This document shows, in pieces, positions 1 to 64,000 of a stretch of DNA of 64,000 nucleotides; positions within the stretch are counted from its first letter, which is position 1, and every line of letters starts with the position of its first letter. Origin of the DNA: a virus (taxonomy: Duplodnaviria; Heunggongvirae; Uroviricota; Caudoviricetes); IMG/VR virus record IMGVR_UViG_3300029828_000006, positions 1 to 64,000 of that record; one strand, given 5' to 3'. A model generated the notes under the pieces. The model did not search any database. It saw nothing but the letters and a program-made list of their open reading frames with translations, and was not told the origin of the DNA. Made by a program: the position numbers and the translations under genes.

Positions 1-94
1 CCTTTCGGCGCGGAGATGCAACGATTAAGCCGGGTAATGGTATTGAGCAAGCAACTCACTGGATGCCGCTACCGGAACCGCCGCAGGAGGCGAA

Positions 95-355
95 ATGATG
101 GATGTAAAAGAGAAGGTTTTGCAGGTGATGCGTTCCCGGGCTGCCCTGCAAGATAAAGCTCTCGGCGGGGAATATCCATTCAGGATGGCAACCTGGAATT
201 TGCGGTTGGCAATGGAGAAGGAATTTCCTGATGAAGAATGGCGTTCGGCAGATTTGCGAAAAATCCTTATGGAGATTGCTAAAGACGGAACAGTATCTAA
301 AGATAACCATGCCAGCCGGATTGGTCAGGCGGTATGGAGACTGGAGGTGCGGTAA
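95..355 (+). CDS. hypothetical protein (86 aa)
   Basis: ATG with GGAGG-like RBS upstream; first of a same-strand run of small genes; no domain recognised. Confidence 0.4.
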   Translation: MMDVKEKVLQVMRSRAALQDKALGGEYPFRMATWNLRLAMEKEFPDEEWRSADLRKILMEIAKDGTVSKDNHASRIGQAVWRLEVR

Positions 356-636
356 TGGCTAACCTGCAACTTGCCGTCAAAGGTGAATACTTCGATGCCA
401 TGATTCGCGGAGATAAAACGGAAGAGTATCGCCTGTGTAATGACTACTGGAATAAGCGAATCATGTTCCGGGAATATGACCGCCTGATTATCACAAAGGG
501 ATATCCGAAGCGCGACGACTTCAGTCGCAGAATTGACGTCCCGTATAACGGATATGAAATAAAAACAATCACACATCCACACTTCGGTGATAAACCGGTA
601 AAGGTGTTCGCGATAAAAGTGAAGATTAATAGCTAA
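355..636 (+). CDS. ASCH/DUF3850-like (PUA-fold) protein, about 93 aa
   Basis: ATG at 355 with GGAGG RBS overlaps previous stop; motif KGEYFDAMIRGDKTEEYR resembles the N-terminal signature of ASCH-type phage proteins (recalled, not searched). Confidence 0.35.
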   Translation: MANLQLAVKGEYFDAMIRGDKTEEYRLCNDYWNKRIMFREYDRLIITKGYPKRDDFSRRIDVPYNGYEIKTITHPHFGDKPVKVFAIKVKINS

Positions 637-659
637 ATTTCAATTAACACGGAGTAATT

Positions 660-953
660 ATGTGGCGCGGTAATAATCATGGCGGAAGTCAGATGATACT
701 TACCGAATATACGTTCGACCACAAAACCAATAAATCACGTTCAGTATATTTGCTTCGGCACAATAGCCGCGTAAGAAATACCGTTCTGGAGCAAAATCTG
801 ACCGTTGAAATGGATAATTTGGGAAACTTCAAGCCAACAATATCGCTTGATGATTTTCCGTGTGGTTTAAGCGAAAGAGAAGCAATGCTGAAATTAGCAG
901 AATGGTTACAAAGATTGAGCATTGCTATTGAAGATAACTGGATTCAACCATAA
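660..953 (+). CDS. hypothetical protein (97 aa)
   Basis: ORF with GGAG RBS; no domain recognised. Confidence 0.4.
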   Translation: MWRGNNHGGSQMILTEYTFDHKTNKSRSVYLLRHNSRVRNTVLEQNLTVEMDNLGNFKPTISLDDFPCGLSEREAMLKLAEWLQRLSIAIEDNWIQP

Positions 954-977
954 TGAAAAACAGAAAGAAAGATTGCT

Positions 978-1187
978 ATGACAACATTTAGTAAATTCGC
1001 AGTAATTATGATTTTATTAATCCCTCTCACTGTTACAGCAGGGGAACAGCAACATTGCACAAAAGAGAATGAACACCCTTTCATCGTTATTCAATGCGAT
1101 GACGGAACGGTGACTGTGGTTAATGTAAGAAATGACCGTGTAGCTGTTTGCCGTAAAGGCGAACCATGCAAGGAAATAAAACTATGA
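978..1187 (+). CDS. small secreted protein (69 aa) with N-terminal signal peptide
   Basis: Hydrophobic N-terminus FAVIMILLIPLTVTA followed by Cys-containing mature part. Confidence 0.4.
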   Translation: MTTFSKFAVIMILLIPLTVTAGEQQHCTKENEHPFIVIQCDDGTVTVVNVRNDRVAVCRKGEPCKEIKL

Positions 1188-1324
1188 CAAGAATCACTAA
1201 AGAGCGTATTTCAGATATTATTTCCCGTATCGAAATGTATGGTCACGGTGCTGGATACACAGCAGATGAAGTATTGGAGCTTGCCAAAATAGCTTTAGCG
1301 CCTTGCAAGGAGGTAAAGCTATGA
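1184..1324 (+). CDS. small ORF (46 aa), translationally coupled
   Basis: ATGA overlap with upstream stop and CTATGA overlap with downstream start; below ORF-track size cut-off. Confidence 0.2.
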   Translation: MTRITKERISDIISRIEMYGHGAGYTADEVLELAKIALAPCKEVKL

Positions 1325-1932
1325 CACTGATTGACTTGTTAGTGAAGGAATTATCTAAGGGGCGTGGATGGCCTGATGGAAAAGATTTTTGCCATCTATC
1401 CATTACGATGCCAGGTAGTAGTCGCGCTACGGTTCTTTTTGGTACGCGCCATAAAAATTACCAATCATCAAAGAATTATTCCATTGATGGCATTATTTGT
1501 GATATCAGTGACCTTGATCGCAGTGCGTTTACATCGGTTGTCACTCGTGAACAGTATGAAGCAGCTCGCATAGCGTCTCAGAAAGTCAAGTCTGAAAGTA
1601 AGGCTTACAAGTTAGATTTTGAGCAATGGCTGGAGCAGCAACGCGGGGAAATCGATGTGGACTGCGGTTGTGTGTCTGCGGAAACATTCATGCACTGGTT
1701 GCGGGTAGCTTATGAGGCTGGGAACCATCCGGTTCTTCCGGATAGTTCCCAACAAGCGCCCAGGAAAAGCGTAAAAACCACTCTGGAAAGAGGCTATCTT
1801 GAGGCCGCATTAAAGATTAAGCCGGGCCATACGCTAGGCGTCATTGATGCCATGTTGGTTCATGAAATGGCTAAGGCTTTATTGCCGCTGGTGGCTGATA
1901 AACATGAGGCGGGCCATGCCAACGAAAGCTGA
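1321..1932 (+). CDS. hypothetical protein (about 203 aa)
   Basis: ATG at 1321 with GGAGG RBS (track start 1303 is in-frame upstream); no domain recognised. Confidence 0.45.
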   Translation: MTLIDLLVKELSKGRGWPDGKDFCHLSITMPGSSRATVLFGTRHKNYQSSKNYSIDGIICDISDLDRSAFTSVVTREQYEAARIASQKVKSESKAYKLDFEQWLEQQRGEIDVDCGCVSAETFMHWLRVAYEAGNHPVLPDSSQQAPRKSVKTTLERGYLEAALKIKPGHTLGVIDAMLVHEMAKALLPLVADKHEAGHANES

Positions 1933-2200
1933 GTTACAGGCTCGCGTAGAGATTCTTGAAAAAGAAAATGCGAGTCTAAAAGGAATGCTGGCGCGGGCGG
2001 AAAGGGAATTATCAGGCAAATTATTGCCAGAAGAGCTGCCACCAGCAGATATACCTGATCGAGTGTCCTGGTGGATGAAGTATTTCCGTGCACCGTGGGA
2101 GGCGTTTTGGTGCTACGACCATCGCAGATGGTGTGATGAGCTTGATAGCAGTTTCCCCTATTTTGCGGAAGGGAACTCTTGCCCTGAATGTAGGAGTTAA
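1916..2200 (+). CDS. small coiled-coil / Cys-rich protein (94 aa)
   Basis: ATG at 1916 with GAGG RBS; heptad-like N-terminus and C-terminal C..C...CPEC cluster. Confidence 0.35.
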   Translation: MPTKAELQARVEILEKENASLKGMLARAERELSGKLLPEELPPADIPDRVSWWMKYFRAPWEAFWCYDHRRWCDELDSSFPYFAEGNSCPECRS

Positions 2201-2430
2201 TGATGACCGGCGAGCTTTATTTTAAAATGTTTCTCGTTAGGAGTGCAGTCAAAATTTTTGGGCAATACAGGATCGAGAGGAATGCGATTAGGCATAGCCA
2301 ATTCCTTATTAACTGATTGGCAACGAGGTTACGCTGATCCGTTGGTGATGAATAGTAGCAAAGCGCACAAAATCATCTGCGGTGGTTGATGTACATAACG
2401 CGTTTGCACCAAAGGTGTCTCTTTAATGTA

Positions 2431-2450
2431 TACTGTATAAATGAACAGTA
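2431..2450. promoter_or_regulatory. LexA (SOS) box TACTGTATAAATGAACAGTA
   Basis: CTGT-N8-ACAG palindrome 20 bp upstream of the humD start. Confidence 0.55.
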
Positions 2451-2469
2451 TTATTGAGGTGAAAACGCT

Positions 2470-2859
2470 ATGGGCTTCCCTTCTCCTGCGGCGGATTATG
2501 TTGAAAGCCGAATTTCTCTTGATCAGCAGATAATTAGACATCCATCAGCAACCTACTTCATGCGGGCAGCTGATAGCCATCACCGTGAGGGAATATTGCA
2601 GGGTGCTTTGCTGGTGGTTGATTCTTCGCTTACTCCAGTTGATGGTTCGCTGCTTGTGTGCGCTATGGAGGGTGAATATCGCATAAAGAGATACAGGAAG
2701 TATCCGCGCCAGCACCTGGAGGATTTAAGCACCGGGAAGAAAGAGGCGTTACCAGTAGATGACGATGGTTACACGGGTAGTAATGCTGTTTTTGGTGTGA
2801 TCACTCATGTCATCAATGATGCCCGAAGTGGGGAATTTGATGATTGTCCGGTCATTTAA
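2470..2859 (+). CDS. humD: HumD, UmuD'-like translesion-synthesis accessory protein
   Basis: Translation aligns with UmuD core (GFPSPAADY, HPSATYF, VFGVITHVI); preceded by LexA box. Confidence 0.8.
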   Translation: MGFPSPAADYVESRISLDQQIIRHPSATYFMRAADSHHREGILQGALLVVDSSLTPVDGSLLVCAMEGEYRIKRYRKYPRQHLEDLSTGKKEALPVDDDGYTGSNAVFGVITHVINDARSGEFDDCPVI

Positions 2860-2931
2860 GCTGCAAAGTGCTGGTGCTTTATGCCTGTGAAGTTTATAAT
2901 TGTGTACACATAACGAGTACACGAGGTGTTT

Positions 2932-3153
2932 ATGCAATCCATTAACTTCCGTACCGCGCGCGGCAACCTTTCTGAAGTGCTCAACAATGTTGAAGCCGGG
3001 GAAGAGGTTGAAATCACCCGCAGAGGCCGTGAGTCAGCAGTAATTGTCAGCAAGGCTACTTTCGAAGCCTACAAAAAAGCGGCGCTGGATGCTGAATTTG
3101 CATCCCTGTTTGACACCCTGGACTCCACCAACAAGGAACTGGTTAACCGATAA
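2932..3153 (+). CDS. phd: Phd antitoxin
   Basis: 73 aa [34 protein letters not shown]... matches recalled P1 Phd; stop overlaps doc start (TAATG). Confidence 0.9.
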
Positions 3154-3533
3154 TGAGGCATATATCACCGGAAGAACTTATTGCGCTTCATGATGCGAAT
3201 ATAAACCGCTACGGCGGCCTGCCGGGAATGTCAGATCCGGGTAGGGCAGAGGCCATTATCGGGAGAGTTCAGGCCAGAGTTGCCTACGAAGAGATCACCG
3301 ACCTTTTCGAAGTCTCCGCCACCTACCTGGTGGCTACAGCGAGAGGGCATATATTCAATGATGCCAATAAGCGTACCGCGCTAAACAGTGCGCTGTTATT
3401 TCTACGCCGTAACGGGGTGCAGGTATTTGATTCACCTGAACTGGCAGACCTTACCGTAGGGGCTGCGACCGGAGAGATATCTGTATCTTCTGTCGCCGAC
3501 ACGTTACGTAGATTGTATGGTTCCGCGGAGTAG
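3153..3533 (+). CDS. doc: Doc toxin (Fic-fold kinase)
   Basis: 126 aa product matches recalled P1 Doc; coupled to phd. Confidence 0.9.
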
Positions 3534-3537
3534 ATTA

Positions 3538-3735
3538 ATGGCACGTAGATACAACAAATTGTCCCGTGAAGCGTTAAAGATGCTTCTTGATGGCGTGAGT
3601 CGCCGCGAGGTAAAGCAATACCTGATTGGTAAGCAAATTGGCGCCAGGACCGCTATTGCTGTGTTATGCCGTCAGGAAATGGTTGTGCTTAAACAGAGAA
3701 TGCTTGGTAGCAGACAAAGTGCTTCCAGTATTTGA
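3538..3735 (+). CDS. small basic protein (65 aa), possible DNA-binding
   Basis: ATG just after doc stop; followed by terminator at 3739-3769. Confidence 0.3.
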   Translation: MARRYNKLSREALKMLLDGVSRREVKQYLIGKQIGARTAIAVLCRQEMVVLKQRMLGSRQSASSI

Positions 3736-3738
3736 AAA

Positions 3739-3769
3739 GAAGCCCGCCATACCAAGCGGGCTTTTTGTT
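3739..3769. terminator. bidirectional rho-independent terminator
   Basis: AAGCCCGC-loop-GCGGGCTT stem with T-run; separates convergent doc cluster and 3768..4544. Confidence 0.6.
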
Positions 3770-4544
3770 ATTTCACCTCTTCTGCCGCTGTATCATTGGA
3801 CTGTTCTTCTTTGGCCCGTTCTGCAATCGCCGCACGGCATTTCGCCCTGGCTATAGCGATTGCTTCAGCTCGCACATCGTCTGGAATCGTTGACGTGATA
3901 TACATATCCAGTTCTTCGGCACGGAATACTGTTTGGTCCAGATATTCGCGTAGCATCCAGGTAAATTCGAAATCACACGCGATAATCTCTGCGCTACCTT
4001 CTGCACCATTTGGGAAATGAATAAATGCCTGTTTAGCCAAACCGATAACACGACATGCGGTTGCCAAAACAGCGACAACCAGGTTTACATTTTCACACGC
4101 TACGGGCTGATTAACGCCGGAGATTACTCCATTTAACTGTCGGTTATATGGAAGGTAGTTTGAGATGCGTTCTACGCGCCATGTGCCAGTCAGGCTGCCA
4201 TTTTTAAAGATAATTGGTGTAACGGATAGCCCAAGCTCGCGTATAAGTCGTTGCGCTATAGCAGGATCATTAAACAGGTCTAATGCTACACATTCGAAAG
4301 ACTGCGCAAGGGCAAACAGTTCTTCCAGAGAGTAGTCTTTGCCCCTGGCGGTGATGTAACGACGAACGCCGCTGTCCGCATCACTCCATATAGCTACGCC
4401 ATGCTCTTCATTCAGTTCTTCATTAAAGCCGAGATACGTCATGATAGTGCGTTCAATCGTGTCAAACGGCAGTGACATGTCGGCGTTAACATCCACCAGC
4501 AGACCATTACGCAAGCGGTATTGAATTGCTTTAGTATTTTCCAC
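3768..4544 (-). CDS. hypothetical protein (258 aa)
   Basis: Last gene of operon downstream of cre; no domain recognised. Confidence 0.5.
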   Translation of the reverse strand: MENTKAIQYRLRNGLLVDVNADMSLPFDTIERTIMTYLGFNEELNEEHGVAIWSDADSGVRRYITARGKDYSLEELFALAQSFECVALDLFNDPAIAQRLIRELGLSVTPIIFKNGSLTGTWRVERISNYLPYNRQLNGVISGVNQPVACENVNLVVAVLATACRVIGLAKQAFIHFPNGAEGSAEIIACDFEFTWMLREYLDQTVFRAEELDMYITSTIPDDVRAEAIAIARAKCRAAIAERAKEEQSNDTAAEEVK

Positions 4545-4550
4545 GTTAAA

Positions 4551-5213
4551 TCACTCCACTACAAACCAGTCACATGCCAGTAAGTCGCCTACAGAAGGAA
4601 CCCACGGAACAACTACACCTTGTGCATTTTTTAAGGCGAAATAAGCACCATACGGAACGAGGTCGCCGGGGAAATATCCCTTAATGGCTTCCATTCGTGC
4701 CGGGTACTGTCCTTCAGGAACCAGCCAGCAGAATTGGTTTTCACCGTTCCACCCGCGTCGAGCAACTTTCTTTCCTTCCTTCAGCCACATCAGCGCGTCA
4801 GAAAAGTCGGCTGCTTCAAGGTCGATTTCTTCTTGCTGGGTGGTGATGCCACCAGCAGAAATAGTTACGCTTCCGGAAATATTAATGTTCACGCCGTTGT
4901 CATCCGTAATGATGACCGTGGTCCCATTTTCGGAGGTGTCGTTAACCCGGCTATAGCATTTTTCAAATGCTTTCTCTGGCACATAGACCGGATAGCCATT
5001 TTCAGCAGTGACGAGATATCCTCCTATTTGCGGTCGGAATCTTTCCAAGAACACACCATCAACACGAAGCGTCATTCCTTTTGGCTCAACGACTTCGATA
5101 CTGCCCAAAATGGGCGCATCAGTTTCGCCGACAATAACAATATCTTTGATTTTCGATGCCCGAATGATGCTGTGGCTTTTGTATTTGGGGAACACCTGAA
5201 AAGTGCTAGCCAT
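4551..5213 (-). CDS. two-domain protein with C-terminal DUF2829 (Tad2-like) domain
   Basis: C-terminal FSDALMWLKEGKKVARRGWNG...VVPWVPSVGDLLACDWFVVE matches recalled DUF2829 signature. Confidence 0.5.
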   Translation of the reverse strand: MASTFQVFPKYKSHSIIRASKIKDIVIVGETDAPILGSIEVVEPKGMTLRVDGVFLERFRPQIGGYLVTAENGYPVYVPEKAFEKCYSRVNDTSENGTTVIITDDNGVNINISGSVTISAGGITTQQEEIDLEAADFSDALMWLKEGKKVARRGWNGENQFCWLVPEGQYPARMEAIKGYFPGDLVPYGAYFALKNAQGVVVPWVPSVGDLLACDWFVVE

Positions 5214-5227
5214 AATCTTTCCTCTAC

Positions 5228-5722
5228 TTAAAACTTTTCGTACTGAAGCGGTGTACGCTTGATTTCAACGCGGTCTTCCGATGTACTACCAAAGCCACCA
5301 GCACCTCGCTCTGTTTCATCGAGTTCATCAACTTCTACCAGCGATACCGGTTCAACACGCTCAAAAATGCCTTGCATGACAGCCATTCCAGGCTTGAGGC
5401 AAATGCCTTCCCCGCCGGGATCAGCAATCAGTTTTGCCATGATTTCACCGCGATAATCGGAGTCGATAATTCCTACGCAGTTAGCCAGGCGAGTATGTTT
5501 TTTGCAGCCCAATCCGGATCGTGGATAGAGTTTCAGACACCAGCCGGGCGGGATCTCCATAGCCAGTCCGGTATACACCCACCAGCTTGAGGAAATTGCA
5601 CCATTGCTATCGACGCATGGTTTTATTTCAACAGCCTCAAAATCCATCGCCGCCGATCCGGAGGTGGCATAAGCTGGAAGTTTTGCTGCCGGATGTAGGC
5701 GTTTCACTTTTACGTAAATCAT
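5228..5722 (-). CDS. dut: dUTPase (trimeric Dut family)
   Basis: Five Dut motifs visible: ATSGSAAMD, YPRSGLG, GIIDSDYRGE, MQGIFE, RGAGGFGSTS. Confidence 0.75.
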   Translation of the reverse strand: MIYVKVKRLHPAAKLPAYATSGSAAMDFEAVEIKPCVDSNGAISSSWWVYTGLAMEIPPGWCLKLYPRSGLGCKKHTRLANCVGIIDSDYRGEIMAKLIADPGGEGICLKPGMAVMQGIFERVEPVSLVEVDELDETERGAGGFGSTSEDRVEIKRTPLQYEKF

Positions 5723-6195
5723 TGTTTTTTAGCTCTCTGCGTGAAGGTGTAAACCCGACGTTTGATATGTGGAACGGTAGGAACAGGAAGACAGGAACTT
5801 TCAATAACCCCTTGCTCCTCCAGCGATCGCACCGCCCGCAAGAACTGCGACGTGTCGCCGCCAAACTGGCGGGCATAGGTGCTGCCGTTAAGAAGTATTT
5901 GAGCTATTACCCGAGCTTTTGTCTGGCTGTCACGATATGCGAATAGCCGCACGGCCTCTTCTGGCGCAATCGCTAACTGATAGCCTTTCCCGGCACGGTG
6001 TCGAATGAATCCATGCGCCAGTAGGTTTTTGAGTTCGTTACGAGTGCGAACAGATCCGTAATCCAGGAAGTGTGGATTGATAACGACTGGCTTAAACCAT
6101 TCCGTAGGTGCTTTAGATAATAGAGCTAACAGCTTCCCGGATAATTCTGGATAGGAAGACGGGTAACAATTCAGAGATGGGTAATAAGTTTTCAC
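5719..6195 (-). CDS. hypothetical protein (158 aa), possible winged-helix
   Basis: Overlaps neighbours by 4 bp (coupled); no firm domain. Confidence 0.45.
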   Translation of the reverse strand: MKTYYPSLNCYPSSYPELSGKLLALLSKAPTEWFKPVVINPHFLDYGSVRTRNELKNLLAHGFIRHRAGKGYQLAIAPEEAVRLFAYRDSQTKARVIAQILLNGSTYARQFGGDTSQFLRAVRSLEEQGVIESSCLPVPTVPHIKRRVYTFTQRAKKQ

Positions 6196-6536
6196 CGACG
6201 CCCCCTTGCAGGATATCGACCTGCATTAGTATCCGGTGCAATAAAGCCGGTAGTGGGGCGAGTGAAAGCGAGATTAATCTTCTCGACCATAGTGCGATAA
6301 TTTTCCTGATAGTGGGCCAGGAGTTTTTCGGCGGCAATGATGGTTACTTTCCGGACGTAGCTTTCTGCTTCCTCCAGATTTCGCCAGTTTTTTTCGAGGG
6401 TAAACACAGGGACGGCCTCAAGCCCGGTCATGATGCCGAACACAACGACAGCATGACTGTTCTTAACACCAGCGGCGAAGGTTACGGTGTAACCATCCAC
6501 CTTGAAGCGTCTTGATTCCGTGATTTGACTCTGCAA
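6192..6536 (-). CDS. hypothetical protein (114 aa)
   Basis: First gene downstream of cre; operator-like motif about 60 nt upstream. Confidence 0.45.
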   Translation of the reverse strand: MQSQITESRRFKVDGYTVTFAAGVKNSHAVVVFGIMTGLEAVPVFTLEKNWRNLEEAESYVRKVTIIAAEKLLAHYQENYRTMVEKINLAFTRPTTGFIAPDTNAGRYPARGRR

Positions 6537-6592
6537 AGCACCCTCCTAAATAGGCGAGGGTACTTTACAGCAAAGACGTTAATCTAAAAAGA

Positions 6593-6608
6593 TGTGTTAG
6601 AAATTTAA
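6593..6608 (+). promoter_or_regulatory. conserved 16-bp motif TGTGTTAGAAATTTAA (candidate operator)
   Basis: Family consensus T(A/G)TGTTAGAAA(A/T)(C/T)TAA; at cre 3' end upstream of 6192..6536. Confidence 0.4.
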
Positions 6609-6609
6609 T

Positions 6610-7638
6610 TTACGAATCCATCAGGCGGCTATTAGCCCCCACAGACACGCCGCCACGGCGAAGATACCGCATAAGTGTTTCCGGTTTCTTCCAGGTTCCT
6701 TCCTGCATGATCTCCACCATAGACACCTGCTTTTCAGCCATATCAATAGCGGCCCCGACGCGTGCACTATGCCCGGTCCACGTCCGGTATCTTCCTTTGT
6801 TTGGCGTAGCATCTCTTTTATTCAGCAACACCCAGGCGTCGCTGAATATTTTCTCCATTGCAGGTGCAGTAAGGGGCGTTATCGTGATCCTGGCCTTATT
6901 GCTACGGTGTATCGGCGGGAACAGCACTGCGTCAGGATGTTCGCGAAGCCCGGAAACATCCAGCCAGTCATTCAGCACAGCGGTAGTGCGACGGGAAAGC
7001 ACCTTATCAAGCCCGGCGGCGGTCGTTATTGTCTTCGTGTGTGAAATATGTAGCGTGACAGTGTCACCTGTTTGGTCCAGATCTCCTACACGAATACGCG
7101 AGATTTCCGACATACGCATCAGCGTATTGTATGCAACAAAGAGAAAAGCCCGGTTGCGCAGGTCCACCAGCCGTTCTGACCTGGACAACAGGACGTCGAG
7201 CAGTTTCAGATCGTCCCACCGCAGCGGTATAGCCTGGCCTGTTCGTTCGCCTTTTTCCGTTGCCGCTTCACGCCGGATGCGCCGCATAGCCAGAGAAACA
7301 CTTTTATCATCCGAAAGTGGCGGAAGGCCACAATGCGAAAGCAGCATGTTAAGCATGGCGTAGTGCTTATCAATGGTGGTCGAAGCCAGATCAGCATCAT
7401 GCAGCTGAAGAAAATACTCGCGGGCCATCTCTGGTGAGATCGGGAACCAGGCGAGCTGGCGAGCGTGACACCATCTCGCCCAGGAGTGAAACACTAACCG
7501 GAGATCGCGCAAAGTATTCGGCGCATAAGCCCCCTGGTCATTCATGAACCGCATAAAGTTTTCTGCGGCCTCCTGGTACTCTTTGCCAATGTTGCGCAGA
7601 AAACCACCGGAGCTGCCAGAGATAATTAATTCACTCAT
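6610..7638 (-). CDS. cre: Cre-like tyrosine site-specific recombinase
   Basis: 342 aa; aligns with Cre along its length (RRIRRE, AYNTLMRMSEISRIRVGD, TGHSARVGAAIDMA, EIMQEGTW...Y); diverged from P1 Cre. Confidence 0.85.
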   Translation of the reverse strand: MSELIISGSSGGFLRNIGKEYQEAAENFMRFMNDQGAYAPNTLRDLRLVFHSWARWCHARQLAWFPISPEMAREYFLQLHDADLASTTIDKHYAMLNMLLSHCGLPPLSDDKSVSLAMRRIRREAATEKGERTGQAIPLRWDDLKLLDVLLSRSERLVDLRNRAFLFVAYNTLMRMSEISRIRVGDLDQTGDTVTLHISHTKTITTAAGLDKVLSRRTTAVLNDWLDVSGLREHPDAVLFPPIHRSNKARITITPLTAPAMEKIFSDAWVLLNKRDATPNKGRYRTWTGHSARVGAAIDMAEKQVSMVEIMQEGTWKKPETLMRYLRRGGVSVGANSRLMDS

Positions 7639-7789
7639 GAAACTATTTCACCTCTATATACAGATGACGCTACGCGAAAAATATAAAAATGACAGGGTAG
7701 CTATAAGTTAATTTTCAAAATACAACCCTTTGATTCGATGCACGTATTTTCAGTGATGTCAACACTGTTCATCTACACATGATTATAGC

Positions 7790-7823
7790 CTAACTTTAAA
7801 TAATGCCAATTATTTAAAGTTAT
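7790..7823. other. lox-like site (13-bp inverted arms, 8-bp spacer)
   Basis: CTAACTTTAAATA-ATGCCAAT-TATTTAAAGTTAT; arms share ATAACTT with loxP; 150 bp upstream of cre start. Confidence 0.6.
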
Positions 7824-8002
7824 AAAATGCCGATTTTTTTTAATCCATCATAGATTGATGATGACCAGTAACACGTTGCCTTCATGGTCTTTAATTTGCG
7901 AAGTGTGGTTTCTACGGTTGGTTTTCTAAAATTGATGACAAAAAATCACAGTTCGATCCTTTACTCACTCTGTTATTCGACATAAATTTGTCATAGTAAT
8001 TT

Positions 8003-8018
8003 TATGTTAGAAAACTAA
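8003..8018 (+). promoter_or_regulatory. conserved motif TATGTTAGAAAACTAA
   Basis: 14 nt upstream of the c1-position ORF start. Confidence 0.45.
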
Positions 8019-8032
8019 ATCGAGTAGGAATA

Positions 8033-9070
8033 ATGAGTAAGAAGTCGATCGAGAAAGAGTACAAACGGTTCCTGCAAACCGCTGAACGGTGGAAAGAGCT
8101 GGTGGTCGCAAACTCTGTTTTCCATGATACCAGTTATGCTGGCGAGGAATTCCGCCATGTTGCATTAACGCATGACCAAAACATATTAGAAGAAGCTGAA
8201 AAATGTCTTGCTGAATGGAAAGCCTTCGTTGACATGTGCCGCGATGCCGACGGCAAAGCGTCGAACATTGTTGAGTCTGTATATTCTCCGATCCCATTCA
8301 TCATTGAGGACACCAATCAAAGCACGCATGTCGTTGTGCAAAGCGCTACAACAACACGTACATTTACACGTGAACAATTGCTAAAAAAATACGACAAAAT
8401 CATAAAGAAAAGCCTTAAAAATAGGGTTTTTTCTCAAATCGTAGGTGATCTTGAAGAAGAACAGCGCTTCTTTGAAGCTGAGCCTGAAGGCGAGATCTAC
8501 CGGGCGCGTAAAGAGGCATATACAGATGTTGTGCTGACAACAAACATCGAAGGCAGCAATGCCCTTTCTCGCTTTAGAGTTGGCGCACATGGTGCATTGG
8601 TTTTCGCAAGACTACCGAAGACAACGATCCCCGTTGTCAATAATGTTGGTGAACGCCGGAGCATTACAATTTATTCTGGCGTCGAATCGGTACCTTGCAG
8701 CCTTCTCGGCGATTTTAACTTATATCGTGTTCGTGACCTGGAAAAACACCAGCCAAGCTATGTTGCGAAGTCGTACATCTTAAGGAACATCGATATTCGC
8801 AATGAAAGCCTTAAGCAGAAATCCGCTAAGATGCTGGAGGATGCCGATCCGGCTATTCGCCATATCATTGAGCGTAAGATACGTACATCACGTGAAGCAA
8901 TGGCAAGGCTGGATAAAATGGATCTGGAATTGTTAGACGTAATGATGGCCTCTGGAGACGACCTGACCGGCATTAAACTGAATGAAGCTCGTAAAAAATA
9001 CGGCAAAGCAATCGAAGAACGTTACGGATACACATTCCCCCAAACGCAGTACGCCGCGAAGCTCTGGTAA
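8033..9070 (+). CDS. hypothetical protein (345 aa) at the c1 position; candidate immunity repressor
   Basis: Convergent with pacB between pacB and lox as c1 is in P1; operator-like motif 14 nt upstream; function positional only. Confidence 0.35.
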   Translation: MSKKSIEKEYKRFLQTAERWKELVVANSVFHDTSYAGEEFRHVALTHDQNILEEAEKCLAEWKAFVDMCRDADGKASNIVESVYSPIPFIIEDTNQSTHVVVQSATTTRTFTREQLLKKYDKIIKKSLKNRVFSQIVGDLEEEQRFFEAEPEGEIYRARKEAYTDVVLTTNIEGSNALSRFRVGAHGALVFARLPKTTIPVVNNVGERRSITIYSGVESVPCSLLGDFNLYRVRDLEKHQPSYVAKSYILRNIDIRNESLKQKSAKMLEDADPAIRHIIERKIRTSREAMARLDKMDLELLDVMMASGDDLTGIKLNEARKKYGKAIEERYGYTFPQTQYAAKLW

Positions 9071-9077
9071 TCACAAC

Positions 9078-9103
9078 CGGCCCCGCATCGCGGGGCTTTA
9101 TAT
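9078..9103. terminator. rho-independent terminator
   Basis: GCCCCGC-ATC-GCGGGGC stem plus T-run between convergent genes. Confidence 0.6.
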
Positions 9104-10606
9104 ATCCAGATCCGGCATTTCGATATCCGCCAGAACCTGATCTCGGAAAGTTGCCATTTCGGCACCAATATCTTCATTAGCAGGCACATAGTCCACCAGC
9201 ATAGTGAAGCAGTAGGTATCCCATCGGTCAGGCGATTTGATGTTTAGCTTTTGCCGCATGTGCTCTTTGCGCATCATCGCCATTTTCCCTTCTTCATTCA
9301 GTAAAAAGGGGATTTTTGACGCTTGCTCTGCCGTTTTAGGGTCACTGTCTATCCGCATACGCCCTGACTTTATGGCATCACGCGCCATAATGTTTGCGTA
9401 GGCACGCTGATTAACAAATCGCTCCCTGTCTTTGTTCGCAAACATGGGTTTTCCCCACCGAATACGTACCGGGTTCGCACCACGACGCACCAACTGCGCA
9501 CACGTATCAGAACCAAAACCATCAGCATCAACCGCGATTGTTATATTCGGGTATTTTTCCGGCGTACATTCGTTATATATGAAGTCAGCAAAGGCCAATG
9601 GGTCCATAGTGCCAGGCATCTCCATTACCTTAAAGTTAACAACGCGCCGCTTATCCCTGTGACCTGATACCTTGCAGATGTTGAGGACCGACTTATCTCG
9701 CCCATTACCAACGTCAGCCGTTGCCACCCATCCCCAGTTTTTCTCCAACAACACCTTGCGGCGAGCAGCGCGATCGCATTCATCACGACCAAGCAAATAG
9801 CCGTTAATTTCTCGTGGGAACTGACCAAGCACCTTGACCATGTACTCAATAGAATCGCGCCCGCCATATTCCAGAAGCTTCTCCTTGATGAATTGTGGTG
9901 TGACGAACGGTGATTCTTCCGAGTTAAGAACAATTGCTGTCCAGATCCCTTTCGGGTTGTCTGGGGTTTTTGCTCGAGAATGGTGCGAATCGTAGAAATA
10001 ACCACTTGGCCTTGTTGGCTGGGATAGCATCAACATCCGGTTATCTTCTTCAGTAAGAGCACCGGTCATTACGCCGATCGCCTTATCAGATATACCAGAT
10101 GCTTCATCCAGAATTAGAAGCAAATGTGCCGCGTGTTCCCCCGCCAGCGCTTCTTCGTTGCCGAGTCGATAACCTTTGCAGAGAACTTCCCAAATCCCCT
10201 TACGGGAGCGCTCATAAAACATGGTGTCAGAGAGGACAAAATAGGTCTGCAACCACCCATGACGCTTAACTGCATTCGCCCAATACTGTTTAACGTATTT
10301 GAATACGCCTGTTTTTACCTGGCCTATCTTGTTAGCAACAATGATGACACGGGCATCGGGGAACAGGATCATAAAAATCAACAGCAACATCGCGGTAAGG
10401 GACGACTTCCCCGTTCCGTGTCCGGACGTGACGGTCGTCCTACTCCCCGTTTCCTGCACTGACTGAATGATCTGCTGCTGCTGGTGGGAGGGGAACATCC
10501 CAAAAATATCGACTACAGCCTGGGTAAAGTTGTAGCGGTATTTGATTACCATATCGCGCCAGCGTGGATCGCTGGTGACGCATTTAATCTTGCGCCCGCC
10601 AGCCAT
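9098..10606 (-). CDS. pacB: PacB, terminase large subunit
   Basis: 502 aa with Walker A-like TSGHGTGKS and LILDEA; start overlaps pacA stop. Confidence 0.8.
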   Translation of the reverse strand: MAGGRKIKCVTSDPRWRDMVIKYRYNFTQAVVDIFGMFPSHQQQQIIQSVQETGSRTTVTSGHGTGKSSLTAMLLLIFMILFPDARVIIVANKIGQVKTGVFKYVKQYWANAVKRHGWLQTYFVLSDTMFYERSRKGIWEVLCKGYRLGNEEALAGEHAAHLLLILDEASGISDKAIGVMTGALTEEDNRMLMLSQPTRPSGYFYDSHHSRAKTPDNPKGIWTAIVLNSEESPFVTPQFIKEKLLEYGGRDSIEYMVKVLGQFPREINGYLLGRDECDRAARRKVLLEKNWGWVATADVGNGRDKSVLNICKVSGHRDKRRVVNFKVMEMPGTMDPLAFADFIYNECTPEKYPNITIAVDADGFGSDTCAQLVRRGANPVRIRWGKPMFANKDRERFVNQRAYANIMARDAIKSGRMRIDSDPKTAEQASKIPFLLNEEGKMAMMRKEHMRQKLNIKSPDRWDTYCFTMLVDYVPANEDIGAEMATFRDQVLADIEMPDLDI

Positions 10607-11970
10607 TAATCATCCTCCGGCGGTTCTATCGCGATATCATCATCTCCGGCGTCATACCCTGCATCAGATGCATCATAATCACCGTAAATTTCAGCCGTTG
10701 CCGAAGGGTCAATATCCAGCTCTTCGTCGTTGGCCTCGAATTCTCCAGCTTTACGCTCGCCATTGCGGTCGTAATCTCCGCACCCCAATTCTTCAACAAT
10801 GGTTGCCACATCCGCCCGGCGCTCTGCCAGCCATTGCGGATGGTTAGCCTGAAGCGTTGCAAACTCCCTTGCCTCTTTGTCCAGCTGTTCATCATCAACA
10901 TCATTGACGTCAGAAACAGGTGGTTCGAGAAGAGTGATAGCTTTCGCCGCGCGCGCCGCGAGGATAGCCGGGACGCTGACACCCTGGCGCTCGATGTATT
11001 CAGCAACACCGATATCATCCAGTTCCTCGCGCTCACGCATACGTATAGCGGCGGCGATAACTCTGGCTGCGCGTGCGTCAGCGCCAATGCGATATTCAAT
11101 CTCTTTGCCACGCTGTTCGGCCTGTAGGCGTGCTAATTCGAGTTTTTCTCTGGCCTCAGCCTCTTTGAATGCTTGCTGGCGAGCGCTCTGACGAAGCTTT
11201 TCATCCCCCTGTCGCAGCTTTTGTTCGGACTGATATATAGCTGCCAACCTACTGATAAAATCATTCATGTAGTAGGCCGCGTCACTGATTAGACCGAGAA
11301 GGCGCTGCCCAGGGTGCATTCCTTCTGGCTCTTTATCGCCCAAGGCGTCTATTTCCGCCTGTAGACGTTCGGCCTCCTGATCAACAATGCTTTGATACTG
11401 AAGTGCGCGCTCTTGCGCCATTTGAATTGCTAACCGCAGGTGTTCTTCTGCGCCGTTCTTCATCATATCGCGAGCCACATTCGTAGTTGGCAATGTGGCA
11501 CGCTGCACAGCACCGTCAGGGATCATTGCAGAAGATCCCTCAATTTTTGGGGCGTTTTTATCTTCTTCGGGGATCATTTTCGCCATTTTTTCGCGCAATG
11601 ATCTCCTGACGGATTCTTTTATCTCATTGTTATTATTTGAATTATTTTCATGATCCGAAGTTTTCTTTCTCGGCATACTTCGGAAAGAACCTGCGCCCTG
11701 CGAATTGTCAATTTCTGTAAATTTTGTTTTTTCTGCACCCTCTTCCAGCTTTTTTGTTGCTCTTCCCGCCCGTTTTTTTTCAGGTGATTTGGTGCTTTTT
11801 TTTGTTGTCTTTACCTGCGACCGCACCTCATTTTTTTTCATATTGAGATGCTTTCTGGCTGTATTGAAGCTAAGGCCATGCTCCTCACAGTATTCCTTTA
11901 CAGTGATCCCTTTTTCTTCACGCAACGCTATAAAGCGGGCGCGGTGCTCCTCCCAATTAACCAGACTCAT
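10606..11970 (-). CDS. pacA: PacA, terminase small subunit / pac recognition
   Basis: 454 aa, N-terminal HTH-like, acidic C-terminus; contains GATC cluster. Confidence 0.75.
   Translation of the reverse strand: MSLVNWEEHRARFIALREEKGITVKEYCEEHGLSFNTARKHLNMKKNEVRSQVKTTKKSTKSPEKKRAGRATKKLEEGAEKTKFTEIDNSQGAGSFRSMPRKKTSDHENNSNNNNEIKESVRRSLREKMAKMIPEEDKNAPKIEGSSAMIPDGAVQRATLPTTNVARDMMKNGAEEHLRLAIQMAQERALQYQSIVDQEAERLQAEIDALGDKEPEGMHPGQRLLGLISDAAYYMNDFISRLAAIYQSEQKLRQGDEKLRQSARQQAFKEAEAREKLELARLQAEQRGKEIEYRIGADARAARVIAAAIRMREREELDDIGVAEYIERQGVSVPAILAARAAKAITLLEPPVSDVNDVDDEQLDKEAREFATLQANHPQWLAERRADVATIVEELGCGDYDRNGERKAGEFEANDEELDIDPSATAEIYGDYDASDAGYDAGDDDIAIEPPEDD
11510..11656. other. candidate pac site (cluster of TGATCN/GATC elements)
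   Basis: Five GATC within 147 bp inside pacA 5' part, in two groups, resembling P1 pac hexamer organisation. Confidence 0.35.
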
Positions 11971-12359
11971 AAAGCAACACCACGCTTTTTAACGGCGGCA
12001 TTCCACAGCTTATTCGCCATGTCCACCAGCTCTCGTTGCTCTTTTCGCGCCTGTTCGACTGATTTCCTGCTACAGTTTTTAACCAGTAAACTGCCATATT
12101 CAGGGGTTCGCCCACGCACCTTGAACTGATATCCGTTCAGGCCATGCAACCAGTATTTTCGTGGGTAAACACGATCATCAAGCTCACAGATTGCCCTGCT
12201 TGAACGAACAAAATGACGAATGATGTTAGTTACACTTACTCGTGAAACATGGAGATGAGGGTATTTTTCTTTGGCGAGAGTGGTAATTTCAGTGACTGTC
12301 AGATAGCAGTCAGCCCTGATCATGATATCCGCAATTTCTGCGCTGCTGATTTGTTCCAT
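11967..12359 (-). CDS. Lpa-like late promoter activator (positional)
   Basis: 130 aa ORF overlapping pacA start, at the position lpa holds in P1; operator-like motif upstream. Confidence 0.35.
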   Translation of the reverse strand: MEQISSAEIADIMIRADCYLTVTEITTLAKEKYPHLHVSRVSVTNIIRHFVRSSRAICELDDRVYPRKYWLHGLNGYQFKVRGRTPEYGSLLVKNCSRKSVEQARKEQRELVDMANKLWNAAVKKRGVAL

Positions 12360-12435
12360 TAATCCCCCGGGCAGGAAATGACCGAGGGGATGATAATGAG
12401 AATGTTAAAACTGTATAGACTGGTAAAAAGATGAT

Positions 12436-12451
12436 TGTATTAGAAAATTAA
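12436..12451 (+). promoter_or_regulatory. motif variant TGTATTAGAAAATTAA
   Basis: In the lpa upstream region; weaker consensus match. Confidence 0.3.
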
Positions 12452-12467
12452 TACTAAATATCTAATG

Positions 12468-12860
12468 CTACCAGCGAGACAAACGAACAACATGTTTCAC
12501 TTTTGCGATCCACTGTCCGCGATAACTATTGATTACGGCCTGTGCCAGCTTCAAATTGGCTTCAAAATCAGCCTTACTACCATCAGACTCCACCAGCATT
12601 CCTCCATCTATTTCTGGTAAACATAGATAATCCTGCTCAACCTGCAGCGGCATTGATGGCTCTCTGAATGGGGTTACTTGCTCTGCTTTCCAGCGAAATC
12701 TAACCCTTATCCCCCTGGTGGTCATTACTAGATAGCCTGTTATAGTGCTTTTATGGCCCACATCAGTACGCGTGGCATTGCATGACACGATCTTACAGTT
12801 AGCGATAGACCACTCCATATTGGTGGCCTGTTGAGTGCTTAATTTGGTAGTCCCGTACAT
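12468..12860 (-). CDS. hypothetical protein (130 aa)
   Basis: Coupled to upstream gene; no domain recognised. Confidence 0.45.
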   Translation of the reverse strand: MYGTTKLSTQQATNMEWSIANCKIVSCNATRTDVGHKSTITGYLVMTTRGIRVRFRWKAEQVTPFREPSMPLQVEQDYLCLPEIDGGMLVESDGSKADFEANLKLAQAVINSYRGQWIAKVKHVVRLSRW

Positions 12861-13435
12861 CAGAAAGCCTCCCAGTCAGTCGCGATAATATCCACACCAG
12901 TTGCAAACCAGTCTGTCTGCGCCTGTAAATCACCATTCATCATTACCAGGCGAGGCATCACCATCACATCGCACCCTTCCACAATATCGAATGCCTCTTC
13001 CGGCAAGAATTCGAAGAGCTTTTCTTTGCTGCCAATGCTGCCACGGAACATCGATATATAGCTCCCTTTAGGCCATGATGTCCGCCGGGCATCAAGCCCT
13101 TTCATCATCCAGTAAAAAGCCGAGGAAAAAGGGATATTCTTTTTGCCAATGATTACATTATTCGCTTCTGTGTACTTCAGGAACTTAACTAACCTTACCA
13201 TTGACTCGGATAACGCAACGTATGGCTCATGATTGATTGCTGACACGCTTACACCGTGCAATCCAACGCTTACCACTGTCATATCGCCGCTCTGTGCGGT
13301 TTCGATATTGACGCCTTTGCGAACTAATGAGGCGTAAAGTTCCTCTCGCTTTTGGGTCCAGCGTTCCCGCTTCCCTATGAAGTCACTCAAAATGAGATCT
13401 TCTTCTGCATATGCGTTATCGTTCGCCATTAACAT
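12860..13435 (-). CDS. protein with C-terminal DUF2829-like domain (191 aa)
   Basis: AFYWMMKGLDARRTSW ... DIIATDWEAF matches DUF2829 pattern. Confidence 0.4.
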   Translation of the reverse strand: MLMANDNAYAEEDLILSDFIGKRERWTQKREELYASLVRKGVNIETAQSGDMTVVSVGLHGVSVSAINHEPYVALSESMVRLVKFLKYTEANNVIIGKKNIPFSSAFYWMMKGLDARRTSWPKGSYISMFRGSIGSKEKLFEFLPEEAFDIVEGCDVMVMPRLVMMNGDLQAQTDWFATGVDIIATDWEAF

Positions 13436-13657
13436 AACGTCTCCTTTTTACACGCGCGACCATCTCTCGGTTAAACCGATAGAGATGTCGAAACTTCGTA
13501 TTAATTAAGGGTTACAGCCTGAGCGGCTATATGATGAATTGAAAGGAGTTGTGGCGGTGGTGCCTCCACCTGCCAGGTCAGCCACGCCCGGCGACGACAC
13601 TTATCAGAACCTCAATGAATGAAAATGGCTTCGTCACGAGCGCATAGCCGCAATTAC

Positions 13658-13705
13658 CACAACGGAAACGGCGCTCGCGTTAATTAAACGCCTTTTCCTG
13701 TTGTG
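13658..13705. repeat. hairpin of the conserved-leader family
   Basis: CACAACGGAAA / TTTCCTGTTGTG stem preceded by GCATAGCCGCAATTACCACAACGG leader. Confidence 0.4.
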
Positions 13706-13889
13706 CGCCGTACTCTTCCGGCTGTCACACCGAATCGCCAGGATGGTGAGTCCTCGGTCCGACGATATGAACGGGGCTTGCACATTCCGGCTACCTGGTT
13801 TGTTGCCTGAGCTAGGGGAAAAGGTAACCCCTTTAACGTCACCAGACCGCTAACGACGCATGTGCCAGACGCCGTGTTACAACCAAATA

Positions 13890-13965
13890 TGGTGGCCCCT
13901 ACCGGACTTGAACCGGTGACCGTGCGATTATGAGTCGCCAGCTCTAACCACTGAGCTAAGGGGCC
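13890..13965 (-). tRNA. tRNA-Ile2 (anticodon CAU, lysidine type)
   Basis: 76 nt with CCA; near-identical to recalled E. coli ileX; anticodon loop CTCATAA. Confidence 0.9.
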
Positions 13966-13974
13966 AATTAGTTT

Positions 13975-14088
13975 TTATTTTCGACGCCTGAGATTCTTCG
14001 CTACTTGTTCTACTCCGTATACGATCACAAGCAGAAATAGCAAAGACCATCCAGGGTTCTTATCAATATACGTCCAAAAATCCATCAT
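13975..14088 (-). CDS. small membrane peptide (37 aa), TciC-position
   Basis: ATGATGG start overlaps upstream stop; one hydrophobic helix; below track cut-off. Confidence 0.3.
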   Translation of the reverse strand: MMDFWTYIDKNPGWSLLFLLVIVYGVEQVAKNLRRRK

Positions 14089-14249
14089 GAGTTCCTGAAC
14101 GCAGCTTTAATAATCGGCAATAGCAATACCACAGCTACTGAAACCAGTGCCCCATCAGCCAACACCGACATCACTTTGCTGGTGAAATCCACCAGCACGG
14201 ACAAAACGAGAAAACCAATGGCGCACGCAATACGCGCCTTGCCAATCAT
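14085..14249 (-). CDS. small membrane protein (54 aa), TciB-position
   Basis: Start overlaps tciA stop; two hydrophobic segments. Confidence 0.3.
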   Translation of the reverse strand: MIGKARIACAIGFLVLSVLVDFTSKVMSVLADGALVSVAVVLLLPIIKAAFRNS

Positions 14250-14683
14250 TACAGATAATCTTCCACACGAAGGCCCAAACGACGGCCTACTTCTTCCAGT
14301 ACTTTGTGTTCTGCTGGCTCGATTTCACCGTCCGCTTCTGCAATCGTCAGCATGTTAACGAATACTTCTTCCGCTTCTTTTGGATCATTTTTGATATCTT
14401 CAATTTCGCGAAGGATATTCATGCGACCAACACGGAAACCAGCTTCCAGTTGCTCAGTAAAACGGGTGATTGTTGCGGTAATTTCGTTGCCAAAATGACT
14501 TAAGCGAGGATTAGAGCGGACAAGCTGATCAAGTTTCGCTGTTTCTTCCTTTTCGATTTCACCATCTGCGGCAGACACCAACAAACAGCCACCGATAATG
14601 GCCTCCATCAGATCGCGATTCTCAACCCTTTTCAGCTCTACTTTTGCTGAAGCGACTTTCTTACCGAAAAATTTACCGAACAT
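14249..14683 (-). CDS. tciA: TerB-like protein (TciA-like)
   Basis: 144 aa with paired acidic helical repeats typical of the TerB fold. Confidence 0.6.
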   Translation of the reverse strand: MFGKFFGKKVASAKVELKRVENRDLMEAIIGGCLLVSAADGEIEKEETAKLDQLVRSNPRLSHFGNEITATITRFTEQLEAGFRVGRMNILREIEDIKNDPKEAEEVFVNMLTIAEADGEIEPAEHKVLEEVGRRLGLRVEDYL

Positions 14684-14950
14684 TGGTTATCCCTCAATAA
14701 ACATGACGTATTTATTAGGTTGCGGTGCCTGGTGCCTCCAGGTGACGTTAACCAGTTAACAATTAACGCCGGGATGTTTGACTTAACCACTAAGGAGGAT
14801 TGTTTTAACTGTTCCGCGTGCGCATAGCCGCATTCACCGCAATGGTAAGAGCACTTGGCTGGCTGGGCGGCGATGACGCCTGTACGCATTTGGTGATCCG
14901 GTTCTGCTTCCGGCATTCGCTTAATTAGCCAAATACTCTTAACGTTGCAC

Positions 14951-15037
14951 TGGCGGAGAGTAATGGAATCGAACCATCATCGCTTGCGCAATGGGACGGT
15001 TTTCAAGACCGTTTGAGCACCATGCTCCCTACTCTCC
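14951..15037 (-). tRNA. tRNA-Ser (anticodon UGA)
   Basis: 87 nt type II tRNA; acceptor GGAGAGT/ACTCTCC, anticodon loop CTTGAAA, long variable arm, CCA. Confidence 0.8.
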
Positions 15038-15139
15038 AGTGATTGTGATGGTCGGTGCTGAACTCCGACACAGGGTTGTAGCAAGCCCCGCAAAGCGCGC
15101 ACTACTGTAGTTGCGGCACATCAGCCTGTGCATTCACCA

Positions 15140-15229
15140 CAATGTTGAGAACACTGGTTGTCACGCTGCAACGCAACATTTATTCGTAGATTGGGATATG
15201 ACCCCGTTACGCCAGTGTTCTCAACGTTG
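15140..15229. repeat. long-stem hairpin (18-bp stem, 54-nt loop)
   Basis: CAATGTTGAGAACACTGG ... CCAGTGTTCTCAACGTTG, one wobble; preceded by conserved leader. Confidence 0.5.
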
Positions 15230-15370
15230 TAGTGCCGGTTACGGTTCCGGCCAGGCCTCTTCCTCAACGGGGTGTTCTCCATACGGACTACCGTTTATTG
15301 GTCGTTCCTGCGGTTTATGTTGTGAAGCCAGATGCTTATCTTCTGGTTGCTTCAAAGAGCTGCACTTCAT

Positions 15371-15438
15371 CACAACGGTAAGAGCACTCGATGCATTTAA
15401 GCCAAGCCCCATAAGGGAGAATGCCCTTACCTGTTGTG
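15371..15438. repeat. imperfect long-stem hairpin, same family
   Basis: CACAACGGTAAG ... CTTACCTGTTGTG; shares leader and GCTTGGC with next unit. Confidence 0.45.
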
Positions 15439-15566
15439 TTGTGATGACCGGTGCTGATCTCCGGCTTGCGGTTATTTCAGACTCTCACGGGCGTTTATTT
15501 GCCCCGCCGAACAGCTCTTTTCCGCAATAGCTGCAATGTCTTTCGCGCATCAGCCTGCGCATTCAT

Positions 15567-15653
15567 CACAACGGTAAGGGTACTTCGTAGGGATTCGAAC
15601 CCTCTGCCAAGCACGGCGATCTCCGACGTCGCAAAATACCCTTACCTGTTGTG
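15567..15653 (-). ncRNA. tRNA-like element lacking a D-arm
   Basis: Minus strand has canonical T-arm AGGG-TTCGAAT-CCCT and a 4-bp/9-nt hairpin inside a 16-bp stem; abuts tRNA-Thr. Confidence 0.4.
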
Positions 15654-15654
15654 T

Positions 15655-15730
15655 TGGTGCCGGTTAACGGACTCGAACCGCTGACATCCTGCTTACAAGG
15701 CAGGCGCTCTACCAACTGAGCTAAACCGGC
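15655..15730 (-). tRNA. tRNA-Thr (anticodon UGU)
   Basis: 76 nt; acceptor GCCGGTT/AACCGGC, anticodon loop CTTGTAA, CCA. Confidence 0.9.
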
Positions 15731-15734
15731 AATT

Positions 15735-15821
15735 TGGTGGGGAGTGATGGAGTCGAACCACCCGAGTCGCAATGACAGTAGATTTACAGTCTACCCCGCT
15801 ACCCCTACGGACTAACTCCCC
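15735..15821 (-). tRNA. tRNA-Tyr (anticodon GUA)
   Basis: 87 nt type II; anticodon arm AGACTGTAAATCT as in E. coli tRNA-Tyr; CCA. Confidence 0.85.
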
Positions 15822-15826
15822 TGAAT

Positions 15827-15903
15827 TGGCGATGGTGGGTGGATTCGAACCACCGACCGACAGCTTAGAAGGCTGCTGCTCTATCCTACTGAGCTACACC
15901 ACC
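15827..15903 (-). tRNA. tRNA-Arg (anticodon UCU)
   Basis: 77 nt; anticodon loop CTTCTAA; CCA. Confidence 0.85.
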
Positions 15904-16094
15904 ACTGTGCCGGGTACGTCTCCGGCGAGGGCTTCCACCTCCGTATGCTTTTCGGCGCACCGCGCCCTGGCTGCAATTCAGTAACAGGGGATGCATAACC
16001 CTGGCTTCCAGCGTGATTAGCGCCTTCAGCATGACGGGATATACCCGTAACCAACAAACTTTCCCATATACCATCAAGCAATGGCTGTTACGCG

Positions 16095-16190
16095 GGAGGG
16101 ACGTAACAGGTAAGGGCGCTGACCAGAAAGACCTGACCCTTCTCATTCATCTGGTTAATCACACCAGCGCCCTTGCCTGTTATGCCTCCC
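16095..16190 (+). repeat. long hairpin (17-bp stem, GGGAGG/CCTCCC extension)
   Basis: AACAGGTAAGGGCGCTG ... CAGCGCCCTTGCCTGTT; shares ACAGGTAAGGG start with minus-strand units. Confidence 0.5.
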
Positions 16191-16408
16191 CGTTCCCTAA
16201 TACACAGACGGGGACACTCTGCGGTCGATTTTTTGACGGGGGACGACTCATACCCCGTGGCGTCAGGCTTCTTAGGCCGCTACCATCATCAGATCATCGT
16301 TTGCATTTACTTTAATGGTCGGGTTCTAAACCGCCGCAAAGTCGCTAACCATGACGAAAACCCTAAAAAAGCCCACCCGAAGATGGGCAAATACGCTACA
16401 TCTCACAC

Positions 16409-16485
16409 AAGAAAGAAGCCGACTGCCTGAGCTGGATTCACTTTCAAATGCCCGCTGAAAGGGATCACAAGTCGGCTTCTTTCTT
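16409..16485. repeat. perfect 16-bp stem hairpin with 45-nt loop
   Basis: AAGAAAGAAGCCGACT ... AGTCGGCTTCTTTCTT. Confidence 0.5.
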
Positions 16486-16702
16486 GATGCGGCACTCTCT
16501 CCGCCCGTCACCGCTCTGTCTCGGTTGTCGCGTTTGCCACGCCAGCCATAACGAGGTTTAAAGTCTTTTCACGTTCCCATCACTCGACTGCCGTCTGTGG
16601 CTGTTCGTTGCAGCGGGGGTGCCTCCCCCTGGGGATATCCCCGGCCTTACCCCATTCTTTCAAGACACAATGCAAGGCCACATCCGCATAGGTGCATTAC
16701 CG

Positions 16703-16767
16703 CAACATTAAGGAGACTCAGGGCAAAAGGTAACCGCCACAAAAATCCCTATGCCTCCTTAATGTTG
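16703..16767. repeat. perfect 13-bp stem hairpin with 39-nt loop
   Basis: CAACATTAAGGAG ... CTCCTTAATGTTG with leader-like GCATTACCGCAA before it. Confidence 0.5.
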
Positions 16768-16966
16768 AAGATGTGCATTGATGATTAGATGCAGCATGTA
16801 CCGTTACTCTCTGCCGGACCATCATCAATGAACACCTTAAAAAGACCTTCCGTGGCTCAACATGTATTGTCGTTTACTCCGCAAAGTGCTCTCTCTGAAA
16901 CCACTTTCCGCACTAAACCTGTTGAACTTTGGTCTGCTCGGTGCCAAAGCGTGCTCTTGGTTTACT

Positions 16967-16982
16967 ATACTTTTCTAACACT
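16967..16982 (-). promoter_or_regulatory. motif variant (rc GTGTTAGAAAAGTATA)
   Basis: In non-coding region; partial match. Confidence 0.25.
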
Positions 16983-16994
16983 TTAATTTGTTAA

Positions 16995-17070
16995 TTGCTG
17001 GTGGGCAAACAATAACCAATAAGTGACTATCAAGCCCAGCAAGCGAAACGTGGGTACCGCCCACCAGCAA
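16995..17070. repeat. perfect 12-bp stem hairpin with 52-nt loop
   Basis: TTGCTGGTGGGC ... GCCCACCAGCAA. Confidence 0.45.
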
Positions 17071-17122
17071 GGAAAATTCTATGTTAAGTCATCTTCACAA
17101 TCAATACATTCGAATTGTGATT

Positions 17123-17138
17123 TTAGATTTCTAACACA
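17123..17138 (-). promoter_or_regulatory. conserved motif (rc TGTGTTAGAAATCTAA)
   Basis: Immediately beyond the 3' end of 17139..18362. Confidence 0.4.
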
Positions 17139-18362
17139 TTATTTCCCATAAAGATCTTCTACACCCCCATTCTTCTTATCCCATTCGTTCGCCCATACCC
17201 GGCAAGCGTCAATGATTTCCTGACGACGATCTCCTTGCATGAACGGAATGCTTTCATGGAAACAGCTTGGAATGCAGGCCACACTGAATACAGTATCAAA
17301 CTCCGTCTGCTTGATTGCCTCCAGCGTCTCCGGACGCATTTTTAATTCATCGATTGGCGCATCCTTAGAGTCCATAATCCGGCGATATAAGCGCGGAAAA
17401 TCCGTCTCCAGGTACGCCATAATTTTATCTGCGAGACATTCGTCTATGTCGGTATTCCAGTCCTTTTCGAAGCCCGGCAGGCGATAGTAAAGCGGCGTTC
17501 CCCATACCGATGGGATCACATCCATCGTTAACAGGCGATTAGTTCTGATTTGTTGATGGTAATTAGCCGTCAGCAGTGCTTCGCCACGCTGCCCAGTTTC
17601 CGCAACCAGGCCGTGCGGATACTCATGGATGTAGGCAATGGCATCCCTTCCATCATACATAAGTGGAAATGTCTCTGGTCTTTGTCCCATGCCACAAGCA
17701 CGGTTCAGATCGTGACCAAGCTGTGAGCACTCTCGCTTTAATGTTTCGATAATGCTCTGCGCTGTAGCCAACTTTTTACGCAGTGTGACGCCTTCGCCTT
17801 GATAATCAATGCATTGCTGATTGAGCTTGGTTAAACGCTCTTTTAGTTCCCGGCGCTCTCTTTTCAGCGTGCGGTTATCCTTCTCCGCAACATCCAGCCG
17901 CTTTGTCAGGCTGGGCGGATAGTCTTTTTTGTAACGGTTCAAATCGGCTTCGGCAGATTTACGCAGTGTATTTGCCTGTTCAAGACGCGCTTCCAGATTG
18001 CCGATCTCATTACGCATATTCGCGGCAAATTGATTAACTGCATCGCCCAGGCTTTCAACTGTCGCTGATACGCCTGTGACTTGTGAAAAACGGATCAAGC
18101 CATCATTAACGGCTTGTTGGTATTCCTCAAACTGATCCACCAGCTTATTGTAATCAACTGCCCCATCATCAAGCAGCTTGTTGATTTCCGCCACCAGGTT
18201 ATCTGTAGTGGCAATGACACTCTCGTGCAGTCGCTTTGACAGGTCATCTCCCGGATTCCGTTTCTGTATAAGAGCGATTTGTGTGCGCAGCGTTTCAATT
18301 GCTGTCGAGATAATTTCCAGATTAGAAGTATCAGTGTGTTGACTCATTGCTGTTCCCGTCAC
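17139..18362 (-). CDS. hypothetical coiled-coil protein (407 aa)
   Basis: ATG with GGGA RBS; N-terminal 200 aa heptad-rich, C-terminal globular domain unrecognised; motif at both ends. Confidence 0.55.
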   Translation of the reverse strand: MTGTAMSQHTDTSNLEIISTAIETLRTQIALIQKRNPGDDLSKRLHESVIATTDNLVAEINKLLDDGAVDYNKLVDQFEEYQQAVNDGLIRFSQVTGVSATVESLGDAVNQFAANMRNEIGNLEARLEQANTLRKSAEADLNRYKKDYPPSLTKRLDVAEKDNRTLKRERRELKERLTKLNQQCIDYQGEGVTLRKKLATAQSIIETLKRECSQLGHDLNRACGMGQRPETFPLMYDGRDAIAYIHEYPHGLVAETGQRGEALLTANYHQQIRTNRLLTMDVIPSVWGTPLYYRLPGFEKDWNTDIDECLADKIMAYLETDFPRLYRRIMDSKDAPIDELKMRPETLEAIKQTEFDTVFSVACIPSCFHESIPFMQGDRRQEIIDACRVWANEWDKKNGGVEDLYGK

Positions 18363-18372
18363 TTTGTTAAAT

Positions 18373-18388
18373 TAGTTTTCTAACATAT
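18373..18388 (-). promoter_or_regulatory. conserved motif (rc TATGTTAGAAAACTAA)
   Basis: 26 nt upstream of the 17139..18362 start codon. Confidence 0.45.
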
Positions 18389-18426
18389 TTTATTAGTTTG
18401 ATGACGGTATCGGAAGATGCAATAAA

Positions 18427-18456
18427 CAAAAAACCCGCTAATTGGCGGGTTTTTAT
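18427..18456. terminator. bidirectional rho-independent terminator
   Basis: AAACCCGC-loop-GCGGGTTT flanked by A-run and T-run. Confidence 0.65.
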
Positions 18457-18460
18457 GCAA

Positions 18461-18775
18461 TTACTGTGTTGCAGCCTGATAAATAAGATACGCGATAAAT
18501 ACAGGTACGATGGCCCATTGCAGCAATGAAAGTAGCCTCATTACTGTTATTGGGGTAACTCCATCCACGTATTGTTTCTCTGACATTTTCCCTAACCAAC
18601 TAACCGACAACAGTGCCGAGTTTTCCCCCAATTCCAGCTCTCTGAGAGCTTCACGGATTAACGGCGCTGTCACAGCCTTAACCGGTGTGCTCAACGTGAT
18701 ACTCCGCGTCCTCCCCGCATCGTCAGCGAACGCCAGACTCACATAATATTTTTTGCTCAATGTACAAACTCCCAA
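18461..18775 (-). CDS. small protein with C-terminal transmembrane helix (104 aa)
   Basis: Hydrophobic C-terminus LLSLLQWAIVPVFIAYLIY. Confidence 0.4.
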   Translation of the reverse strand: MGVCTLSKKYYVSLAFADDAGRTRSITLSTPVKAVTAPLIREALRELELGENSALLSVSWLGKMSEKQYVDGVTPITVMRLLSLLQWAIVPVFIAYLIYQAATQ

Positions 18776-18957
18776 TCATCAGCGCTTGCACTTTCCGGGG
18801 TTATGTGAACCTTATCGCCAGTAACAATATTGCGAGCTTCAAAACTTCCATTGATACGTTTCGAGATCTCAATACATAGAGCCTGCTGCCATGAGCGACG
18901 ACGAGCGATAGCATTAGTTCCTGCAGGGATAAGTTCTGCCACGTTAAGTAAACGCAA
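18757..18957 (-). CDS. hypothetical small protein (66 aa)
   Basis: ORF overlapping downstream gene start. Confidence 0.3.
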   Translation of the reverse strand: MRLLNVAELIPAGTNAIARRRSWQQALCIEISKRINGSFEARNIVTGDKVHITPESASADDWEFVH

Positions 18958-18971
18958 AACGATTTCTCCGT

Positions 18972-19466
18972 TTAATCAAGACAAACATACTCCGTGATAG
19001 CTTTTATGGCTTCAGCGGCACTGCGCGCCTCAAAGCAGTAGTAACCGGCTTCAGTGAGGCGGGTCATCCAGACGAGTTGTTCGGGAGTCAGGCGATTTCT
19101 CCCATGTTTCATCTCAATGCGCATTCCGTGGTATCCCCCACAAGCAAGGTCTATAGAAAGATCGGGATATCCCTTCTTTTGGCCCTCTGCCACCATTTTT
19201 ATTGCCGTCCTTATGCCTCGCAGGCCACCGTTTGGAGTGGCGTGAGTATGCTCATACACATAACGCATATTGCGATACAACCAGTCCAGGACGCGAACCT
19301 GCTCGTAATGCTCATGGTTCCTTTTGATTAGATCTGGGTTTTTCTCCAGTTCTCTAAGAGCTGCGGCATGTGGGGATGTTTCAGAATATTCACTGCGACG
19401 CCTTCTCTTTCGCGCTATTTTTCTAACACACCCATTGATGGTAAATATGCGAAATAATAACAACAA
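18972..19466 (-). CDS. VRR-NUC domain nuclease (true start probably internal)
   Basis: KGYPDLSIDLACGGYHGMRIEMK matches PD-(D/E)xK VRR-NUC core; conserved motif lies inside the first 20 codons. Confidence 0.5.
   Translation of the reverse strand: MLLLFRIFTINGCVRKIARKRRRRSEYSETSPHAAALRELEKNPDLIKRNHEHYEQVRVLDWLYRNMRYVYEHTHATPNGGLRGIRTAIKMVAEGQKKGYPDLSIDLACGGYHGMRIEMKHGRNRLTPEQLVWMTRLTEAGYYCFEARSAAEAIKAITEYVCLD
19415..19430 (-). promoter_or_regulatory. conserved motif (rc TGTGTTAGAAAAATA)
   Basis: Inside the annotated N-terminus of the VRR-NUC ORF, implying a later true start. Confidence 0.35.
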
Positions 19467-19602
19467 CGTTAGATTTGTAAAACAAGAGAGATACTACTCA
19501 AGGATGGTCTATATGCAACAGGTCGGATTTGCTTTTAGAGTAAAGAGTGACCTTAATCAACAAGGAGGGTAAATCGCATGGCATTTACCCAACCTGTTAT
19601 TT

Positions 19603-19863
19603 TTAAAGGGTTATTTTATCCTGTTCGGATAATTCTTTGATTGTCTTGTCGATTGCGATCAACCAACCTTCATAGGTTAAATCATCAACAAGTTCTACCA
19701 ACTTATCATCGGTGTGAGGAAAGTATATCCAGCTCCAGTTCGCAGGGTTTTCTGCTTTTCGCAGCGTAAAAACCTTCTTGTAACGGTGGAACTCAAGGAC
19801 ATACCCCTTCGATATGGAATATTCCTTTAGGTCTTCGACCGTAAACCTACGATTCTTTCGCAT
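19603..19863 (-). CDS. hypothetical protein (86 aa)
   Basis: No domain recognised. Confidence 0.4.
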   Translation of the reverse strand: MRKNRRFTVEDLKEYSISKGYVLEFHRYKKVFTLRKAENPANWSWIYFPHTDDKLVELVDDLTYEGWLIAIDKTIKELSEQDKITL

Positions 19864-19865
19864 GG

Positions 19866-20300
19866 CTACCCCATGATTCGATATTTCTCTATAGACTCGT
19901 CGTAACTTATGTACACGTATGGCTCGGTATCATCAGCATAAGGTGCGACTTCCAGAGCATGAACGGGATTGTATACCGCGTCATTTTCCAGGCGATCGCT
20001 CGAATACAGATGCCCAGCCAAAACCGTAAGCGCCGGGCGACTCATTTTGTAGATCTCTGCCACATCACTATCTACAACTTGTCCAAATGATATGTCGCCG
20101 CGCTCCAGCAATATCGTTTTGAGCGCGGGCCACCACGGACCATAAAGGTGATAAAGCTGTGGATTTTTCTTCAGTCTTTCTACCATGCCATCAAGATAAA
20201 CTGTCAGGTATTCTTCTTCACTCCTGCCATTGAGCGCCTGCGGCAAAATGTCCTCAAGGTAGGATTCCGTCGGTTTTACAGTGTCAATTAATGTCGTCAT
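19866..20300 (-). CDS. hypothetical protein (144 aa), immediately upstream of darB
   Basis: Occupies the ulx position relative to darB in P1. Confidence 0.45.
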   Translation of the reverse strand: MTTLIDTVKPTESYLEDILPQALNGRSEEEYLTVYLDGMVERLKKNPQLYHLYGPWWPALKTILLERGDISFGQVVDSDVAEIYKMSRPALTVLAGHLYSSDRLENDAVYNPVHALEVAPYADDTEPYVYISYDESIEKYRIMG

Positions 20301-20336
20301 TCAAATTCGGCCCCGGTTGGGGCCGCTCCTTATCTG

Positions 20337-23300
20337 TTAGGCCGCATCGGCGATTATTTTACGCAGTTCATCTACCGAGTAACGCGTAGATACCATCCAT
20401 GCAGGACGGTCAAAGTTCACATCAGCAACCGGGTTTGCTTCAAAATTCCAGAAACGCCCGCCAATCTTCTTAATCGCGTCTTTGGCGTTCCGTATTGTCG
20501 AGGAACCTGGCTGGTCGGCAATGAGATAAACCGCGCCAACGTCTTCGCTGACGCTCCACCAGCGCCCGCGAACACGCGCCTTAGCGCGAATCGGCTTATC
20601 ATTAACCACAATGATATAGTCATCATTCGCCGCTTCATCAGCTCTTGCTTCAGCCACTGCCGCCTGCTCTTCTCTTTTGCTTTCAGCCTGCTCAAGCCTT
20701 TTCGCGATCTCTGATTCAGTGGCCCCGCCGTTTTTCAGCGATACATAGTCCTGCCACGTTGCCGATTTGAGCGCATCCGGCAACTCATTCACATAGTCGC
20801 CGTCTTTCAACTCACGGGCGCGACGGGTAGCCATTTCTACCAGGCGATTAACAGAAACAGCATCAGCAAAATCGTCCTTACTAATGTGTTTTTCATCAAA
20901 TGCATTGATGACAGCCCCAACCTTAATCCACTGTGCTGCCGGTGATTCCAAGGGGTTATCAGCCTGAACAATGGCGAGTTTCGCTCCATCTACCCCATTA
21001 TTCGCCAGCTGTTCCAATGCCGCCCATCCATCTGCATCACTGAGTGATTTATATTGCTCAAACAATGCATCGCGCCAGGCCACCAGCGCAGAACGTGTTT
21101 TTTCGATCTTCGCCTTAATTTTCGCGATCTTGACCTGATTAAACATCCGTTCAATATCATCGATATTGCTAAAGGCTTTCATCCTGCCCTGGAATAAACG
21201 GTATGCCAGCACGGTCCTCCAGAATGATTCCAGACCTTCTCCGGACGGTTTACGGAACAAGCTAAGAATATCTTCAGAAGTGACTTTATTAAGCGAACGA
21301 CCTGACAGACCACGCCCAGCCATCCAGTTTTCGAACTCCTGGGCAACATCATCCATCGTTGCTTGTGCGCCCCATGCCTGCATTCCCTGGATGTAATCAT
21401 ACCCATACAATGCCTGGAGGAATCCCTCTCCGTCCACGATATTCAGCGGATTATCACTGGCTTGTATTTTTGCCACTTCACGCTTCAGCGCCTCATTGTT
21501 GATATCAGGGTAAATCCACTGCTCTGGTGCAATATCCGATGTACGCCCGATTTTCTGTCCTATCATGCCATCATAGGTCGATGACAGCGCGATCTGACCA
21601 TCATCTGTGCGATAAGCCCAGTATTTAATAGCTGACCCACCGCCCCATGCATTACCAGGTTTACCAGCAATAACATTCATTACCCCATTGCGAATAGCAT
21701 CATAGAACTGATCGCGAGTAAGTATTGTTGATAGCTGGTGGCACTGAACACCACGCGCAGCCGTTGCGCGCGATTCAGCTACCCCCTCTTCAAAAGTTAC
21801 CGCTTCAATCACAGAGTCAAACGGCAATGTAACGATTGACCCCGGTGCTCGAGCGTAACGACTTGCTCTATCCAGCCAGGCGATACGGCAGAGGTATTGT
21901 GCTTTTTCACCGTCAATTTTTTCCACCCGGACAATCGCTGTTGTTTCGCGATCATCAATGACTGCACGGTAATAACTACCTTTATGCAACAGGATATTCT
22001 TGTCAGTGCGCATATATTCCTGTGGGTTCTGAATAACATCGATACTGATATCCAGCACACCAGACTTAATAGCGCGCTCCACATCACCACGAGAGCGTTT
22101 CATTATGGTATCCGCGTCTTTTGCCCTGGTGATCGCAAACCGCAGCACCCGCGCACGTTTTCTGTAGCTACTCAACTGCTCAAGCGCGTATTTTTGCCCA
22201 TTCCTGTTCGTACCCGCTTTTATCAGGTCGTCAAGATTGCGCTGGTAATACTCTATCTGTTCCATCGCGCTTTTCAGTTCTGTCTCCATCATGCCGATAT
22301 CTTTTCCGGCGGCGTTTGCCGCTTTCAGGTAGATATCGAGAGCATTGTTGGCCTCGCGCTGTGCTTTCAGTTTCAGACGTTCTTCACGCTCTTGCGCCTG
22401 GCGAGCCATGATTGCGCGGCGTTCTTCCGGGTTTGCCGCCAGCATAATGGCGCGTTCATCAGCATCATCCGCATCACCATTGGCGATCTCTGACATGTCG
22501 GAGGTCATCACCATCTTGATCCAATCTTTCTTACGTTTCAGCGTATCCAGACGGAAGTCGTCGAATGTGCCTTTGCCACAATAGTAGTGAACATTGACCT
22601 TCTCTTGCGGTGAACCTACGCGCGCACCGCGCCCATTTCGTTGGTCGATACTGGCTGGTGTCCAGGGTAGTGTCAGGTGGTGGATATCGGTTGTCCCGAT
22701 GTGCAGGTTAATACCTACTTCAGCCTTCTTGTTACAGATTATGATACGCGTGCGACCTTCGTTATAGTCGGCGGCAATACCTTCCATGCCCTCAAGGCCA
22801 GCATCATTTTTAGCTGAGAGATAATCCTCATATTGGGCAAGTTTGCTGTAGTAGGTTTCCCATGCCCCTTCTTTGTATTCACCGTTTTTGTTTGGAGTAG
22901 GTTCGGTCGGCTTATTCACCTTCTTCAGCTTGATGCCGCCAGCCTGGCTAACTGTCGTTGCATTGATAATGCCAATCTCCTGCTCCGGCATTTGCAGTGC
23001 ACTGGCGATAATACGGCGCAGCTTCTGGTGCTGGGCTTTTTCATCAATAAAGACGATCTGCTTACCGTTCTTCAGACCTTCACGAAGATTTTCGATCAGC
23101 GCGGCATACTTCGGCGGGATGGGGTGCGATACCTGCTGCATATCAATACCGGCAGCCGCAATGGCCTTAAGTATTTCAGCTTCCAGTTCAATGCTGGCAC
23201 GTATTTCAACATGCGTCGGATGTTCACTAAAAGCGGTCTTCACTACCTTGCTGGTACGCGTACTGACCAGCCCGCCAGCGCCGTCTTCCTCGGCCTCATC

Positions 23301-26300
23301 AACATCATCTGCCACTTTACCGCCAGCTACTTTTGGCAAGGCATCAGCAATAGCTTTTACCTGGTCTGCAAGCTCAACGGGGAACTGGAATGTAATCGCA
23401 CTGGCATACAGATCCGGGTCTATAGCAACCTTGTCCATGTCACGGATGATGGAGAAGATGAAATCATCCGGTTTGTCGTTAGTGATATGCCCGTTTTCAT
23501 CGACTGTCAGCTCATCATTGCGACTTAACTCCTGAGCACGCTTACGAAGCTCTTCATAAGCAGTCTCCTGCTCCCCTGTCATCGGGATCTGCAAGGTGTT
23601 CTCAATGATGTCGGGAATTTTAACCGTTGCTCCGACATCTGCAGCAGTCTTCAGAGTGGTCCAACGATGGAAAATACCACGCAGGCCGTCAAGGTTCTGG
23701 AAGCCCACCAGCCCCTGCTTCTCTTCCACTTCCCCGGAAATTTTCTGGACCTGAACTGTGGCTGTTTTGCCAAACACACGAACGAAATCATCAGGCGTAA
23801 TGATGCCCATGCGCATCCACTCTTCCTGCGGAATGACAGTAGACAGCATGTTGAAGGCATCAATCGGACTGTTCACCAGCGGAGTTGCCGTCAGCATGAC
23901 TACACCACGCCCGTTGTTGCGTTTCATCATGTACGCAGCTTTTACAGCCATGTCGCGGGCCATCTTGGATACTGCCGGGTTAGGCAAATATGCCAGTTGT
24001 CCCGCTTCACGCCCGGCATTAAAGGAGTTGCGGTAGTTATGCCCCTCGTCGGCAATCACGCTATCGAAGTTCATATCCTCAAAGTACGGGATATTCTGCT
24101 TCTTCGTTGTACCGGTATTCGCGGCCTGATCCTTAATCTTGTTCTTCTTCTGCGCATCACGGTGTTTACCGGACGCCAGGTCAAGACGCCCCATTTCCAC
24201 AGCATTAAAGACAGCTTGCTGTGAGTTCTCCTCGATGGTTTTTTCTCGTAGCGGGATAGACGCGAATTGTTCTTTTGTCATGATGACCGTTCGCCAATTT
24301 GACGACGGGATCATGTTCATGCGCTGAACGATAACGGCGCTGGCGGACTCTTTCACAACATTTCTGGTAAGAGGCTGCCCGTTACTGTCGAGGCGTGGTT
24401 CGCCATTTTCATCAAGCACCGGCGCGGTCAGAATATTTCCGCTGTCATCACGAACTTCATCCAAACCGATAAACATCATATTGGCGAAGGCATCAGCACT
24501 GTAGAAACTCTGTGCCTCGTGATACCAGTTCTGATAAACCGCCTTCGGAACAACAATACACGTGCGTTTAGTGCGACCTGTTTCGAAGTTATACGCCTCA
24601 AGCGCAAGCGCGGTCGTGGTTTTACCCAGCCCGGTACCAAATCCCATGATGCCGCGCCCATCTTCTGACAAGCGCCGAACTTCTTCATTCTGATAAGTAA
24701 GAGGAATGCGCTTTCCACTAAGCCCTTCCAGGCCAAGCGGTGCGTCAGAATGCGTGAACGGAATGAAACCATTGAATGCGTCGTTATACTCGCGGGCTAT
24801 CTGATCAGCCTGCGGGTGAGTGCGTAACCAGTCGTTAAAACTAACTTCCAGTTGAGCAATTTTATCCAGGTACTCGTTAGCGTTCTGCCCACGCGGTTTA
24901 ACACCGTTCAGGTAGTTTTCTAACTGGTTCAGGAAGCCGTCTTTATTGTTGGCCTTCTTGAACTCATTCCCGTTTTTGCCGTTTACGGTTCGTAGCTGAT
25001 AGCCGGTAAATACCCCGTCCTTACCTTCGTAATCGTCCGGAGATACCAGAATGCCATCGACGACCTTCAGATCAGGTTCAGTGTACTTAAACTCGTCATA
25101 GCCCTGCTCTGCCAGGAACTCTTTTATCAAGCGGCGATCCAGCCAGCGGGCATTCAGATTAACGGTGACTTTATTTAGTGGCGTGAAAATACGTTTCTCT
25201 TCGATTTTCGCCAACTGACGCTCAAAGTTCGCTTTCTGCTCACCTGTTGACGCATCACGCCAGCCCATCAGCAATGCTGTTTTGGTTGCAATATCGCCGC
25301 TGGTGGCGCGGTCCATCGGCAGCAGGCAGCCATACCCATCAATAGCGATATCATCAAATTTCGCCAGGTATTCAAGGGCCGCGTCGTCGTCCTCTGGCAG
25401 TTCACCAGCAAACGCCTCACGAAAGTCTCCCAGCGTTATAGGATTAAGGGCTACATCACTGAAAAGATGTGCTATCACTTGTTCAGGACGTGTAAAGTCA
25501 ATACCGGCAGCACCATCCGTTACATCAAGTCGCCCTGCCAGAAGGTCAGAAGTGGAACCATCCTGTTTCACATTGCCAGTGAACGTCATCCAGTTTTTAG
25601 CGCCAGCTTCAGCAAGCCCATTCAGCTTAATGGCGTGCGGTGGCCCATACTTCGCAACTTCTGCTGCCGCCAGGCGGGATGCATCTGCCAGTTTGTCATC
25701 AACGTTCACACCCAGGTTACGCAAATCAAGTGCCTTGTTGATCAACTGACCTATCAGCGCACCGCGCATAACGCGCTCCCTGTCTTTTTCTCGCTGCTTG
25801 CCAGCAAAGCGAATCATTGCTGCCACTTCATCACTGACAACCGATGGATAGTCGGACGCGATCGCCGATATCTGGTCCCATGACAAAGCCAGAATCCCGT
25901 TTGTTGACTGGAACGCGATCTGCAGATCGCCAAACGTCGAAACACCATATCGACTTACATCAAGCGCGGAGGATTTGGTTGTCGTGTCCTTAACCCATTT
26001 CAGACCATCAAACTCATGCCAGATACCGCCTACAAGGCGTTTATCGCCCACTTTCGCGCCCTGCCATGCCTGAGTAGTTACGCCGAGCAAATCCCAATTG
26101 ATGCGACTATCAAAGCGACGAGATAGCGCGGTTTTCATCGACTCATTGGATACACGACCGTCTTTTTTCACCACCAGGGTATTGCGGAAGCTGGTACGTT
26201 CCATGTCGCCGTAAACAAATCGCTTCCCTTCGGTTGTAAACCATTTTCCTTTGAGGAAGGTATCCCAAAGGACGTTTGCCGATTTGAGTGTTGAATCATC

Positions 26301-27173
26301 CGTGTCGGGGATCATCTCCAGGAAGGTTTCCGGGTGTTTACGCAATACCCATACGTCCACCACGGTATCTGTACCGGATTCGCTGAACGTACCGGAAGGC
26401 ATACGATGTGCGCCCAAAAATTCCGCTTTACGGCTGACTTTATCGCGCAATTTTTTATATTTCGCACCATCGGTCATGCCATTTGGCACCACCAATACGA
26501 TAAGCCCACCAGGCTTAACCTTGTCGATCGTGCGCAGCACAAAGTAATTGCCAACGTTCTTCTCGTTTGCATATGCCGGATCAAGCCCGGCAACGCCGGA
26601 ACGCCCTTCACCAAACGGTACGTTACCAACAGCGTGGTCATACATTGCATCTTTCGCCGCCAGCGCCTCAAACGCCCCGATATTCACATCGTCTTCCGGG
26701 TGCAAAAGCTGGTTTATTCGACCAGAAATCGGAGACAGTTCGGCGCTGGTCATTATCATGCCCTGCCGTTTTGTCTCCTGGAAAATACCTGTGCCCGCTG
26801 ATGGTTCCAGTACGTGCCCGCCATCAATACCGTAGTCAGCAAACAGATCCCATATACCTTCAGCCATAAACTGTGGCGTGTAGTATTCGTATTGGCTGCC
26901 CTCACCATCTGTCAGGCCGCCTTCACCGGTATACCCAGCAAGAATCTGACGTTGTTCGTCAGTTAATTTCGCCCCATCGAAGCCGGGCGGAAGGGAATTA
27001 AGAAGATTTACTGCGGCATTGTTTGCTGCCCGGCGTGTTTTCTGAATACTGACGCCATCGGCTTTCCTGACGCCAAAGGTCGCAACAGCACGTAATTTAT
27101 GCAACCGACTAACAATTTCAATCAGTTCGCCTAAGCTGGAGGCTTCACTGATTGAATGAAGTAGTTTGTCCAA
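20337..27173 (-). CDS. darB: DarB-like antirestriction protein (N6-adenine methyltransferase + DExH helicase, 2278 aa)
   Basis: N-terminal EPSAGTG and NVPFG MTase motifs; central GFGTGLGKTT and IADEGH helicase motifs; TTG start with GAGGGGG RBS. Confidence 0.8.
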   Translation of the reverse strand: MDKLLHSISEASSLGELIEIVSRLHKLRAVATFGVRKADGVSIQKTRRAANNAAVNLLNSLPPGFDGAKLTDEQRQILAGYTGEGGLTDGEGSQYEYYTPQFMAEGIWDLFADYGIDGGHVLEPSAGTGIFQETKRQGMIMTSAELSPISGRINQLLHPEDDVNIGAFEALAAKDAMYDHAVGNVPFGEGRSGVAGLDPAYANEKNVGNYFVLRTIDKVKPGGLIVLVVPNGMTDGAKYKKLRDKVSRKAEFLGAHRMPSGTFSESGTDTVVDVWVLRKHPETFLEMIPDTDDSTLKSANVLWDTFLKGKWFTTEGKRFVYGDMERTSFRNTLVVKKDGRVSNESMKTALSRRFDSRINWDLLGVTTQAWQGAKVGDKRLVGGIWHEFDGLKWVKDTTTKSSALDVSRYGVSTFGDLQIAFQSTNGILALSWDQISAIASDYPSVVSDEVAAMIRFAGKQREKDRERVMRGALIGQLINKALDLRNLGVNVDDKLADASRLAAAEVAKYGPPHAIKLNGLAEAGAKNWMTFTGNVKQDGSTSDLLAGRLDVTDGAAGIDFTRPEQVIAHLFSDVALNPITLGDFREAFAGELPEDDDAALEYLAKFDDIAIDGYGCLLPMDRATSGDIATKTALLMGWRDASTGEQKANFERQLAKIEEKRIFTPLNKVTVNLNARWLDRRLIKEFLAEQGYDEFKYTEPDLKVVDGILVSPDDYEGKDGVFTGYQLRTVNGKNGNEFKKANNKDGFLNQLENYLNGVKPRGQNANEYLDKIAQLEVSFNDWLRTHPQADQIAREYNDAFNGFIPFTHSDAPLGLEGLSGKRIPLTYQNEEVRRLSEDGRGIMGFGTGLGKTTTALALEAYNFETGRTKRTCIVVPKAVYQNWYHEAQSFYSADAFANMMFIGLDEVRDDSGNILTAPVLDENGEPRLDSNGQPLTRNVVKESASAVIVQRMNMIPSSNWRTVIMTKEQFASIPLREKTIEENSQQAVFNAVEMGRLDLASGKHRDAQKKNKIKDQAANTGTTKKQNIPYFEDMNFDSVIADEGHNYRNSFNAGREAGQLAYLPNPAVSKMARDMAVKAAYMMKRNNGRGVVMLTATPLVNSPIDAFNMLSTVIPQEEWMRMGIITPDDFVRVFGKTATVQVQKISGEVEEKQGLVGFQNLDGLRGIFHRWTTLKTAADVGATVKIPDIIENTLQIPMTGEQETAYEELRKRAQELSRNDELTVDENGHITNDKPDDFIFSIIRDMDKVAIDPDLYASAITFQFPVELADQVKAIADALPKVAGGKVADDVDEAEEDGAGGLVSTRTSKVVKTAFSEHPTHVEIRASIELEAEILKAIAAAGIDMQQVSHPIPPKYAALIENLREGLKNGKQIVFIDEKAQHQKLRRIIASALQMPEQEIGIINATTVSQAGGIKLKKVNKPTEPTPNKNGEYKEGAWETYYSKLAQYEDYLSAKNDAGLEGMEGIAADYNEGRTRIIICNKKAEVGINLHIGTTDIHHLTLPWTPASIDQRNGRGARVGSPQEKVNVHYYCGKGTFDDFRLDTLKRKKDWIKMVMTSDMSEIANGDADDADERAIMLAANPEERRAIMARQAQEREERLKLKAQREANNALDIYLKAANAAGKDIGMMETELKSAMEQIEYYQRNLDDLIKAGTNRNGQKYALEQLSSYRKRARVLRFAITRAKDADTIMKRSRGDVERAIKSGVLDISIDVIQNPQEYMRTDKNILLHKGSYYRAVIDDRETTAIVRVEKIDGEKAQYLCRIAWLDRASRYARAPGSIVTLPFDSVIEAVTFEEGVAESRATAARGVQCHQLSTILTRDQFYDAIRNGVMNVIAGKPGNAWGGGSAIKYWAYRTDDGQIALSSTYDGMIGQKIGRTSDIAPEQWIYPDINNEALKREVAKIQASDNPLNIVDGEGFLQALYGYDYIQGMQAWGAQATMDDVAQEFENWMAGRGLSGRSLNKVTSEDILSLFRKPSGEGLESFWRTVLAYRLFQGRMKAFSNIDDIERMFNQVKIAKIKAKIEKTRSALVAWRDALFEQYKSLSDADGWAALEQLANNGVDGAKLAIVQADNPLESPAAQWIKVGAVINAFDEKHISKDDFADAVSVNRLVEMATRRARELKDGDYVNELPDALKSATWQDYVSLKNGGATESEIAKRLEQAESKREEQAAVAEARADEAANDDYIIVVNDKPIRAKARVRGRWWSVSEDVGAVYLIADQPGSSTIRNAKDAIKKIGGRFWNFEANPVADVNFDRPAWMVSTRYSVDELRKIIADAA

Positions 27174-27324
27174 AGGATTTCCCCCTCTAAACCGTAAAAA
27201 ATTCCGCTATGCGGTACGGTTGAGAGGGTATGGAGAATGTTATTTTCAGGGGGACGATACTACCGTCAAAATCACATACTCCCCATAGTTTGCCTACTTA
27301 TTAACCCATGACCGGGAGAAAAAT

Positions 27325-27810
27325 ATGGCAAACATTGAACCTCGCTGGCTAATTGAAGCCCGTAAGCACATTGGCCTGACTGAAATAAAAGGCGCTAAAC
27401 ACAACCCTGAAATCGTTCAGTTCTGGCGCGACATCAAGCGCGGCGGAATTAAAGACGATGAAACGCCGTGGTGCGCAGCATTTGTCGGTGCAATGCTGGA
27501 ACGTGTAGGCATCCGCTCAACAAGATTTGAGTCGGCAAAATCCTATCTGGATTGGGGCGAAAAATTAGATACACCGGCATACGGATGTATCGTTGTATTT
27601 ACCCGCGTAGGCGGTGGGCACGTAGGCTTCGTTGTCGGACGCCGTGCCAATGGCGATCTGCTTGTCCTGGGTGGGAACCAGGGGGATGCTGTTAATATTC
27701 GCGCATTCCCAACATCAAGAGTGTCTGGCTATCGCTGGCCTGCTGGCGAACCACGCAATACCGCTCTGTTACCAGTCGGAGACGCAGCAACCTCAACTAA
27801 TGAGGCATGA
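27325..27810 (+). CDS. peptidoglycan hydrolase of the TIGR02594 / NlpC-P60-like family
   Basis: PWCAAFV catalytic Cys context and GGGHVGFVVG His motif; 161 aa. Confidence 0.6.
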   Translation: MANIEPRWLIEARKHIGLTEIKGAKHNPEIVQFWRDIKRGGIKDDETPWCAAFVGAMLERVGIRSTRFESAKSYLDWGEKLDTPAYGCIVVFTRVGGGHVGFVVGRRANGDLLVLGGNQGDAVNIRAFPTSRVSGYRWPAGEPRNTALLPVGDAATSTNEA

Positions 27811-27836
27811 AAAAAGCCCCGGCCAGGCCGGGGCAT
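27811..27836. terminator. GC-rich hairpin terminator
   Basis: GCCCCGGCC/GGCCGGGGC stem after A-run; between convergent genes. Confidence 0.5.
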
Positions 27837-27842
27837 CACGCT

Positions 27843-28043
27843 TCAAGTCACGATCCAATCATTACCGACTATATCAGCCGTCGATAAATCAACTTCCCGG
27901 ATCTGGAGTCCATTAATACAAAACCATCCGGTAGTAGAGTAATTATCAGGCCAGGCCCATACACCAACACTCCATACTTTACGGCGGCACACTTCAGCCT
28001 GTCCTTCCCTGATTTTTTTTACCGCCTGCATGATGTCCATCAC
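27843..28043 (-). CDS. stand-alone DUF2829 (Tad2-like) protein (66 aa)
   Basis: AVKKIREGQAEVCRRKVW ... ADIVGNDWIV matches DUF2829 pattern. Confidence 0.45.
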   Translation of the reverse strand: MMDIMQAVKKIREGQAEVCRRKVWSVGVWAWPDNYSTTGWFCINGLQIREVDLSTADIVGNDWIVT

Positions 28044-28747
28044 TCACCTCCCCAACCGATCACCTGGAATTGCCCCATTTTGGGGTGATACCAGCGTTTT
28101 CCTCGGTGTTCAGCCTCCGACATCATCCGGTTAAAAGCATTCATGAAGGGAGATAAGGCCACGATTGAACGACGCGACAATACCCCCTCTGGAGTTAAAA
28201 ACTCATGCGTATCTGTGGGGATCCGGTAAGCGTTGACCAGGTTGCGGCATTTGGCTTCGGTCAGGCCGCATTTTGCCGCCAGCTGGCGGTAGCCAATGTA
28301 ACCTTCCGGCATGTTGCCCTTCTTGATTTGCTCGACGGTTTCTACCACTTGGCTAACCTTTGACTCAACAACATGAAGCCGCTTTTGCTGCTGAACTGCA
28401 TTTGCAGCCATTGCGGCGATCATCTCTATTTCGGTCAACGGCTGGCGTGCTTGTTCTTCCAGTTCGCGCCAGCGGTCCACCAGCCGGGCGGTGAATTCGG
28501 GAGAGAGCTGCGCAACGACAATAATGCTGTCTCGTTTGCCTTGCTCGCCTTCGAAGACGTAAGCCTCGACACTACGGCGTAGTCCTAAGTTATTGATTTT
28601 TTCGAAAACCTGCAATGCAGGAAGTTGAATAACTCCAGATTTAGCCAGGCGCTCTATTGATATTTTTACGTTATCTGGACGACTTCCCACCAGCTCCGCG
28701 ATCTCAATGCTGGTCATTGATGGCTTTTCAAGAATGCAGATATCCAT
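28040..28747 (-). CDS. Rha-family phage regulatory protein / antirepressor-like
   Basis: N-terminal MTSIEIAELVGSRPDNVKISIERL typical of Rha/antirepressor DNA-binding domain. Confidence 0.55.
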   Translation of the reverse strand: MDICILEKPSMTSIEIAELVGSRPDNVKISIERLAKSGVIQLPALQVFEKINNLGLRRSVEAYVFEGEQGKRDSIIVVAQLSPEFTARLVDRWRELEEQARQPLTEIEMIAAMAANAVQQQKRLHVVESKVSQVVETVEQIKKGNMPEGYIGYRQLAAKCGLTEAKCRNLVNAYRIPTDTHEFLTPEGVLSRRSIVALSPFMNAFNRMMSEAEHRGKRWYHPKMGQFQVIGWGGE

Positions 28748-28971
28748 CAGTGTGCCTCCGCAATTCCGGGATTGGTAATATTGCGATACCAGGGATTAGT
28801 GTTTGGTTGTGGGGAAGTAGAGAAACGACCAGTAAGAACACCATGCTGATCAGGGATCAGAGAACGGGCTTCTTTTTCGGTTGCGGCAATTGCGAAGTGA
28901 TCGCAGTGTTTTTGCAGGGAGTGGAAACGCCAGATGAATTCTGGACGTGAGCAAGGATTGGCATTAACCAT
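28747..28971 (-). CDS. small protein (74 aa), Icd-position
   Basis: Overlaps start of Rha-like gene as icd overlaps ant in P1; no similarity asserted. Confidence 0.3.
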   Translation of the reverse strand: MVNANPCSRPEFIWRFHSLQKHCDHFAIAATEKEARSLIPDQHGVLTGRFSTSPQPNTNPWYRNITNPGIAEAH

Positions 28972-28974
28972 AGT

Positions 28975-29316
28975 TACGGCCTCACTAACAGGTTTAACAA
29001 CCTGCTACCCGCTGTCAAACAGGTGGCAGGACGTGACAGGGTTGACAGACTGGCGTTAGTGAAACCAGCAGGCCGAAGCCTCCCCATCACGCCCCACCAT
29101 AATTCGGGCGTAACGCGGTTTACGGACACAAAAATACCGCAATATCGGAAATCTGCGGTTGTCCGCACTAACATTCAGGCTGTCAAACCTGGTCGCAGAA
29201 TTTGCTACGACGGCATGAATATAAGCCTGAAAACATGGAAGATCAACTAAAAATTTCAGCAATGGATGACTTCAGTCGATGATGCAGATCATACATTCCG
29301 ATTTAGAAACAGCAAA
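28975..29316 (-). promoter_or_regulatory. structured leader with complementary 8-10 nt elements (candidate antisense-RNA control region)
   Basis: GCTGTCAAAC at 29011 and 29179 and its complement GTTGACAG at 29041, downstream of operator-like motif. Confidence 0.25.
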
Positions 29317-29332
29317 TTAATTTTCTAACACA
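29317..29332 (-). promoter_or_regulatory. conserved motif (rc TGTGTTAGAAAATTAA)
   Basis: Head of the leader preceding the small-ORF/Rha-like operon. Confidence 0.45.
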
Positions 29333-29384
29333 GATTATCGAGCGAGCATTTTCCGATCATTGGGATGTTTTGTAGACACACAGG

Positions 29385-30347
29385 TCATCCCCTAAAGCCC
29401 GCCGGGATTGACCAATCCTCACGGTCAAATTCAGACCGATAGCCACGCTGTTTCATCAGGTCAAAGGCTTCACCAATGGTTGCACACCCCAGGGAGCCAG
29501 AATAATCCATTGAGAAATCCAGGGCACTGGATTGTTTAGGCTTATTCACTGCGGTAGCGGCACTACGTATCCATGCAAATTTTTTTGCCAGCTTTTCAGC
29601 GGTACGATACAGAGCCTGCCGTTTTGCGTGCCCCTCGTCTGAACGACGCTTTGCAGCTCTCGCTTTTGCCGCCGCCAGGCAGTGGTTGGTATGTTCTTCC
29701 CTGATTACTGGTTTTTTATCCAGCACCCCATTATCCGCTTGAGAACTATCTGCTGGTGAAGCCTTTGGCTGAACCGCGCATGATCTTTCTCTTCTTTTTG
29801 CTATAGAGTGACTCTTATTTTCTATTGGCTGTTCATTTTGAACATGGGGGGACTTGTTCAATTTGAACAGGGGGTTCCCAGTTTCAAAAAAATAACGAAC
29901 CTTTGAAATCAACTGCTTAACCAGTTTTGTGGCGTTGGCAAATTTGATGCCCTGCTTACCCCCTATCTCCATTGCTACATGAATGAAGTGGAGAAATTGT
30001 GTCGTAAACCGATATACGTTACACACCTGGGCATTGTTATTCGCTACCTGATGTTGCTTAACAAGCATTCCGCACTTCGTCGCTTCAGCAAATGCCCGGC
30101 GCACAGTAGAAATACTGCGTCCTGTAATCTCGGACATATCAGCATATGAGCGACGGATCATGTATTCATCGGTAGACCCTGCCAGGTTGGCGAACTCGGC
30201 AATAATGGCGCTATGTGAAGGGGAAAGAAGACCGCTATGACGAGCAAAAAAACTCAACTGATGACCTTTGATTTTTTTGTGGTATTCAGTGTTGTTTTTA
30301 TACTCAGAAGTGTTGAAAGTTACTGAAACTGAATTTAAAATACTCAC
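29385..30347 (-). CDS. RepL-like HTH replication protein (tentative)
   Basis: HTH-like MSEITGRSISTVRRAFAEATKCGML; internal tandem palindromes; own operator-like motif. Confidence 0.35.
   Translation of the reverse strand: MSILNSVSVTFNTSEYKNNTEYHKKIKGHQLSFFARHSGLLSPSHSAIIAEFANLAGSTDEYMIRRSYADMSEITGRSISTVRRAFAEATKCGMLVKQHQVANNNAQVCNVYRFTTQFLHFIHVAMEIGGKQGIKFANATKLVKQLISKVRYFFETGNPLFKLNKSPHVQNEQPIENKSHSIAKRRERSCAVQPKASPADSSQADNGVLDKKPVIREEHTNHCLAAAKARAAKRRSDEGHAKRQALYRTAEKLAKKFAWIRSAATAVNKPKQSSALDFSMDYSGSLGCATIGEAFDLMKQRGYRSEFDREDWSIPAGFRG
29830..29874. repeat. tandem palindromes TGTTCAWTTTGAACA-GGGGG (candidate internal origin)
   Basis: Two 25-bp units at 29830 and 29855 inside the RepL-like ORF, plus nearby TTTCAAA/TTTGAAA inverted repeat. 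Confidence 0.4.
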
Positions 30348-30410
30348 CAGATAGTTCCGTGAAAAAATCTATCTACCGTATAAATCTATGGCAGTGGATT
30401 TATACACCCA

Positions 30411-30441
30411 AAAAGCCGCTTCTCAGCGGCTTTTGCTTTTT
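30411..30441. terminator. bidirectional rho-independent terminator
   Basis: AAAGCCGCT-TCTC-AGCGGCTTT with T-run. Confidence 0.6.
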
Positions 30442-30518
30442 TGGCAGTCGCTACCGGAGCAGTGACCGCGATCCTACTCGATCCCATCCACCAGGATCAA
30501 CAGTGTATATAAATACAC

Positions 30519-30534
30519 TATGTTAGAAATTTAA
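30519..30534 (+). promoter_or_regulatory. conserved motif TATGTTAGAAATTTAA next to AGTGTAT-N4-ATACACT palindrome
   Basis: About 170 bp upstream of RepL-like gene start. Confidence 0.45.
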
Positions 30535-30547
30535 CTTAACAAGGCAA

Positions 30548-31546
30548 TCACCCCCTTCTAGAAACGAAGAGTAACGGGGTGGTGTTTTTGTTCTCCTTCG
30601 GTGATAACTCTGGTTCTTTCTTGCCTGATACCGGTAAGCCATAAGTAGCATTTGCCCCAAGAGATTCAAGCATCGCAGCCACTATGCGGGCATCATCTTC
30701 AGACTGCATACGGCAGAGCGCCCGGCGCTGTTCTGCGCTGATAAAAACAGGCATTTCCTGGATAGCGTCACGCAAAATCCGGCGGCATTGCTTTGCATTT
30801 TCCCCTTGGCTTTCCATCATCGCTGTTTGAGCGCGCAGCTTATCTCGAAGCTGTATGTTTTCCACTTCAAGGAGCATCAATTCTGATTCCAGGGCTTCAC
30901 GATGTGCAGATTCGAGCATGGCTTGCTGATTTTTCATTGCTGAAAAGTGGTGAACCAGATCCGTAGCTGCGTTATCGGTAAAACCTTGTTCGATAAGTGC
31001 TGCATGAATAGCCGCATCGCGCTCTTCTACTGATTCAAGCATCAGGCTTTTCTTGTCGAGGCTGATATAGTTAGGCACAGTTACGTAATCAAAGCCGTGG
31101 AAAGACTTTACCAGGGATACCGATGAATCTGGACCAGATGTAGCCCACGACCAACCACCAGCACCAGAATTAATCATGCCCTGAACAATACGCCCGGTGT
31201 CTGTATCCAGTATTTCCTGCGTATGAGTAACAATGCCGTTGTCGTCAATCGAAATGTCGATAGTCCTGTTTGACGGCACGTTCTCCAATACAACAGGCTT
31301 CCCATCTACCATCACAACAGAGACTTCCGGCAAGTTCAGGCTTTTCGTTTTGTTATAGTGCATCGCCCGGCGACCATGACCGTAATAACCATACATCTCA
31401 CCCAGCGCGATACGCTCTTTTGTTTCTGGCGAGTTGAATGTGTCTCGTACCGACTGAATGACGTAATTTCGGTTGTTCTGCGGTGTGTGTTTGCGGATTT
31501 TCTCTACCAGGGAGAAGCGATCCGTAACAGTATTCAGTGATTGCAT
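30548..31546 (-). CDS. head morphogenesis protein, Pro-like (positional)
   Basis: 332 aa directly downstream of portal candidate; coiled-coil C-terminal half. Confidence 0.3.
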   Translation of the reverse strand: MQSLNTVTDRFSLVEKIRKHTPQNNRNYVIQSVRDTFNSPETKERIALGEMYGYYGHGRRAMHYNKTKSLNLPEVSVVMVDGKPVVLENVPSNRTIDISIDDNGIVTHTQEILDTDTGRIVQGMINSGAGGWSWATSGPDSSVSLVKSFHGFDYVTVPNYISLDKKSLMLESVEERDAAIHAALIEQGFTDNAATDLVHHFSAMKNQQAMLESAHREALESELMLLEVENIQLRDKLRAQTAMMESQGENAKQCRRILRDAIQEMPVFISAEQRRALCRMQSEDDARIVAAMLESLGANATYGLPVSGKKEPELSPKENKNTTPLLFVSRRG

Positions 31547-31559
31547 TATTTCCCTCCGG

Positions 31560-33242
31560 TTAATTGCTCATCACAAATTTTGCAAAGTTTATTAACTGTT
31601 CTGGCGTCCAGTTTTCCGGATCGTCACCGGACGACAACGGCGCGGATTCGTACATACCATGCTCGCTGTTTTGCTCTGATTCATTCGCCTTAAACTCTTT
31701 GATCATGGTGTTGAGAGTGTCATCGTCGATGTGCAACTGCTCGGTGAACAGATAACGCATAAACGCGTCACTACCAGCCAGTTTCGGGTTGTTCTGGATC
31801 TGGTCCATAATTTGGGAGATGACAGCAACAAAGTTGGCGCGTGCATCCAGTTCTCGGTTTTCCTCTTCCTGGATAGCAGTGTTCATTGAGTTGAATTGCA
31901 CGTCATAAGGGCGGTTTGTTTCGGTGTAAACCTTGCCGTATTTATAAGCGAGGTGAATGTCCAGAAGCCGATAAATAGTTCGCTGGGCGGCCTGTCTGAT
32001 CCAGTTCGCACGCAATGCAGCCTGGATAGCAGTTTGCTGCCAGCCGCCTTCTCCAAGCCCTCCGCTCATCTGATCAGCCCAGCCAAGCATTGTTGCGTCA
32101 ATGCCGAGGCTTGCAGCAAGCTGCCGGAGGTGAAACATAACGTCTTCGATACCACTGATATCTGCGGGTATGGATTGCGTATCAATGGTGATGCCGTTCT
32201 TCCCGTCTCCCATAACAGGTATCAGATGGTTAAGCACAGTCGGAATAGCGTTAGCATTAATCGACCTTTGCGCCACCAGGTCACTATGACGCTTCAATGC
32301 CTGGCTGACGCCACGCGTATAGTTCGCCGCATTAACCGGGTCCAGTGTGTTCGTCGTAAGAGCAATCAGGCGGTCAATTTTGGCTGCATTATTTCGCGTT
32401 GATTTCAGCGCGGCGAGCGAAGCACATAAATTAAGGTAAGGTTCATAGCTGTATTCCAGGAATGAAGTTCCGTAATTCTGCGTCTCCATTAACGGCTTAT
32501 CAGCCTGATCACTTAACAGTGAGTACCCTTTTGTGCCGTAGCTAACCGGAATAACTTTATGCTGTGGCGTCCAATAGGGATTTTTCATGGAAACCAGATT
32601 CCACGGTTCGGTTATTACTCTGCGCAAACTATGCGTATCCAGGATGTAATCACCACTGAATCCAACCAGCTGGCTACCGCGATAAAATTCCTGGACGAAA
32701 TGTGGCAGAGTGTAATAACTGGACTCAATGCCTGTTATCCCCCTGCCCTGTTCAGCATAAGGTCGGACATAAGACACCCCAAAGATCGCCATGATCATGG
32801 CCCATGAAGGAAGTCCGTCATTAATCATCGCCCCCAAATCAGCGGTTAACTCTTCACATCTACTTACTGCCTCGGCATCGGAACCATCCTTTGGCGAAAG
32901 GATGAATGCCTGTCCGGTTTTTTTTGAAGGCGCAAGCGCATGTGCAATGTGAATGTTTAAAGCCGTCGAGATAGTCGGGCTTTTAGCCATCGTTTCCAGG
33001 ATGTTGTACTTTTGCAGGCGCTCGCCGGGCAGTTCAGCGGATAAAGAAATTGAATCTGCCTCACTCGTCATGCCATCGCTATTGCTCCCCAGGATGCCTG
33101 GACGTAAAGCAGACAGGCCGGAACGAGCAACGACACTATGTCCGCTCGTAAAAACGACCGGATCGGCGGGCGTAACATCACCACCGTTGAAGGCTTTCTT
33201 CAATGCTGACAGAAAGCCTTTATTTTTGTCTTTCGTTGCCAT
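31560..33242 (-). CDS. putative portal protein (Prt-like)
   Basis: 560 aa, position and size consistent with portal; no motif verified. Confidence 0.3.
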   Translation of the reverse strand: MATKDKNKGFLSALKKAFNGGDVTPADPVVFTSGHSVVARSGLSALRPGILGSNSDGMTSEADSISLSAELPGERLQKYNILETMAKSPTISTALNIHIAHALAPSKKTGQAFILSPKDGSDAEAVSRCEELTADLGAMINDGLPSWAMIMAIFGVSYVRPYAEQGRGITGIESSYYTLPHFVQEFYRGSQLVGFSGDYILDTHSLRRVITEPWNLVSMKNPYWTPQHKVIPVSYGTKGYSLLSDQADKPLMETQNYGTSFLEYSYEPYLNLCASLAALKSTRNNAAKIDRLIALTTNTLDPVNAANYTRGVSQALKRHSDLVAQRSINANAIPTVLNHLIPVMGDGKNGITIDTQSIPADISGIEDVMFHLRQLAASLGIDATMLGWADQMSGGLGEGGWQQTAIQAALRANWIRQAAQRTIYRLLDIHLAYKYGKVYTETNRPYDVQFNSMNTAIQEEENRELDARANFVAVISQIMDQIQNNPKLAGSDAFMRYLFTEQLHIDDDTLNTMIKEFKANESEQNSEHGMYESAPLSSGDDPENWTPEQLINFAKFVMSN

Positions 33243-33306
33243 GAATCACCGCAAATTGTTTCCAGTTTTGCGGCAGCATAATCAGTATGTGATTTCAGCG
33301 GTTGGT

Positions 33307-34704
33307 TTAGTTTTCCGTACGGCAATTATTTAGATCTGTAGAATTTTCAAACATAGCAAAGTTCAGACCTTTCCCTTCGCCAAATTCACCCTCAATTTCA
33401 TCAGATACAGCAGACAAAATACGACGCAGATCAACATCGCCACCGCCGAACATATCGCCCAATGCCTGTTGTTTATGAGTCAGCTCGTCGTTGATTTTTT
33501 GCGCCATTTTTTTGAATGCTGTCCCCATACGCTTCGCACTGCGATTATTTGCTACGATGAATAGCGCCAATGCCTCAGCTTCTGGTGTACTGTCGCCGAA
33601 TAACCCCCTTTGGGCGATCACTTCTTCAACGGCCTGACCGTTGTCTTTGGCTTCACGTACAAGATTAATTGCTTCCTGGAGTGCTGCTATCGCCTGTGTA
33701 TCCAGGCCATTAACCTGCTCTATACCGTCCACTAAGCCTGTTACTGCGTCATGGTGAGCGTCGCCAGACAGCGACTGCATTTGCGCAAAATCGCTGGCTG
33801 CCGTATTTAATGCGGTCAGGATATTACGCATTTCCGGATCTGGCTCTTCCGACACCAGCCGAACAAGCCTTTCATCCTTGTACGCTTTGGCAAAAATTGC
33901 ATTCTGGATGCGATCGATAAGCTGTTTCGTGGGACGCCCATCGGCAGTAAGCAAGCCTGCCGTCGCTGTATCGCCAATTTCGCGCAAAAACGCACGAATA
34001 AACGCATCATTGGACCGCGCCAGCAGATTTCCATCATCTGAAGGATTAAATAGCGCCATGACGCTCTCAGTGAGAAATTGCGCATCCGCATACGCTTTTT
34101 CACTTGCTGCCATCTCTTGCAGATCGCTAATGTTTGAATCGCGGGCAAATTGAGCGCGGTCTACATCTGTGAGTCTTTCTCGCACCAGTACGGGCATAGA
34201 CATTTGCGAAATTTCGTCAGGATTCAGACCAAACTCTTTCGCATGGTCGATCAGGTACTGGCGATACTCATCCGCCTGTCCTTGCTCATAGGCACGCCAG
34301 ATACCCATACTCCTTCCGTTGCCGGATTCAACAACGTTGTCCGGACCAACTATCGGCGCTCCGTGGCTGCTCATACCGGAATCCGTTAATTGTGCCGGGC
34401 GTAAATTGGAGGCAATACGGTTAACCTGGAGTTTGCTGGATAGCCGGGTACGATCTCGTGGTTGGAGTTCTTCCGGGAAGGCCGGGTTAATCGTACCGTC
34501 AAGGTTGTTCGAAATGATCAGACTGCTGGCATCAACGACCTTAAAAGCCGTCTTTACCTCTGCACCTTTGCTGGTGACTACGTAGCTACTTCGCCCCAGG
34601 CGTGTTTCTTTCCTCTCTAATGAAGAAACCAGAGCAATGACGCTGTTAATATCTGCGGCCCCGGAAAGCGCAGAAGTAACTGATTTGTTCAAAATACACT
34701 CCAA
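33307..34704 (-). CDS. hypothetical protein (465 aa)
   Basis: In darA-operon neighbourhood; no domain recognised. Confidence 0.45.
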   Translation of the reverse strand: MECILNKSVTSALSGAADINSVIALVSSLERKETRLGRSSYVVTSKGAEVKTAFKVVDASSLIISNNLDGTINPAFPEELQPRDRTRLSSKLQVNRIASNLRPAQLTDSGMSSHGAPIVGPDNVVESGNGRSMGIWRAYEQGQADEYRQYLIDHAKEFGLNPDEISQMSMPVLVRERLTDVDRAQFARDSNISDLQEMAASEKAYADAQFLTESVMALFNPSDDGNLLARSNDAFIRAFLREIGDTATAGLLTADGRPTKQLIDRIQNAIFAKAYKDERLVRLVSEEPDPEMRNILTALNTAASDFAQMQSLSGDAHHDAVTGLVDGIEQVNGLDTQAIAALQEAINLVREAKDNGQAVEEVIAQRGLFGDSTPEAEALALFIVANNRSAKRMGTAFKKMAQKINDELTHKQQALGDMFGGGDVDLRRILSAVSDEIEGEFGEGKGLNFAMFENSTDLNNCRTEN

Positions 34705-34759
34705 CTATAGAGAAAGCTGTGAGTGTAAAAAGTGTGTGATTTATGTGAGAACAGATAAG

Positions 34760-34785
34760 TGAAAGGGGCATTTCAGCCCCTTTTG
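34760..34785. terminator. hairpin terminator
   Basis: GGGGC-loop-GCCCC with T-run. Confidence 0.45.
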
Positions 34786-34786
34786 A

Positions 34787-35155
34787 TTACCCGGCATAAC
34801 CGTTAGCTTTCACCCAGCTTATGGTCTGCTCTTTAGCCTGCTCCAACGTAAGGAACTCGCCAACATAGTTTGAGATCCCACGCAGCGCATCAATAAATTC
34901 CATTTGTGTGGACTTTGTGAAGACACCGCCCAGGAAGTCAGTCACTATCTTAGGGACTTCATCTACAACAGGATCAGTCTGTTGTTGCGGTTCCGCTGCC
35001 GGTTGCGCGGCAGTCCCCAGGCCCAATTTCAGCATCACATCAACAATCTGCTTACCAATGGTGACGCGTTGCAATACTGGCGCAGTTTTCTGCGCCTGCA
35101 TTAGATCTGATAGCTCTTTACCTAATTTCAGGCGGTCTAAAACAGAGATGGTCAT
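34787..35155 (-). CDS. hypothetical protein (122 aa), DdrA-position
   Basis: Coupled to upstream DarA-like gene. Confidence 0.35.
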   Translation of the reverse strand: MTISVLDRLKLGKELSDLMQAQKTAPVLQRVTIGKQIVDVMLKLGLGTAAQPAAEPQQQTDPVVDEVPKIVTDFLGGVFTKSTQMEFIDALRGISNYVGEFLTLEQAKEQTISWVKANGYAG

Positions 35156-37125
35156 TAAGCACCTCCCTGCTGAATTTCAGCCAGAATGTTGATCAGGTAG
35201 TCAACTGCTGCACCAACAGTGGCTTCGTTCTCGTCGTATCGACCTGCACTGATTAGAGCGTTTGCTGCTTCCTGCACATGATCAAGTTCAGCACTAATGA
35301 CCGTCAGATCGCGGGATGTAAACTGCTCCGGCACGGATTTCAGGTACTCCAGTGCTTTATCTGCCTCCTGATCAGCTTCATTTGCTGATTCACCCGTTTC
35401 TTCTGGCTCCTGTTCTGGTGCTGGTTGTGGTTGTGGTTGTGGTTGTGATTCTGGCTCAACCATATGCTCTGTTTTTACTTCGCTTGAATGATTTTGAAGG
35501 GCGTTATACACGTCCATAATGAAAAGGTTCTCCCCATCACTAAGTGGATACGCCACGTTTGGAAACGCTTTGCGGAAAAGAATTTTCACTTGCGCCTTGA
35601 ATGTTTTCAGGTCACTGCCAAACAGGTCCACATAGCCATCAATATGTTTCGACATGCTGGACGCAACCAATTGGTCTGCAAAATCTTTCAGCTCATCTTC
35701 ATCAGGAAGATAGAGCAACTCGTACTGGCTGACTTCTTCATCTGTCAGTTTACGGTCATACGTAATGATACCGTGACGAGCATATTCGTAATACTGATCA
35801 GCCTGGTCAGGACGATCAAGCACGGCTTTATTTCCATCCGGAACAGCACCAACACCAGCCGGGCGAGATTGAAGTGCATAGTGGTATTTACCTACATCTT
35901 GGCTCTCTGGTTGTAATACTGGGTTCGTTTCGGGGTCTGTCTGTGGTGGTTCGGAGTCTTCCAGCTGGCCTGGTAACACATCAACTTTATATTTATCTGC
36001 GTTATGCTCTCGGTAGGCTTTAAGTAATTTGGTTGCAGCATCTGCCAAACTGCCTCCTTTGACAGCACTGGCATCAATACTGAATTTACCTTCAGGTGCT
36101 ACTATCGTAACGAAATTATCACTGCCGGACGTGACATAATTAACTTCAGCTCCATTATCCAGCACTGTTTTTCCGTCAATGGCAAGATTATGTTTTACAT
36201 GTCGCAGCTGGTCACTAAACGCTCGTTCTTTCGTTTTTTCACCTTTAGCAGACAACAATTTATCGCGTTTTGCTTGTAATTCCTCGTTGATGGCTTTCTG
36301 GGCATCAAGTTTTTTTTGCATCTCCGTAAGAGCAGCACGCTTTTCAGTCAGCCCACGTTGCGCAACTTCCACCTGATCAATCATTATTGACCGTTCTTCT
36401 GCCAGTTTATCTGCTTCATTGAGATAACTCTCAATATCTGCCTTCATTTTGTCCTGGCGCTCTTTTGCTTTCTTAAATTTTTCGCTGTTACGCTCAATCA
36501 AATTAGATAGCGCCTGGCATACCTGGCTTAAAGAAACATCTCTCCCACCAATCGGGGCGACAACGTGAGTTACGTTACGTTTATTAAGTAAAAACTGAAA
36601 TGCAACAAGCTCGTCGTTACTCTTTATTTTTGCCCCGTCAGCTGTTGGAGAGTGGAAAATTATGCTTGTACTCTGCCCGTCAGTAAGCGGTATCTGCGCG
36701 GTCAAAACAGGGATATTAGCTACCCGACGTACACGACCGATAATCGCACCACCAATACAATTACGTCCATTTTCATCGGTCCCAGCTTCATCAGTCCCTG
36801 CCATAATATTCGTACCATTCAGGCCACGATTCAGCGCACGGACGAAAGCTCGCATTGTTTGAGCTAACCGAATTCTGGTTGTAGTTATGGACTCAAACAT
36901 AGCTTCGTCAGACACAACCAGAATTTCATTGCCCATATAGGCAAGCTCAATATCTTCTAAGGTCGCCGCCTCAAAAATCAGGTCATCTTCGCTTAATTCT
37001 TCTGAAGACCAGCGACTTGGCATATAGCCGGGGATCGTATCAGCAAAAGTAGACTGAATATTAATTCGTAAAGGATTGTTAATCATGCTCATCCTCCAGG
37101 CGCGCGATTTCTTCTTTAAGAGCAC
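35155..37125 (-). CDS. DarA-like head-internal protein (656 aa)
   Basis: Follows lydA/lydB as darA does in P1; central coiled coil; QPQPQPQP tract. Confidence 0.4.
   Translation of the reverse strand: MLLKKKSRAWRMSMINNPLRINIQSTFADTIPGYMPSRWSSEELSEDDLIFEAATLEDIELAYMGNEILVVSDEAMFESITTTRIRLAQTMRAFVRALNRGLNGTNIMAGTDEAGTDENGRNCIGGAIIGRVRRVANIPVLTAQIPLTDGQSTSIIFHSPTADGAKIKSNDELVAFQFLLNKRNVTHVVAPIGGRDVSLSQVCQALSNLIERNSEKFKKAKERQDKMKADIESYLNEADKLAEERSIMIDQVEVAQRGLTEKRAALTEMQKKLDAQKAINEELQAKRDKLLSAKGEKTKERAFSDQLRHVKHNLAIDGKTVLDNGAEVNYVTSGSDNFVTIVAPEGKFSIDASAVKGGSLADAATKLLKAYREHNADKYKVDVLPGQLEDSEPPQTDPETNPVLQPESQDVGKYHYALQSRPAGVGAVPDGNKAVLDRPDQADQYYEYARHGIITYDRKLTDEEVSQYELLYLPDEDELKDFADQLVASSMSKHIDGYVDLFGSDLKTFKAQVKILFRKAFPNVAYPLSDGENLFIMDVYNALQNHSSEVKTEHMVEPESQPQPQPQPAPEQEPEETGESANEADQEADKALEYLKSVPEQFTSRDLTVISAELDHVQEAANALISAGRYDENEATVGAAVDYLINILAEIQQGGA
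35422..35445. repeat. hexanucleotide tandem repeat (TGGTTG)x4 encoding QPQPQPQP
   Basis: Four perfect tandem copies inside DarA-like ORF. Confidence 0.8.
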
Positions 37126-37714
37126 GTGTCTTAGCTACTTCCTGAGACAAGGCAGCTTTAACATTACCCGTATCTTGCATTACTTTGTCTGACTTGCTCT
37201 GGAGTTTAGACAGTTTGTCGTTAGCATTAGCGATATCTTCACGGAGTGCATCACGTGATTCTTTCGCTTCAGCTAATTTCTGAGCGTTAGATTTAACTCC
37301 CTGCCGCTTCTTATTTCCGTCATCAATATTTTTTGCTGCACGAGCAAGTTTTCGAGCTAATGACTTCTGGAAAGAAGTTGCTCCACGATTAAATAAAGCC
37401 GCAAGAGATTGCCCCAAAGCCGACATTGTTTTTACTGGCTTGAACGGTACTGTTTTACCATTCAGTTTGATCCCAGATATATCACCGGTATCGTTAACCT
37501 GAACTTCCATTGTCTGTTCATCAATACCAATAAGGGTAAACGTGCGCGTCATGATCCCATCTTTCTTCCTGCCATTACTTGCAGGGATCACCCTCGCTAT
37601 CTTGTAACCACCTTTGCTGATTTCTTTGACGAGTTTTGCCAGCCCCTTTTCGTTTAACTCATCATAATTAAGAAGAACATAATTATTCTTATTTGACATC
37701 CCAGTCTCCTTCAC
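37079..37714 (-). CDS. hypothetical protein (211 aa)
   Basis: Basic coiled-coil C-terminus; between lydB and darA-like. Confidence 0.4.
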   Translation of the reverse strand: MKETGMSNKNNYVLLNYDELNEKGLAKLVKEISKGGYKIARVIPASNGRKKDGIMTRTFTLIGIDEQTMEVQVNDTGDISGIKLNGKTVPFKPVKTMSALGQSLAALFNRGATSFQKSLARKLARAAKNIDDGNKKRQGVKSNAQKLAEAKESRDALREDIANANDKLSKLQSKSDKVMQDTGNVKAALSQEVAKTRALKEEIARLEDEHD

Positions 37715-38135
37715 GCTTTTCGATCGTAAACTGGCGCTCTATGCAGTCATTGATAGGGAAAATGCGATAAAGCGGATTCAGTCGGCAGTTACCGTTAGTC
37801 AATGTGACTTTCAGATCCCACTTCGTTGGCTCAAGATATTTCGTATCGATGAGCAAATACTCTTCTCTCTCACCGCGTTTTGAGGCGTCAACTGGTCGCG
37901 TTTTCCCTGAAATAACCACAGATGGATTTTTCAGGTCTTGCAACCAATATTCGATTTGAGCATTGCTGACCCAGCTTCGCTTAACACGTAGCGAAACAGG
38001 AAATGCTATAGCTGATTCTTTCACTACAGCGTCACCAATACTCAAAATCTCAACACTCTTGCGACGAAAAATGAAACGGTCAATGATGGCAACAAATGCC
38101 ATGATAAAAATGAAATAATTTCCAAAGTTACCCAT
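37689..38135 (-). CDS. lydB: LydB-like antiholin (148 aa)
   Basis: N-terminal membrane anchor; follows holin; size matches P1 LydB. Confidence 0.5.
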   Translation of the reverse strand: MGNFGNYFIFIMAFVAIIDRFIFRRKSVEILSIGDAVVKESAIAFPVSLRVKRSWVSNAQIEYWLQDLKNPSVVISGKTRPVDASKRGEREEYLLIDTKYLEPTKWDLKVTLTNGNCRLNPLYRIFPINDCIERQFTIEKREGDWDVK

Positions 38136-38461
38136 TATTTCTCTCCACCTTTTCCCCCATTCGCTATTACGCTTAAGAGATTCAAGACGTTACTAGCTCT
38201 GGACTTCAAGCCCTGTAAAATTTCACTACCGTTGTTACTGGCAATCAGAACAACGCAGAAAATGATGCCTTCAGGCCATTCTTGGCTAACCGCCACCCCA
38301 TACCCCGCAAGCCCGGCTGTTACCGCAGTAAACAATTCACTCGCAAGATTGAGCAGGGACGCAGAAATGCGCCCGTCTCTAACTCCGAGAAGGAATACGC
38401 CGGTTCCACTTAGTAGGGATGTTATGACTACTACAGCCAGATTTTCATAATCTGCAAACAT
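38135..38461 (-). CDS. lydA: LydA-like holin (108 aa)
   Basis: Three hydrophobic segments and charged C-terminus. Confidence 0.55.
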   Translation of the reverse strand: MFADYENLAVVVITSLLSGTGVFLLGVRDGRISASLLNLASELFTAVTAGLAGYGVAVSQEWPEGIIFCVVLIASNNGSEILQGLKSRASNVLNLLSVIANGGKGGEK

Positions 38462-38566
38462 ACCCCTCCAGAAATAACATCTAATGCGCCACTAACTTAG
38501 TCAGTTTGTTATTTCCTTACAGGACATCTTCTAAAATCTCCCCCCTTAACATACTAGGGGGGACAT

Positions 38567-39127
38567 ATGCTTATTGGATACATTCGCGTATCAACTAATG
38601 ACCAAAACACCGCTTTACAACGAAACGCCCTTGAAAGCGCAGGATGTGAGCTAATTTTTGAGGATAAGGCGAGCGGCAAAAAGGCTGAACGCCCAGGGTT
38701 AAAAAAGGTTCTGCGTATTATTTCCAGAGGTGACACCCTGGTCGTATGGAAGTTAGATCGTCTTGGGCGCAGCATGCGTCACTTGGTTGTGCTGGTGGAA
38801 GAGCTGCGTGACAGAGGCATTAACTTCCGAAGTCTCACTGACTCCATCGACACCAGTACACCAATGGGGCGCTTTTTCTTTCACGTAATGGGGGCGCTGG
38901 CAGAAATGGAACGTGAGCTTATCGTTGAACGTACACGCGCTGGACTTGATGCAGCTCGCGCAGAAGGTCGTATAGGTGGGCGTCGGCCTAAATACAAAGA
39001 AGAAACATGGCAGCAAATGCGGCGATTGCTGGAGAAGGGCATCCCCCGTAAGCAGGTTGCAATCATCTATGATGTGGCTGTTTCCACGCTTTATAAGAAG
39101 TTTCCGGCGTCATCATTTCAATCCTAA
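38567..39127 (+). CDS. cin: Cin serine DNA invertase
   Basis: MLIGYIRVSTNDQNT...VVWKLDRLGRSM...GRFFFHVMGALAEMEREL matches Cin/Gin/Hin; 3' end runs into cix. Confidence 0.9.
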   Translation: MLIGYIRVSTNDQNTALQRNALESAGCELIFEDKASGKKAERPGLKKVLRIISRGDTLVVWKLDRLGRSMRHLVVLVEELRDRGINFRSLTDSIDTSTPMGRFFFHVMGALAEMERELIVERTRAGLDAARAEGRIGGRRPKYKEETWQQMRRLLEKGIPRKQVAIIYDVAVSTLYKKFPASSFQS

Positions 39128-39144
39128 ACCTTGGTTTAAGAGAA
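39119..39144. other. cix crossover site (cin-proximal)
   Basis: CAATCCTAAACC-TT-GGTTTAAGAGAA; right half identical to second site in inverted orientation. Confidence 0.7.
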
Positions 39145-39174
39145 CTCGGTACCAGCGGTGAAAAGATCCCCCTG

Positions 39175-40776
39175 TTGAGTACGGCTAACACATGGAGTGC
39201 GCGCCAGACTTTCAACGGCGGGATCACCGGGGCGCTGACAGGGAACGCCGACACCGCGACGAAATTAAAAACAGCCATAAACATTAATGGCGTCAGATTC
39301 GATGGTTCGGCTGACATTAATATCAATACTCTGGTATCGCGTGGTCGCGTAACGGCTCTGGGGGCGAATGCACAGGGGACATCCGGGATTCAGCTGTATG
39401 AGGCATACAACAATGGCTACCCTTCCCCCTATGGCAATGTGCTTCACCTTAAAGGTGCCACCGCTGCTGGCGAAGGTGAGTTATTCATTGGCTGGAGTGG
39501 CACGAGTGGTGACCATGCGCCCGTACATATCCGTTCGCGGCGGGATACTGATTCTGCTAACTGGTCTGAATGGGCGCAGGTCTATACGTCAAAAGATTCC
39601 GTTCCCGGCGTTAATGCCAAAGGGAATCAGGACACCTCTGGTAATGCGGCTACAGCGACCAAGTTGCAGACAGCATGTACTATCAACGGTGTCTCGTTTG
39701 ATGGTTCTAAAAATATTGAGCTAACGGCGGAAGATTTAAATCTACAGGAAACGGTAAACAAGGCTGATAACGCGGTTCAAAAGACAGGCGATACCTTGTC
39801 CGGTGGACTTACTTTTGAAAACGACTCAATCCTTGCCTGGATTCGGAATACTGACTGGGCGAAGATTGGTTTTAAAAATGATGCCGACAGCGATACTGAT
39901 TCATACATGTGGTTTGAAACAGGCGACAACGGCAATGAATATTTCAAATGGAGAAGTCGCCAGAGCACCACAACAAAAGACCTGATGAATCTTAAATGGG
40001 ATGCTTTGTCTGTCCTTGTTAAAGCCCTTTTCAGCAGTGAAGTAAAAATATCGACAGTCAATGCACTAAGGATATTTAATTCATCTTTTGGTGCTATTTT
40101 TCGTCGTTCTGAAGAATGCCTGCATATCATCCCTACACGAGAGAATGAGGGGGAAAATGGTGATATAGGGCCACTACGTCCCTTTACACTTAATCTCAGA
40201 ACTGGCCGTATAACTATGGGGCATGGTCTGGATGTTACAGGAGATATAACAACTAACGCCTGGGTGTATGCAAACAGGTTTGCTATTAACAGCAGTAATG
40301 GTATGTGGATTCAGATGCGCGATAACAACGCTATCTTTGGGAAAAATATAGTTAACACTGATAGCGCCCAGGCATTGCTACGTCAGGACCATGCTGATCG
40401 CAAATTTATGATTGGTGGTCTGGGGAATAAGCAATTTGGCATCTACATGATTAATAATTCAAGGACAGCCAATGGTACCGATGGTCAGGCGTACATGGAT
40501 AATAACGGGAACTGGCTTTGCGGCTCGCAAGTTATTCCCGGCAACTATGGCAATTTTGACTCCAGATATGTGAAAGATGTTCGACTTGGTTCACAGCAAT
40601 ATTATGGAGTGAACAACTGGCAAACATGGAATTTCCAGTGCCCTTCAGGTCATGTATTGTCTGGTATTAATGTTCAGGATACAGGTTCCAACTCTGCCGA
40701 TAATATAGCGGGCGTTTATTACAGGCCCGTTCAAAAGTTTATAAATGGCACCTGGTATAATGTAGCGAGCGTTTAA
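39175..40776 (+). CDS. silent alternative tail-fibre variable segment Sv'
   Basis: No ATG (track start is TTG); N-terminus identical to S residues after cix; expressed only after inversion. Confidence 0.6.
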
Positions 40777-40777
40777 C

Positions 40778-41305
40778 ATGATGCACTTAAAGAACATAAA
40801 AGCGGGTAACGCTAAAACACTGGAACAGTATGAGTTAACAAAGAAACACGGAGTTATCTGGCTTTACTCTGAGGACGGAAAAAACTGGTATGAGGAAGTG
40901 AAAAACTTTCAGCCAGACACAATAAAGATTGTTTACGATGCAAATAATATTATTGTCGCCATCACTAAAGATGCCTCCACGCTTAACCCTGAAGGTTTTA
41001 GCGTCGTTGAGGTTCCTGATATTACAGCTAATCGTCGTGCTGATGATTCCGGTAAGTGGATGTTTAGGGACGGAGCTGTGGTTAAACGGATTTATACGGC
41101 AGACGAGCAACAACAACAGGCCGAATCACAAAAGGCCGCGTTACTTTCCGAAGCAGAAAACGTTATTCAGCCACTGGAACGCGCTGTCAGGCTGAATATG
41201 GCGACGGATGAGGAACGCGCACGACTGGAGTCATGGGAACGCTATAGTGTTCTGGTCAGCCGTGTGGATACGGCAAATCCTGAATGGCCACAAAAACCAG
41301 AGTAA
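40778..41305 (+). CDS. tail fibre assembly protein U'
   Basis: 175 aa paralogue of U. Confidence 0.65.
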
Positions 41306-41333
41306 AAATTAAGGCCCGATATCGGGCCTTCTC

Positions 41334-41867
41334 TCATTCTGGTTGTTCGGGAAACGTTACTGGCAGGCTGGAGGTGTCTGTAGATTCGACTTTCTGCGCA
41401 AAGAGCATCCACTCTGTTAATTTTTGTTTATTCTCGTCGGAAATGATGCCCAGCCGTAGCTGTGAGTCCCATAGCTGGGTTTTATCCCTGACGAGCTGTA
41501 GCAGGCTTTGCTTTTCATTTTCCGCCTGCTGCCTCTGCTCTTCCTCGGTATAAGTTCGCTTTACCACTACGCCATCTTTGAACATCCATTTACCCGAAAT
41601 GTCAGCACGGCGATTTGCTGTAATATCAGGAACCTCAACGACGCTTGCGCCTTCTGGATTAATTGCTGAAACATCCTTTTCAATACAAATAATAACGCCG
41701 TTGTGGTCATAGACCATTTTCAACGTATCAGTCTGGAAATTCTTTTGTTCCTCATACCAGTTTTTTCCATCCTCTGTATAAAGCCATTTGATGTTAAATT
41801 GTTTCGTTAGCTGGTATTGCTCTTTTGTTTTAGGGTTGCCAGCAGTAATATTTTTTAAGTGCATCAT
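41334..41867 (-). CDS. U: tail fibre assembly protein U
   Basis: 177 aa directly downstream of S. Confidence 0.7.
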   Translation of the reverse strand: MMHLKNITAGNPKTKEQYQLTKQFNIKWLYTEDGKNWYEEQKNFQTDTLKMVYDHNGVIICIEKDVSAINPEGASVVEVPDITANRRADISGKWMFKDGVVVKRTYTEEEQRQQAENEKQSLLQLVRDKTQLWDSQLRLGIISDENKQKLTEWMLFAQKVESTDTSSLPVTFPEQPE

Positions 41868-41869
41868 AA

Positions 41870-44800
41870 TTAAATACTCCCCGCGTTATACCACGTTCCA
41901 TTAATGCAATACTGAATTGGCCTTGCCTGAGTTGTATCAATTAATTCATCACGGTTTCCGTTAACTGAACCAGTAACGACATAACCTGACCTGTCAGACC
42001 AGCCGGGACCATTCCATGTCTGAACAGATGACAGACCGCCAAGGCGAATACCTGTAATAAACCTTGAGTTACATTCTGCCTGCGTATATGCACCAACATC
42101 TCTCGCAGAGGGTTTGCGGGTTGTGGTGTAAAACTCTGACCAGTCAGCTTCAAAGCCATAACCATCACGCGCTGAACGATAAAAGATTCCGCCATTTCTG
42201 TAATTCACGCGGAACTGTACAGCAGGGCAGCTCCCCGTATTCATATTGAAGTGGAGGATTAATGTCGATGCGCCACCAATATTTGCGTTATAGACCCCGC
42301 TATTCCAGTTCCAGCCAACAGCTTTATCATTTCCGACAGTGCTTCCTGTTTGCCCTAAAGCAAATGCAGGCTGCTGGTTTTTCGTGTTGTAGTCTCGTCG
42401 CCAGCCAGGAGCATAAGCATCACCATGATTAATATAGGTGAATTGAGCGTTAGTAATTCCGCCGCCGCTGGACGTACTCGGCGTAGTAACGCGTATGGTC
42501 ATTGCGCCGCGAGTGCCAATAACTTCCACCACAGCACCTGCAAGACAAATATTTCCGCAACCTGTATCTGTAATGACCTTATTATTTGCATAAGCCCATG
42601 AGCCTTTGCACATCCAGTAAGGATGGTTAAATGCTCCCTGACTCTCCAGCCACGAAATAAATTGCGCGGTTGTCCAGACCTGACTATCGCCACCAATATT
42701 CAGCCATGAGCTATATGCGCGGCAGGCACCAATATTTTTGGTGAAGGTATCTTTTCCTGGAATATCTGCGCCGTTCTGGTTTTTCTGCAATGATCCAGCG
42801 GCTAATTCTACGGTTTGCTCAAGATTTAAATCTTCCGCCGTTAACTCAATATTTTTAGAACCATCAAACGAGACACCGTTAATAGTACATGCTGTCTGCA
42901 ATTTAGTCGCTGTAGCCGCATTACCAGAGGTATCCTGATCCCCTTTAGCATTGACGCCGGGAACGGAATCTTTTGACGTATAGATCTGCGCCCATTCGGA
43001 CCATGCCGCAGCAGTGCTATCTCTTTTGGATCGAATGAAAGCAGGTGCATGAGCGCCATTTGTGCCACTCCAGCCAATGAGCAACTCGCCTTCACCAGTG
43101 GATGCTGCTCCCTTCAGGTGAAGTACATTCCCGTAAGTCGTTGGATAACCATTGTTGTATGCCTCATACATCTGCAATCCAGTAGCAGCACCTTGCGTTG
43201 TACCGGTAAGCGCAGTAACGCGTCCTCTAGACGTAATTGTTGGTATCGAAATGTTCGTAGAACCATCGAACCTGACGCCATTAATGTTTATGGCTGTTTT
43301 TAATTTCGTAGCGGTGTCGGCGTTCCCTGTCAGCGCCCCGGTGATCCCGCCGTTGAAAGTCTGGCGCGCACTCCATGTGTTAGCCGTACTCAACAGGGGG
43401 ATCTTTTCACCGCTGGTACCGAGTTCTCTTAAACCAAGGTATTGGATAACGGCTAGTGTGCTTGTTTTAGCCAGAATATCGCGACCGACTGACGTTAAAT
43501 CAGTCTGCGCTACCGTATCCTTACCGGTGAAATAAGGCAGTTTGTTTGCACCAGTCGCAAGGGCAGCAAGAGCGGTTAAAGTTGCATCAAGTGGCTGTTT
43601 CCCTGCCAGCGCATTTGTCATGGTTGTCGCAAAGTTCGGGTCATTGCCCAATGCTGCTGCAAGCTCATTCAGGGTATCAAGAGCTTCAGGTGATGAGCCG
43701 ACCAATGCAGAGATAGCAGCCCGTACGTAAGCAGTCGTAGCGATCTGCGTATTGTTTGTGCCCTGTGCGGCGGTCGGCGCAGTAGGGACACCCGTTAATG
43801 CAGGGCTTGCCAAAGGCGCTTTGAGAGCCAGGGCATTGTTGATAGTTGTGCTGAAATTCGGGTCGTTATTGATCGCAGCCGCTATTTCTTTCAACGTATC
43901 CAATGTGCTAGGCGCACCGTTGATAAGTGTCGTTATAGCTGCCTTAACAAAGGCTGTATTTGCAATCTGCGTGCTATTTGTGCCTTGTGAGGCCGTAGGC
44001 GCTGTCGGTGTACCTGTAAACGCCGGGCTTGCCAAAGGAGCTTTAAGAGCCAGTGCGTTATTGATAGTTTCGCTGAACTTTGGGTCGTTATTGATGGCTG
44101 CTGCAATTTCTTTCAGCGTGTCCATCGTTCCCGGAGCACCATTGATAAGCGCATTTATAGCAGCATAGACAAAGGCCGCATTTGCGATCTGTGTGTTGTT
44201 TGTACCGGGTTCAGGTGTTGGCGAAGTCGGCGTACCTGACAGATGCGGACTATCGAGCGGAGCTTTTGTATCAACCAAATCATGGAGAGTTTTGACAGCC
44301 AGAGGTGTAGCCGCTTTTCTTTCTTCTGTACTGCTTATTTCATTAGAGAATTCGACACCAACAGCACGGTTAACCCGGTATTTAAGCACAATCATTTCTT
44401 TAGTCACAGCCGTTGCGCCGCTAGGCACGATAACTCGACATAATTCAATTTGATTCTGCCCAATAGTATTGTCCGTACGCGCGTAAATTCTTGCAGCACT
44501 GACAGAAGATGCGCTATCTACCTGTGTCGTTTTTACACCATGTTCAAAATTGGCTTCCAGCACAATAATGTTTGTAGCCCCAGCCTTTACCGAGACAGTC
44601 ACATCTTCTATTTGCTGAACGGATATCTGAACATTATTTACATCTACTGAAGCAGCCCCTTTACCTTCTGAGTTTTCAGAAGTTACACGGACGCTCAACC
44701 CTGTGCCGGGAACTGGTTCAAATCCACAGTAAAAGCCAGGCAAAACAATATTTTTAAGTTTTCTGTTAAGAGCCGAACTACTATAGAGTTCGAAATATTG

Positions 44801-44872
44801 AACATCAGCAAGCAACGGCTGTGAAACACCAGAGGATAGTGTCATTATGTTGTTCGTTTTATCAGCCCCCAT
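41870..44872 (-). CDS. S: tail fibre protein S (constant part + Sv)
   Basis: About 1000 aa; ATG at 44872 with GAGGG RBS (track start is upstream TTG); collar repeats; cix inside. Confidence 0.8.
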   Translation of the reverse strand: MGADKTNNIMTLSSGVSQPLLADVQYFELYSSSALNRKLKNIVLPGFYCGFEPVPGTGLSVRVTSENSEGKGAASVDVNNVQISVQQIEDVTVSVKAGATNIIVLEANFEHGVKTTQVDSASSVSAARIYARTDNTIGQNQIELCRVIVPSGATAVTKEMIVLKYRVNRAVGVEFSNEISSTEERKAATPLAVKTLHDLVDTKAPLDSPHLSGTPTSPTPEPGTNNTQIANAAFVYAAINALINGAPGTMDTLKEIAAAINNDPKFSETINNALALKAPLASPAFTGTPTAPTASQGTNSTQIANTAFVKAAITTLINGAPSTLDTLKEIAAAINNDPNFSTTINNALALKAPLASPALTGVPTAPTAAQGTNNTQIATTAYVRAAISALVGSSPEALDTLNELAAALGNDPNFATTMTNALAGKQPLDATLTALAALATGANKLPYFTGKDTVAQTDLTSVGRDILAKTSTLAVIQYLGLRELGTSGEKIPLLSTANTWSARQTFNGGITGALTGNADTATKLKTAININGVRFDGSTNISIPTITSRGRVTALTGTTQGAATGLQMYEAYNNGYPTTYGNVLHLKGAASTGEGELLIGWSGTNGAHAPAFIRSKRDSTAAAWSEWAQIYTSKDSVPGVNAKGDQDTSGNAATATKLQTACTINGVSFDGSKNIELTAEDLNLEQTVELAAGSLQKNQNGADIPGKDTFTKNIGACRAYSSWLNIGGDSQVWTTAQFISWLESQGAFNHPYWMCKGSWAYANNKVITDTGCGNICLAGAVVEVIGTRGAMTIRVTTPSTSSGGGITNAQFTYINHGDAYAPGWRRDYNTKNQQPAFALGQTGSTVGNDKAVGWNWNSGVYNANIGGASTLILHFNMNTGSCPAVQFRVNYRNGGIFYRSARDGYGFEADWSEFYTTTRKPSARDVGAYTQAECNSRFITGIRLGGLSSVQTWNGPGWSDRSGYVVTGSVNGNRDELIDTTQARPIQYCINGTWYNAGSI
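43424..43449. other. cix crossover site within S
   Basis: TTCTCTTAAACC-AA-GGTATTGGATAA, inverted relative to 39119-39144. Confidence 0.7.
43560..44240. repeat. three tandem 225-bp repeats encoding 75-aa collar repeats
   Basis: Recurring INNALALKAPLASPAFTGTPTAPT blocks in S constant region. Confidence 0.7.
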
Positions 44873-44874
44873 AA

Positions 44875-45321
44875 TCAACCCTCAACTTGCTCGATTGTCA
44901 TGAGAATACTGTAACGTTTACCTTTATAGAGGGTATCTTGCTGGGTGCAAAGCACACCAAAAGCCTGTTCCTCAGCATCAACAAGCACAAGCGTGTTAAA
45001 GTCGTAAGGCGTGTTATCCGGCATTCTTTCTTGAGGGAAGGCTGCATTGATAGTGATAATCCCATCCACACTGGACAATATCAGATCGGACACTGCAAAC
45101 TGTTGAGCATCACTCAATTTAAAATCGAGTGGAATGTCAGCTATATTCCAGCCTCCTGCACCATTAGCAGTTACCAGACTAGATTTGCACCAATACGCCT
45201 TAGAGATAACAAAACGCGCACCTTTGCCGATCGCCGACTCAGCGCGGCGTGAATAATAGTAGGAAAGCAATTGCGCCTTATACAGGCGGTTACCATCTCT
45301 TGCCTTTAAATTTTCAGCCAT
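44875..45321 (-). CDS. tail fibre-associated protein R-like (148 aa)
   Basis: Immediately upstream of and coupled to S. Confidence 0.45.
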   Translation of the reverse strand: MAENLKARDGNRLYKAQLLSYYYSRRAESAIGKGARFVISKAYWCKSSLVTANGAGGWNIADIPLDFKLSDAQQFAVSDLILSSVDGIITINAAFPQERMPDNTPYDFNTLVLVDAEEQAFGVLCTQQDTLYKGKRYSILMTIEQVEG

Positions 45322-45386
45322 ACGAACATAGCCCCTTCATAAGCAATGAACCAAAGGAGAGTATGCTCAGTTTGTGATTTCCGTTG

Positions 45387-45416
45387 TTCTTCCCCCAAAT
45401 GCGGGGGAAGAATTAT
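45387..45416. terminator. hairpin TTCTTCCCCC-loop-GGGGGAAGAA
   Basis: 10-bp stem between baseplate gene and R. Confidence 0.45.
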
Positions 45417-46261
45417 TAAACAGGTTGAAGGTGGTAATCCAAAGGCCACGCATCGAGTGGGGTTACATCAAGATGTAATTGCTTTTCTGCCGTTCGGTTC
45501 GGTATGGCGTTAAGAGAAATATTGTCTACCTGGCAGGAGATATCACTACGGGATAGCATATCAGCCATACTCTCAGTAACATAAACACCTTCAATTACCG
45601 AAACATCCGTAGACAAGCAATTTAGTATTTCTGCCACTTCAGGGAATACAGCACTAAGCCGAAACGAGACGCCATCAAAAACAATATGCAATGGCAACAA
45701 AGGGGCTATTACTGTTTCGAAGTCAGATAACAATTTCTGCACAGCGGCTTCTTTATCCTGCTCTCCATATGAGCGATATAGCTTGTTCTGATCAACAACG
45801 ACCAGCCCCCTTGATGTCAGGAAGAACTCACCGAATTGAGCCTGTGCCGTAGGTATTTCTATTTCGGTCGCAAAATATGAACCATAGGGGTGTTTTTCTA
45901 TATTTACAGGTGCATACAGCGGTTCCCAGCTAACAGGAATACAACCGAATTCACGCCAGAATGTCTGCTCAATAGGCAAGATAGTGCCTTTAAAGTGCAC
46001 TTCATCTAAACGTTGTGCCAGTAGCATTGGCCTACGGGCCTTATCTTTTTCAGTGATGACGAAAAAACGCCCGTATTCAGCAATGCGGGCATCCATATCC
46101 TCACTGTCCATAGTGAAGAAGGATTTTCTGTTACTTATTCTTGTTAATATTGGTTCTACTGCCTCATTCCAGACATCCTGTAAAGCGTCGATAAAGGCAC
46201 TCCAGAGATGTGAATCCTGTTTTACTTTAGTTAATCGTTCCTTAAGCCAATTATCTTTCAT
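45416..46261 (-). CDS. baseplate structural protein (281 aa, tentative)
   Basis: Position in tail-fibre/baseplate operon. Confidence 0.3.
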   Translation of the reverse strand: MKDNWLKERLTKVKQDSHLWSAFIDALQDVWNEAVEPILTRISNRKSFFTMDSEDMDARIAEYGRFFVITEKDKARRPMLLAQRLDEVHFKGTILPIEQTFWREFGCIPVSWEPLYAPVNIEKHPYGSYFATEIEIPTAQAQFGEFFLTSRGLVVVDQNKLYRSYGEQDKEAAVQKLLSDFETVIAPLLPLHIVFDGVSFRLSAVFPEVAEILNCLSTDVSVIEGVYVTESMADMLSRSDISCQVDNISLNAIPNRTAEKQLHLDVTPLDAWPLDYHLQPV

Positions 46262-46271
46262 GCCAACCTCA

Positions 46272-47702
46272 TTACGGGTAAGAAATGCTGAACGTTGAAG
46301 ATTTCACGTCAAGATAAATGAAGTCATTAAAGTAAACAGCATCTTTCATATTTTGTATTGTTATGTCGTAAGACAGAAACATATCCAGAGACTCTATTAC
46401 TCGCCAAATATCTTTAACTTTTACCTGTGCATAACATTGCTGGGAATCATCATCACTCTGTAGTAATAAACTGAATGATGAAGAATCACGGCCAAAATTA
46501 TCTTCCAACGCTGCTTTAATAGTATTTTGAGCATCGTCTATCAGAACATTTTTACGTGCAATACCTATAAAATTTATAGTAAATGGCTGTTCATTTGTAT
46601 CTACATACTCGAACCGCTTGTTCAACTCATTTGGAACATTCTCTAGAGCTTTCAGTATTTCTGATTTTAGCTGAGCCTGGCTTACACCCGGTTTATGTCC
46701 GCAAAAGAAAATTTTGTTGATGTTTCGAACGTCAAACCCAGTTATTTTCTCTTGTAACGCTTCGCCCCAAACGTTCAACCATGAAGTTCCATGAACAACA
46801 TTCTGAATGAATTGGCGATAATCACCGCCCCATACCACTTGTTCATCGTATGCAACATAATACTGAGCACGATTTCGAGTTTCTTCTGTAGTTTCCATAC
46901 CACTACCACCGGTAATGATCGAATCAGTTTTAAACTCTAGTGACTCCACATATTGAGCGATATTTCCAGCCGGTTCTAACTTTTGTCCTTCAGCCAAAGT
47001 ATAGTCGCCAAGGCTAGCCATAACATCGATTCGAACCTGACAGCCTGCTGGAGGCATCATACCCATAGAACCATCACCAAACTTGACTCCAAGTTGTTCT
47101 GTAGGTTTATATGCCAATGAATAGTGTTTACTCTTGTCTCTGGACATTCTAAATAATGGGTTATATGTCCATTTTTCTTCTACGCCATCTGTAATAACAT
47201 AAACATCCAGGCTAGAGACTTCTTTTGTTAACTCTCTGGAAAGCAACAATGTCAGAAATAAAGTTTCCTTCTCAATATCAAATGTAACGCTAACGGCTTC
47301 ATGCTGTTTAGTTTCTACGCCAGAAACAGTTCCTCCAGCAGGAATTACAACACTGTTAATAATTGCCAAAGGTGTTTGGTCATTGGCAAGCAATTCAGCC
47401 CCGGCTGGTAACGTAATATCCCGATCAGTTTTATTGGTTATAGACGTTGTTCCGTATGAAGCACTAACAAATCGCCCTACGTAGCTACGGTCTTCAGCAA
47501 CCGCTAAAATACTTGAGCGGCGCGTAGCCGTTGAAATAAGTCCCTCAGTGAGGCCGCGGCTTGCAAATGTACGGGCAATATAAATAAGCTGTGATCCGAA
47601 TATAGCGTGCATCTGCACAAACTGACTATTTACAAATCGTGACCACCATGTGTTTTCATTTAACTTAGCGTTAAATTTGTCCAGTAATTCTGTAATCGTC
47701 AC
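46272..47702 (-). CDS. baseplate protein (476 aa, tentative)
   Basis: Coupled to gp25-like gene upstream. Confidence 0.3.
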   Translation of the reverse strand: MTITELLDKFNAKLNENTWWSRFVNSQFVQMHAIFGSQLIYIARTFASRGLTEGLISTATRRSSILAVAEDRSYVGRFVSASYGTTSITNKTDRDITLPAGAELLANDQTPLAIINSVVIPAGGTVSGVETKQHEAVSVTFDIEKETLFLTLLLSRELTKEVSSLDVYVITDGVEEKWTYNPLFRMSRDKSKHYSLAYKPTEQLGVKFGDGSMGMMPPAGCQVRIDVMASLGDYTLAEGQKLEPAGNIAQYVESLEFKTDSIITGGSGMETTEETRNRAQYYVAYDEQVVWGGDYRQFIQNVVHGTSWLNVWGEALQEKITGFDVRNINKIFFCGHKPGVSQAQLKSEILKALENVPNELNKRFEYVDTNEQPFTINFIGIARKNVLIDDAQNTIKAALEDNFGRDSSSFSLLLQSDDDSQQCYAQVKVKDIWRVIESLDMFLSYDITIQNMKDAVYFNDFIYLDVKSSTFSISYP

Positions 47703-48073
47703 GCGCCCACCCCACTTGATTTCTGCATAACAATATCCATGCTCCCACCTTTCGCATAAAAACTAATTAATAAAGAATCTTCAGAAATTGATGTGCAACG
47801 AATCCCCTGCACATCCAAACCTGGCAAATCTTGTCGTAGTTTTTTCATCATTCTCCCTTCAATAGCCACTTCAACTATGTGCGAAGTTTCAGAGCCGAAT
47901 GGTTCATGCTTAAATTCTTCCATTGGATTCCCCCATGAGGGTAAACCATAAACACTCCCTTCAGGGGTTCGTAACCACTCGTCAAGTCGGGCCATCCATG
48001 CTGCGGTACTTCCTTCTGCAATAATGACACCGCTCTCATTCGTTTGAAGTCTTGCGTCTATTTCATAAAGCAT
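47699..48073 (-). CDS. gp25/GPW-like baseplate wedge protein (124 aa, tentative)
   Basis: Size and position typical; follows tape-measure-like gene. Confidence 0.3.
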   Translation of the reverse strand: MLYEIDARLQTNESGVIIAEGSTAAWMARLDEWLRTPEGSVYGLPSWGNPMEEFKHEPFGSETSHIVEVAIEGRMMKKLRQDLPGLDVQGIRCTSISEDSLLISFYAKGGSMDIVMQKSSGVGA

Positions 48074-48078
48074 CTGTA

Positions 48079-51000
48079 TTAATCCTCAAGCAGAGCATCC
48101 AGCGACGGGTCATTAATAGTTGTGCTAGCACGTGGTCGCGGTTGCGGCTGCGATGTTTTGACAACCTTATCCGGATCGCCTTTTGTATTGTTCTTGTTCA
48201 CATTCAGAAGATCGTTCAGGATAGAGCAGATGTTATCCAGCGCCTTCAACATAGCAGGATCGTTATTTATAGTGTCAGTAGTTAATGGTTGTCTTATTCC
48301 GCTTCGTGCGAGGTCTGTTACAGTAGGAAGCTGTGGTGGCAAAGCAAGAAAAGGTTCTTGCACGGCTGACGCAGAGCCAAATATGGCATTATTGGCTTCG
48401 TTTGATATACCTCTAATGCTATCTGCGGTTTGTTGAATACCATTATTCAGCCAACTACCGGCGCTCCTGGTAAGCGGGCTAATAGCCCTGGCAATTGTTG
48501 AGTTCTGCCCAGTAGCCTGATAAACCAAATCATTAACAATGCCAGTGCCATCTACCCCACCAATAAGTTGTGAAACGTTATCGCCAATTGCAGGTAACAC
48601 AGCAGAGCTAATACGTTTCAGACCTGTTAATGACGAGTCAAACAAAGAGCCAAGCACCCCCTTATCTTCACCATCAATTACCTTGTATCCATTGTCATAA
48701 ACTGGAATCCCCCTTGAGTTTACAGAGATTTTTTCACTCTCTCTTGCCGAAGAAACACCGGAGAGAAGATCCACTGAAGGCATATCGCGTTCAGCTTTTG
48801 GTCTTTTTTGTAAAGCGTCTCTTATATCAGTTACCTGGCTTGCTTTTTGAAATCCAAAAGATTTACCGGTTAAGCTGGATATCTTTTCAGTAAGAGCCTG
48901 ATCCATTCCTTTCGCTTTTTCGGAAAGCGAAGATATAGAACCAAACGAAGTCGCCGACGCAAAATCCTTAATCAGGCCAAGGCTTGTACCAGCAATGCTG
49001 GTAGCCGCACCTCCAAATAAATTACCTACCCCGCTGTCATTTATAGCGATTAATCTCTCAAGCAGACTTGATGGCGAGCCAGTATTAACATCAACATTCT
49101 CTGGATTAATCGGTTGCGATTGATTGCCTGTTTTTTGTGGCTTTTTGACTGTCTGAGCATGTTGTGCAACCTCAATTGGCTGTTGTGTTGCTGTCGGAAC
49201 GGCATTCAAAACTGGTTGAGCTGGAGATTTTCCATTAGCATATTTTACCTTGCGACCAACACTATATTGCGAATCGCGGGCAATTAGCTGACCACCATTT
49301 TCTTTCTGAATTTTATTAATCCGCGCCAATGTTTCGTCAGAGAATTGTCCCTCCCATCGACCAGTATTTGTGTTAAATGCCCCAAGAGCATTCTTTATGA
49401 ACTCATTGTTAACCGCCGGGTTTCCACCTTCTTTCGTCGCTATTGCACGAACTAATTGCGTCATAACCTCTGGGTTGCTGACGTCTATTTTTTCATTAGG
49501 CGAGACGCCAAGATATTTGCTGACGTTATCAATATATTGATTAGTATTGTTCTCCTTTGGGGGTGCCCATTTGGAAATAATACTGGATACCGTCTGTAGC
49601 TTCTGATACCCAGCAGCGGCGCTGGTGCCGTTGTAATAGCTTGACACCTGGTTTGCCAGCGCCCTGATCCCTTCTTCAGGCGTGTTAAATCGCGCAAAAC
49701 GTTGTTCACCTTTTGCATTTGGTGCTTCCAGCGTCGCCCCTTCCTGATTAGCGAAAACAAGGTTGCCGAGATTATTATTCCGGTAATTGCGGTTTTTAGC
49801 GTTGCTGCCACCAATATTCAGATCCGCTGCAATGGTGTTGCTGGTAGGGGCATTAAATTCAGCCGGGGAAGTATACCCGTGCTCACCAACACCATCTTCA
49901 CCATCACGCCCGCCTTGTAGCTGCTCACCTAAAGAATGAATCGCATCGACAGTTTTTTTGGTGCCGTCTTCAACAGCTTTTTTTACTTGTTTTGTGTTTT
50001 CGTCAGTGGATAAAAATGTATCCTTAAGGCTACCAAAAACAGATTTGGTGATATCTACCGCGCCGTTAACACCACGAGCAATATCTCCGGTATCAAAATT
50101 CTGAAGTTTTTCACCTGCTCTTTCAAATCCTAGCGCAGAAATTCCTTTCCCTATCAAGTTTGTTGCGCCCGACACCAAGCCCCCCATATCGAGCACATTA
50201 GCTGTTGCGTAAGCCGTTTTTTGCTGTTCGGATACAGCATCATCGTCACTTAAACCAAAGGCTGCCTTTTGCGCCTCTGTATCTGTGTAACCATCTATGG
50301 CGTCATATCCAGCCATTGCCAGCGAACCGATGATAGGGACCGCTCTCGCCGCTGTGGATGCTGCTGATTTAACTCCTATTTTTGCAGCACTTTTGAGGGC
50401 TACAGATTCAGTTTTTTTCTTTGCAATGGCTTCGCCGGTTTTAATGGTGGCATCTTCAGCCACAACACCAGCTGACTTCACGGCCTTAGCAGTATTTTTT
50501 GTTTCCTTTGCAATCCCCTTTGATGTATCGCTGATAGTGCTTACATCTTTGGGTTTACTGATCTTATTTTTAACTACTTTTGCTGCTCCGACACCAGTGC
50601 CAGCTGCAGCACTACCGGCAGCAACTTTTTCGCCAACGGAGAGTGCTTTTTTCCCAAGATTGCGACCTTTCCTTTTCGATTTATTCCGTTTATTTTTTCC
50701 CGTTTGATCACCAATATTGATTTTATTTCTTCTGCTTGCTCGATTTTTCCAGAGATCACTTAAGCCGAACTTATTTCCAGAAGACACTGATTTCCGAAGC
50801 TTAACTATCTCGTCAGAAACATTTTCCAGACCATCAATTATTTTGTTGTCATTGGTCTGAAGGATTTTGGTTTGCTCTTCTACTGCTTGTGCGGATTTTG
50901 TCTCAACAGCGTTATTAAACGCTTTTGCAGATGTTGCTTTTTGAGAATTCACCGCCGCCGGATAAGTAATTACTGGTGATATTGCTTTCGAGGTTGATGT

Positions 51001-51861
51001 TTCTTTTTTCCCCTTTTCTACCCATTCTTTAAGAGATTCTGCTTTACCTGTGATCTCTTTAGTTATGTCGTACATGCCACGAGCCGCCATCCATAACGGC
51101 CCACCAGCACCGACACCAGCTGCATTTGTTAAAGACTCTTCACTGGAAGACTGATTGCCATCTACCCCCATAATGGAACCTAGCTTTCTGAGAAAGCCAG
51201 CTTGTAATTTTGCGTCGGCTTTACGTGCGTTCTGCAATTCTTTTTTTCTGGCTACATCCTCATTGCTTTTTTGGGATACAAAACGTCCATTACTATCCCG
51301 CAGCGGGCCTTTTAGACTTTGGGGGGATTGTGGTTCAAGAGGGGCTGAATTAGCAGCTACCGGTATAAAACCGTCCGATTTTCGGATGGTCTGACGTGAT
51401 TGCACGGAGCGAACACTTTCTGGTGTGTTCGTTGCAACGATAGAGCGGTCCACGGTTTGGTTTATCGGTGCCCTTTCCTTTTTAGCAGGGAGACGTTTTT
51501 TATATGGGTTAGTTTGGACATCTCTAACGCTATCAGATGTACTTTGCTCGTAGTCTTTACGCCTGCGTGATAGTCTGTTGCTAACTCTGCCTTGCCTTTC
51601 GTCCTGTTGAGTTATGGTGCTTGCCCCAGAAAGAATGGCGTCTTTTACCTCAGCAAGAGCTTTAAGTTCGTTTGTGCTCGCCTCCTGAATAGCGTCAATT
51701 ATTGCGATACGGTCTTTATTCTCTTTCAAAATAACCTCTCTTTTACCAGCGCGATCAACGTTTCCCAGCTTGAGCTTTGTATTTTTCTTCCAGGGCTTTT
51801 GACATATGGAGTGCTCGCCATTGCGGTAATTGTTCAACGTCGCTAACGGGCTGATATCCAT
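48079..51861 (-). CDS. sit: Sit-like tape-measure / injection protein (1260 aa)
   Basis: Very long low-complexity Ala/Gly/Ser/Lys-rich repetitive protein upstream of baseplate genes. Confidence 0.5.
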   Translation of the reverse strand: MDISPLATLNNYRNGEHSICQKPWKKNTKLKLGNVDRAGKREVILKENKDRIAIIDAIQEASTNELKALAEVKDAILSGASTITQQDERQGRVSNRLSRRRKDYEQSTSDSVRDVQTNPYKKRLPAKKERAPINQTVDRSIVATNTPESVRSVQSRQTIRKSDGFIPVAANSAPLEPQSPQSLKGPLRDSNGRFVSQKSNEDVARKKELQNARKADAKLQAGFLRKLGSIMGVDGNQSSSEESLTNAAGVGAGGPLWMAARGMYDITKEITGKAESLKEWVEKGKKETSTSKAISPVITYPAAVNSQKATSAKAFNNAVETKSAQAVEEQTKILQTNDNKIIDGLENVSDEIVKLRKSVSSGNKFGLSDLWKNRASRRNKINIGDQTGKNKRNKSKRKGRNLGKKALSVGEKVAAGSAAAGTGVGAAKVVKNKISKPKDVSTISDTSKGIAKETKNTAKAVKSAGVVAEDATIKTGEAIAKKKTESVALKSAAKIGVKSAASTAARAVPIIGSLAMAGYDAIDGYTDTEAQKAAFGLSDDDAVSEQQKTAYATANVLDMGGLVSGATNLIGKGISALGFERAGEKLQNFDTGDIARGVNGAVDITKSVFGSLKDTFLSTDENTKQVKKAVEDGTKKTVDAIHSLGEQLQGGRDGEDGVGEHGYTSPAEFNAPTSNTIAADLNIGGSNAKNRNYRNNNLGNLVFANQEGATLEAPNAKGEQRFARFNTPEEGIRALANQVSSYYNGTSAAAGYQKLQTVSSIISKWAPPKENNTNQYIDNVSKYLGVSPNEKIDVSNPEVMTQLVRAIATKEGGNPAVNNEFIKNALGAFNTNTGRWEGQFSDETLARINKIQKENGGQLIARDSQYSVGRKVKYANGKSPAQPVLNAVPTATQQPIEVAQHAQTVKKPQKTGNQSQPINPENVDVNTGSPSSLLERLIAINDSGVGNLFGGAATSIAGTSLGLIKDFASATSFGSISSLSEKAKGMDQALTEKISSLTGKSFGFQKASQVTDIRDALQKRPKAERDMPSVDLLSGVSSARESEKISVNSRGIPVYDNGYKVIDGEDKGVLGSLFDSSLTGLKRISSAVLPAIGDNVSQLIGGVDGTGIVNDLVYQATGQNSTIARAISPLTRSAGSWLNNGIQQTADSIRGISNEANNAIFGSASAVQEPFLALPPQLPTVTDLARSGIRQPLTTDTINNDPAMLKALDNICSILNDLLNVNKNNTKGDPDKVVKTSQPQPRPRASTTINDPSLDALLED

Positions 51862-51875
51862 ATAGAGTCAGGTTG

Positions 51876-52697
51876 TTAATAATGGTTAGCCATCCATTCA
51901 GATCTAATTGATGGGATAAACTCTCTATTGAGAAAGGGGACGTACAGTGTGGTTGTCACATCTGCACCCTCCTTAGCGTTTTTGCAATGTTGCGGAGGCA
52001 GGATCAGTCGGCTTGTGCCTCTCTCAATAGACATTTTCAGGCCGTGGCGTAGGTCTTTTTGCATAAGCTGTATGCGAGCCACAAGCGGTGTAAACTCGGT
52101 TTCAAGCGCCATGCTTTCAATAATGTCAAAGCGTCGGTTAGCGGCCTGCGTGAAGTCCTCCGGATCGTCTTCAAGCGCCGTGCATAAAGCGAGTTCAGCA
52201 ATCCGCATCCGTGCCACGCCAGCACTGTATTCGGGGCTTTTCATATCAGGAAGTGACGCTCGCATTCGTTCAAGGAGTTCCGCGCCTTTCCCGGTTAATG
52301 GTTTAAGTATCCAGTCAGTTGGTACTCCATTTACTGGTACGTTGGTTTTCACGTAAGGAGGTACAGTGAGTATTTCTACTGTTTGGGCCAGGTCGCTCAG
52401 GTTAATATCTGCATGATGCGTATTACCGCAGTGACTGCACTCATAGGAGTAGGTCATTACTGCATCGGGGCGCGAATTAATAAATATCCACCAAAGAGCA
52501 GTTCTGCGATCCTGAACTGTCCAGTTAGCACTGTCGTTAATTTCACCATCCTGCATAGAGTTAAGGTACTCTGTAGTAGTTGCCTCATCTTCTGCCGGGT
52601 TCAGGTCAGAATATTTCAGCGCATCCTTCACGGTAGGGGCGTGGAACTGAATTTCTGTCTCAGGACGGGAAGGCAATGGGAATTTTGGAATGTTCAA
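51876..52697 (-). CDS. hypothetical structural protein (273 aa)
   Basis: Immediately upstream of sit; contains CxxC...HCxNxH cluster. Confidence 0.35.
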   Translation of the reverse strand: MNIPKFPLPSRPETEIQFHAPTVKDALKYSDLNPAEDEATTTEYLNSMQDGEINDSANWTVQDRRTALWWIFINSRPDAVMTYSYECSHCGNTHHADINLSDLAQTVEILTVPPYVKTNVPVNGVPTDWILKPLTGKGAELLERMRASLPDMKSPEYSAGVARMRIAELALCTALEDDPEDFTQAANRRFDIIESMALETEFTPLVARIQLMQKDLRHGLKMSIERGTSRLILPPQHCKNAKEGADVTTTLYVPFLNREFIPSIRSEWMANHY

Positions 52698-52839
52698 TTA
52701 TTCCTCCGAAAAGCAGGTATCTGTTCATTTTCCAGAGGATAGGGAGTGTGTGATTTGCGATGGGGATTGAATGAAGATCTTTGCTGGTCGAGAAGCGATT
52801 ATTGAGGGTGATTTTTACACCTTAAGTGACGCTACTCAC

Positions 52840-52848
52840 ATATCCACA
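52840..52848. promoter_or_regulatory. DnaA box-like ATATCCACA
   Basis: 8/9 match to TTATCCACA, next to iterons and GATC sites. Confidence 0.35.
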
Positions 52849-52943
52849 GAGTATTTTTATAAACCTTTTTCCATTTTTAATCCTTTTTAGATCCTTTTTA
52901 GGCGTCGCTGGAGCCAGTAGTGGCGCGGGCTGTAGAGGAGGCT

Positions 52944-53061
52944 GGTGTAAGATTTGCCCTCAATTAAATACGATCGGTGTAAGATTTGCCCTCAAAAGGT
53001 GTAAGATTTGCCCTCAAAAGGTGTAGTAATTGCCCTCAAAGTGATGTAAAAATTGCCCTCA
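52944..53061 (+). repeat. five direct iterons GGTGTAAGATTTGCCCTCAA (incC-like)
   Basis: Copies at 52944, 52976, 52998, 53020, 53040 with 21-22 bp phasing; inverted copy at 52801. Confidence 0.8.
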
Positions 53062-53085
53062 CCATTTGAAGGATCACACAGGGTT

Positions 53086-53841
53086 ATGAACAGAGCGGAA
53101 TTAACAGCAAAAGCCGTCAGCCTGATTGAGTCAGCGACACCTATTAGTCGTAGTTTGGCACAAGCCAATGAGATCACGGAGGCTGCTTATCACCTGACTC
53201 GCGACCAAAAGCGACTGTTGTTTATTGTGGTGGGAAGACTTCGCTATGCTTCTAAGGATGGCGTTCTTGGTTCAGGTGCCTGTGAGTTGACGGTCAACGA
53301 ATATGCAGAGATGTATAATTTGCCCTCTGCTGAAGCCAGCAAGGATATTCGTAAGGCCATTTCAGGGCTTAGCGAGAAGAAAGTTACGATATATAACCCT
53401 GATGAATCGACCGAATCAGAAGACAGTTATGAGTCTTATCCTTGGATGATTAAGGATGCCTATTCACCACGGCGCGGGACTTACATTATTCATCTTAATC
53501 CATATCTCATGCCGTTTTTTACTCTGCTTGATAAGAGATTCACAAGGCTGAATTTTACCGAAGTATCTCGCCTTACAAATCCTTATTCTATGCGGCTTTA
53601 TGAGTCCTTATGCCAGTACAGGAAGGATGATGGAAGCGGCTTTGCCATACTTGGCGTCGAATGGATGCGGGAGCGTTATGGGTTACCAAAAAGCTATCAG
53701 CGGTATGCCGAATTTAAGAGAAGTTTTTTAACGAAGGCTGTAGCAGAGATTGAAAAAAATACAAAAATGAAAATAGTCTTCTCAGAGGTGACGGAAGGCG
53801 GCAAAGTTACCAGGATAAAATTTACCTATCAGCAGTCTTAA
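53086..53841 (+). CDS. repA: RepA-like iteron-binding replication initiator
   Basis: 251 aa from first ATG with AAGGA RBS; flanked by iterons on both sides. Confidence 0.65.
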   Translation: MNRAELTAKAVSLIESATPISRSLAQANEITEAAYHLTRDQKRLLFIVVGRLRYASKDGVLGSGACELTVNEYAEMYNLPSAEASKDIRKAISGLSEKKVTIYNPDESTESEDSYESYPWMIKDAYSPRRGTYIIHLNPYLMPFFTLLDKRFTRLNFTEVSRLTNPYSMRLYESLCQYRKDDGSGFAILGVEWMRERYGLPKSYQRYAEFKRSFLTKAVAEIEKNTKMKIVFSEVTEGGKVTRIKFTYQQS

Positions 53842-54170
53842 GGGCAATTTTTACACCCCTCTCAAGGTGTAGAATTTGCCCTTAACGATCGGCAATTGAG
53901 GGCAATTTTTACATCTTAATTGCATGTATCTTGTTATTAGCAAGTTGTGTTTTTATATAACGTATTGATATGTAAGGACTATGTAAAAATCGCCCTCAAC
54001 CAATATCGTGCGTATCGTGCATTCTTATTGCGCTTTTTTATTATCATTCACTGTGTTAACTGATTGATATTATTGAAATGTGTAAAGAATGCCTTCATTA
54101 CAGATGAATTGATGATGTAAAAAATGCCCTCAAAATTGCGCTACCTTCCCTACCCGCTATCGTTGAGGGC
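53841..54170. repeat. downstream iteron cluster (incA-like, both orientations)
   Basis: At least six copies of (G)ATGTAAAAATNGCCCTCAA or its complement. Confidence 0.7.
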
Positions 54171-54222
54171 GTGGGTGCTGACGGGAAATGAGCAACCCTC
54201 CAGCACACATAATTAAAGCTAT

Positions 54223-54930
54223 TCAGAATTTGATCACTCCACTCACAGCCCCCTTTAACGCACTTGTAGCCATGCCAGCGGCACCGTTGACCAAAGCAGA
54301 AACACCTGAGCCTGCGGATGTGTATTTCTGGAAAGTGATTGGGTATGACAAGAACTCTGACACCTGATCACGTGAGCGTGTGATTTCCCCAAGTTGCGTA
54401 GGAAATACGCGCATTTCTTCTTCCAGTTCTTTTCCGCCGTCCTGAGTCACCCGGTAGACACGGATTTTCATCAGATATTCAGGAGGAAGGTTTATTGTTC
54501 CATCAGGATTTGTTACACGAGAACGACGCTCTTTGAACCAGTCCATGATCTTGCCATCTTCGGTATCCCTCACGGTCATAGTGACCGGTCCGGCGCTAAC
54601 ATAGGTTGGCTTGCTGAATTCTACGCTGCCGATCACCTTGCTTTCTGTCTCAATGTTTCCACTGCTGTAGGTGATATCCTTCACGAACATATCGAAGCCG
54701 TTCAGGCCATCCACTTCAACGGTCCACTGCCACCCCTGGGCGTAACGGATACGCATAGCGGCAGCAACAATATTTTTCCCGTAGGCAATATCGCTACTGT
54801 AATTCCCGCTTACCCCGCCGCCTGATATGGCTTTATCAAGAATGTCGCTAATGAGGTTGCTGGTGAATGATTTCGTGTTAAATGACAATGCGGTGGTCAA
54901 CATTCTACCAACGCTGCTGAAAATACTCAC
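54223..54930 (-). CDS. hypothetical tail-module protein (235 aa)
   Basis: Last gene of the sheath operon. Confidence 0.35.
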   Translation of the reverse strand: MSIFSSVGRMLTTALSFNTKSFTSNLISDILDKAISGGGVSGNYSSDIAYGKNIVAAAMRIRYAQGWQWTVEVDGLNGFDMFVKDITYSSGNIETESKVIGSVEFSKPTYVSAGPVTMTVRDTEDGKIMDWFKERRSRVTNPDGTINLPPEYLMKIRVYRVTQDGGKELEEEMRVFPTQLGEITRSRDQVSEFLSYPITFQKYTSAGSGVSALVNGAAGMATSALKGAVSGVIKF

Positions 54931-54945
54931 TCTGCGCCTCCAGCG

Positions 54946-55497
54946 TTAAAAAATGGTAGCCCCCGGAATAATGGCCCGGTTTGAGGACATTTTTTCCTCA
55001 ATCTCCTGCACGCGGGCATATAGCGTGGCTTCATCGGGCAGATCGGAGTAGTCAAATTTCCCGTCGATGGACGCTCTACGCTGCCGGGCGACATTTCTTA
55101 CATTGATAAGCGCCTCCAGATATTCCTCCAGCATTCCAATGATTGCAGGAGGCACTTGCCATTCATCCAGCTCTCTGTCGCGTAGATTAACCAGATACAG
55201 CATTCGAAAAGGCCAGCGTTCTGAACCTGTTAGTTCTAATTCAATAAATCCGGATAATTCATCCGAATAGACCAACAAGCCGTTGTTGTCGGTAACATGA
55301 ACCAGAGAGAGATAATCTTCTGGCAACGGGATTGCAGTACCACCAGCTTTTTCAAGTTTTAACGTTTTCACTACCCCTGCCCTGTCCTGATACGTGGTCA
55401 GAGCTTTGATCAGGAATGCTTTCAACGTTTCTTCTTCACGCACAAGCAGCGGATTAAATCGCTCTTTAACGCTTTCTAATAATTCAATTGGTGTCAT
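54946..55497 (-). CDS. hypothetical tail-module protein (183 aa)
   Basis: Position only. Confidence 0.35.
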   Translation of the reverse strand: MTPIELLESVKERFNPLLVREEETLKAFLIKALTTYQDRAGVVKTLKLEKAGGTAIPLPEDYLSLVHVTDNNGLLVYSDELSGFIELELTGSERWPFRMLYLVNLRDRELDEWQVPPAIIGMLEEYLEALINVRNVARQRRASIDGKFDYSDLPDEATLYARVQEIEEKMSSNRAIIPGATIF

Positions 55498-55551
55498 TGT
55501 TGCCTACAACTCAATAACAAGGATGTTCCCGCCACAAGGGCGGGATAGGGA

Positions 55552-56043
55552 TTATTCCGCCCAGTTGTAAACAATGCGCAGGGAAGGTTTAACGACCGCC
55601 GTTACGTCTTCGGATGAGAAGTCCACGGCGTCGGAATACACTTTGCAATGAGAATATGTGCGGATCAGACCTTTATGGTTACCGCTATTCGATTCAGCCG
55701 CCGCCTGTAAGGTAATTTCCAGATATTCTTTTCCGTATACCATCTGTTTTACAGCGGCGAGAACTGCGCCTTCGATAGTTTCCGCGCATGTGACCTGAAA
55801 TTCACCAGAGTTGCGTAATGGTCCGTGCTGGTTGAATTTCATGCCACCAGGGGCGTAATCCTCCACATCTTCACGTGTCATTTCTGGTAACTGAGCTGTA
55901 CGAACTAGTACAGACAGATGTTCGTAACCCTTAATGGTCATCCAATATTCAGAACCAATAAGTTTTTCGCCTGCAGCCAGGTTTTTATTAAACCGGGATT
56001 TTAGAAAGGCCATATCGGCTTTTGTATTTGCAAAACCGGACAT
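55552..56043 (-). CDS. putative tail tube or tail structural protein (163 aa)
   Basis: Size and position downstream of sheath. Confidence 0.3.
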   Translation of the reverse strand: MSGFANTKADMAFLKSRFNKNLAAGEKLIGSEYWMTIKGYEHLSVLVRTAQLPEMTREDVEDYAPGGMKFNQHGPLRNSGEFQVTCAETIEGAVLAAVKQMVYGKEYLEITLQAAAESNSGNHKGLIRTYSHCKVYSDAVDFSSEDVTAVVKPSLRIVYNWAE

Positions 56044-56051
56044 AAATACTC

Positions 56052-56642
56052 CTACACAAAAACAGATGAGATATTGCTACGGTTGATCGATGTGTTACCG
56101 CTGCATTGCAGGGTTACCGTGTTATGAGTGAAATAGCCTTCCGGTGTGCGCGGGGCGTCCAGTTGGTAACTCACGCTTTTGATAACAACGTCGGTAAGGG
56201 CTATGTTCCTACCTATGTTTAACGTTACTGTCTCCGGGCGACGACCGAATGGCGCTACATTGTTCAGTTCCGGCGATTCCATCTTCAGCAATGCTGTAAT
56301 GGCTGCGTTCACTTCAAGTTGCGCGTTCGTTGTCGCCATGAAATCAATTACCAGATTAAATTCAGGCGGTTGCTGACCTTCCCAAACAAGCATTGAGTTG
56401 AAGAGGGTTTTTGTTGTTACGCCGGTTGCGGTCTGAAGCGTATCTGCAAGAGAGCCAGCCGCAGCGCTAATACCGCCAAGCAAACCTCCTACTGACTGGT
56501 TTTCAAATGGTGATTGCCACATTGATGACAGTTCTGCGGTAGATCCTTCACCGATATAACCGACGACCATATCCTCTGAAGAGAGGATATAAACCTTCAT
56601 TAACGGACTTATTCCGTCAGGCATTATCGCGCCGCAAATCAA
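56052..56642 (-). CDS. putative tail structural protein (196 aa)
   Basis: Position only. Confidence 0.3.
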   Translation of the reverse strand: MICGAIMPDGISPLMKVYILSSEDMVVGYIGEGSTAELSSMWQSPFENQSVGGLLGGISAAAGSLADTLQTATGVTTKTLFNSMLVWEGQQPPEFNLVIDFMATTNAQLEVNAAITALLKMESPELNNVAPFGRRPETVTLNIGRNIALTDVVIKSVSYQLDAPRTPEGYFTHNTVTLQCSGNTSINRSNISSVFV

Positions 56643-56691
56643 ACGCTATTTCTCCCAGGTAGAGGCCACCTTTGCAGGCGGCCTATGTCAC

Positions 56692-57432
56692 TTACAAACC
56701 GCGTTTTTTGCGAATGCGCATTGATTTTTTGCGGTTGATATTCGCTACGGATGTATGTGCTTTGCGGCGTGCTTTTTTCAGCGCCTGTTTTTGCAATGAC
56801 GTCATGCGGCGAGGACGCGGGCGTTTACGGATGATGGTAACCTTGCCATCACGAACCACTTTTTTACGTACCGCTTCCAGCATTGCGCTATCACCACCAG
56901 CAACGGTGTAAATGGCAATAGCTGTTTCCATCATGTCGGTGTCGCTTTCGGAAAGAGCGTCATAAACACGTTCGGCAGCTGAGTCATCTTCATCGTCGAT
57001 CATTTCGGTTACATCGTCCTGATCAGCGCCAAGCGCAACAGCTGCATCAGCAAGAGCTGCGAGAGCATCGTTATAAGCATCGATTTGCTCATCGGTGAAA
57101 TCGGTGTCTTCATCGATATCAGCCAGGCCAGCCATAGTGATTGCTAATGCATCAAATGAGTCAGCCTCCGGATCACCATCTTCAACCCAACCAGCAAGCA
57201 TGGAAGCTGCCAGGCTGCGCATATCACCTTGTGCACGGGATTCAACCGCTTCCATCATCGCGGTTTCAATGTCGTCTTTGGGCTTTGGTTGAGTGTCCTT
57301 TCCTTTCTGTCCTGCGCTTTCCAGCATGGCGTTATCATTATTGTCCTGCGTGGATTTATCACCGCTTTCAAAGCAGCCAGAACCGAAAATCGCACGCATA
57401 AAAGGATCAGCAGTATAATTTTTCATATTCAA
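56692..57432 (-). CDS. acidic protein with strongly basic C-terminal tail (246 aa)
   Basis: Asp/Glu-rich body and RKRPRPRR...RKKRGL end. Confidence 0.4.
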   Translation of the reverse strand: MNMKNYTADPFMRAIFGSGCFESGDKSTQDNNDNAMLESAGQKGKDTQPKPKDDIETAMMEAVESRAQGDMRSLAASMLAGWVEDGDPEADSFDALAITMAGLADIDEDTDFTDEQIDAYNDALAALADAAVALGADQDDVTEMIDDEDDSAAERVYDALSESDTDMMETAIAIYTVAGGDSAMLEAVRKKVVRDGKVTIIRKRPRPRRMTSLQKQALKKARRKAHTSVANINRKKSMRIRKKRGL

Positions 57433-57469
57433 ACCTCTCTCCCCCGCATCATTTAGCGGGGGTTATAAA

Positions 57470-59128
57470 TCAGCGCATCAGAATTGGCTTACCGACGATT
57501 CGGCGAGCTGTACCGGTCGGACAAACAGACCAGGACACTTCCCACAGATCGATGTCCTTTTGGACAACCTGAACAACATATGGATCTTCACCCTGGGACT
57601 TGTCACGTGGAGTAACCAGCGCACCGGCTGCAACGTAACGGTCAAGCAATTCAGTCATTGCTTTCATTAGCGTTTCTTTGGTAATGCCATCCGGTTCGTG
57701 CTTAATCGCCTGAGCTACTTCATAGAAATCTCTGGCGATGGCGTTCATCAAGGAAGACACATGCTGGAATCGCAGATAGTTGTTTTTGCTGTAAGTTGTT
57801 AAAGAGTCGTCAATGTAAACGGACCCGTCAGCAGCAACTGAAACTGGATTAATGCGCGCAAGAACGAACGCTTCACGATCAACTGCACCGATATTTGGAA
57901 TTCGGGCAATGTTCTGTCGATCAATAATCGCGCGTGATATACCTGCCGGTGCGTAATGCCAACCACCAACATCCGGTACCAGCGCCACTCCTTTTGCTTT
58001 CGCTACGAATGCGTCGCAGCTAATGCCATAGACGACATTCATTCCAGTGAAAGTATCTCGGCAGGAGAGCGGGAAGTAGTAACGGCTTGGTTGATGTGAG
58101 CCGCCAAAACTATGGCTTTTCGCTTCTGAAATAGCGTTTTCAGGTGTCTGGTTGCCCTTCAGGTCATAGAACATGTCTACGCGAACATCTTCAGCCAGCT
58201 TTTTGATTGCGGCTAAGGCGGATGCGTCATAACAACCCAGTGACAGCAATGCGGTGTAATTAACCTCTGAAGCTTCGAGAACCTTTAATGCTTCCAGATA
58301 GTCTTCAGTGTCAATTTCGGACAGATCTCCATCAGTACCACCTTCAAAAGCCACATCCTCAAAAATGAGTTGAGCAGCGGATGCTTCTGCATTATCTGCC
58401 AGTACGGCACCAATGCGAGTGGACTGGCTTTCAAGCAGTGTCGGAATCCATGCTGGTTGGCCCATGTCGTTAGTGCCTTCTGGATTGAAAGACACTTGGT
58501 GGCTTTCCAGCACCTCAATGGACCCATCGGTTTGTTTTTCTTTCAGCGTCAGCGTAAAGAGTTCGCTTTCTTCATCATCGCGAGTTAGTGATAACGTGCG
58601 ATTTTGAGATGCATCACCATCTTTGATGAAGAATAATGCCTTCTCTTCACCTTTAATCTGGGGCGTCTCTTTGGGTGTGAAGGACACTGATTGAGTCGTT
58701 GCAGTTGAAGCAACACCAACGCTTAATGTGTCACCTGGATTTACTGTGGTTTCAGTAGGTTCAACGGAAAGTTCTTTGCTCGCCTTTGCCGCTTTTGCTT
58801 TGCCCACAACGGAAACAGAAATACCCGGCACCTTCATGTCTTTAGCGCAAACTCGAACGACATATCCAGAGCCGCCTTTTACTGCACGCTCCACGTGGCG
58901 ATATGGTTCAAATGCCGCGCCCTGGCGAGGGTGAATCGGTGAACCTAATACGCTTTGATAAGTCGTATCGTCAACTTTCAGTACCTTACCCGGTGCGCCA
59001 CGACGCGATATTACAAGCCCAGCAAAGACGGATGCGCCACCGCTGGTATTGGTGAGGGTAGCGTCAGCATTTACTGACATTACAGCAACGCCAGCTGCCT
59101 GCCCTACCGAAAAACTAATCTTATTCAT
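57470..59128 (-). CDS. tail sheath protein
   Basis: 552 aa; C-terminal GGWHYAPAGISRAIID...RINPV matches the contractile-sheath signature as in T4 gp18. Confidence 0.7.
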   Translation of the reverse strand: MNKISFSVGQAAGVAVMSVNADATLTNTSGGASVFAGLVISRRGAPGKVLKVDDTTYQSVLGSPIHPRQGAAFEPYRHVERAVKGGSGYVVRVCAKDMKVPGISVSVVGKAKAAKASKELSVEPTETTVNPGDTLSVGVASTATTQSVSFTPKETPQIKGEEKALFFIKDGDASQNRTLSLTRDDEESELFTLTLKEKQTDGSIEVLESHQVSFNPEGTNDMGQPAWIPTLLESQSTRIGAVLADNAEASAAQLIFEDVAFEGGTDGDLSEIDTEDYLEALKVLEASEVNYTALLSLGCYDASALAAIKKLAEDVRVDMFYDLKGNQTPENAISEAKSHSFGGSHQPSRYYFPLSCRDTFTGMNVVYGISCDAFVAKAKGVALVPDVGGWHYAPAGISRAIIDRQNIARIPNIGAVDREAFVLARINPVSVAADGSVYIDDSLTTYSKNNYLRFQHVSSLMNAIARDFYEVAQAIKHEPDGITKETLMKAMTELLDRYVAAGALVTPRDKSQGEDPYVVQVVQKDIDLWEVSWSVCPTGTARRIVGKPILMR

Positions 59129-59195
59129 GCTGGTTCTTATCCTCTAAAGCGAGAGAACGAGGCAAGGCTACCCACGGTTAATGGGCAGCCTCTGA

Positions 59196-59474
59196 TCAGG
59201 ATTCGCTTACCGTGAAGTTGTCGCCTACGGTTACTTCTTTCGTAGTTGGTTCAACACTGACGGCGCTTACGCTTTTAGGTGCCTCCCTAACAGTGACTGT
59301 GCACTGTGCGGTTTTATTGCCGTCATTTGTTTTGATTGTCAGCACTGCCTGCCCGGCCTTAAGAGCGGTACATGTAGTGCCATCAACCTGGACAATTTCA
59401 GGGTGATCTGACTCAACAGTGAAAGATTTGTCTGTTGCGTCAGATGGCGTGATAGTTACTTGAATGTTTGCCAT
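59196..59474 (-). CDS. Ig-like (Big_2) domain protein (92 aa)
   Basis: Beta-rich TVTV...LTIKT...CTVTV pattern; AGGAGA RBS. Confidence 0.45.
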   Translation of the reverse strand: MANIQVTITPSDATDKSFTVESDHPEIVQVDGTTCTALKAGQAVLTIKTNDGNKTAQCTVTVREAPKSVSAVSVEPTTKEVTVGDNFTVSES

Positions 59475-59621
59475 TCTTTTCTCCTGAACGCCCCTTATTC
59501 AGGGGCGTGTTTTTGCCTTACTTCTGCTTTGTTTTTTTCTGTGCCTTTGAAGTGTTCGCGGCGATAGTTTCACCTTCATCTACGTCAAGTGACGTTGGTG
59601 ATACCGACACGTTCGCCACCA

Positions 59622-61319
59622 TCACTTTTTTTCGTTAACCTTGCCTGTCAGCATGTCGATAGCACCTTCTTTGGCACGAGTCAGACGCAGGCGGGTGAAG
59701 TAGTTTTCACCGTTGCGAGGATGTACTTCGTTGATGGCACTGCCCCAGAGAGTGGTACGGTTAACGAGAGACGGATTGGTTTCGTGCACGTAAGGGATTG
59801 CTGGGACTGCATCACCAGCAATCAGACCGGCTTTACCGATGCCTTCGCCACGCCCATAGAAGAAGATGTCATCCAGCCCGAAGTCATATCCCTGTGCCTG
59901 GAATTGCTCACAGACAGGTTGCGGCACTTCGTAAATACGAATCGTGCCAAACAGGGTGCCGATGTACTGTACATACGGCGACTGAACGTAACCTGGTGCG
60001 ATCTGGAAGTGCTGTGGAGGCAGAGAGCGCAGGAAGTTCGCGGCGTCACCACCAGCAAAGCCGCCACGAATACCCGTTGTCAGGGTACGATTTGCCATTT
60101 CTTGAGACAGAGCGTTTACTACGTGACGCAGGAGGCCGACCCAGGACTCATAGTTTTGAGCTTCCGGCAGAGCCACATCAAATTCACGACCATAAACGGT
60201 ATGGAATACTAGGGTGCGCAGACGCATGATGTCAGTCTCATGGGAGATCCAGTTACGCATCGCGGAGAACTGAAGTGCCGCTAATTCAAGGCCGTGCTCA
60301 CGGCTTAAATCGGATGCGGACATTACCGTGTGTTCGGATGCAATTACGTACTGGGACGGACGAACTTCGTACTTACGCATAGCCTGGTTGATCACCGGAA
60401 TCAGGCTTGGATTGCGCTCGATGTTAATTTCGACCTGAACAGCAATTTCAGTACCTTCTGGCGGAGCCTGGGTAAATGTAATGTCAATGACACCAGTGTC
60501 ATAGGCAACTTTGGCAGTCGCTGAGAAAGCATTACCTTTGCTGTCTTTAGCATTGAAATAAAGGTTGCCATCGCCGTCGTCAACTTTGGACGGTTTGCGG
60601 TTGATCAGCAGTTTGTTATAACCAGCGCGAAGCGGGCAGGATTGTCCCTCAAAATTTTGGATGTCGAACTGGAAGGTTTTGGTGCTGCCATCCCCTTTAG
60701 TGGAAAGGGTATACAGGCGCTTCATTTGAGAATAAACACCAGCTGACTGCATATTCAGTTCGTCACCTTGTTTGAAGGTGCCGAATTTTGTGCCTGCTAC
60801 GTTGACCAGTTCATAAATATTTGACTCGTCACGATCACAAGGAACAAAAGTACAGGCATCACTGGTAGCAGCGCCCAGAGAGGCAGGCAGAATTAGAGCA
60901 GCATATTGAGCAACTTTCATTACGCCGTCAGAGCTACGCATTGATTGCGCGACAGACTCAAACATCGCCTTACCCGTGCCTTCATGGGTATCACTGGCAC
61001 ATTCAGTCATCAGGCGTTCAAGAGCCATGTGTGCGTTCGCCAGGATGTCACTTGCCGGGTAATGACCATGTTGACGTTTATACTCATGCAGAGACATAGC
61101 CCACCCACCAGTGATCTGACGAGCGACCTCTGGATTTACGCCTTCAAACATAGGCACTTTCTGGATTGCTTTATCCAGGTTTTCCATCATTACTGCCTGG
61201 TCAGCAATCATGTTGCCTGCTGCATCGGTGGTCGGATCGACGGTCATAGCCATGACGCTTGCCGCCCGATTCATAATCTCGCGCTCGCGATCACGAGCTG
61301 GCTGAATGTTTTTATTCAC
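59622..61319 (-). CDS. putative major head protein (565 aa)
   Basis: GTG start; size matches P1 major head precursor; upstream of sheath. Confidence 0.35.
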   Translation of the reverse strand: MNKNIQPARDREREIMNRAASVMAMTVDPTTDAAGNMIADQAVMMENLDKAIQKVPMFEGVNPEVARQITGGWAMSLHEYKRQHGHYPASDILANAHMALERLMTECASDTHEGTGKAMFESVAQSMRSSDGVMKVAQYAALILPASLGAATSDACTFVPCDRDESNIYELVNVAGTKFGTFKQGDELNMQSAGVYSQMKRLYTLSTKGDGSTKTFQFDIQNFEGQSCPLRAGYNKLLINRKPSKVDDGDGNLYFNAKDSKGNAFSATAKVAYDTGVIDITFTQAPPEGTEIAVQVEINIERNPSLIPVINQAMRKYEVRPSQYVIASEHTVMSASDLSREHGLELAALQFSAMRNWISHETDIMRLRTLVFHTVYGREFDVALPEAQNYESWVGLLRHVVNALSQEMANRTLTTGIRGGFAGGDAANFLRSLPPQHFQIAPGYVQSPYVQYIGTLFGTIRIYEVPQPVCEQFQAQGYDFGLDDIFFYGRGEGIGKAGLIAGDAVPAIPYVHETNPSLVNRTTLWGSAINEVHPRNGENYFTRLRLTRAKEGAIDMLTGKVNEKK

Positions 61320-61448
61320 GGTTAAGCCCTAAATTCGGGCGCGGCGTGAAGGTTCTTTTGACGGGCTAACAATACCTACTTTGTGATTTAGTCAATAGGT
61401 TTAGTAAAATAAAATATATTAACACGCATGTTGTTATGTGATTTAATT

Positions 61449-61464
61449 TTAGTTTTCTAACACA
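61449..61464 (-). promoter_or_regulatory. conserved motif (rc TGTGTTAGAAAACTAA)
   Basis: Between divergent major-head candidate (start 61319) and 61478 gene. Confidence 0.45.
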
Positions 61465-61477
61465 AATTATTAGAGTT

Positions 61478-61870
61478 ATGGCGTATCGAATCTTTGTTTC
61501 GTATAAAAATGGCGCTAAGAGCCACTCTCTGAACACAACAAGTCGCTTTCTTGTTGAGGCGCAGTTGGCATCAATTCTTGCTGAAAGTGAGATACTCTCG
61601 CTCGCTGAACGGATCGTTATCCAGTTTTCTGGTAGAGATATACTCAATGTCCCCGCCCTCACCCCGGCATCCGAAGTTATGGAATCAATTAAATGGCCTG
61701 TATGCGGATGTCCTGCCAGGGTTGAAGAGCCGGTAACTGCAACGCTCTACATGCCGAAAGCTGTAAGAGATTGGCTTGCTATGGTTGGCAATGGGAAAGT
61801 CAGTGCTGGACTTCGCAAGTTAATTGAAATGGCAGATATTCCTGAGTTAAAAAATGCATGGCGACAATGA
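61478..61870 (+). CDS. hypothetical protein (130 aa)
   Basis: ATG immediately after conserved motif. Confidence 0.45.
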   Translation: MAYRIFVSYKNGAKSHSLNTTSRFLVEAQLASILAESEILSLAERIVIQFSGRDILNVPALTPASEVMESIKWPVCGCPARVEEPVTATLYMPKAVRDWLAMVGNGKVSAGLRKLIEMADIPELKNAWRQ

Positions 61871-61886
61871 GTAAACAAGGGACAAA

Positions 61887-62345
61887 ATGAGTCACGTTAA
61901 CCCATCAAAAACACAATATCGCTTAATGCTGGCGATCGCGTCAGCTATACCAACCAGCCTGAATCCCCCGACAGGCTATCCCGCTGTTGTTGATGATTGT
62001 TTTCAGTATTACGGAGAAGACATCCTGAGCCAGTCAAAAGCGCTCAAGCAGTTATGTAAGGCAGGTATTCTTCACTGTATCGGAGATCCGGACGATTTTG
62101 TTGTTATGCTGGCGGATCGTGACTCTTTTCTACTGTCCTGGAAAGCTGGTGCGCGCGAAGCACGTTTGGGGAATGGTATTGGTTACATAGACTATAGCGA
62201 TTGTCCGCTGGCATTTGCTGGTGGATATATGCATTGGCATGAGCGAAATAGGGGCCGTCAGCGTCAGTATCGTTTGAGTGACTTTAACGTCTGTCACGGT
62301 TTCGAAGAAGCTGACAGCCAGGACATCTGGCTTCAGGAGCCTTGA
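61887..62345 (+). CDS. hypothetical protein (152 aa)
   Basis: No domain recognised. Confidence 0.4.
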   Translation: MSHVNPSKTQYRLMLAIASAIPTSLNPPTGYPAVVDDCFQYYGEDILSQSKALKQLCKAGILHCIGDPDDFVVMLADRDSFLLSWKAGAREARLGNGIGYIDYSDCPLAFAGGYMHWHERNRGRQRQYRLSDFNVCHGFEEADSQDIWLQEP

Positions 62346-62665
62346 TCCCCCTTCCCTTCCCAAATCTCCCTGTTTCTTTGGTTATTCAGTGCGTTTCGTT
62401 GGTTGCATTCGTCGATCGTGCTGAATAACTGTTCAGCGTATGTCGGATACTTGTTTAACAGCACTGGCGTGTCTTCTGGCACTAAACAAGGGGAGTAATC
62501 AATCAGATTTGCCTGCGGCCTGCTGGTGGCTTCTACGGTAATTTTCACTGGCACGCTGGTTGATGGCTTTTGCCCGTTCCCGCTGCATCCTGATAACGTC
62601 ATCAGGCACACGCACATCGTTAATCCCAGCACGGCGTAACGCATTTTCAAGGCGAGTGATTTCAT
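62333..62665 (-). CDS. o-spanin lipoprotein (Rz1-like), embedded
   Basis: Lipobox LMTLSGC; +1-frame ORF overlapping the 3' half of the i-spanin gene. Confidence 0.55.
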   Translation of the reverse strand: MKSLALKMRYAVLGLTMCVCLMTLSGCSGNGQKPSTSVPVKITVEATSRPQANLIDYSPCLVPEDTPVLLNKYPTYAEQLFSTIDECNQRNALNNQRNREIWEGKGDQGS

Positions 62666-62972
62666 TCTGGCTTTCCTCCCGTTGTTTGATTAGGTTGGCA
62701 TTCAGTTCTGCTGTTTTGCGCTGGTACTCCTTTTCCAGTGCTTTAATTCTTTCGTTTTCGGACAGCATGGCTGAGCGAGCGTTCTCACTTAACTGTAATG
62801 CGGTAGAAAGCGTGTTGTTCGTGCTTTCCAGTTGTGATTTTGAGTCTTCAAGCGATCGGACATACCTGATGTGTTCGATAACTGCCGTCGTTGTTCGGTA
62901 AATTCCAGAAATGGCTAAAAGCGCAATTACAATCAAAATTATCTTTTTCAAAACCATCCTCTTTAGGTTCAT
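62499..62972 (-). CDS. i-spanin (Rz-like)
   Basis: N-terminal TM helix then coiled coil; overlaps o-spanin. Confidence 0.55.
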   Translation of the reverse strand: MNLKRMVLKKIILIVIALLAISGIYRTTTAVIEHIRYVRSLEDSKSQLESTNNTLSTALQLSENARSAMLSENERIKALEKEYQRKTAELNANLIKQREESQNEITRLENALRRAGINDVRVPDDVIRMQRERAKAINQRASENYRRSHQQAAGKSD

Positions 62973-63027
62973 CTTTGGTGTTAAACATGTACCAATTCAC
63001 ATCCTTTTGTGTTCCTAAGTGGTGTTG

Positions 63028-63834
63028 CTATTGTTCCTTTTTGGTGTTCTTTTGGAGCGCATCGATAACGCCTTGTGGCATGATTAAACTGATTGCCGGA
63101 CTCATTACTGCATCATCCAGTAGAGAACCAGTTAACGTGATGGCGACAGCGTTCTCTAAACCTTTGGTTGCCTGAGTGGTTGACGTTTTAATGCGACCTG
63201 TAAGGGTTACGACACTCTCACTTGCTGAGTTAATTTCGGAGAGTAAAACTTCGGCGGCTGCCACTGCTTCCCGTAAAGCATCAATTTCATCCTGAGTAAT
63301 GACTGGAGCCTGAGCGCCCCCAGCACCACCCTGTCCACCATTGCTATCACCACCACCAGCACTTCCGGCAGCTTCTATTTTTGCGTTAATGGCGTTCATG
63401 GCGGTTTTCAGAGCATCAAGTTTTAGCGCCGCCAATGCGTCCGTTAATGAATGCGGTATGGAAACATTACCCATCCCCTCCACGAGAGCGAATGCTGGCG
63501 TGGGTGCCAGTTCATTACCTTTTGCGTGGCATTCCCAGCCAATCTTCATCTGTAACAGCTCTGATGGCTTGGTGTATGGGGAAAGAGAATCAGCCAGTAA
63601 TGAAGACGCTTTGCTGGCCTCATTGAGCTGTTCAGAAAAGCCAAGCAATTGAGTAGTCCAGGCCGAAACAGAATCAGGATAGGCTTTATCGGCGTGAACT
63701 ATTCCCTGTATGGCGCTGGCGAGCGATGAGGCTTTTACAGAAGCTGCCCGGCTTATGGTTATAGATTCTGGTGTAGAGATACCGGCATCTGACAGAATTT
63801 TGAAGGCTTTAACTTCACCTATTGAATCAAGCAT
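63028..63834 (-). CDS. hypothetical protein (about 268 aa from internal ATG)
   Basis: Track ORF extends to 63933 with a Cys/Arg-rich unlikely N-terminus; Gly-rich linker. Confidence 0.35.
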   Translation of the reverse strand: MLDSIGEVKAFKILSDAGISTPESITISRAASVKASSLASAIQGIVHADKAYPDSVSAWTTQLLGFSEQLNEASKASSLLADSLSPYTKPSELLQMKIGWECHAKGNELAPTPAFALVEGMGNVSIPHSLTDALAALKLDALKTAMNAINAKIEAAGSAGGGDSNGGQGGAGGAQAPVITQDEIDALREAVAAAEVLLSEINSASESVVTLTGRIKTSTTQATKGLENAVAITLTGSLLDDAVMSPAISLIMPQGVIDALQKNTKKEQ

Positions 63835-64000
63835 TATGCAACCTGAAAAATATCCTCGCCGTTGGCGATAACAGAACCACAAGAAAGCGGATCGCCTACA
63901 CAGACAACTCCCTTTCCACCTATCGAAAACCATACTCGCGTCGATACAGCTGCCCCTGGATGTGCACTGTTACCGTCAGTGTGACTGGGAAACATGGCAC

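What the first reader, a model, noticed from the sequence alone, without database searches (positions are those of the whole stretch)
14821..15653. tRNA array is interleaved with tRNA-sized hairpin repeats that share a conserved leader
Between the tRNAs lie repeated units that each start with a conserved leader (GCGCATCAGCCTGYGCATTCAYCACAAYGG) followed by a 12-18 bp stem enclosing a 40-55 nt loop. Stem sequences differ between copies but stay complementary, which argues for selection on structure. One unit (15567-15653) keeps a canonical T-arm and abuts tRNA-Thr but has no D-arm. They could be decayed tRNAs, processing stalks, or a new small-RNA family.
Basis: seen in the sequence. Interest (0 to 1): 0.8.

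Follow-up and report, generated by a model that had tools for sequence, protein, structure and literature searches.

The report
Conserved phage hairpin-RNA cassettes among tRNAs
The repeats between the tRNA genes are real copies of a widespread, unannotated structured-RNA module of enterobacterial phages (phage lambda has one too), most likely a cutting site for the host enzyme RNase III that releases variable small RNAs.

Summary
All tRNAs and the RNA sense of the hairpins lie on the minus strand, so the "conserved leader" is a 3' trailer. The window is a D6/P1-like phage-plasmid. About 3.4 kb of its ban-type operon holds five tRNAs and six clear units plus one degenerate unit. Each unit has a base helix CACAAC/GUUGUG, a covarying inner helix (about 19 bp in all), an unrelated insert, then single-stranded GGUGAAU and a 5-bp hairpin. 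Compensatory changes and G-U pairs support an RNA structure on the tRNA strand. No unit scores as a tRNA or reaches threshold for any Rfam family. The same module occurs in lambda just after the tR' terminator. It also occurs in HK620, in early-left (PL) leaders of Stx2 phages, in N4-like and 158-kb Klebsiella phages, in 1286 of 5426 E. coli genomes and in many other Enterobacterales, and is never annotated there. Best explanation, inferred and not shown: an RNase III processing hairpin that cuts tRNA/mRNA precursors and releases the insert. The conserved arms also let cassettes be swapped by recombination. put, nut/boxA, tRNA and coding readings were tested and failed. Unit B's insert may still derive from a tRNA.

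The parts
16703..16767 (-). Degenerate unit Z: hairpin CAACAUUAAGGAG...CUCCUUAAUGUUG followed by GCGGUAAUGC
   Evidence: Covariance-model hit 16775-16674, 14.6 bits, E 0.016. Fold z -3.3.
16365..16487 (-). 17-bp hairpin (16487-16407) plus intrinsic terminator (16391-16365). Inferred to correspond to the region P1 annotates as 'dicF-like'.
   Evidence: Sequence, terminator scan, fold, P1 annotation. No DicF hit in Rfam even at E<=10. The BLAST alignment to P1 ends at 16391, so the correspondence is by offset only.
16095..16191 (-). Unit A: 27-bp hairpin with core AACAGGCAAGGGCGCUG / CAGCGCCCUUACCUGUU and no standard trailer
   Evidence: Inverted repeat I2. Fold z -5.2. Model hit 16184-16102, 28.5 bits.
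15655..15903 (-). tRNA-Arg(UCU) 15827-15903, tRNA-Tyr(GUA) 15735-15821, tRNA-Thr(UGU) 15655-15730
   Evidence: ARAGORN, Rfam tRNA.
15545..15653 (-). Unit B: hairpin 15653-15567 whose insert has a T-arm-like hairpin, then AUGAAU, then a 5-bp hairpin GCGCAGGCUGAUGCGC (15560-15545). It starts 2 nt after the CCA end of tRNA-Thr.
   Evidence: Model hit 92.0 bits. Fold z -5.2. Sequence.
15448..15464 (-). Small hairpin CCGGAGAUCAGCACCGG that precedes unit C. Its loop is complementary to the GGCUGA loop of the trailer hairpin.
   Evidence: Sequence. The same spacer and hairpin occur in Stx2a_WGPS2 and a similar hairpin in HK620.
15371..15438 (-). Unit C hairpin. An alternative register extends it to 15446-15366. 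Variant trailer AUGAAGUGCAGC.
   Evidence: Model hit 15444-15340, 48.3 bits. Fold z -4.1.
15116..15234 (-). Unit D: 23-bp hairpin 15234-15135, then GAAU, then hairpin GCACAGGCUGAUGUGC (15131-15116)
   Evidence: Inverted repeat I3, 91% complementary. Model hit 94.9 bits. Fold z -5.5.
14951..15037 (-). tRNA-Ser(UGA)
   Evidence: ARAGORN. Best Rfam match is tRNA-Sec at 45.1 bits, just under its cutoff of 47. D6 annotates it as tRNA-Ser.
14814..14949 (-). Unit E: hairpin 14949-14838 rich in G-U pairs, starting 2 nt after the CCA end of tRNA-Ser. Its insert is a segment conserved in lambda and rV5-like phages. The trailer is GUGAAUGCGGCUAUGCGCACGCGG.
   Evidence: Model hit 57.4 bits. Insert homology.
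14721..14841 (-). STnc100-like leader of tciA. UGCGGUG at the end of unit E can pair instead with CACCGCA (14727-14721).
   Evidence: Rfam RF02076, 40.1 bits against a cutoff of 47, model positions 31-147 of 206. The same arrangement gives sub-threshold hits in L077 (36.4 bits) and L066 (40.8 bits), with UGUGGUG/CACCACA in L077.
14249..14683 (-). tciA (TerB family), the first protein gene after the RNA array
   Evidence: Pfam TerB, E 2e-14. P1 and D6 annotation.
13890..13965 (-). tRNA with CAU anticodon (P1 annotates its counterpart as tRNA-Ile2)
   Evidence: ARAGORN. P1 annotation.
13624..13705 (-). Unit F: short hairpin 13705-13658 and trailer GUAAUUGCGGCUAUGCGCUCGUG, upstream of the next ORF
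   Evidence: Model hit 13711-13624, 43.8 bits, E 5e-10. The fold is not distinctive (z -1.1).
12860..13435 (-). 191-aa ORF with a Tad2-like domain, downstream of unit F in the same orientation
   Evidence: Pfam PF11195, E 1.1e-9.

Best explanation
The units are copies of one structured-RNA module. It is read on the minus strand as part of a long, mostly non-coding polycistronic transcript that also carries the tRNAs.

Each module has these parts in order:
- a 5' neighbour, which is a tRNA 3' end, a small hairpin or an intrinsic terminator;
- the base helix CACAAC/GUUGUG;
- an inner helix whose sequence changes but stays paired, giving about two helical turns in all;
- an insert of arbitrary sequence;
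- single-stranded GGUGAAU;
- a 5-bp hairpin.

Most likely mechanism (inferred, not shown): host RNase III cuts the roughly 19-27 bp helix. The cut separates tRNA precursors from the neighbouring RNA and from the tciA/Tad2-like mRNA. It also releases the enclosed insert as a small RNA with a double-stranded foot, and it defines the 5' end of the downstream message. The single-stranded GGUGAAU may be a second cut site, for example for RNase E.

The conserved arms and trailers also serve as homology for recombination. This explains why related phage-plasmids carry different numbers and orders of units and tRNAs.
For: Shown:
- The helix is under selection on the tRNA strand. 94% of cells are paired, 9 of 18 pairs have double changes, 0 of 500 shuffles reach the observed score, and slid controls pair at 29-58%. 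A U-G wobble is present in 16 of 28 sequences.
- A covariance model scores the minus strand at 28-95 bits and the mirror strand at 10-30 bits.
- The closing helix has a median of 19 bp in 96 distinct units. This fits RNase III's known need for about two helical turns of dsRNA (established knowledge).
- Units always sit in untranslated operon leaders or next to tRNAs, co-oriented with them, and begin 1-2 nt after the tRNA CCA end.
- Lambda carries a unit at 44787-44868, immediately after tR'. With its outer extension it forms the longest helix in that leader; otherwise only the tR' terminator hairpin, the sdi-type hairpin before S, and one alternative pairing of the unit's own 3' arm appear.
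- Hybrid units show recombination within the arms. P1 has the hairpin of B joined to the trailer of C. At least five different inserts occupy the position right after tRNA-Thr in related plasmids.
- One insert type is conserved in lambda, in this window and in an rV5-like phage, although the enclosing stems differ.
Against: - No cleavage data were available. I could not read the 1988 paper, so whether its mapped sites lie in the lambda unit rests on memory and inference.
- RNase III needs no particular sequence. The strong conservation of CACAAC/GUUGUG, GGUGAAU and the GGCUGA loop across unrelated phages is therefore not explained by it, and points to an additional partner or to recent horizontal spread.
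- Part of that conservation is an ascertainment effect, because my collection scans required those motifs.
- Units E and F do not fold better than shuffles.
- The model was built partly from P1-type units, so scores for D and B are circular.
Confidence: 0.5

Rival explanations
1. The insert is the functional part. The module is a holder that expresses, stabilises and releases many different small RNAs from early or late phage transcripts. These could be regulators or tRNA-like decoys aimed at host enzymes or defence nucleases. The conserved stem and trailer are only the processing and stability scaffold. This overlaps with the best explanation but places the selected function in the payload.
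For: - There are 48 insert classes that share no 11-mer inside near-identical arms.
- T-arm-like hairpins occur in 16 of 96 units against 0.32 expected, in about five unrelated classes.
- A class with two T-arms is conserved from Citrobacter to Edwardsiella prophages.
- The E-type insert is 85-98% conserved in lambda, D6-like and rV5-like phages with different enclosing stems.
- The operon also carries tRNAs, TerB and a Tad2-like gene.
Against: - No target, binding partner or transcript is known.
- Most inserts show no conservation beyond close relatives.
- No insert scores as tRNA, tmRNA or YrlA.
- Some inserts are very short, for example in unit F.
Confidence: 0.2
2. The module acts on transcription. 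It would modify RNA polymerase or block Rho, so that a long untranslated leader with promoter-proximal terminators is read through. This would resemble HK022 put, lambda nut or rRNA boxA elements.
For: - Position: about 200 nt downstream of a putative PL in an Stx2 phage that has no annotated N gene, in late leaders, and in about 2.4 kb of untranslated RNA before tciA.
- The common 3' arm UGCUCUUAC is identical to the lambda nutR boxA core and is followed by a hairpin (from the sequence plus my own knowledge of nut sites).
Against: - The boxA-like sequence lies inside the helix and is not kept in divergent members, for example GUGCAAUCCGCAGUUGUG and AGCCGUUUCAGUUGUG.
- HK022, which uses put, has no match.
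- In late operons the unit lies after tR', not before it.
- Units are repeated many times within one operon.
Confidence: 0.1
3. The units are selfish or neutral DNA. They would be a palindromic repeat that spreads among phage genomes (MITE- or REP-like), or a recombination linker between modules, with no RNA function.
For: - Arms and trailers are 90-100% identical in phages that otherwise share almost no DNA, including lambda, P1, N4-like and 158-kb Klebsiella phages.
- Arrays are combinatorial and contain hybrid units.
- The whole module is nearly symmetrical on the two strands (mirror hits).
Against: - Pairing is kept by compensatory changes and by G-U pairs that fit one strand only.
- Orientation relative to tRNAs and downstream genes is constant in P1-like arrays.
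- Insert diversity is not what copies of a mobile element show.
- Every unit whose context I examined (about 25 phage and prophage loci) lies in a phage-type leader or next to tRNAs; the contexts of most chromosomal copies were not examined.
Confidence: 0.1
4. The units are decayed tRNA genes.
For: - Unit B has a T-arm followed directly by the 3' strand of a 7-bp helix, as in a tRNA.
- The L098 insert can be drawn as a near-cloverleaf (my reading of the sequence).
- The small hairpin before unit D resembles the 3' end of tRNA-Thr..UAACCGGCA.
Against: - ARAGORN and Rfam call none of them, even at E<=10.
- Most inserts have no tRNA feature.
- The conserved parts of the family, the arms and the trailer, are not tRNA sequences.
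Confidence: 0.05

Closest known systems
RNase III processing sites in the phage lambda late-operon leader (Daniels, Subbarao, Blattner, Lozeron 1988, Virology 167:568)
   Same: The lambda member of this family lies in that leader, right after tR', and with its outer extension forms the longest helix there. Both are untranslated leaders of a long operon.
   Different: I could not confirm that the mapped sites coincide with the unit, because only the title was accessible. That paper concerns one site in one phage. It does not describe a family with tandem copies, variable inserts and a conserved trailer.
Other RNase III hairpins in phage and rRNA precursors: T7 early-region sites, the lambda N-leader and sib sites, and rRNA processing stalks (from my own knowledge)
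   Same: All are helices of about two turns placed between functional RNAs in a polycistronic transcript. The enclosed or flanking RNA is released by a double-strand cut.
   Different: Those sites share no primary sequence with this module. They do not have the CACAAC/GUUGUG base, the GGUGAAU tail or the GGCUGA-loop hairpin.
STnc100 (Rfam RF02076) and PasD prophage small RNAs
   Same: The trailer of the last unit before an ORF, together with the leader that follows, aligns with STnc100 positions 31-147. This includes UGGUGAAU, a 5-bp hairpin and the closing helix. Both are elements of prophage late or accessory regions.
   Different: All three matches fall below Rfam's cutoff (36-41 bits against 47). 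The match does not cover the long hairpin, and internal units do not match at all.
Small stable RNAs in the phage T4 tRNA cluster (species 1 and 2) and the repeats after E. coli tyrT (RtT RNA) (from my own knowledge)
   Same: They are non-tRNA structured RNAs or repeats interleaved with tRNA genes and made from the same precursor. The tyrT repeats also carry a copy of the tRNA 3' end, as does the hairpin before unit D.
   Different: No sequence or Rfam similarity was found; RtT did not match. Different processing enzymes have been proposed for them.
HK022 put RNA
   Same: It is a cis-acting structured RNA in the leaders of phage early operons.
   Different: put is about 70 nt with two stem-loops and binds RNA polymerase. 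The model finds nothing in HK022.

Membership tests
tRNA (Rfam RF00005 / ARAGORN) | Cloverleaf with acceptor, D, anticodon and T arms that scores above the family threshold | tested here: not met
   ARAGORN calls only the five true tRNAs. Rfam gives no tRNA-clan hit on any unit at E<=10 in the window, nor on the T-arm-bearing inserts of other loci.
STnc100 (RF02076) | Score at or above the gathering cutoff of 47 bits over the 206-position model | tested here: not met
   40.1 bits at 14721-14841, covering model positions 31-147 only. L077 gives 36.4 and L066 gives 40.8 bits. This is a partial relative, limited to the trailer and the leader.
HK022 put antiterminator RNA | Homology to putL/putR, a two-stem RNA of about 70 nt just downstream of PL and PR | tested here: not met
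   The model R1 has no hit in HK022 18000-40751, which holds the immunity and late regions. The architecture also differs.
nut / rRNA-type boxA-boxB site | A conserved single-stranded boxA (GCUCUUUA-like) next to a boxB hairpin | tested here: not met
   GCUCUUAC is present in common members, but it is base-paired and is replaced by unrelated covarying sequence in divergent members.
RNase III processing hairpin | A double-stranded helix of about 20 bp or more in a transcribed region | tested here: met
   The closing helix has a median of 19 bp, typically 17-24 and up to 30, in 96 units. Units in the window have 18-27 bp.
RNase III processing hairpin | Staggered cleavage in the helix that depends on rnc, in vivo or in vitro | not testable with these tools
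   The only support is the title of the 1988 lambda paper. The paper itself is not held.
Bacterial Y RNA (YrlA, RF02553) | A long Ro-binding stem plus a tRNA-like domain, matching the Rfam model | tested here: not met
   The only YrlA hit is 15.4 bits (E 9.2) and overlaps tRNA-Arg, not a unit. There is no hit on T-arm inserts.
MITE / REP-like mobile palindrome | Terminal inverted repeats around a conserved core, dispersed copies in either orientation, and target-site duplications | tested here: inconclusive
   Inverted arms are present, but the cores are unrelated. Orientation is fixed relative to tRNAs and pairing fits one strand. Empty sites and duplications were not examined.
Protein-coding genes upl and plp (P1 annotation of the same DNA, opposite strand) | An open reading frame conserved between P1 and this window, with a recognisable protein family | tested here: not met
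   Neither has a Pfam match. The window has a 174-bp difference inside the plp region and different ORFs. plp overlaps tRNA-Thr.

The most novel reading that the evidence does not exclude
Enterobacterial phages of many unrelated types share an exchangeable RNA cassette system. A conserved holder, made of the CACAAC/GUUGUG helix and its trailer, would be processed by host RNases. It would deliver a rapidly swapped repertoire of small RNAs, some of them tRNA-like, from the first transcripts made after induction or infection. These RNAs would act as regulators or as decoys against host defences that target tRNAs or RNA. They would sit alongside the phage tRNAs, TerB and the Tad2-like gene in the same operon.
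Probability: 0.15. Interest if true: 0.85.

Novelty: new variant of a known kind. Interest (0 to 1): 0.6.

Why it matters
Lambda and P1 are among the best-studied genomes, yet this module is annotated in neither. In P1 the DNA is labelled as two protein genes (upl, plp) on the wrong strand. In other phages it is labelled as tiny hypothetical ORFs or left blank.

A defined family gives three things:
- It corrects those annotations.
- It explains why the tRNA region of P1-like phage-plasmids is so variable.
- It provides a concrete, testable handle on how phages process tRNA-containing leader transcripts. The family has a covariance model, at least 96 distinct members and a clear architecture.

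If the variable inserts prove functional, the module would be a general route by which phages acquire and exchange small RNAs.

Tried and rejected
- **Ordinary tRNA or known Rfam family.** No hit at gathering thresholds in the window, in 16 IMG/VR loci or in lambda. At E<=10 the units gave only microRNA-precursor matches typical of any long hairpin, and their flanks only other weak sub-threshold hits.
- **DicF.** P1 labels a nearby region 'dicF-like'. Rfam DicF does not match. The region is a separate hairpin plus terminator upstream of unit A.
- **boxA/nut.** This looked attractive because UGCUCUUAC equals the lambda nutR boxA core. It was rejected when divergent members showed the sequence is not conserved.
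- **put.** HK022 has no member.
- **Integron attC-like site.** The borders (CCACAAC / GTTGTGG) resemble RYYYAAC / GTTRRRY but do not fit them. The elements occur in virulent phages and pair with G-U on one strand. I rejected this on sequence grounds and did not search for an integrase.
- **Small ORF in the trailer (GUG GUG AAU GCG...).** The changes seen (GCGCA/UGCGC to GCACA/UGUGC) are hairpin-compensating, and one of them is non-synonymous.
- **Promoter inside the unit.** No sigma-70-like site lies on the minus strand between 13400 and 17000.
- **C1 operator of P1.** It is not found in the window, so control by C1 is assumed only by analogy with P1.
- **Literature.** No held paper prints the conserved sequences. 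The P1 genome paper, the 1988 lambda paper and the RNase III review could not be read.
- **Gapped scan for units enclosing a full tRNA.** It returned only 3 loci. ARAGORN found no tRNA inside any of the units it was run against.

Full report
**What the window holds**

The window is a D6/P1-like phage-plasmid of E. coli.
- The 1.8 kb around the finding is 100% identical to several E. coli plasmids. It is about 92% identical, over 87% of its length, to phage D6, and about 91% over 86% to one P1-type record.
- A C4 antisense RNA and its targets confirm P1-type immunity.
- All five tRNAs lie on the minus strand: Met/Ile2(CAU) 13890-13965, Ser 14951-15037, Thr 15655-15730, Tyr 15735-15821 and Arg 15827-15903.
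- In P1 the matching DNA belongs to the ban operon. Its order is promoter with C1 operator, a 'dicF-like region', tRNAs, tciABC, tRNA-Ile, then ban. The stretch between tRNA-Thr and tciA is annotated there as two genes, upl and plp, on the opposite strand.
- In the window no credible ORF lies between the pmgS-like gene (ends 17139) and tciA (starts 14683).

**Check of the observation**

Weaker copies lie at 14829 and 15362.
- Long inverted repeats flank each copy. Four of the five hairpins folded first fold far better than shuffles (z -4.1 to -5.5); unit E does not.
- Read on the tRNA strand, the conserved block comes after each hairpin. It consists of GUUGUG (the end of the stem), GGUGAAU or AUGAAU, and a 5-bp hairpin GCRCAGGCUGAUGYGC.
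- Unit E pairs largely through G-U, which is only possible on the minus strand.

**Structure is selected, on that strand**

- I collected units from other sequences and aligned 28 of them with the inserts trimmed. The 18-bp closing helix is paired in 94% of cells. Nine pairs show changes on both sides, and no shuffle out of 500 reaches the observed scores. Sliding the partner by 1-3 columns drops pairing to 29-58%.
- One pair is U-G in 16 of 28 sequences.
- A covariance model (R1) finds D (94.9 bits), B (92.0), E (57.4), C (48.3), a new unit F at 13711-13624 (43.8) and A (28.5) in the window. A degenerate copy at 16775-16674 scores 14.6 bits. Mirror hits on the plus strand score only 10-30 bits.
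- Some model sequences are P1-type units, so the top two scores are partly circular. F, A and the strand asymmetry are not.

**The family is large and not specific to P1**

- A motif scan of IMG/VR returned many non-P1 contigs with the same arms and trailer but unrelated inserts. Chance matches of the motif carried no unit, which is a useful control.
- BLAST found the module in 186 phage records, including lambda itself, HK620, HK630, HK633, CUS-3, Stx2 phages and many Klebsiella, Salmonella, Erwinia and Cronobacter phages.
- It is in 1286 of 5426 complete E. coli genomes, and no feature is annotated under the match in any of the 40 records listed.
- A 27-mer of the trailer occurs in 35 loci of other species, from Kosakonia, Rahnella, Pantoea and Serratia to Edwardsiella and Aeromonas. 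In all but two of the 35 (L134 and L147, which hold only short remnants) the model aligns a full-length unit.
- It also occurs in a virulent N4-like phage, about 800 nt upstream of two tRNAs. It occurs in a 158-kb Klebsiella phage inside 2.9 kb with no annotated gene.
- Rfam has no family for it. There was no hit at gathering thresholds in 16 loci, and no hit at E<=1 in the lambda leader.
- No paper in the held library prints the conserved sequences.

**Where it sits**

- In lambda the unit is at 44787-44868. This is a few bases after the tR' terminator and before gene S.
- Several prophages show the same layout of terminator followed by unit.
- In HK620 it lies between PR'/qut and the annotated late terminator.
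- In an Stx2 phage and at least seven IMG/VR contigs it lies after the cI gene and its terminator, and before the early-left genes. In the Stx2 phage that is about 200 nt downstream of a putative PL. Two or three units often occur in tandem there.
- In some siphoviruses one unit and a tRNA sit together inside the tail-gene cluster. In L111 and in ClaudiaMuster (L124) the unit points opposite to the flanking tail genes.
- In P1-like elements the unit always begins 1-2 nt after a tRNA CCA end or after a small hairpin, and it is co-oriented with the tRNAs.

**Architecture**

Across divergent members the inner helix sequence changes completely while pairing is kept. The base CACAAC/GUUGUG stays.

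The 5' neighbour is a tRNA, an intrinsic terminator, or a 4-6-bp hairpin with a purine-rich loop whose stem also varies.

Two trailer types recur:
- Type 1 is the GGCUGA-loop hairpin.
- Type 2 (GCGGCUMAGCGCNCGCGG) is found on the last unit before an ORF. Together with the leader that follows, it aligns below threshold with Rfam STnc100 (36-41 bits against a cutoff of 47).

In the STnc100 alignment, the end of the unit's 3' arm pairs with a downstream CACCRCA. One compensatory difference is seen between the window and L077. The 3' arm can therefore choose between two partners. Lambda shows the same feature (I3).

**Inserts**

- Ninety-six distinct units fall into 48 classes that share no 11-mer. 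The enclosed part has a median of 46 nt.
- T-arm-like hairpins (a stem of at least 4 bp around UUCRANN) occur in 16 units against 0.32 expected. They fall in about five unrelated classes.
- None scores as tRNA, tmRNA or YrlA.
- One class with two such hairpins is conserved in prophages of several genera.
- The insert of unit E is 85-98% conserved in lambda, where it follows the unit. It is equally conserved in an rV5-like virulent phage, where it follows an unannotated tRNA-Ser inside a different stem.

**Array dynamics**

- P1-like elements carry many combinations of tRNAs (Asn or Arg, with or without Tyr, Thr, with or without Ser) and one to four units.
- P1 lacks window 15388-15562. It has a hybrid unit with the hairpin of B and the trailer of C, and the junction lies in the shared CCCUUACCGUUGUGAUGAA.
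- At least five different inserts occupy the slot right after tRNA-Thr.
- The spacer after unit B is the same as in the PL leader of the Stx2 phage.
- These facts show recombination within the conserved parts.

**Mechanism**

Shown: a selected RNA helix of about two turns, repeated in untranslated leaders and next to tRNAs in many phages.

Inferred: RNase III cuts it.

Grounds for the inference:
- the length of the helix;
- its position between RNAs that must be separated;
- the lambda member. With its outer extension it forms the longest helix in a leader for which RNase III processing sites were reported in 1988. I could confirm only the title of that paper.

RNase III does not explain the conserved primary sequence of the base, tail and loop. 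Either another factor is involved or the module has spread recently. My scans also favoured conserved trailers.

Rivals tested:
- tRNA: not met.
- put: not met.
- boxA/nut: not met.
- Coding on the other strand: not supported.
- Mobile palindrome: not excluded, but disfavoured by strand-specific pairing and fixed orientation.
- Payload-centred function: open, and compatible with the processing model.

**Verdict**

The finding is real and larger than reported, with the strand corrected. The module belongs to a known kind, a processing hairpin in a phage leader or tRNA precursor. As a family it appears undescribed, with a conserved holder, variable inserts, tandem arrays and a presence in lambda and P1. 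Its function remains unproven.

Noticed in passing
window 12860-13435 (-): The 191-aa ORF just downstream of unit F has a Tad2-like (Thoeris anti-defense 2) domain (Pfam E 1.1e-9). With TerB (tciA) and five tRNAs, the operon looks like an accessory or counter-defence locus.
   Followed up: partly
L001 (P1) 2567-3136; equivalent to window about 15111-15684 (+): The P1 genes upl and plp are annotated on the strand opposite the tRNAs. They overlap the hairpin units, and plp overlaps tRNA-Thr. Neither has a Pfam match, and the frames are not kept in the window. They are probably not genes.
   Followed up: partly
window 16365-16487 (-): A 17-bp hairpin followed by a strong intrinsic terminator (GCCCAUCUUCGGGUGGGC + U6) lies upstream of unit A. 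It is the counterpart of P1's 'dicF-like region' and looks like a promoter-proximal small RNA or terminator, but it does not match Rfam DicF.
   Followed up: partly
window 15545-15560 and 15448-15464 (-); L123 2580-2598; L125 3122-3140: The loop GGCUGAU of the trailer hairpin is complementary to the loop AGAUCAGCA of the small hairpin before the next unit. This could be a loop-loop contact, or it could simply reflect the near-palindromic build of the module.
   Followed up: no
L166 (rV5-like phage Gotham) about 1395-1486: An unannotated tRNA-Ser(UGA), almost the same as the one in the window, lies between the annotated tRNA-Tyr and tRNA-Lys. It is followed by the E-type conserved segment inside a different stem.
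   Followed up: partly
L164 (N4-like phage nithesis) 1500-2640; L165 (Klebsiella phage Madison) 734-3641: These regions hold a unit but are annotated with 33-46-aa ORFs on the opposite strand (nithesis) or left empty (Madison). They may be non-coding RNA regions.
   Followed up: no
L131, L163, L097, L125, L127 (inserts of units): One insert class of about 95 nt has two T-arm-like hairpins and a variable middle hairpin. It is conserved from E. coli Stx2 phage to Citrobacter and Edwardsiella prophages and matches no Rfam family.
   Followed up: partly
window, whole: The P1 C1 operator consensus ATTGCTCTAATAAATTT is absent even with 3 mismatches. The repressor specificity of this D6-like element presumably differs from that of P1.
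   Followed up: no
window 14951-15037 (-): The tRNA-Ser(UGA) scores best against the Rfam tRNA-Sec model (45.1 bits, just under its cutoff of 47). The D6 record notes that tRNAscan-SE did not call its amino acid. It is an atypical long-arm tRNA.
   Followed up: no

What the first reader, a model, noticed from the sequence alone, without database searches (positions are those of the whole stretch)
16095..17070. About 1.2 kb of protein-free DNA built from long perfect hairpins
At least four 12-17 bp perfect stems with 39-52 nt loops occur between the tRNA array and the next gene. The first begins with ACAGGTAAGGG, the same 5' arm start as the minus-strand units in the tRNA array but on the opposite strand. 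No ORF here has a credible RBS. This density of long stems is not explained by terminators.
Basis: seen in the sequence. Interest (0 to 1): 0.75.

Follow-up and report, generated by a model that had tools for sequence, protein, structure and literature searches.

The report
Structured phage leader with tmRNA-like module
The hairpin-rich, protein-free stretch is the structured RNA leader of a repressor-controlled phage operon that carries tRNA genes, and its most conserved piece looks like the tag-encoding half of a ribosome-rescue RNA (tmRNA) without the tRNA-like half, a module also found in P1, Klebsiella phage-plasmids and lambda-like prophages.

Summary
The hairpins are real: there are 5 perfect inverted repeats of at least 10 bp, against 0.04 expected. 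The 1.2-kb interval carries no annotated gene in D6 or in 99 complete E. coli plasmids.

The window is a D6-type (P1-like) phage-plasmid. The interval is the leader of the ban/tRNA operon homologue and is read on the minus strand. Compensatory changes, a large excess of G·U over A·C pairs, and a 40 kcal/mol strand difference all point to RNA stems on that strand.

The leader is a mosaic of exchangeable modules:
- **17144-16365:** a conserved promoter between two repressor-operator-like boxes, a 5'-terminal hairpin, five D6-specific hairpin modules and a terminator.
- **16361-16187:**
- **16191-16095:** a long hairpin of the family that also punctuates the tRNA array.

The near-invariant module has a tmRNA-type resume context and a 10-codon tag frame, (A)NDDLMMVAA-stop. 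Its stop codon lies in a hairpin loop, and two covariation-supported pseudoknots follow. I found no tRNA-like domain.

Copies occur in P1, a Klebsiella plasmid, IMG/VR phage contigs and lambdoid late leaders, and any nearby tRNA genes are on the same strand. The function is unknown and no transcript data were examined.

The parts
17128..17136 (-). Upstream operator-like box OpA (TGTTAGAAA), a candidate D6-type C1 repressor site
   Evidence: The 9-mer occurs 9 times in the window against 0.6 expected. One copy lies 28 nt upstream of the C1-like repressor gene at 8033-9070. By my own comparison its context matches the P1 operator consensus at 11 of 17 positions (P1 operators read). Binding is inferred.
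17076..17104 (-). Sigma-70 promoter-like site, TTGATT-17-TAGAAT, with the predicted start at about 17070-17068
   Evidence: Both hexamers are essentially invariant in 20 D6-type sequences whose flanks diverge (A2). Not tested experimentally.
16995..17070 (-). Hairpin I10: 12-bp perfect stem and 52-nt interior, sitting at the predicted 5' end of the transcript
   Evidence: Nine pairs are invariant. The pair next to the interior switches C-G to G-C in the MIN14 lineage. A role as a 5'-end stabiliser is inferred.
16972..16980 (-). Second operator-like box OpB (TGTTAGAAA), 156 bp from OpA
   Evidence: (repeat D7).
16842..16959 (-). Module Ma: two smaller hairpins
   Evidence: RNAalifold on A2: one pair switches A-U to G-C in 7 sequences, and several pairs show G-C to G-U changes.
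16765..16841 (-). Hairpin I4
   Evidence: All one-sided changes keep pairing in the minus sense, for example G-U/A-U 13:7 and C-G/U-G 13:7.
16703..16767 (-). Hairpin I3: 13-bp perfect core, with a 39-bp interior that is inverted in some relatives
   Evidence: Two pairs carry double compensatory changes (A-U to G-C and G-C to A-U, 5 sequences each). The interior is reverse-complemented in L008 and L071.
16606..16702 (-). Near-invariant core: a few variable sites in 20 sequences. It contains two short G+C hairpins and a GGGGUAAGG motif
   Evidence: Almost every column is invariant in A1 and A2, although the neighbouring modules are only about 82% identical between lineages. Function unknown.
16487..16605 (-). 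Module Mb
   Evidence: Present in D6-type loci and absent from the Shigella dysenteriae variant. An 81%-identical 113-nt copy lies in a Pantoea plasmid.
16408..16486 (-). Hairpin I5: 17-bp perfect stem with a 45-nt interior
   Evidence: Double compensatory changes: A-U to U-A (5 sequences) and G-C to A-U (5 sequences).
16365..16388 (-). Intrinsic terminator: 7-bp stem, UUCG loop, U6 tract. It marks the boundary between the variable modules and the leader shared with P1
   Evidence: Conserved in P1-type and D6-type loci. Termination efficiency is unknown.
16187..16361 (-). tmRNA-like module: a 5' leader starting GUUUUCGU, the tag frame, a stop-codon hairpin (16266-16278), pseudoknot A (about 16221-16259) and pseudoknot B (16187-16223)
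   Evidence: Near-invariant in 63 unique P1/D6 sequences. Rfam tmRNA_permuted gives sub-threshold hits in every homologue: 22.8 bits here and 39 bits (E = 3e-6) in Klebsiella locus L133. For the double pseudoknot, 90.4% of cells are paired against 74.8% in shuffles, and 12 of 19 pairs carry two-sided changes, which 0 of 500 shuffles reach. Coordinates.
16272..16304 (-). Tag reading frame: GCA AAC GAT GAT CTG ATG ATG GTA GCG GCC TAA = (A)NDDLMMVAA-stop
   Evidence: Always 10 codons plus a stop in every phage-type copy. The variants are ANDDLMMAAA, ANDDVVLMAA, VVLIAA, VILMAA and VVLMVA. Six of 10 variable sites are third codon positions, and the final Ala codon uses all four synonymous forms. 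I saw no in-frame ATG, GTG or TTG between an upstream in-frame UAG and the GCA codon (my reading of the sequence).
16095..16191 (-). Hairpin I1: a U-type long hairpin (ACAGGYAAGGG...CCCUUACCUGU) with an inner hairpin CUGG-UGUGAUUAA-CCAG
   Evidence: The same family occurs at 15573-15646, about 15376-15440 and 15135-15234. It also flanks the tmRNA-like module in lambdoid prophages.
15904..16094 (-). Spacer with small hairpins leading into tRNA-Arg (15827-15903), then tRNA-Tyr and tRNA-Thr
   Evidence: About 90% identical to the P1 sequence upstream of its first tRNA gene of the ban operon.

Best explanation
The interval is the non-coding, highly structured 5' part of a minus-strand transcription unit. 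This unit is the D6-type counterpart of the C1-repressed ban/tRNA operon of phage P1.

Proposed sequence of events:
1. Transcription starts at a conserved sigma-70 promoter (17104-17076). The promoter lies between two repressor-operator-like boxes, so the RNA would be made on induction or infection.
2. The transcript opens with a 5'-terminal stem-loop (I10).
3. It runs through five D6-specific hairpin modules and reaches an intrinsic terminator (16388-16365).
4. Read-through continues into a tmRNA-derived module (16361-16187), a long hairpin (I1) and the tRNA array.

The stems are RNA helices. The 18-27-bp ones (I1, I3, I4, I5 and the tRNA-array units) most likely act as processing sites, of the size RNase III uses, and as stabilising elements. 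They would cut the polycistronic precursor into discrete stable RNAs and tRNAs.

The tmRNA-derived module corresponds to the coding piece of a two-piece tmRNA, from its UUCGAC-like region through the tag frame and two pseudoknots. It has lost the acceptor and T-arm parts. I think it most likely acts on the host trans-translation or translation machinery during lytic growth.

Shown here: no coding genes, structure and strand, covariation, the modular mosaic, homology to the P1 leader, tmRNA-like anatomy, and distribution alongside tRNA arrays.

Inferred: repressor control, the transcription start, terminator read-through, RNase III processing, and any effect on trans-translation.
For: **Identity and context**
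- 97.9% identical to phage D6. 15903-16391 is about 90% identical to P1, P7 and SJ46.
- In P1 that stretch lies between P1ban/Op72 and the operon's first tRNA gene, and is read on the strand that corresponds to the window's minus strand.

**Strand and RNA-level selection**
- Minimum free energy is -266.6 kcal/mol on the minus strand against -226.2 on the plus strand.
- The consensus fold is -208.5 against -167.2 kcal/mol, with 336 G·U cells against 15 A·C cells.
- 16 pairs carry double compensatory changes in 20 D6-type sequences.

**Signals**
- A promoter and a terminator are found on the minus strand, and the promoter hexamers are conserved.
- The TGTTAGAAA box occurs 9 times against 0.6 expected. 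One copy sits directly upstream of the C1 homologue.

**Mosaic structure**
- 56 unique P1-type leaders carry a different ('dicF-like') module in the slot where D6-type leaders carry about 700 nt.
- Hybrid forms exist.

**tmRNA-like module**
-.
- Comparison with a genuine permuted phage tmRNA.
- Any tRNA genes within 3 kb are co-oriented: 105 of 119 P1/D6 loci and 34 of 69 other loci have same-strand tRNAs, and none has opposite-strand tRNAs.
- In lambdoid prophages the module lies between the Q antiterminator gene and the holin gene.
Against: - No transcript data were available. The start site, terminator read-through and processing are all predictions.
- The operator assignment rests on over-representation, position and 11/17 similarity to the P1 operator. 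It is not based on binding data.
- No tRNA-like domain, acceptor partner or CCA end was found for the tag module. Canonical trans-translation from it is therefore not possible as it stands.
- The excess of third-position changes in the tag frame is modest: 6 of 10 sites, about p = 0.08 by my own binomial estimate.
- The first codons of the frame can pair with the 5' leader. Their conservation could therefore be structural.
- The interior of I3 is inverted in two relatives. This is a DNA-level event and shows that not every loop sequence matters.
- The shuffle control of the covariation test does not correct for relatedness of the sequences.
Confidence: 0.62

Rival explanations
1. The hairpins act at the DNA level, as cruciforms or single-strand DNA hairpins. 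They would serve as recombination or inversion sites, single-strand initiation signals or an origin-like element, and the RNA would be incidental.
For: The inverted repeats are long and perfect. The interior of hairpin I3 is exactly reverse-complemented in L008 and L071, so recombination or template switching between the arms does occur. Whole modules are swapped between lineages.
Against: Stems tolerate G·U but not A·C in the minus sense only, 336 against 15 cells. The minus-strand fold is 40 kcal/mol more stable. Many one-sided changes run through G·U intermediates. The interval lies inside a known transcription unit in P1. The two sequences with the inversion share a haplotype downstream of the hairpin, so it is probably one event, and it turns G·U pairs into A·C mismatches.
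Confidence: 0.08
2. The interval is one large ornate non-coding RNA, functionally comparable to GOLLD or ROOL. Those are also phage-borne and lie next to tRNA genes. It would act as a single folded particle.
For: There is about 1.1 kb of strongly structured RNA (z = -6.6). It sits immediately upstream of a phage tRNA array and is conserved in a phage-plasmid lineage.
Against: Modules are gained, lost and exchanged independently: P1-type, D6-type, MIN14-type and Shigella dysenteriae-type leaders all differ. An intrinsic terminator splits the interval. Only local hairpins and pseudoknots show covariation. No Rfam match to GOLLD, ROOL or any large RNA family.
Confidence: 0.08
3. The tag module and the long hairpins are decaying remnants of tmRNA and tRNA genes and recombination scars. 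They would persist in a recombination hotspot and have no function of their own, apart from punctuating the tRNA precursor.
For: The tRNA-like domain is missing. Some long hairpins enclose tRNA T-arm fragments. The region is a mosaic. All tmRNA family scores are below the gathering threshold.
Against: The module is near-invariant across 63 unique P1/D6 sequences, while adjacent sequence varies. It is kept in unrelated phage types with compensatory changes in four helices. The frame stays at 10 codons despite two 6-nt indels between the two classes. Some phages give it its own consensus-like promoter.
Confidence: 0.15
4. The interval encodes one or more small proteins that annotation has missed.
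For: Mechanical ORFs of 30-100 codons exist on both strands. Some GenBank records (SJ46, JL22) annotate hypothetical proteins over the P1-shared part.
Against: Nothing is annotated in D6, P1 or 99 PGAP-annotated plasmids. Conservation is either total or follows base-pairing rather than codon periodicity. The short ORF that starts in the loop of I1 changes frame between D6 and P1 (my reading).
Confidence: 0.03

Closest known systems
Two-piece (permuted) tmRNA, coding piece (Rfam RF04321, RF01850; a genuine phage example is locus L188)
   Same: - Resume context UAAAU|GCAAACGAUGA.
- A 10-codon tag that starts ANDD and ends AA-stop.
- The stop codon lies in a small hairpin.
- An H-type pseudoknot follows after an A-rich linker.
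- A UUCGAC-like motif lies upstream.
   Different: - No acceptor stem, T-arm or CCA end, and no acceptor piece nearby.
- No upstream pseudoknot was identified.
- The 5' leader can pair with the resume region.
- Scores are 22.8-39 bits against a gathering score of 47.
- It sits inside phage operon leaders next to tRNA arrays.
Mycobacteriophage DS6A tmRNA fragment, which is the tRNA-like domain only (Hudson, Lau and Williams 2014, PMC4131195)
   Same: A phage carries only one half of a tmRNA. That precedent is thought to interfere with host trans-translation by titrating SmpB.
   Different: The retained half is the opposite one: here it is the mRNA-like domain plus pseudoknots. That survey of RefSeq plasmids and viruses reported no ssrA outside mycobacteriophages and Bacillus phage G, and listed nothing for P1.
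Leader of the phage P1 ban operon (P1ban/Op72, the 'dicF-like region', then the tRNA-Asn and tRNA-Thr genes)
   Same: Homologous over 15903-16391 at about 90%. The order is the same: repressor-controlled promoter, RNA module, terminator, conserved leader, tRNAs, then tciA.
   Different: Between promoter and terminator P1 has about 215 nt with the 'dicF-like' module. This window has about 700 nt of unrelated hairpin modules and lacks the dicF-like module. Its operator-like boxes have a different sequence and are 156 bp apart, rather than overlapping as in P1.
Late-operon leader ('moron' region) of lambdoid prophages, between Q/PR'/tR' and the lysis genes. This region is known to hold tRNA genes and sRNAs such as StxS, AgvB and the PasD/STnc100 family
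   Same: It holds the same tmRNA-like module and the same ACAGGUAAGRGC long hairpins. The window also has an STnc100-like hit next to its tRNA array.
   Different: The control system differs (Q antitermination rather than the C1 repressor). The D6-specific modules at 16392-17070 have no chromosomal copies in 5426 E. coli genomes.
RNase III processing hairpins of polycistronic phage and rRNA precursors (for example the T7 early RNA sites)
   Same: Irregular stems of about 20 bp or more lie between functional RNAs in one precursor. Stem pairing is conserved while loop content is free.
   Different: Cleavage was not tested. Several stems enclose 40-50 nt of sub-structured interior rather than a small internal loop.

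Membership tests
tmRNA (SsrA), one-piece or two-piece | A tRNA-like domain: 7-bp acceptor stem with G3·U70, T-arm and a 3' CCA end | tested here: not met
   ARAGORN finds no tmRNA in the window or in 20 or more homologous loci, yet it does call the control L188. No consistent CGAAAAC-type or NCCA partner lies within 3 kb.
tmRNA (SsrA), one-piece or two-piece | A resume codon (usually GCA) in a conserved context, followed by a short tag frame ending in hydrophobic residues plus AA and a stop | tested here: met
   UAAAU|GCA AAC GAU GAU ... GCG GCC UAA. The frame is always 10 codons and ends MVAA, MAAA, LMAA or LIAA.
tmRNA (SsrA), one-piece or two-piece | Pseudoknots flanking the tag frame, with the stop codon in or near a hairpin | tested here: met
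   Two H-type pseudoknots lie downstream, with compensatory changes in all four helices. The stop-codon hairpin covaries. No upstream pseudoknot was identified.
tmRNA (SsrA), one-piece or two-piece | Reaches the curated Rfam gathering score | tested here: not met
   RF04321 scores 22.8 bits in the window and 39 bits at best in homologues, against a gathering score of 47. There is no hit to RF00023.
tmRNA (SsrA), one-piece or two-piece | Alanyl charging, SmpB and EF-Tu binding, and tagging of stalled peptides | not testable with these tools
   Needs biochemistry, or mass spectrometry for ...AANDDLMMVAA C-termini.
DicF sRNA | Match to the DicF covariance model or sequence | tested here: not met
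   No Rfam DicF hit at E < 1 in the window or in P1. The P1 module annotated 'dicF-like' is absent from this window.
C1-repressed P1-type early operon leader | Homology and synteny with the P1 ban leader | tested here: met
   About 90% identity over 15903-16391, with the same downstream order of tRNAs, tciA and tciB.
C1-repressed P1-type early operon leader | A repressor operator at the promoter | tested here: inconclusive
   Over-represented boxes flank the promoter, one copy sits directly upstream of the C1 homologue, and the match to the P1 operator is 11/17. No binding data, and the boxes do not overlap the predicted hexamers.
Intrinsic terminators | A G+C-rich stem with a short loop, followed by a U tract | tested here: not met
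   Only 16388..16365 fits. The long stems have 23-54 nt interiors and no U tract.
GOLLD / ROOL large phage RNAs | Match to the Rfam model, and one indivisible conserved architecture | tested here: not met
   No hit. The modules vary independently.
Dispersed palindromic repeats (REP, ERIC or MITE-type) | Many copies scattered in host chromosomes | tested here: not met
   16392-17075 has 0 chromosomal places in 5426 E. coli genomes. All 105 places are on plasmids.
Invertase-driven invertible DNA segment | Both orientations occur in the population, between inverted repeats recognised by a site-specific recombinase | tested here: inconclusive
   Both orientations of the I3 interior exist, in 2 of 20 unique sequences. 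The two share a haplotype downstream of the hairpin. Resemblance to a recombinase site was not formally tested.
RNase III processing sites | About 20 bp or more of double-stranded RNA between mature RNAs, and cleavage that depends on rnc | not testable with these tools
   Stem lengths of 18-27 bp and positions between modules fit. Cleavage is untested.

The most novel reading that the evidence does not exclude
P1-like and D6-like phage-plasmids, a Klebsiella phage-plasmid and many lambdoid prophages share a dedicated tmRNA-derived RNA. It keeps a translatable degradation-tag frame and two pseudoknots but has no tRNA-like domain, and it is expressed with phage tRNA arrays during lytic growth.

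It would either supply an alternative tag through an unknown partner or entry route, or act as a decoy that reprograms host ribosome rescue. That could matter when tRNA-cleaving defences stall ribosomes.

This would be a previously unrecognised class of viral RNA that targets trans-translation, present in one of the most-studied phages.
Probability: 0.25. Interest if true: 0.85.

Novelty: new variant of a known kind. Interest (0 to 1): 0.68.

Why it matters
P1 and lambda-like phages are among the best-studied viruses, and their dependence on host tmRNA/SmpB has been a puzzle since the 1990s (recalled from my own knowledge, not checked here).

A conserved phage RNA that keeps the tag-encoding half of a tmRNA, next to phage tRNA genes, gives a concrete and testable link between phage tRNA arrays, ribosome rescue and possibly anti-defence.

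It also shows that operon 'leaders' in phage-plasmids are cassettes of exchangeable non-coding RNA modules shared with lambdoid late leaders. Standard annotation leaves all of them blank.

The module occurs in 660 of 5426 complete E. coli genomes.

Tried and rejected
- **TciA as an anchor.** A search of species-representative genomes with TciA gave 9 loci, none with the leader or tRNAs.
- **Rfam.** Searches of the window, P1, relatives and the D6-specific part alone gave only tRNAs, a sub-threshold STnc100 hit, the sub-threshold tmRNA_permuted hits and generic miRNA-hairpin noise.
- **Global alignment.** MAFFT plus RNAalifold across all classes of the tag module failed because of register shifts. 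I used a trimmed alignment with a hand-specified structure instead.
- **Helices near the resume codon.** The 5'-leader/resume helix and a long-range helix enclosing the frame gave ambiguous registers. I do not claim them beyond the CUUUG/CAAAG to UUAUG/CAUAA switch.
- **Acceptor-stem partner.** A search for a partner of the invariant 5' GUUUUCG gave nothing consistent. In many phages that heptamer directly follows a hairpin and may simply be a U tract.
- **The TGTTAGAAA box as a late promoter.** Rejected, because the P1 late-promoter -22 box looks different and the box positions match P1 C1-operator positions.
- **A small ORF behind the UGUGAUUAA loop.** Rejected, because it is not conserved between D6 and P1.
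- **Literature.**
  - The P1 genome paper is not held, and a title search did not return the D6 genome paper.
  - P1 transcriptome papers report gene-level data only.
  - The tag peptide strings appear in no held paper.
  - The Pas and anti-sRNA papers concern neighbouring sRNAs, not this module.
Full report
**What the window is.** Positions 15900-17140 are 97.9% identical to Escherichia phage D6, a P1-like phage-plasmid. Only 15903-16391 is shared, at about 90%, with P1, P7, SJ46 and their relatives. The gene order on the minus strand is pmgR, pmgS (17139-18347), the finding, a tRNA array, tciA, tciB. In P1 the shared piece is the leader of the C1-controlled ban operon. That leader runs from P1ban with operator Op72, through a 'dicF-like region', to the tRNA-Asn and tRNA-Thr genes and on to tciABC and ban. 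It is read on the strand equivalent to the window's minus strand.

**Checking the observation.**
- The interval holds 5 perfect repeats of at least 10 bp with loops of 3-60 nt, against 0.044 in 1000 dinucleotide shuffles. It holds 3 of at least 12 bp, against 0.002.
- No coding gene is annotated in D6, in P1's homologous part, in sampled PLSDB plasmids or in any of 99 RefSeq E. coli plasmids.
- The D6-specific sequence (16380-17140) occurs in 120 PLSDB plasmids and 99 of 5426 complete E. coli genomes, always on plasmids. It is not an assembly artefact and not a dispersed repeat.
- Only one stem is terminator-like, at 16388..16365 on the minus strand.
On the minus strand the first hairpin begins ACAGGCAAGGG, like the array units.

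**RNA, and on which strand.**
- As RNA, 16360-17075 folds to -266.6 kcal/mol on the minus strand (z = -6.6) and to -226.2 on the plus strand.
- I collected 112 IMG/VR loci with a conserved 32-mer, plus plasmids. This gave 79 unique upstream regions.
- In 20 D6-type sequences the consensus fold has 192 pairs, and 16 of them carry double compensatory changes in hairpins I3, I5 and module Ma. Most one-sided changes run G-C or A-U to G-U in the minus sense.
- Over the consensus structure there are 336 G·U cells against 15 A·C cells. The minus-sense consensus is 41 kcal/mol better than the plus-sense one. The structure was predicted on that strand, so this count leans towards it. The single-sequence energies are the unbiased part.

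**Signals.**
- A sigma-70-like promoter (TTGATT-17-TAGAAT, 17104-17076, minus strand) has hexamers that stay essentially invariant while the flanks diverge.
- The predicted start falls at the foot of hairpin I10, which would make it a 5'-terminal stem-loop. From established work on the ompA 5' stem-loop I infer that it protects against 5'-end-dependent decay.
- The 9-mer TGTTAGAAA flanks this promoter at 17128 and 16972. It occurs 9 times in the window against 0.6 expected.
- One copy lies 28 nt upstream of the gene that D6 annotates as the C1-like repressor.
- Its context matches the P1 C1 operator at 11 of 17 positions by my comparison. It does not resemble the P1 late-promoter -22 box.
- Repressor control is therefore inferred, not shown.

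**A mosaic of modules.** Between promoter and terminator, the architectures differ:
- 56 unique P1-type loci carry about 215 nt with the 'dicF-like' module.
- D6-type loci carry about 700 nt in the order I10, Ma, I4, I3, core, Mb, I5.
- MIN14-type loci carry the D6 set plus the dicF-like module.
- A Shigella dysenteriae plasmid lacks Mb and I5.
- A Pantoea plasmid holds an isolated copy of Mb.

The core (16606-16702) is nearly invariant across lineages whose neighbouring modules are only about 82% identical. None of these modules matches an Rfam family, and their individual functions remain unknown.

The interior of I3 is exactly inverted in two sequences that share a haplotype downstream of the hairpin. 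This is a DNA-level event, and it converts G·U pairs into mismatches.

- *Conservation.* Just downstream of the terminator, 16361-16187 is near-invariant in 63 unique P1/D6 sequences.
- *Tag frame.* It reads ...UAAAU GCA AAC GAU GAU CUG AUG AUG GUA GCG GCC UAA, that is (A)NDDLMMVAA-stop, at 16304-16272.
- *Rfam.* The permuted-tmRNA model hits this spot in every homologue: 22.8 bits here, and 39 bits (E = 3e-6) in a Klebsiella plasmid, against a gathering score of 47. The alignment falls on the resume-codon region and the end of the frame.
- *Other hosts.* Related copies occur in a 112-kb Klebsiella plasmid, in about 70 further IMG/VR phage contigs, and at 140 chromosomal places in E. coli. The two chromosomal places I inspected lie between the Q antiterminator gene and the holin gene of lambdoid prophages.
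- *Frame length.* Across all copies the frame is always 10 codons plus a stop. Two 6-nt indels between the two main classes compensate each other.
- *Frame variation.* Six of 10 variable sites are third positions, and the last Ala codon uses GCG, GCT, GCA and GCC. Amino-acid changes are conservative (V/I, M/I, A/V), apart from a single A-to-P change in one sequence. The stop codon always sits in a small covarying hairpin.
- *Structure.* Downstream lie two H-type pseudoknots. On 25 diverse copies, 19 pairs are 90.4% paired against 74.8% in shuffles. Twelve pairs carry two-sided changes, which 0 of 500 shuffles reach. The covariation score is 0.429 against 0.171, and slid controls stay at or below 0.151.
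- *Promoter.* Some phages place a consensus-like promoter directly in front of the module.

**Comparison with a real tmRNA, and the missing half.** A 184-kb IMG/VR contig (L188) carries a genuine permuted tmRNA. ARAGORN calls it, and RF04321 scores 115.8 bits. Its frame begins with the same five codons. By eye, it is followed by the same pseudoknot-after-A-rich-linker arrangement.

Against that model, the phage module starts at the UUCGAC-like motif, just after where the acceptor 5' strand would be.

I found no acceptor stem, T-arm, CCA end or separate acceptor piece. It therefore fails the defining feature of tmRNA membership and cannot perform canonical trans-translation alone.

An exhaustive published survey of RefSeq viruses and plasmids found ssrA only in mycobacteriophages and Bacillus phage G. 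That survey included a fragment in phage DS6A with only the tRNA-like domain, thought to titrate SmpB (PMC4131195). The tag strings are in no held paper. As far as I can tell, the module has not been described.

**The long hairpins.** I1 (16191-16095) belongs to a family with arms ACAGGYAAGRGC/GCYCUUACCKGU. Other members are at 15573-15646, about 15376-15440 and 15135-15234 in the tRNA array. The same hairpins flank the tag module in lambdoid leaders. The arms are conserved, the interiors are free, and some interiors hold T-arm fragments. With 18-27-bp stems placed between RNAs of one precursor, RNase III-type processing is the most economical reading, but it is untested.

**Association with tRNAs.** Within 3 kb of the tag module, 105 of 119 P1/D6 loci and 34 of 69 other loci have same-strand tRNA genes. 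None has an opposite-strand tRNA gene.

**Verdict.** The best explanation is a repressor-controlled, minus-strand, multi-module structured leader RNA. Within it, hairpins stabilise and punctuate the precursor, and one conserved module is a tmRNA derivative without a tRNA-like domain.

Function is the weak point. I rate a direct role in trans-translation at about 0.25. I rate 'ancestry only' (a remnant or punctuation element without a function of its own) at about 0.15.

The kind of thing is known (phage operon leaders, sRNA cassettes, tmRNA fragments in phages). This variant appears not to be.

Noticed in passing
window 16716-16754 (interior of hairpin I3, 16703-16767): The 39-bp interior between the 13-bp arms CAACATTAAGGAG/CTCCTTAATGTTG is exactly reverse-complemented in plasmid JS316 (L008) and IMG/VR locus L071. 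The two share a haplotype downstream of the hairpin, so this is probably one inversion event and not phase variation.
   Followed up: partly
window 6595, 8005, 16972, 17128, 18377, 19420, 29322, 30521, 61454: TGTTAGAAA occurs nine times against 0.6 expected, usually followed 2 nt later by TAnnnT. The positions parallel those of P1 C1 operators: upstream of the c1 homologue, upstream of pmgS, and in the ban-type leader. It is a candidate operator of the D6-type repressor.
   Followed up: partly
window 14721-14841 (-): A sub-threshold match to the Rfam sRNA STnc100 (40.1 bits against a gathering score of 47, E = 3e-6) lies just upstream of tciA. It recurs in P1 and in an E. marmotae plasmid. A 2026 preprint links STnc100 to the PasD sRNAs of lambdoid late regions.
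   Followed up: no
window 15038-15660 (-): Three long hairpin units lie between the tRNA genes (fold z = -6.2). Each is followed by a small GCGCAGGCUGAUGCGC-type hairpin and preceded by a CCGGAGAUCAGCACCGG hairpin. Unit 15573-15646 encloses a T-arm-like GGGUUCGAAUCCC. P1 annotates the ORFs upl and plp on the opposite strand in the corresponding interval, and these may be spurious.
   Followed up: partly
window 14951-15037 (-): ARAGORN calls tRNA-Ser(UGA) here. It scores best as tRNA-Sec in Rfam (45.1 bits against a gathering score of 47). The D6 annotators flagged the D6 counterpart as odd.
   Followed up: no
window 15655-15903 compared with D6 (L001 3854-4004): The tRNA complement differs from D6. 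The window has Thr, Tyr and Arg where D6 has Thr and Asn, although the flanks are about 98% identical. The array is a swap hotspot.
   Followed up: no
L188 10489-10911: A 184-kb IMG/VR phage contig carries a complete permuted (two-piece) tmRNA gene with the tag ANDDVYMVRAAA (ARAGORN call; RF04321 115.8 bits). I used it as a positive control.
   Followed up: yes
L133 about 2750-3560 (Klebsiella pneumoniae 112-kb plasmid): Downstream of its tag module lie three tRNA-like elements with canonical T-arms, and at least one has an acceptor stem and a GCCA end. ARAGORN calls no tRNA there. One element has a 14-nt 'anticodon' loop.
   Followed up: no
L134 786-1955 (E. coli IncY P1-like plasmid): A TnpB (RNA-guided endonuclease family) gene is inserted between dmt and the tag module. 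It replaces the usual promoter and dicF-like part of the leader.
   Followed up: no
L135 2925-3005 (lambdoid prophage late leader): The 3' arm of the long hairpin upstream of the tag module can instead pair with a downstream segment to form a terminator-like hairpin followed by UUUUCG. This is an attenuator-like alternative structure.
   Followed up: no
window 16140-16160 and 16194-16207; L135 and L133 pseudoknot B loop: The loop motif UGUGAUUAA(UAA) is conserved in pseudoknot B of the lambdoid and Klebsiella copies. In P1/D6 it appears in the inner hairpin of I1 (CUGG-UGUGAUUAA-CCAG), and I5 has UGUGAU. Its partner is unknown.
   Followed up: no

Follow-up and report, generated by a model that had tools for sequence, protein, structure and literature searches.

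The founding member of the family to which the gene under discussion belongs is pmgS of phage P1, in which "pmg" means "putative morphogenetic function" only. P1 PmgS (YP_006559.1) has 420 aa, and pmgR and pmgS of P1 form one operon with no terminator between them, under the C1 operators OpmgRa/b. In the region of the P1 annotation that we fetched there are C1 operators at ban/tRNA (Op72), 26/pmgL (Op82), ppp (Op83) and pmgR-pmgS (Op86), and the last is annotated "controls expression of pmgR and pmgS". The two genes are co-transcribed, and pmgR alone of the two is essential, its deletion giving unjoined heads and tails (PMC9024508). P1 pmgS is non-essential, both by CRISPRi (EOP 1.2) and by deletion (PMC10695390). 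In the P1 structure paper 24 of 29 knockouts were without a plaquing or antirestriction defect, the five new essential genes do not include pmgS, and PmgS is not mentioned among the virion proteins of the virion proteome (PMC9024508). The scaffolding role in P1 is given to the N-terminus of the capsid protein gp23, with DarA/Hdf (PMC9024508; also a 2026 cryo-EM study).

The window described here, by which we mean the whole stretch of DNA that was analysed, is 64,000 nucleotides long. Over positions 16900-18600 it has 98.9% DNA identity to Escherichia phage D6, which is a P1-like plasmid prophage, and the two are collinear from dre/rox/c1 through pacBA-lpa, tciAB, the tRNAs, pmgS, pmgR, pmgM, ulx and darB to the capsid gene. 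The whole window is a plasmid prophage of the phage D6 type. E. coli plasmid CP088384.1 matches the stretch 15900-18500 at 100% identity, and 104 plasmids contain 80% or more of this stretch; phage-plasmids of this type often carry resistance genes. GenBank already includes the gene with its flanks, in phage D6 and in hundreds of E. coli and Salmonella plasmids, and there is no new element here. In D6 the gene is orf9 (ASR76320.1 / YP_009914686.1), the product of which is 99.5% identical to the window protein; around the D6 gene too there are the terminator, the motif copies, pmgR on the upstream side and the tRNA region on the downstream side. It is annotated "similar to P1 pmgS; putative prohead scaffolding protein", and the RefSeq and PHROGs name is "PmgS-like head morphogenesis".

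The open reading frame of the preliminary description, 407 aa from a GTG at 17139-18362 on the minus strand in the program's ORF list, is present and conserved, with many invariant positions in the C-terminal domain in the family alignment. ATG 18347 is the likelier start, since PHROG 1660 (E 1.4e-146 to the 407-aa ORF) matches residues 6-406 at profile positions 1-404/405, a cluster of 922 database sequences has exactly the 402-aa product, and the homologues all begin to align at its Met. From these comparisons the true CDS is probably 17139..18347 (minus strand), of 402 aa; a start at GTG 18362 would make the product 5 residues longer. A GGGA stands about 6 nt 5' of ATG 18347, with nothing similar 5' of GTG 18362.

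The window protein and P1 PmgS are collinear over their full length, with 21% identity over residues 11-395 (BLASTP, E 3e-13). They are similar in length and architecture: in both, a helical domain with CDDL/GDDL at the N-terminus is followed by a coiled coil and then by a C-terminal domain that finishes with W(D/E)K(K/E)NGG. Both genes adjoin pmgR, and a place directly 3' of pmgR in P1-like genomes is also found in the D6 annotation and in two more relatives. Judged by sequence, the gene is almost certainly the D6-group orthologue of P1 pmgS. The protein had been described as unknown: it now has a family (D6 orf9, the P1 PmgS family and PHROG 1660). Overall the observation made in the preliminary description is confirmed and its interpretation is partly supported.

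The strong bidirectional terminator that had been claimed is an intrinsic terminator at 18429..18454, predicted by folding. Its hairpin has a GC-rich 10-bp stem between an A-run and a T-run and an energy of -19.5 kcal/mol (z = -4.85, 0 of 200 shuffles folding as well), and there are equivalent hairpins in two relatives, L014 and L015. Unlike in P1, it separates pmgS from its upstream neighbour, a pmgR-like gene of 99 aa (18461..18760, minus strand, D6 orf10 by annotation) that ends at 18461. Downstream of pmgS are about 1.2 kb with short unannotated ORFs only, followed by tRNA genes, and within this spacer we found no tRNA genes and no Rfam matches. The isolation of the gene holds, and it is a stand-alone transcription unit behind a terminator. 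As a point against the explanation preferred below, the neighbour pmgR is a head-completion gene in P1, and pmgS may have an accessory role in morphogenesis.

The explanation that we prefer, which draws on analogy with P1, is that PmgS is an early, C1-repressed, non-virion coiled-coil protein whose alpha-CTD-like module engages DNA or the transcription machinery. Our confidence in this model as a whole is about equal to our doubt, and for the biochemical role that it gives to PmgS doubt has somewhat the upper hand. In the lysogen the D6-type C1 would bind an asymmetric TGTTAGAAA-NN-TAAnnT site over the -10-like element of pmgS, and the terminator after pmgR would stop read-through into pmgS from upstream. 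On loss of C1, at induction or infection, pmgS would be transcribed together with lpa, repL, icd/ant, ref, hrdC-dmt and tRNA/tci. The product of about 45 kDa has an N-terminal helical domain, an interrupted coiled coil (the presumed dimerisation arm) and a C-terminal globular domain, and the coiled coil would present paired helix-hairpin-helix (HhH) modules to DNA, or to a partner associated with DNA or transcription, in the early lytic phase. Such a protein would be an accessory in phage DNA metabolism or in the takeover of the host, and could be dispensed with in the laboratory.

With regard to the protein, structure prediction bears out the proposal of a coiled coil and a separate C-terminal domain. 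The N-terminal helical region, aa 1-95 (18063..18347, minus strand), has the motifs GDDL and (E/D)xYNxL in family alignments; a profile of this domain found no relative in the PDB, with chance matches to haemagglutinin coiled coils only. The coiled-coil region, aa ~100-217 (17697..18050, minus strand), is defined by AF2 helices and the alignment. The long AF2 helices are at 35-91, 100-141 and 147-217, and the coiled coil is interrupted at a conserved Pro-containing YKKxYPxSL (aa ~142-146) and varies in length across the family. The full-length AF2 model, made from 9 sequences, is poor (pLDDT 60.7), and the relation of the N- and C-terminal domains and the dimerisation are guesses. For the single protein Pfam gave sub-threshold coiled-coil-type matches only, and a sequence search of the PDB gave no match.

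The C-terminal 193 aa are modelled well (AF2 pLDDT 93.2, pTM 0.87, from a 29-sequence alignment), and Foldseek found no whole-domain match for this model in the PDB or BFVD. The beta/alpha subdomain, aa ~219-329 (17361..17693, minus strand), has four beta-strands and two helices and is an orphan without a convincing structural relative. It is followed at aa 330-385 (17193..17360, minus strand) by an (HhH)2 module like that of the RNA polymerase alpha-CTD. The preliminary description could not assign the C-terminal 200 aa, which is still true of the beta/alpha subdomain and no longer true of the HhH module.

Several comparisons support the module. Among family members Pfam finds HHH_5 in 9 and RNA_pol_A_CTD in 7 (best E 5e-7), and two members have the NCBI names "RNA polymerase alpha CTD-containing" and "HhH domain-containing". 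The family profile matches the HhH domain of Brr2 Sec63, the Rad51 N-terminal domain and the RpoA CTD in the PDB, and hhalign of the family against the E. coli alpha-CTD gives E 8e-5. The module has the compact helical fold with two HhH motifs, which it shares with alpha-CTD (PF03118) and other (HhH)2 modules (Rad51 N-terminal domain, NusA AR1/AR2) at ~14% identity. Unlike alpha-CTD, it sits within a larger orphan domain at the end of a coiled-coil protein. At the alpha-CTD DNA-contact positions R265, N268, G296, K298 and S299 the window protein has E, E, Q, D and R, and its second hairpin is degenerate (PFMQGDRRQEI). In many other members the 265 position is still basic and 296-299 read GxK(T/S) (KG(M/F)GxKTA). 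Because the D6 subgroup has E, Q and D at the equivalents of R265, G296 and K298, canonical DNA contact by the window protein appears doubtful.

The likeness to alpha-CTD also raises the possibility, which overlaps in part with the explanation that we prefer, that the C-terminal module is a decoy that mimics alpha-CTD and reprogrammes host or phage transcription early after derepression, the targets titrated or recruited being activators, NusA AR2 or UP-element DNA. However the HhH fold is generic, with the Rad51 N-terminal domain, NusA AR and Brr2 scoring similarly, PmgS has no known partner, and there is no transcription phenotype, the P1 knockouts being silent; we consider this reading unlikely. 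A more general form is that PmgS belongs to an uncharacterised class of repressor-controlled early proteins, found in temperate phages and phage-plasmids, in which the coiled-coil arm bears the orphan beta/alpha domain fused to an alpha-CTD mimic and the protein acts on the transcription or DNA machinery of the host, as a decoy or as a tether. This seems to us rather unlikely, and if it is true the database-wide "head morphogenesis/scaffolding" label is wrong.

An exhaustive search with a profile of the C-terminal domain gave only 46 cluster representatives among 1.8 billion, and a second homologue search with a profile gave no further members. Nearly all full-length matches have 320-475 aa with the domain C-terminal, and the remainder are short fragments. 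The spread is broad but sparse, in temperate phages and phage-plasmids of Enterobacterales and Vibrio. In the relatives of the D6 group the synteny includes repL, a CHAP-like gene (D6 orf16), darB, ulx, pmgM (VRR-NUC), pmgR and pmgS, of which a distant member on a ~98-kb contig has kept just a DarB-like gene, separated from it by four gene positions on the upstream side. The settings of more distant homologues are early or DNA-metabolic. One, in a lambdoid prophage of Brenneria, follows RecT and a YqaJ exonuclease directly and precedes xis-int, in a PL-type operon. This place after exo suggested a relation to lambda Ea22, which was rejected at an hhalign probability of 0.3%. In Vibrio phage douglas 12A4 the homologue is the first gene of an operon that includes a DNA methyltransferase, and this operon diverges from ant, a methylase gene and a DnaC-like gene. 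Another distant homologue has a VRR-NUC gene, HTH regulators, an HU-like protein and an integrase nearby. None of the homologues examined outside the P1/D6 group is in a head module.

The broad but sparse spread is one of the points in favour of PmgS being a conditional, moron-type accessory in conflict between phage or plasmid and host, needed only in hosts with a matching system; it might for example act against a defence of the SMC type or a nuclease defence, or keep competitors out. It would fit with this that the gene is dispensable in E. coli K-12, and that the neighbours include the antirestriction genes darB and ulx, a VRR-NUC gene, a BrxR-like WHD and a Tad2-like gene. However PADLOC and NCBIfam show no membership, the coiled-coil matches (JetC, LmuB, SMC, Rad50) being sub-threshold at 13-26 bits against cut-offs of several hundred bits, and the P1 knockouts had unchanged antirestriction against the systems tested (PMC9024508). 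We regard such a role as distinctly unlikely.

In the explanation that we prefer the expression of pmgS depends on a motif that in the form TGTTAGAAA-NN-TAnnnT is found at each end of the gene. Exact TGTTAGAAA is on the minus strand at 18377-18385 (upstream of pmgS), 17128-17136 (3 nt beyond the pmgS stop) and 16972-16980, and there are 9 exact copies in the window against 0.63 expected. The extended pattern T(G/A)TTAGAAA-NN-TAnnn(T/C) has 10 copies in the window, as compared with 0.03 in shuffles. The upstream copy in the pattern scan (TGTTAGAAAACTAATTT, 18369..18385, minus strand) is 22 nt before the ATG, and by analogy with P1 we infer that it is a candidate D6-type C1 operator overlapping the -10-like TAATTT; no good -35 is recognisable upstream of pmgS, which counts against the explanation.

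The positions of the other copies are informative. In the window one is 28 nt before the c1 start, the motif also precedes icd/ant, and three copies face away from the adjacent gene, at 6595+, 12438+ (before lpa) and 30521+ (before repL). In the whole D6 genome there are copies at c1, lpa, pmgS, icd/ant (twice), hrdC-dmt, ref, ppp and the tRNA leader, of which that at hrdC-dmt has an inverted partner and that at ppp lies after the gene. Two relatives (L014 and L015, PmgS 45-52% identical) have the same terminator followed by a palindromic pair before pmgS, TTTCTAATA-N4-6-(T/C)(A/G)TTAGAAA, and have motif copies before c1 as well and, reversed, before lpa. The window, D6 and the relatives thus all have the motif at the C1-controlled gene set, in either orientation and sometimes paired. 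Against an operator function, one copy falls within the pmgM ORF and another between MCP and orf52.

P1 also has C1 operators at c1, lpa, icd-ant, repL, dmt and ref, which correspond to D6 motif sites, and Op99, Op88, Op51, Op53, Op68 and Op2 are further P1 C1 operators. Both the P1 operators and the D6-type motif are asymmetric and ~17 bp long, occur in either orientation and sometimes in pairs at the same gene set, and overlap promoter elements. They differ in sequence, the D6-type motif being TGTTAGAAAnnTAAnnT, and the P1-type consensus ATTGCTCTAATAAATTT is absent from the window, with 0 matches when up to 3 mismatches are allowed. Because its positions are those of the P1-like gene set, there are reversed and palindromic copies, and the late box is distinct, the motif is most likely the operator of the D6-type C1 repressor, and we treat it as the candidate site for D6 C1. 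This assignment is by position, orientation and analogy with P1. On the same analogy operator control of pmgS is probable, as is the conditional expression that had been suggested from the isolation of the gene: the motif looks like a prophage repressor operator, which would keep the gene silent in the lysogen and allow it to come on at derepression.

The motif could instead be a promoter element, with TGTTAGAAA-NN-TAAnnT defining a -35-less, activator-dependent class and pmgS and the tRNA operon forming a separate temporal class. The TAnnnT hexamer is at a fixed spacing in 9 of 10 copies, without a -35, and the geometry recalls P1 late promoters, which have a 9-bp box beside the -10. However three copies point away from their neighbours, including those before lpa and repL, there are palindromic pairs in relatives, the copy before c1 is at a gene that must be expressed in the lysogen, the positions mirror those of P1 C1 operators, and a second well-behaved box already covers all late operons. 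We consider a promoter element improbable. The possibility that TGTTAGAAA is itself the late-promoter box was dropped in view of the separate AAATCACA box, the reversed copies and the palindromic pairs.

The late box, AAAT(C/A)ACA-N7-(T/C)AnnnT, has 8 copies in the window against 0.25 expected, all co-oriented and close upstream of a late operon. The operons are those of darB, the CHAP-like peptidoglycan-hydrolase gene (D6 orf16), prt, ddrB, lydA, R, pmgB-sit and MCP. The box resembles P1 LP26, AAATGACTA-N4-TAGAAT, and an Lpa homologue is encoded in the window. In the window scan there is no AAATCACA-N7-TAnnnT upstream of pmgS, all 8 copies preceding other operons.

This bears on the annotation of PmgS as a helical prohead scaffold or head-morphogenesis protein, which would co-assemble with the capsid protein and exit before packaging. 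The scaffolding proteins P22 gp8, lambda Nu3 and phi29 gp7 are, like PmgS, elongated and largely helical, but they are essential, late and encoded beside capsid, portal or protease genes, none of which is true of PmgS. The gene at 17139-18347 is about 43 kb from MCP (59622-61319) and about 13 kb from the portal/protease genes (30548-33242). P1-like genomes scatter their structural genes. The D6 and PHROG names, a mostly helical protein with a coiled coil and the adjacent pmgR with its head-and-tail phenotype in P1 speak for a scaffold, but we find it very improbable, given that P1 pmgS is dispensable, that P1 has its scaffold in the gp23 N-terminus with DarA/Hdf, that pmgS lacks the late box that all true late operons have, that it is far from the head genes, that distant homologues are in early, recombination or immunity regions, and that 190 aa at the C-terminus form an alpha/beta plus HhH domain. 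The structural label is without experimental basis, and published P1 work and the evidence given here argue against it. In the preliminary description clear homology to a known structural protein was to count against its interpretation, and such homology exists nominally, through this label.

With regard to annotation, the element is known, and the re-annotation and two regulatory motifs are useful but incremental. Their value is in a sharper annotation, since the name propagated by PHROGs and RefSeq is argued against by P1 genetics and by regulatory and structural evidence, and in testable definitions, at the level of sequence, of the two regulatory codes used by D6-type phage-plasmids, the probable C1 operator and the Lpa late-promoter box. 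The alpha-CTD-like HhH module is the first domain handle on a P1 gene that has been without a function since the P1 genome was annotated.

There remain the motif copies downstream of pmgS. The first, directly after the stop codon (17120..17136, minus strand), is kept in L014 and L015, and the second (16964..16980, minus strand) is 156 bp further on, both being found by pattern scan. L014 and L015 keep the downstream pair, ~142 bp apart and followed by a tRNA or a P1-like leader. In the window there is a non-coding leader at 15825..16391 (minus strand) that is 88.5% identical to the leader of the P1 ban operon, the match running from the dicF-like region as far as trnA, and on this ground we assign the two copies to the tRNA/tci operon, as its first and second candidate operators. 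By analogy the pair would be the counterpart of P1 Op72 of the ban/tRNA operon. It had been stated that the gene is bracketed by two motif copies, and there are indeed copies at each end, but those downstream head the next operon and are not controls of pmgS. Overlapping the candidate operator at 17120..17136 is a late-promoter-like box, AAATCACA-N7-TGTATT (17103..17123, minus strand), with a weak -10; it fails the stricter late-box pattern, and whether it is a late promoter is uncertain. While pmgS itself is essentially alike in D6 and the window, the tRNA region of the window has an extra 248 bp and a different tRNA set.

A second regulatory motif is AAAT(C/A)ACA-N7-(T/C)AnnnT, probably the D6-type late promoter dependent on Lpa, a homologue of which is encoded in the window. 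There are 8 copies in the window as against 0.25 expected, with motif starts at 27225, 27269, 33275, 34722, 38494, 45360, 52736 and 61369, and every late operon is headed by such a box in the correct orientation. The D6-type box resembles the P1 late promoter LP26, AAATGACTA-N4-TAGAAT.

Two copies of the operator-like motif, the putative D6-type C1 repressor operator, are considered here. One (61446-61462, minus strand) lies between the major capsid protein gene and orf52. The capsid operon has late boxes of its own, at 61369 and at about 61424-61431 (AAATCACA), and the divergent orf52 (61478, plus strand) starts 16 bp from the operator-like copy, the target of which is probably orf52-53 and not the capsid operon. 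The other (19412-19428, minus strand) is an exact copy that falls inside the pmgM/VRR-NUC ORF as annotated (18972-19466), at its 5' end, and the -10-like part of this copy is poor (TAGCGC). It could be an operator internal to the gene or have arisen by chance, or it could indicate that the pmgM ORF has been given the wrong start.

In the PmgS family alignment (A3) the last two residues are -AA in 12 of the 42 sequences (...KAA and ...VAA, for instance), an ssrA-like ending that suggests turnover of the ClpXP type. Other members have basic tails or end in ...EQRGLN, and the PmgS-like protein of the window ends in ...EDLYGK.

The window has five tRNA genes (13890-13965, 14951-15037, 15655-15730, 15735-15821 and 15827-15903), comprising one with a CAT anticodon (Met/Ile2 type), Ser-UGA, Thr, Tyr and Arg-UCU. 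All are on the minus strand, whereas the D6 record has Ser, Thr and Asn tRNAs placed on the opposite strand, and the region is 248 bp longer than in D6. Upstream of the tRNA genes is a non-coding leader of 567 bp (15825-16391, minus strand) that shares 88.5% identity with the leader of the P1 ban operon and is found in roughly 480 P1-like plasmids, mostly without an annotated feature at that place. Its upstream end is a terminator-like hairpin (16371-16388). The adjoining 750 bp (16392-17138) are D6-group-specific; they match nothing in Rfam, and no ORF in them is annotated or convincing. A sub-threshold Rfam match (14721-14841, minus strand) to the gammaproteobacterial sRNA STnc100, with 40.1 bits for a gathering score of 47 (E 2.5e-6), lies between the tRNA-Ser gene and tciA.

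About four direct repeats of TTGAGGGCAAATCTTACACC within 52698-53052, adjoining the repA-like ORF (53053-53841), look like plasmid-origin iterons. The gene one upstream of lpa, with orf5 in between, is D6 orf6 (12860-13435, minus strand), annotated as hypothetical, in which Pfam identifies a Tad2-like domain (Thoeris anti-defence 2; E 1e-9, 39 bits with a cut-off of 25). The domain is also present in the corresponding gene of the relative L015.
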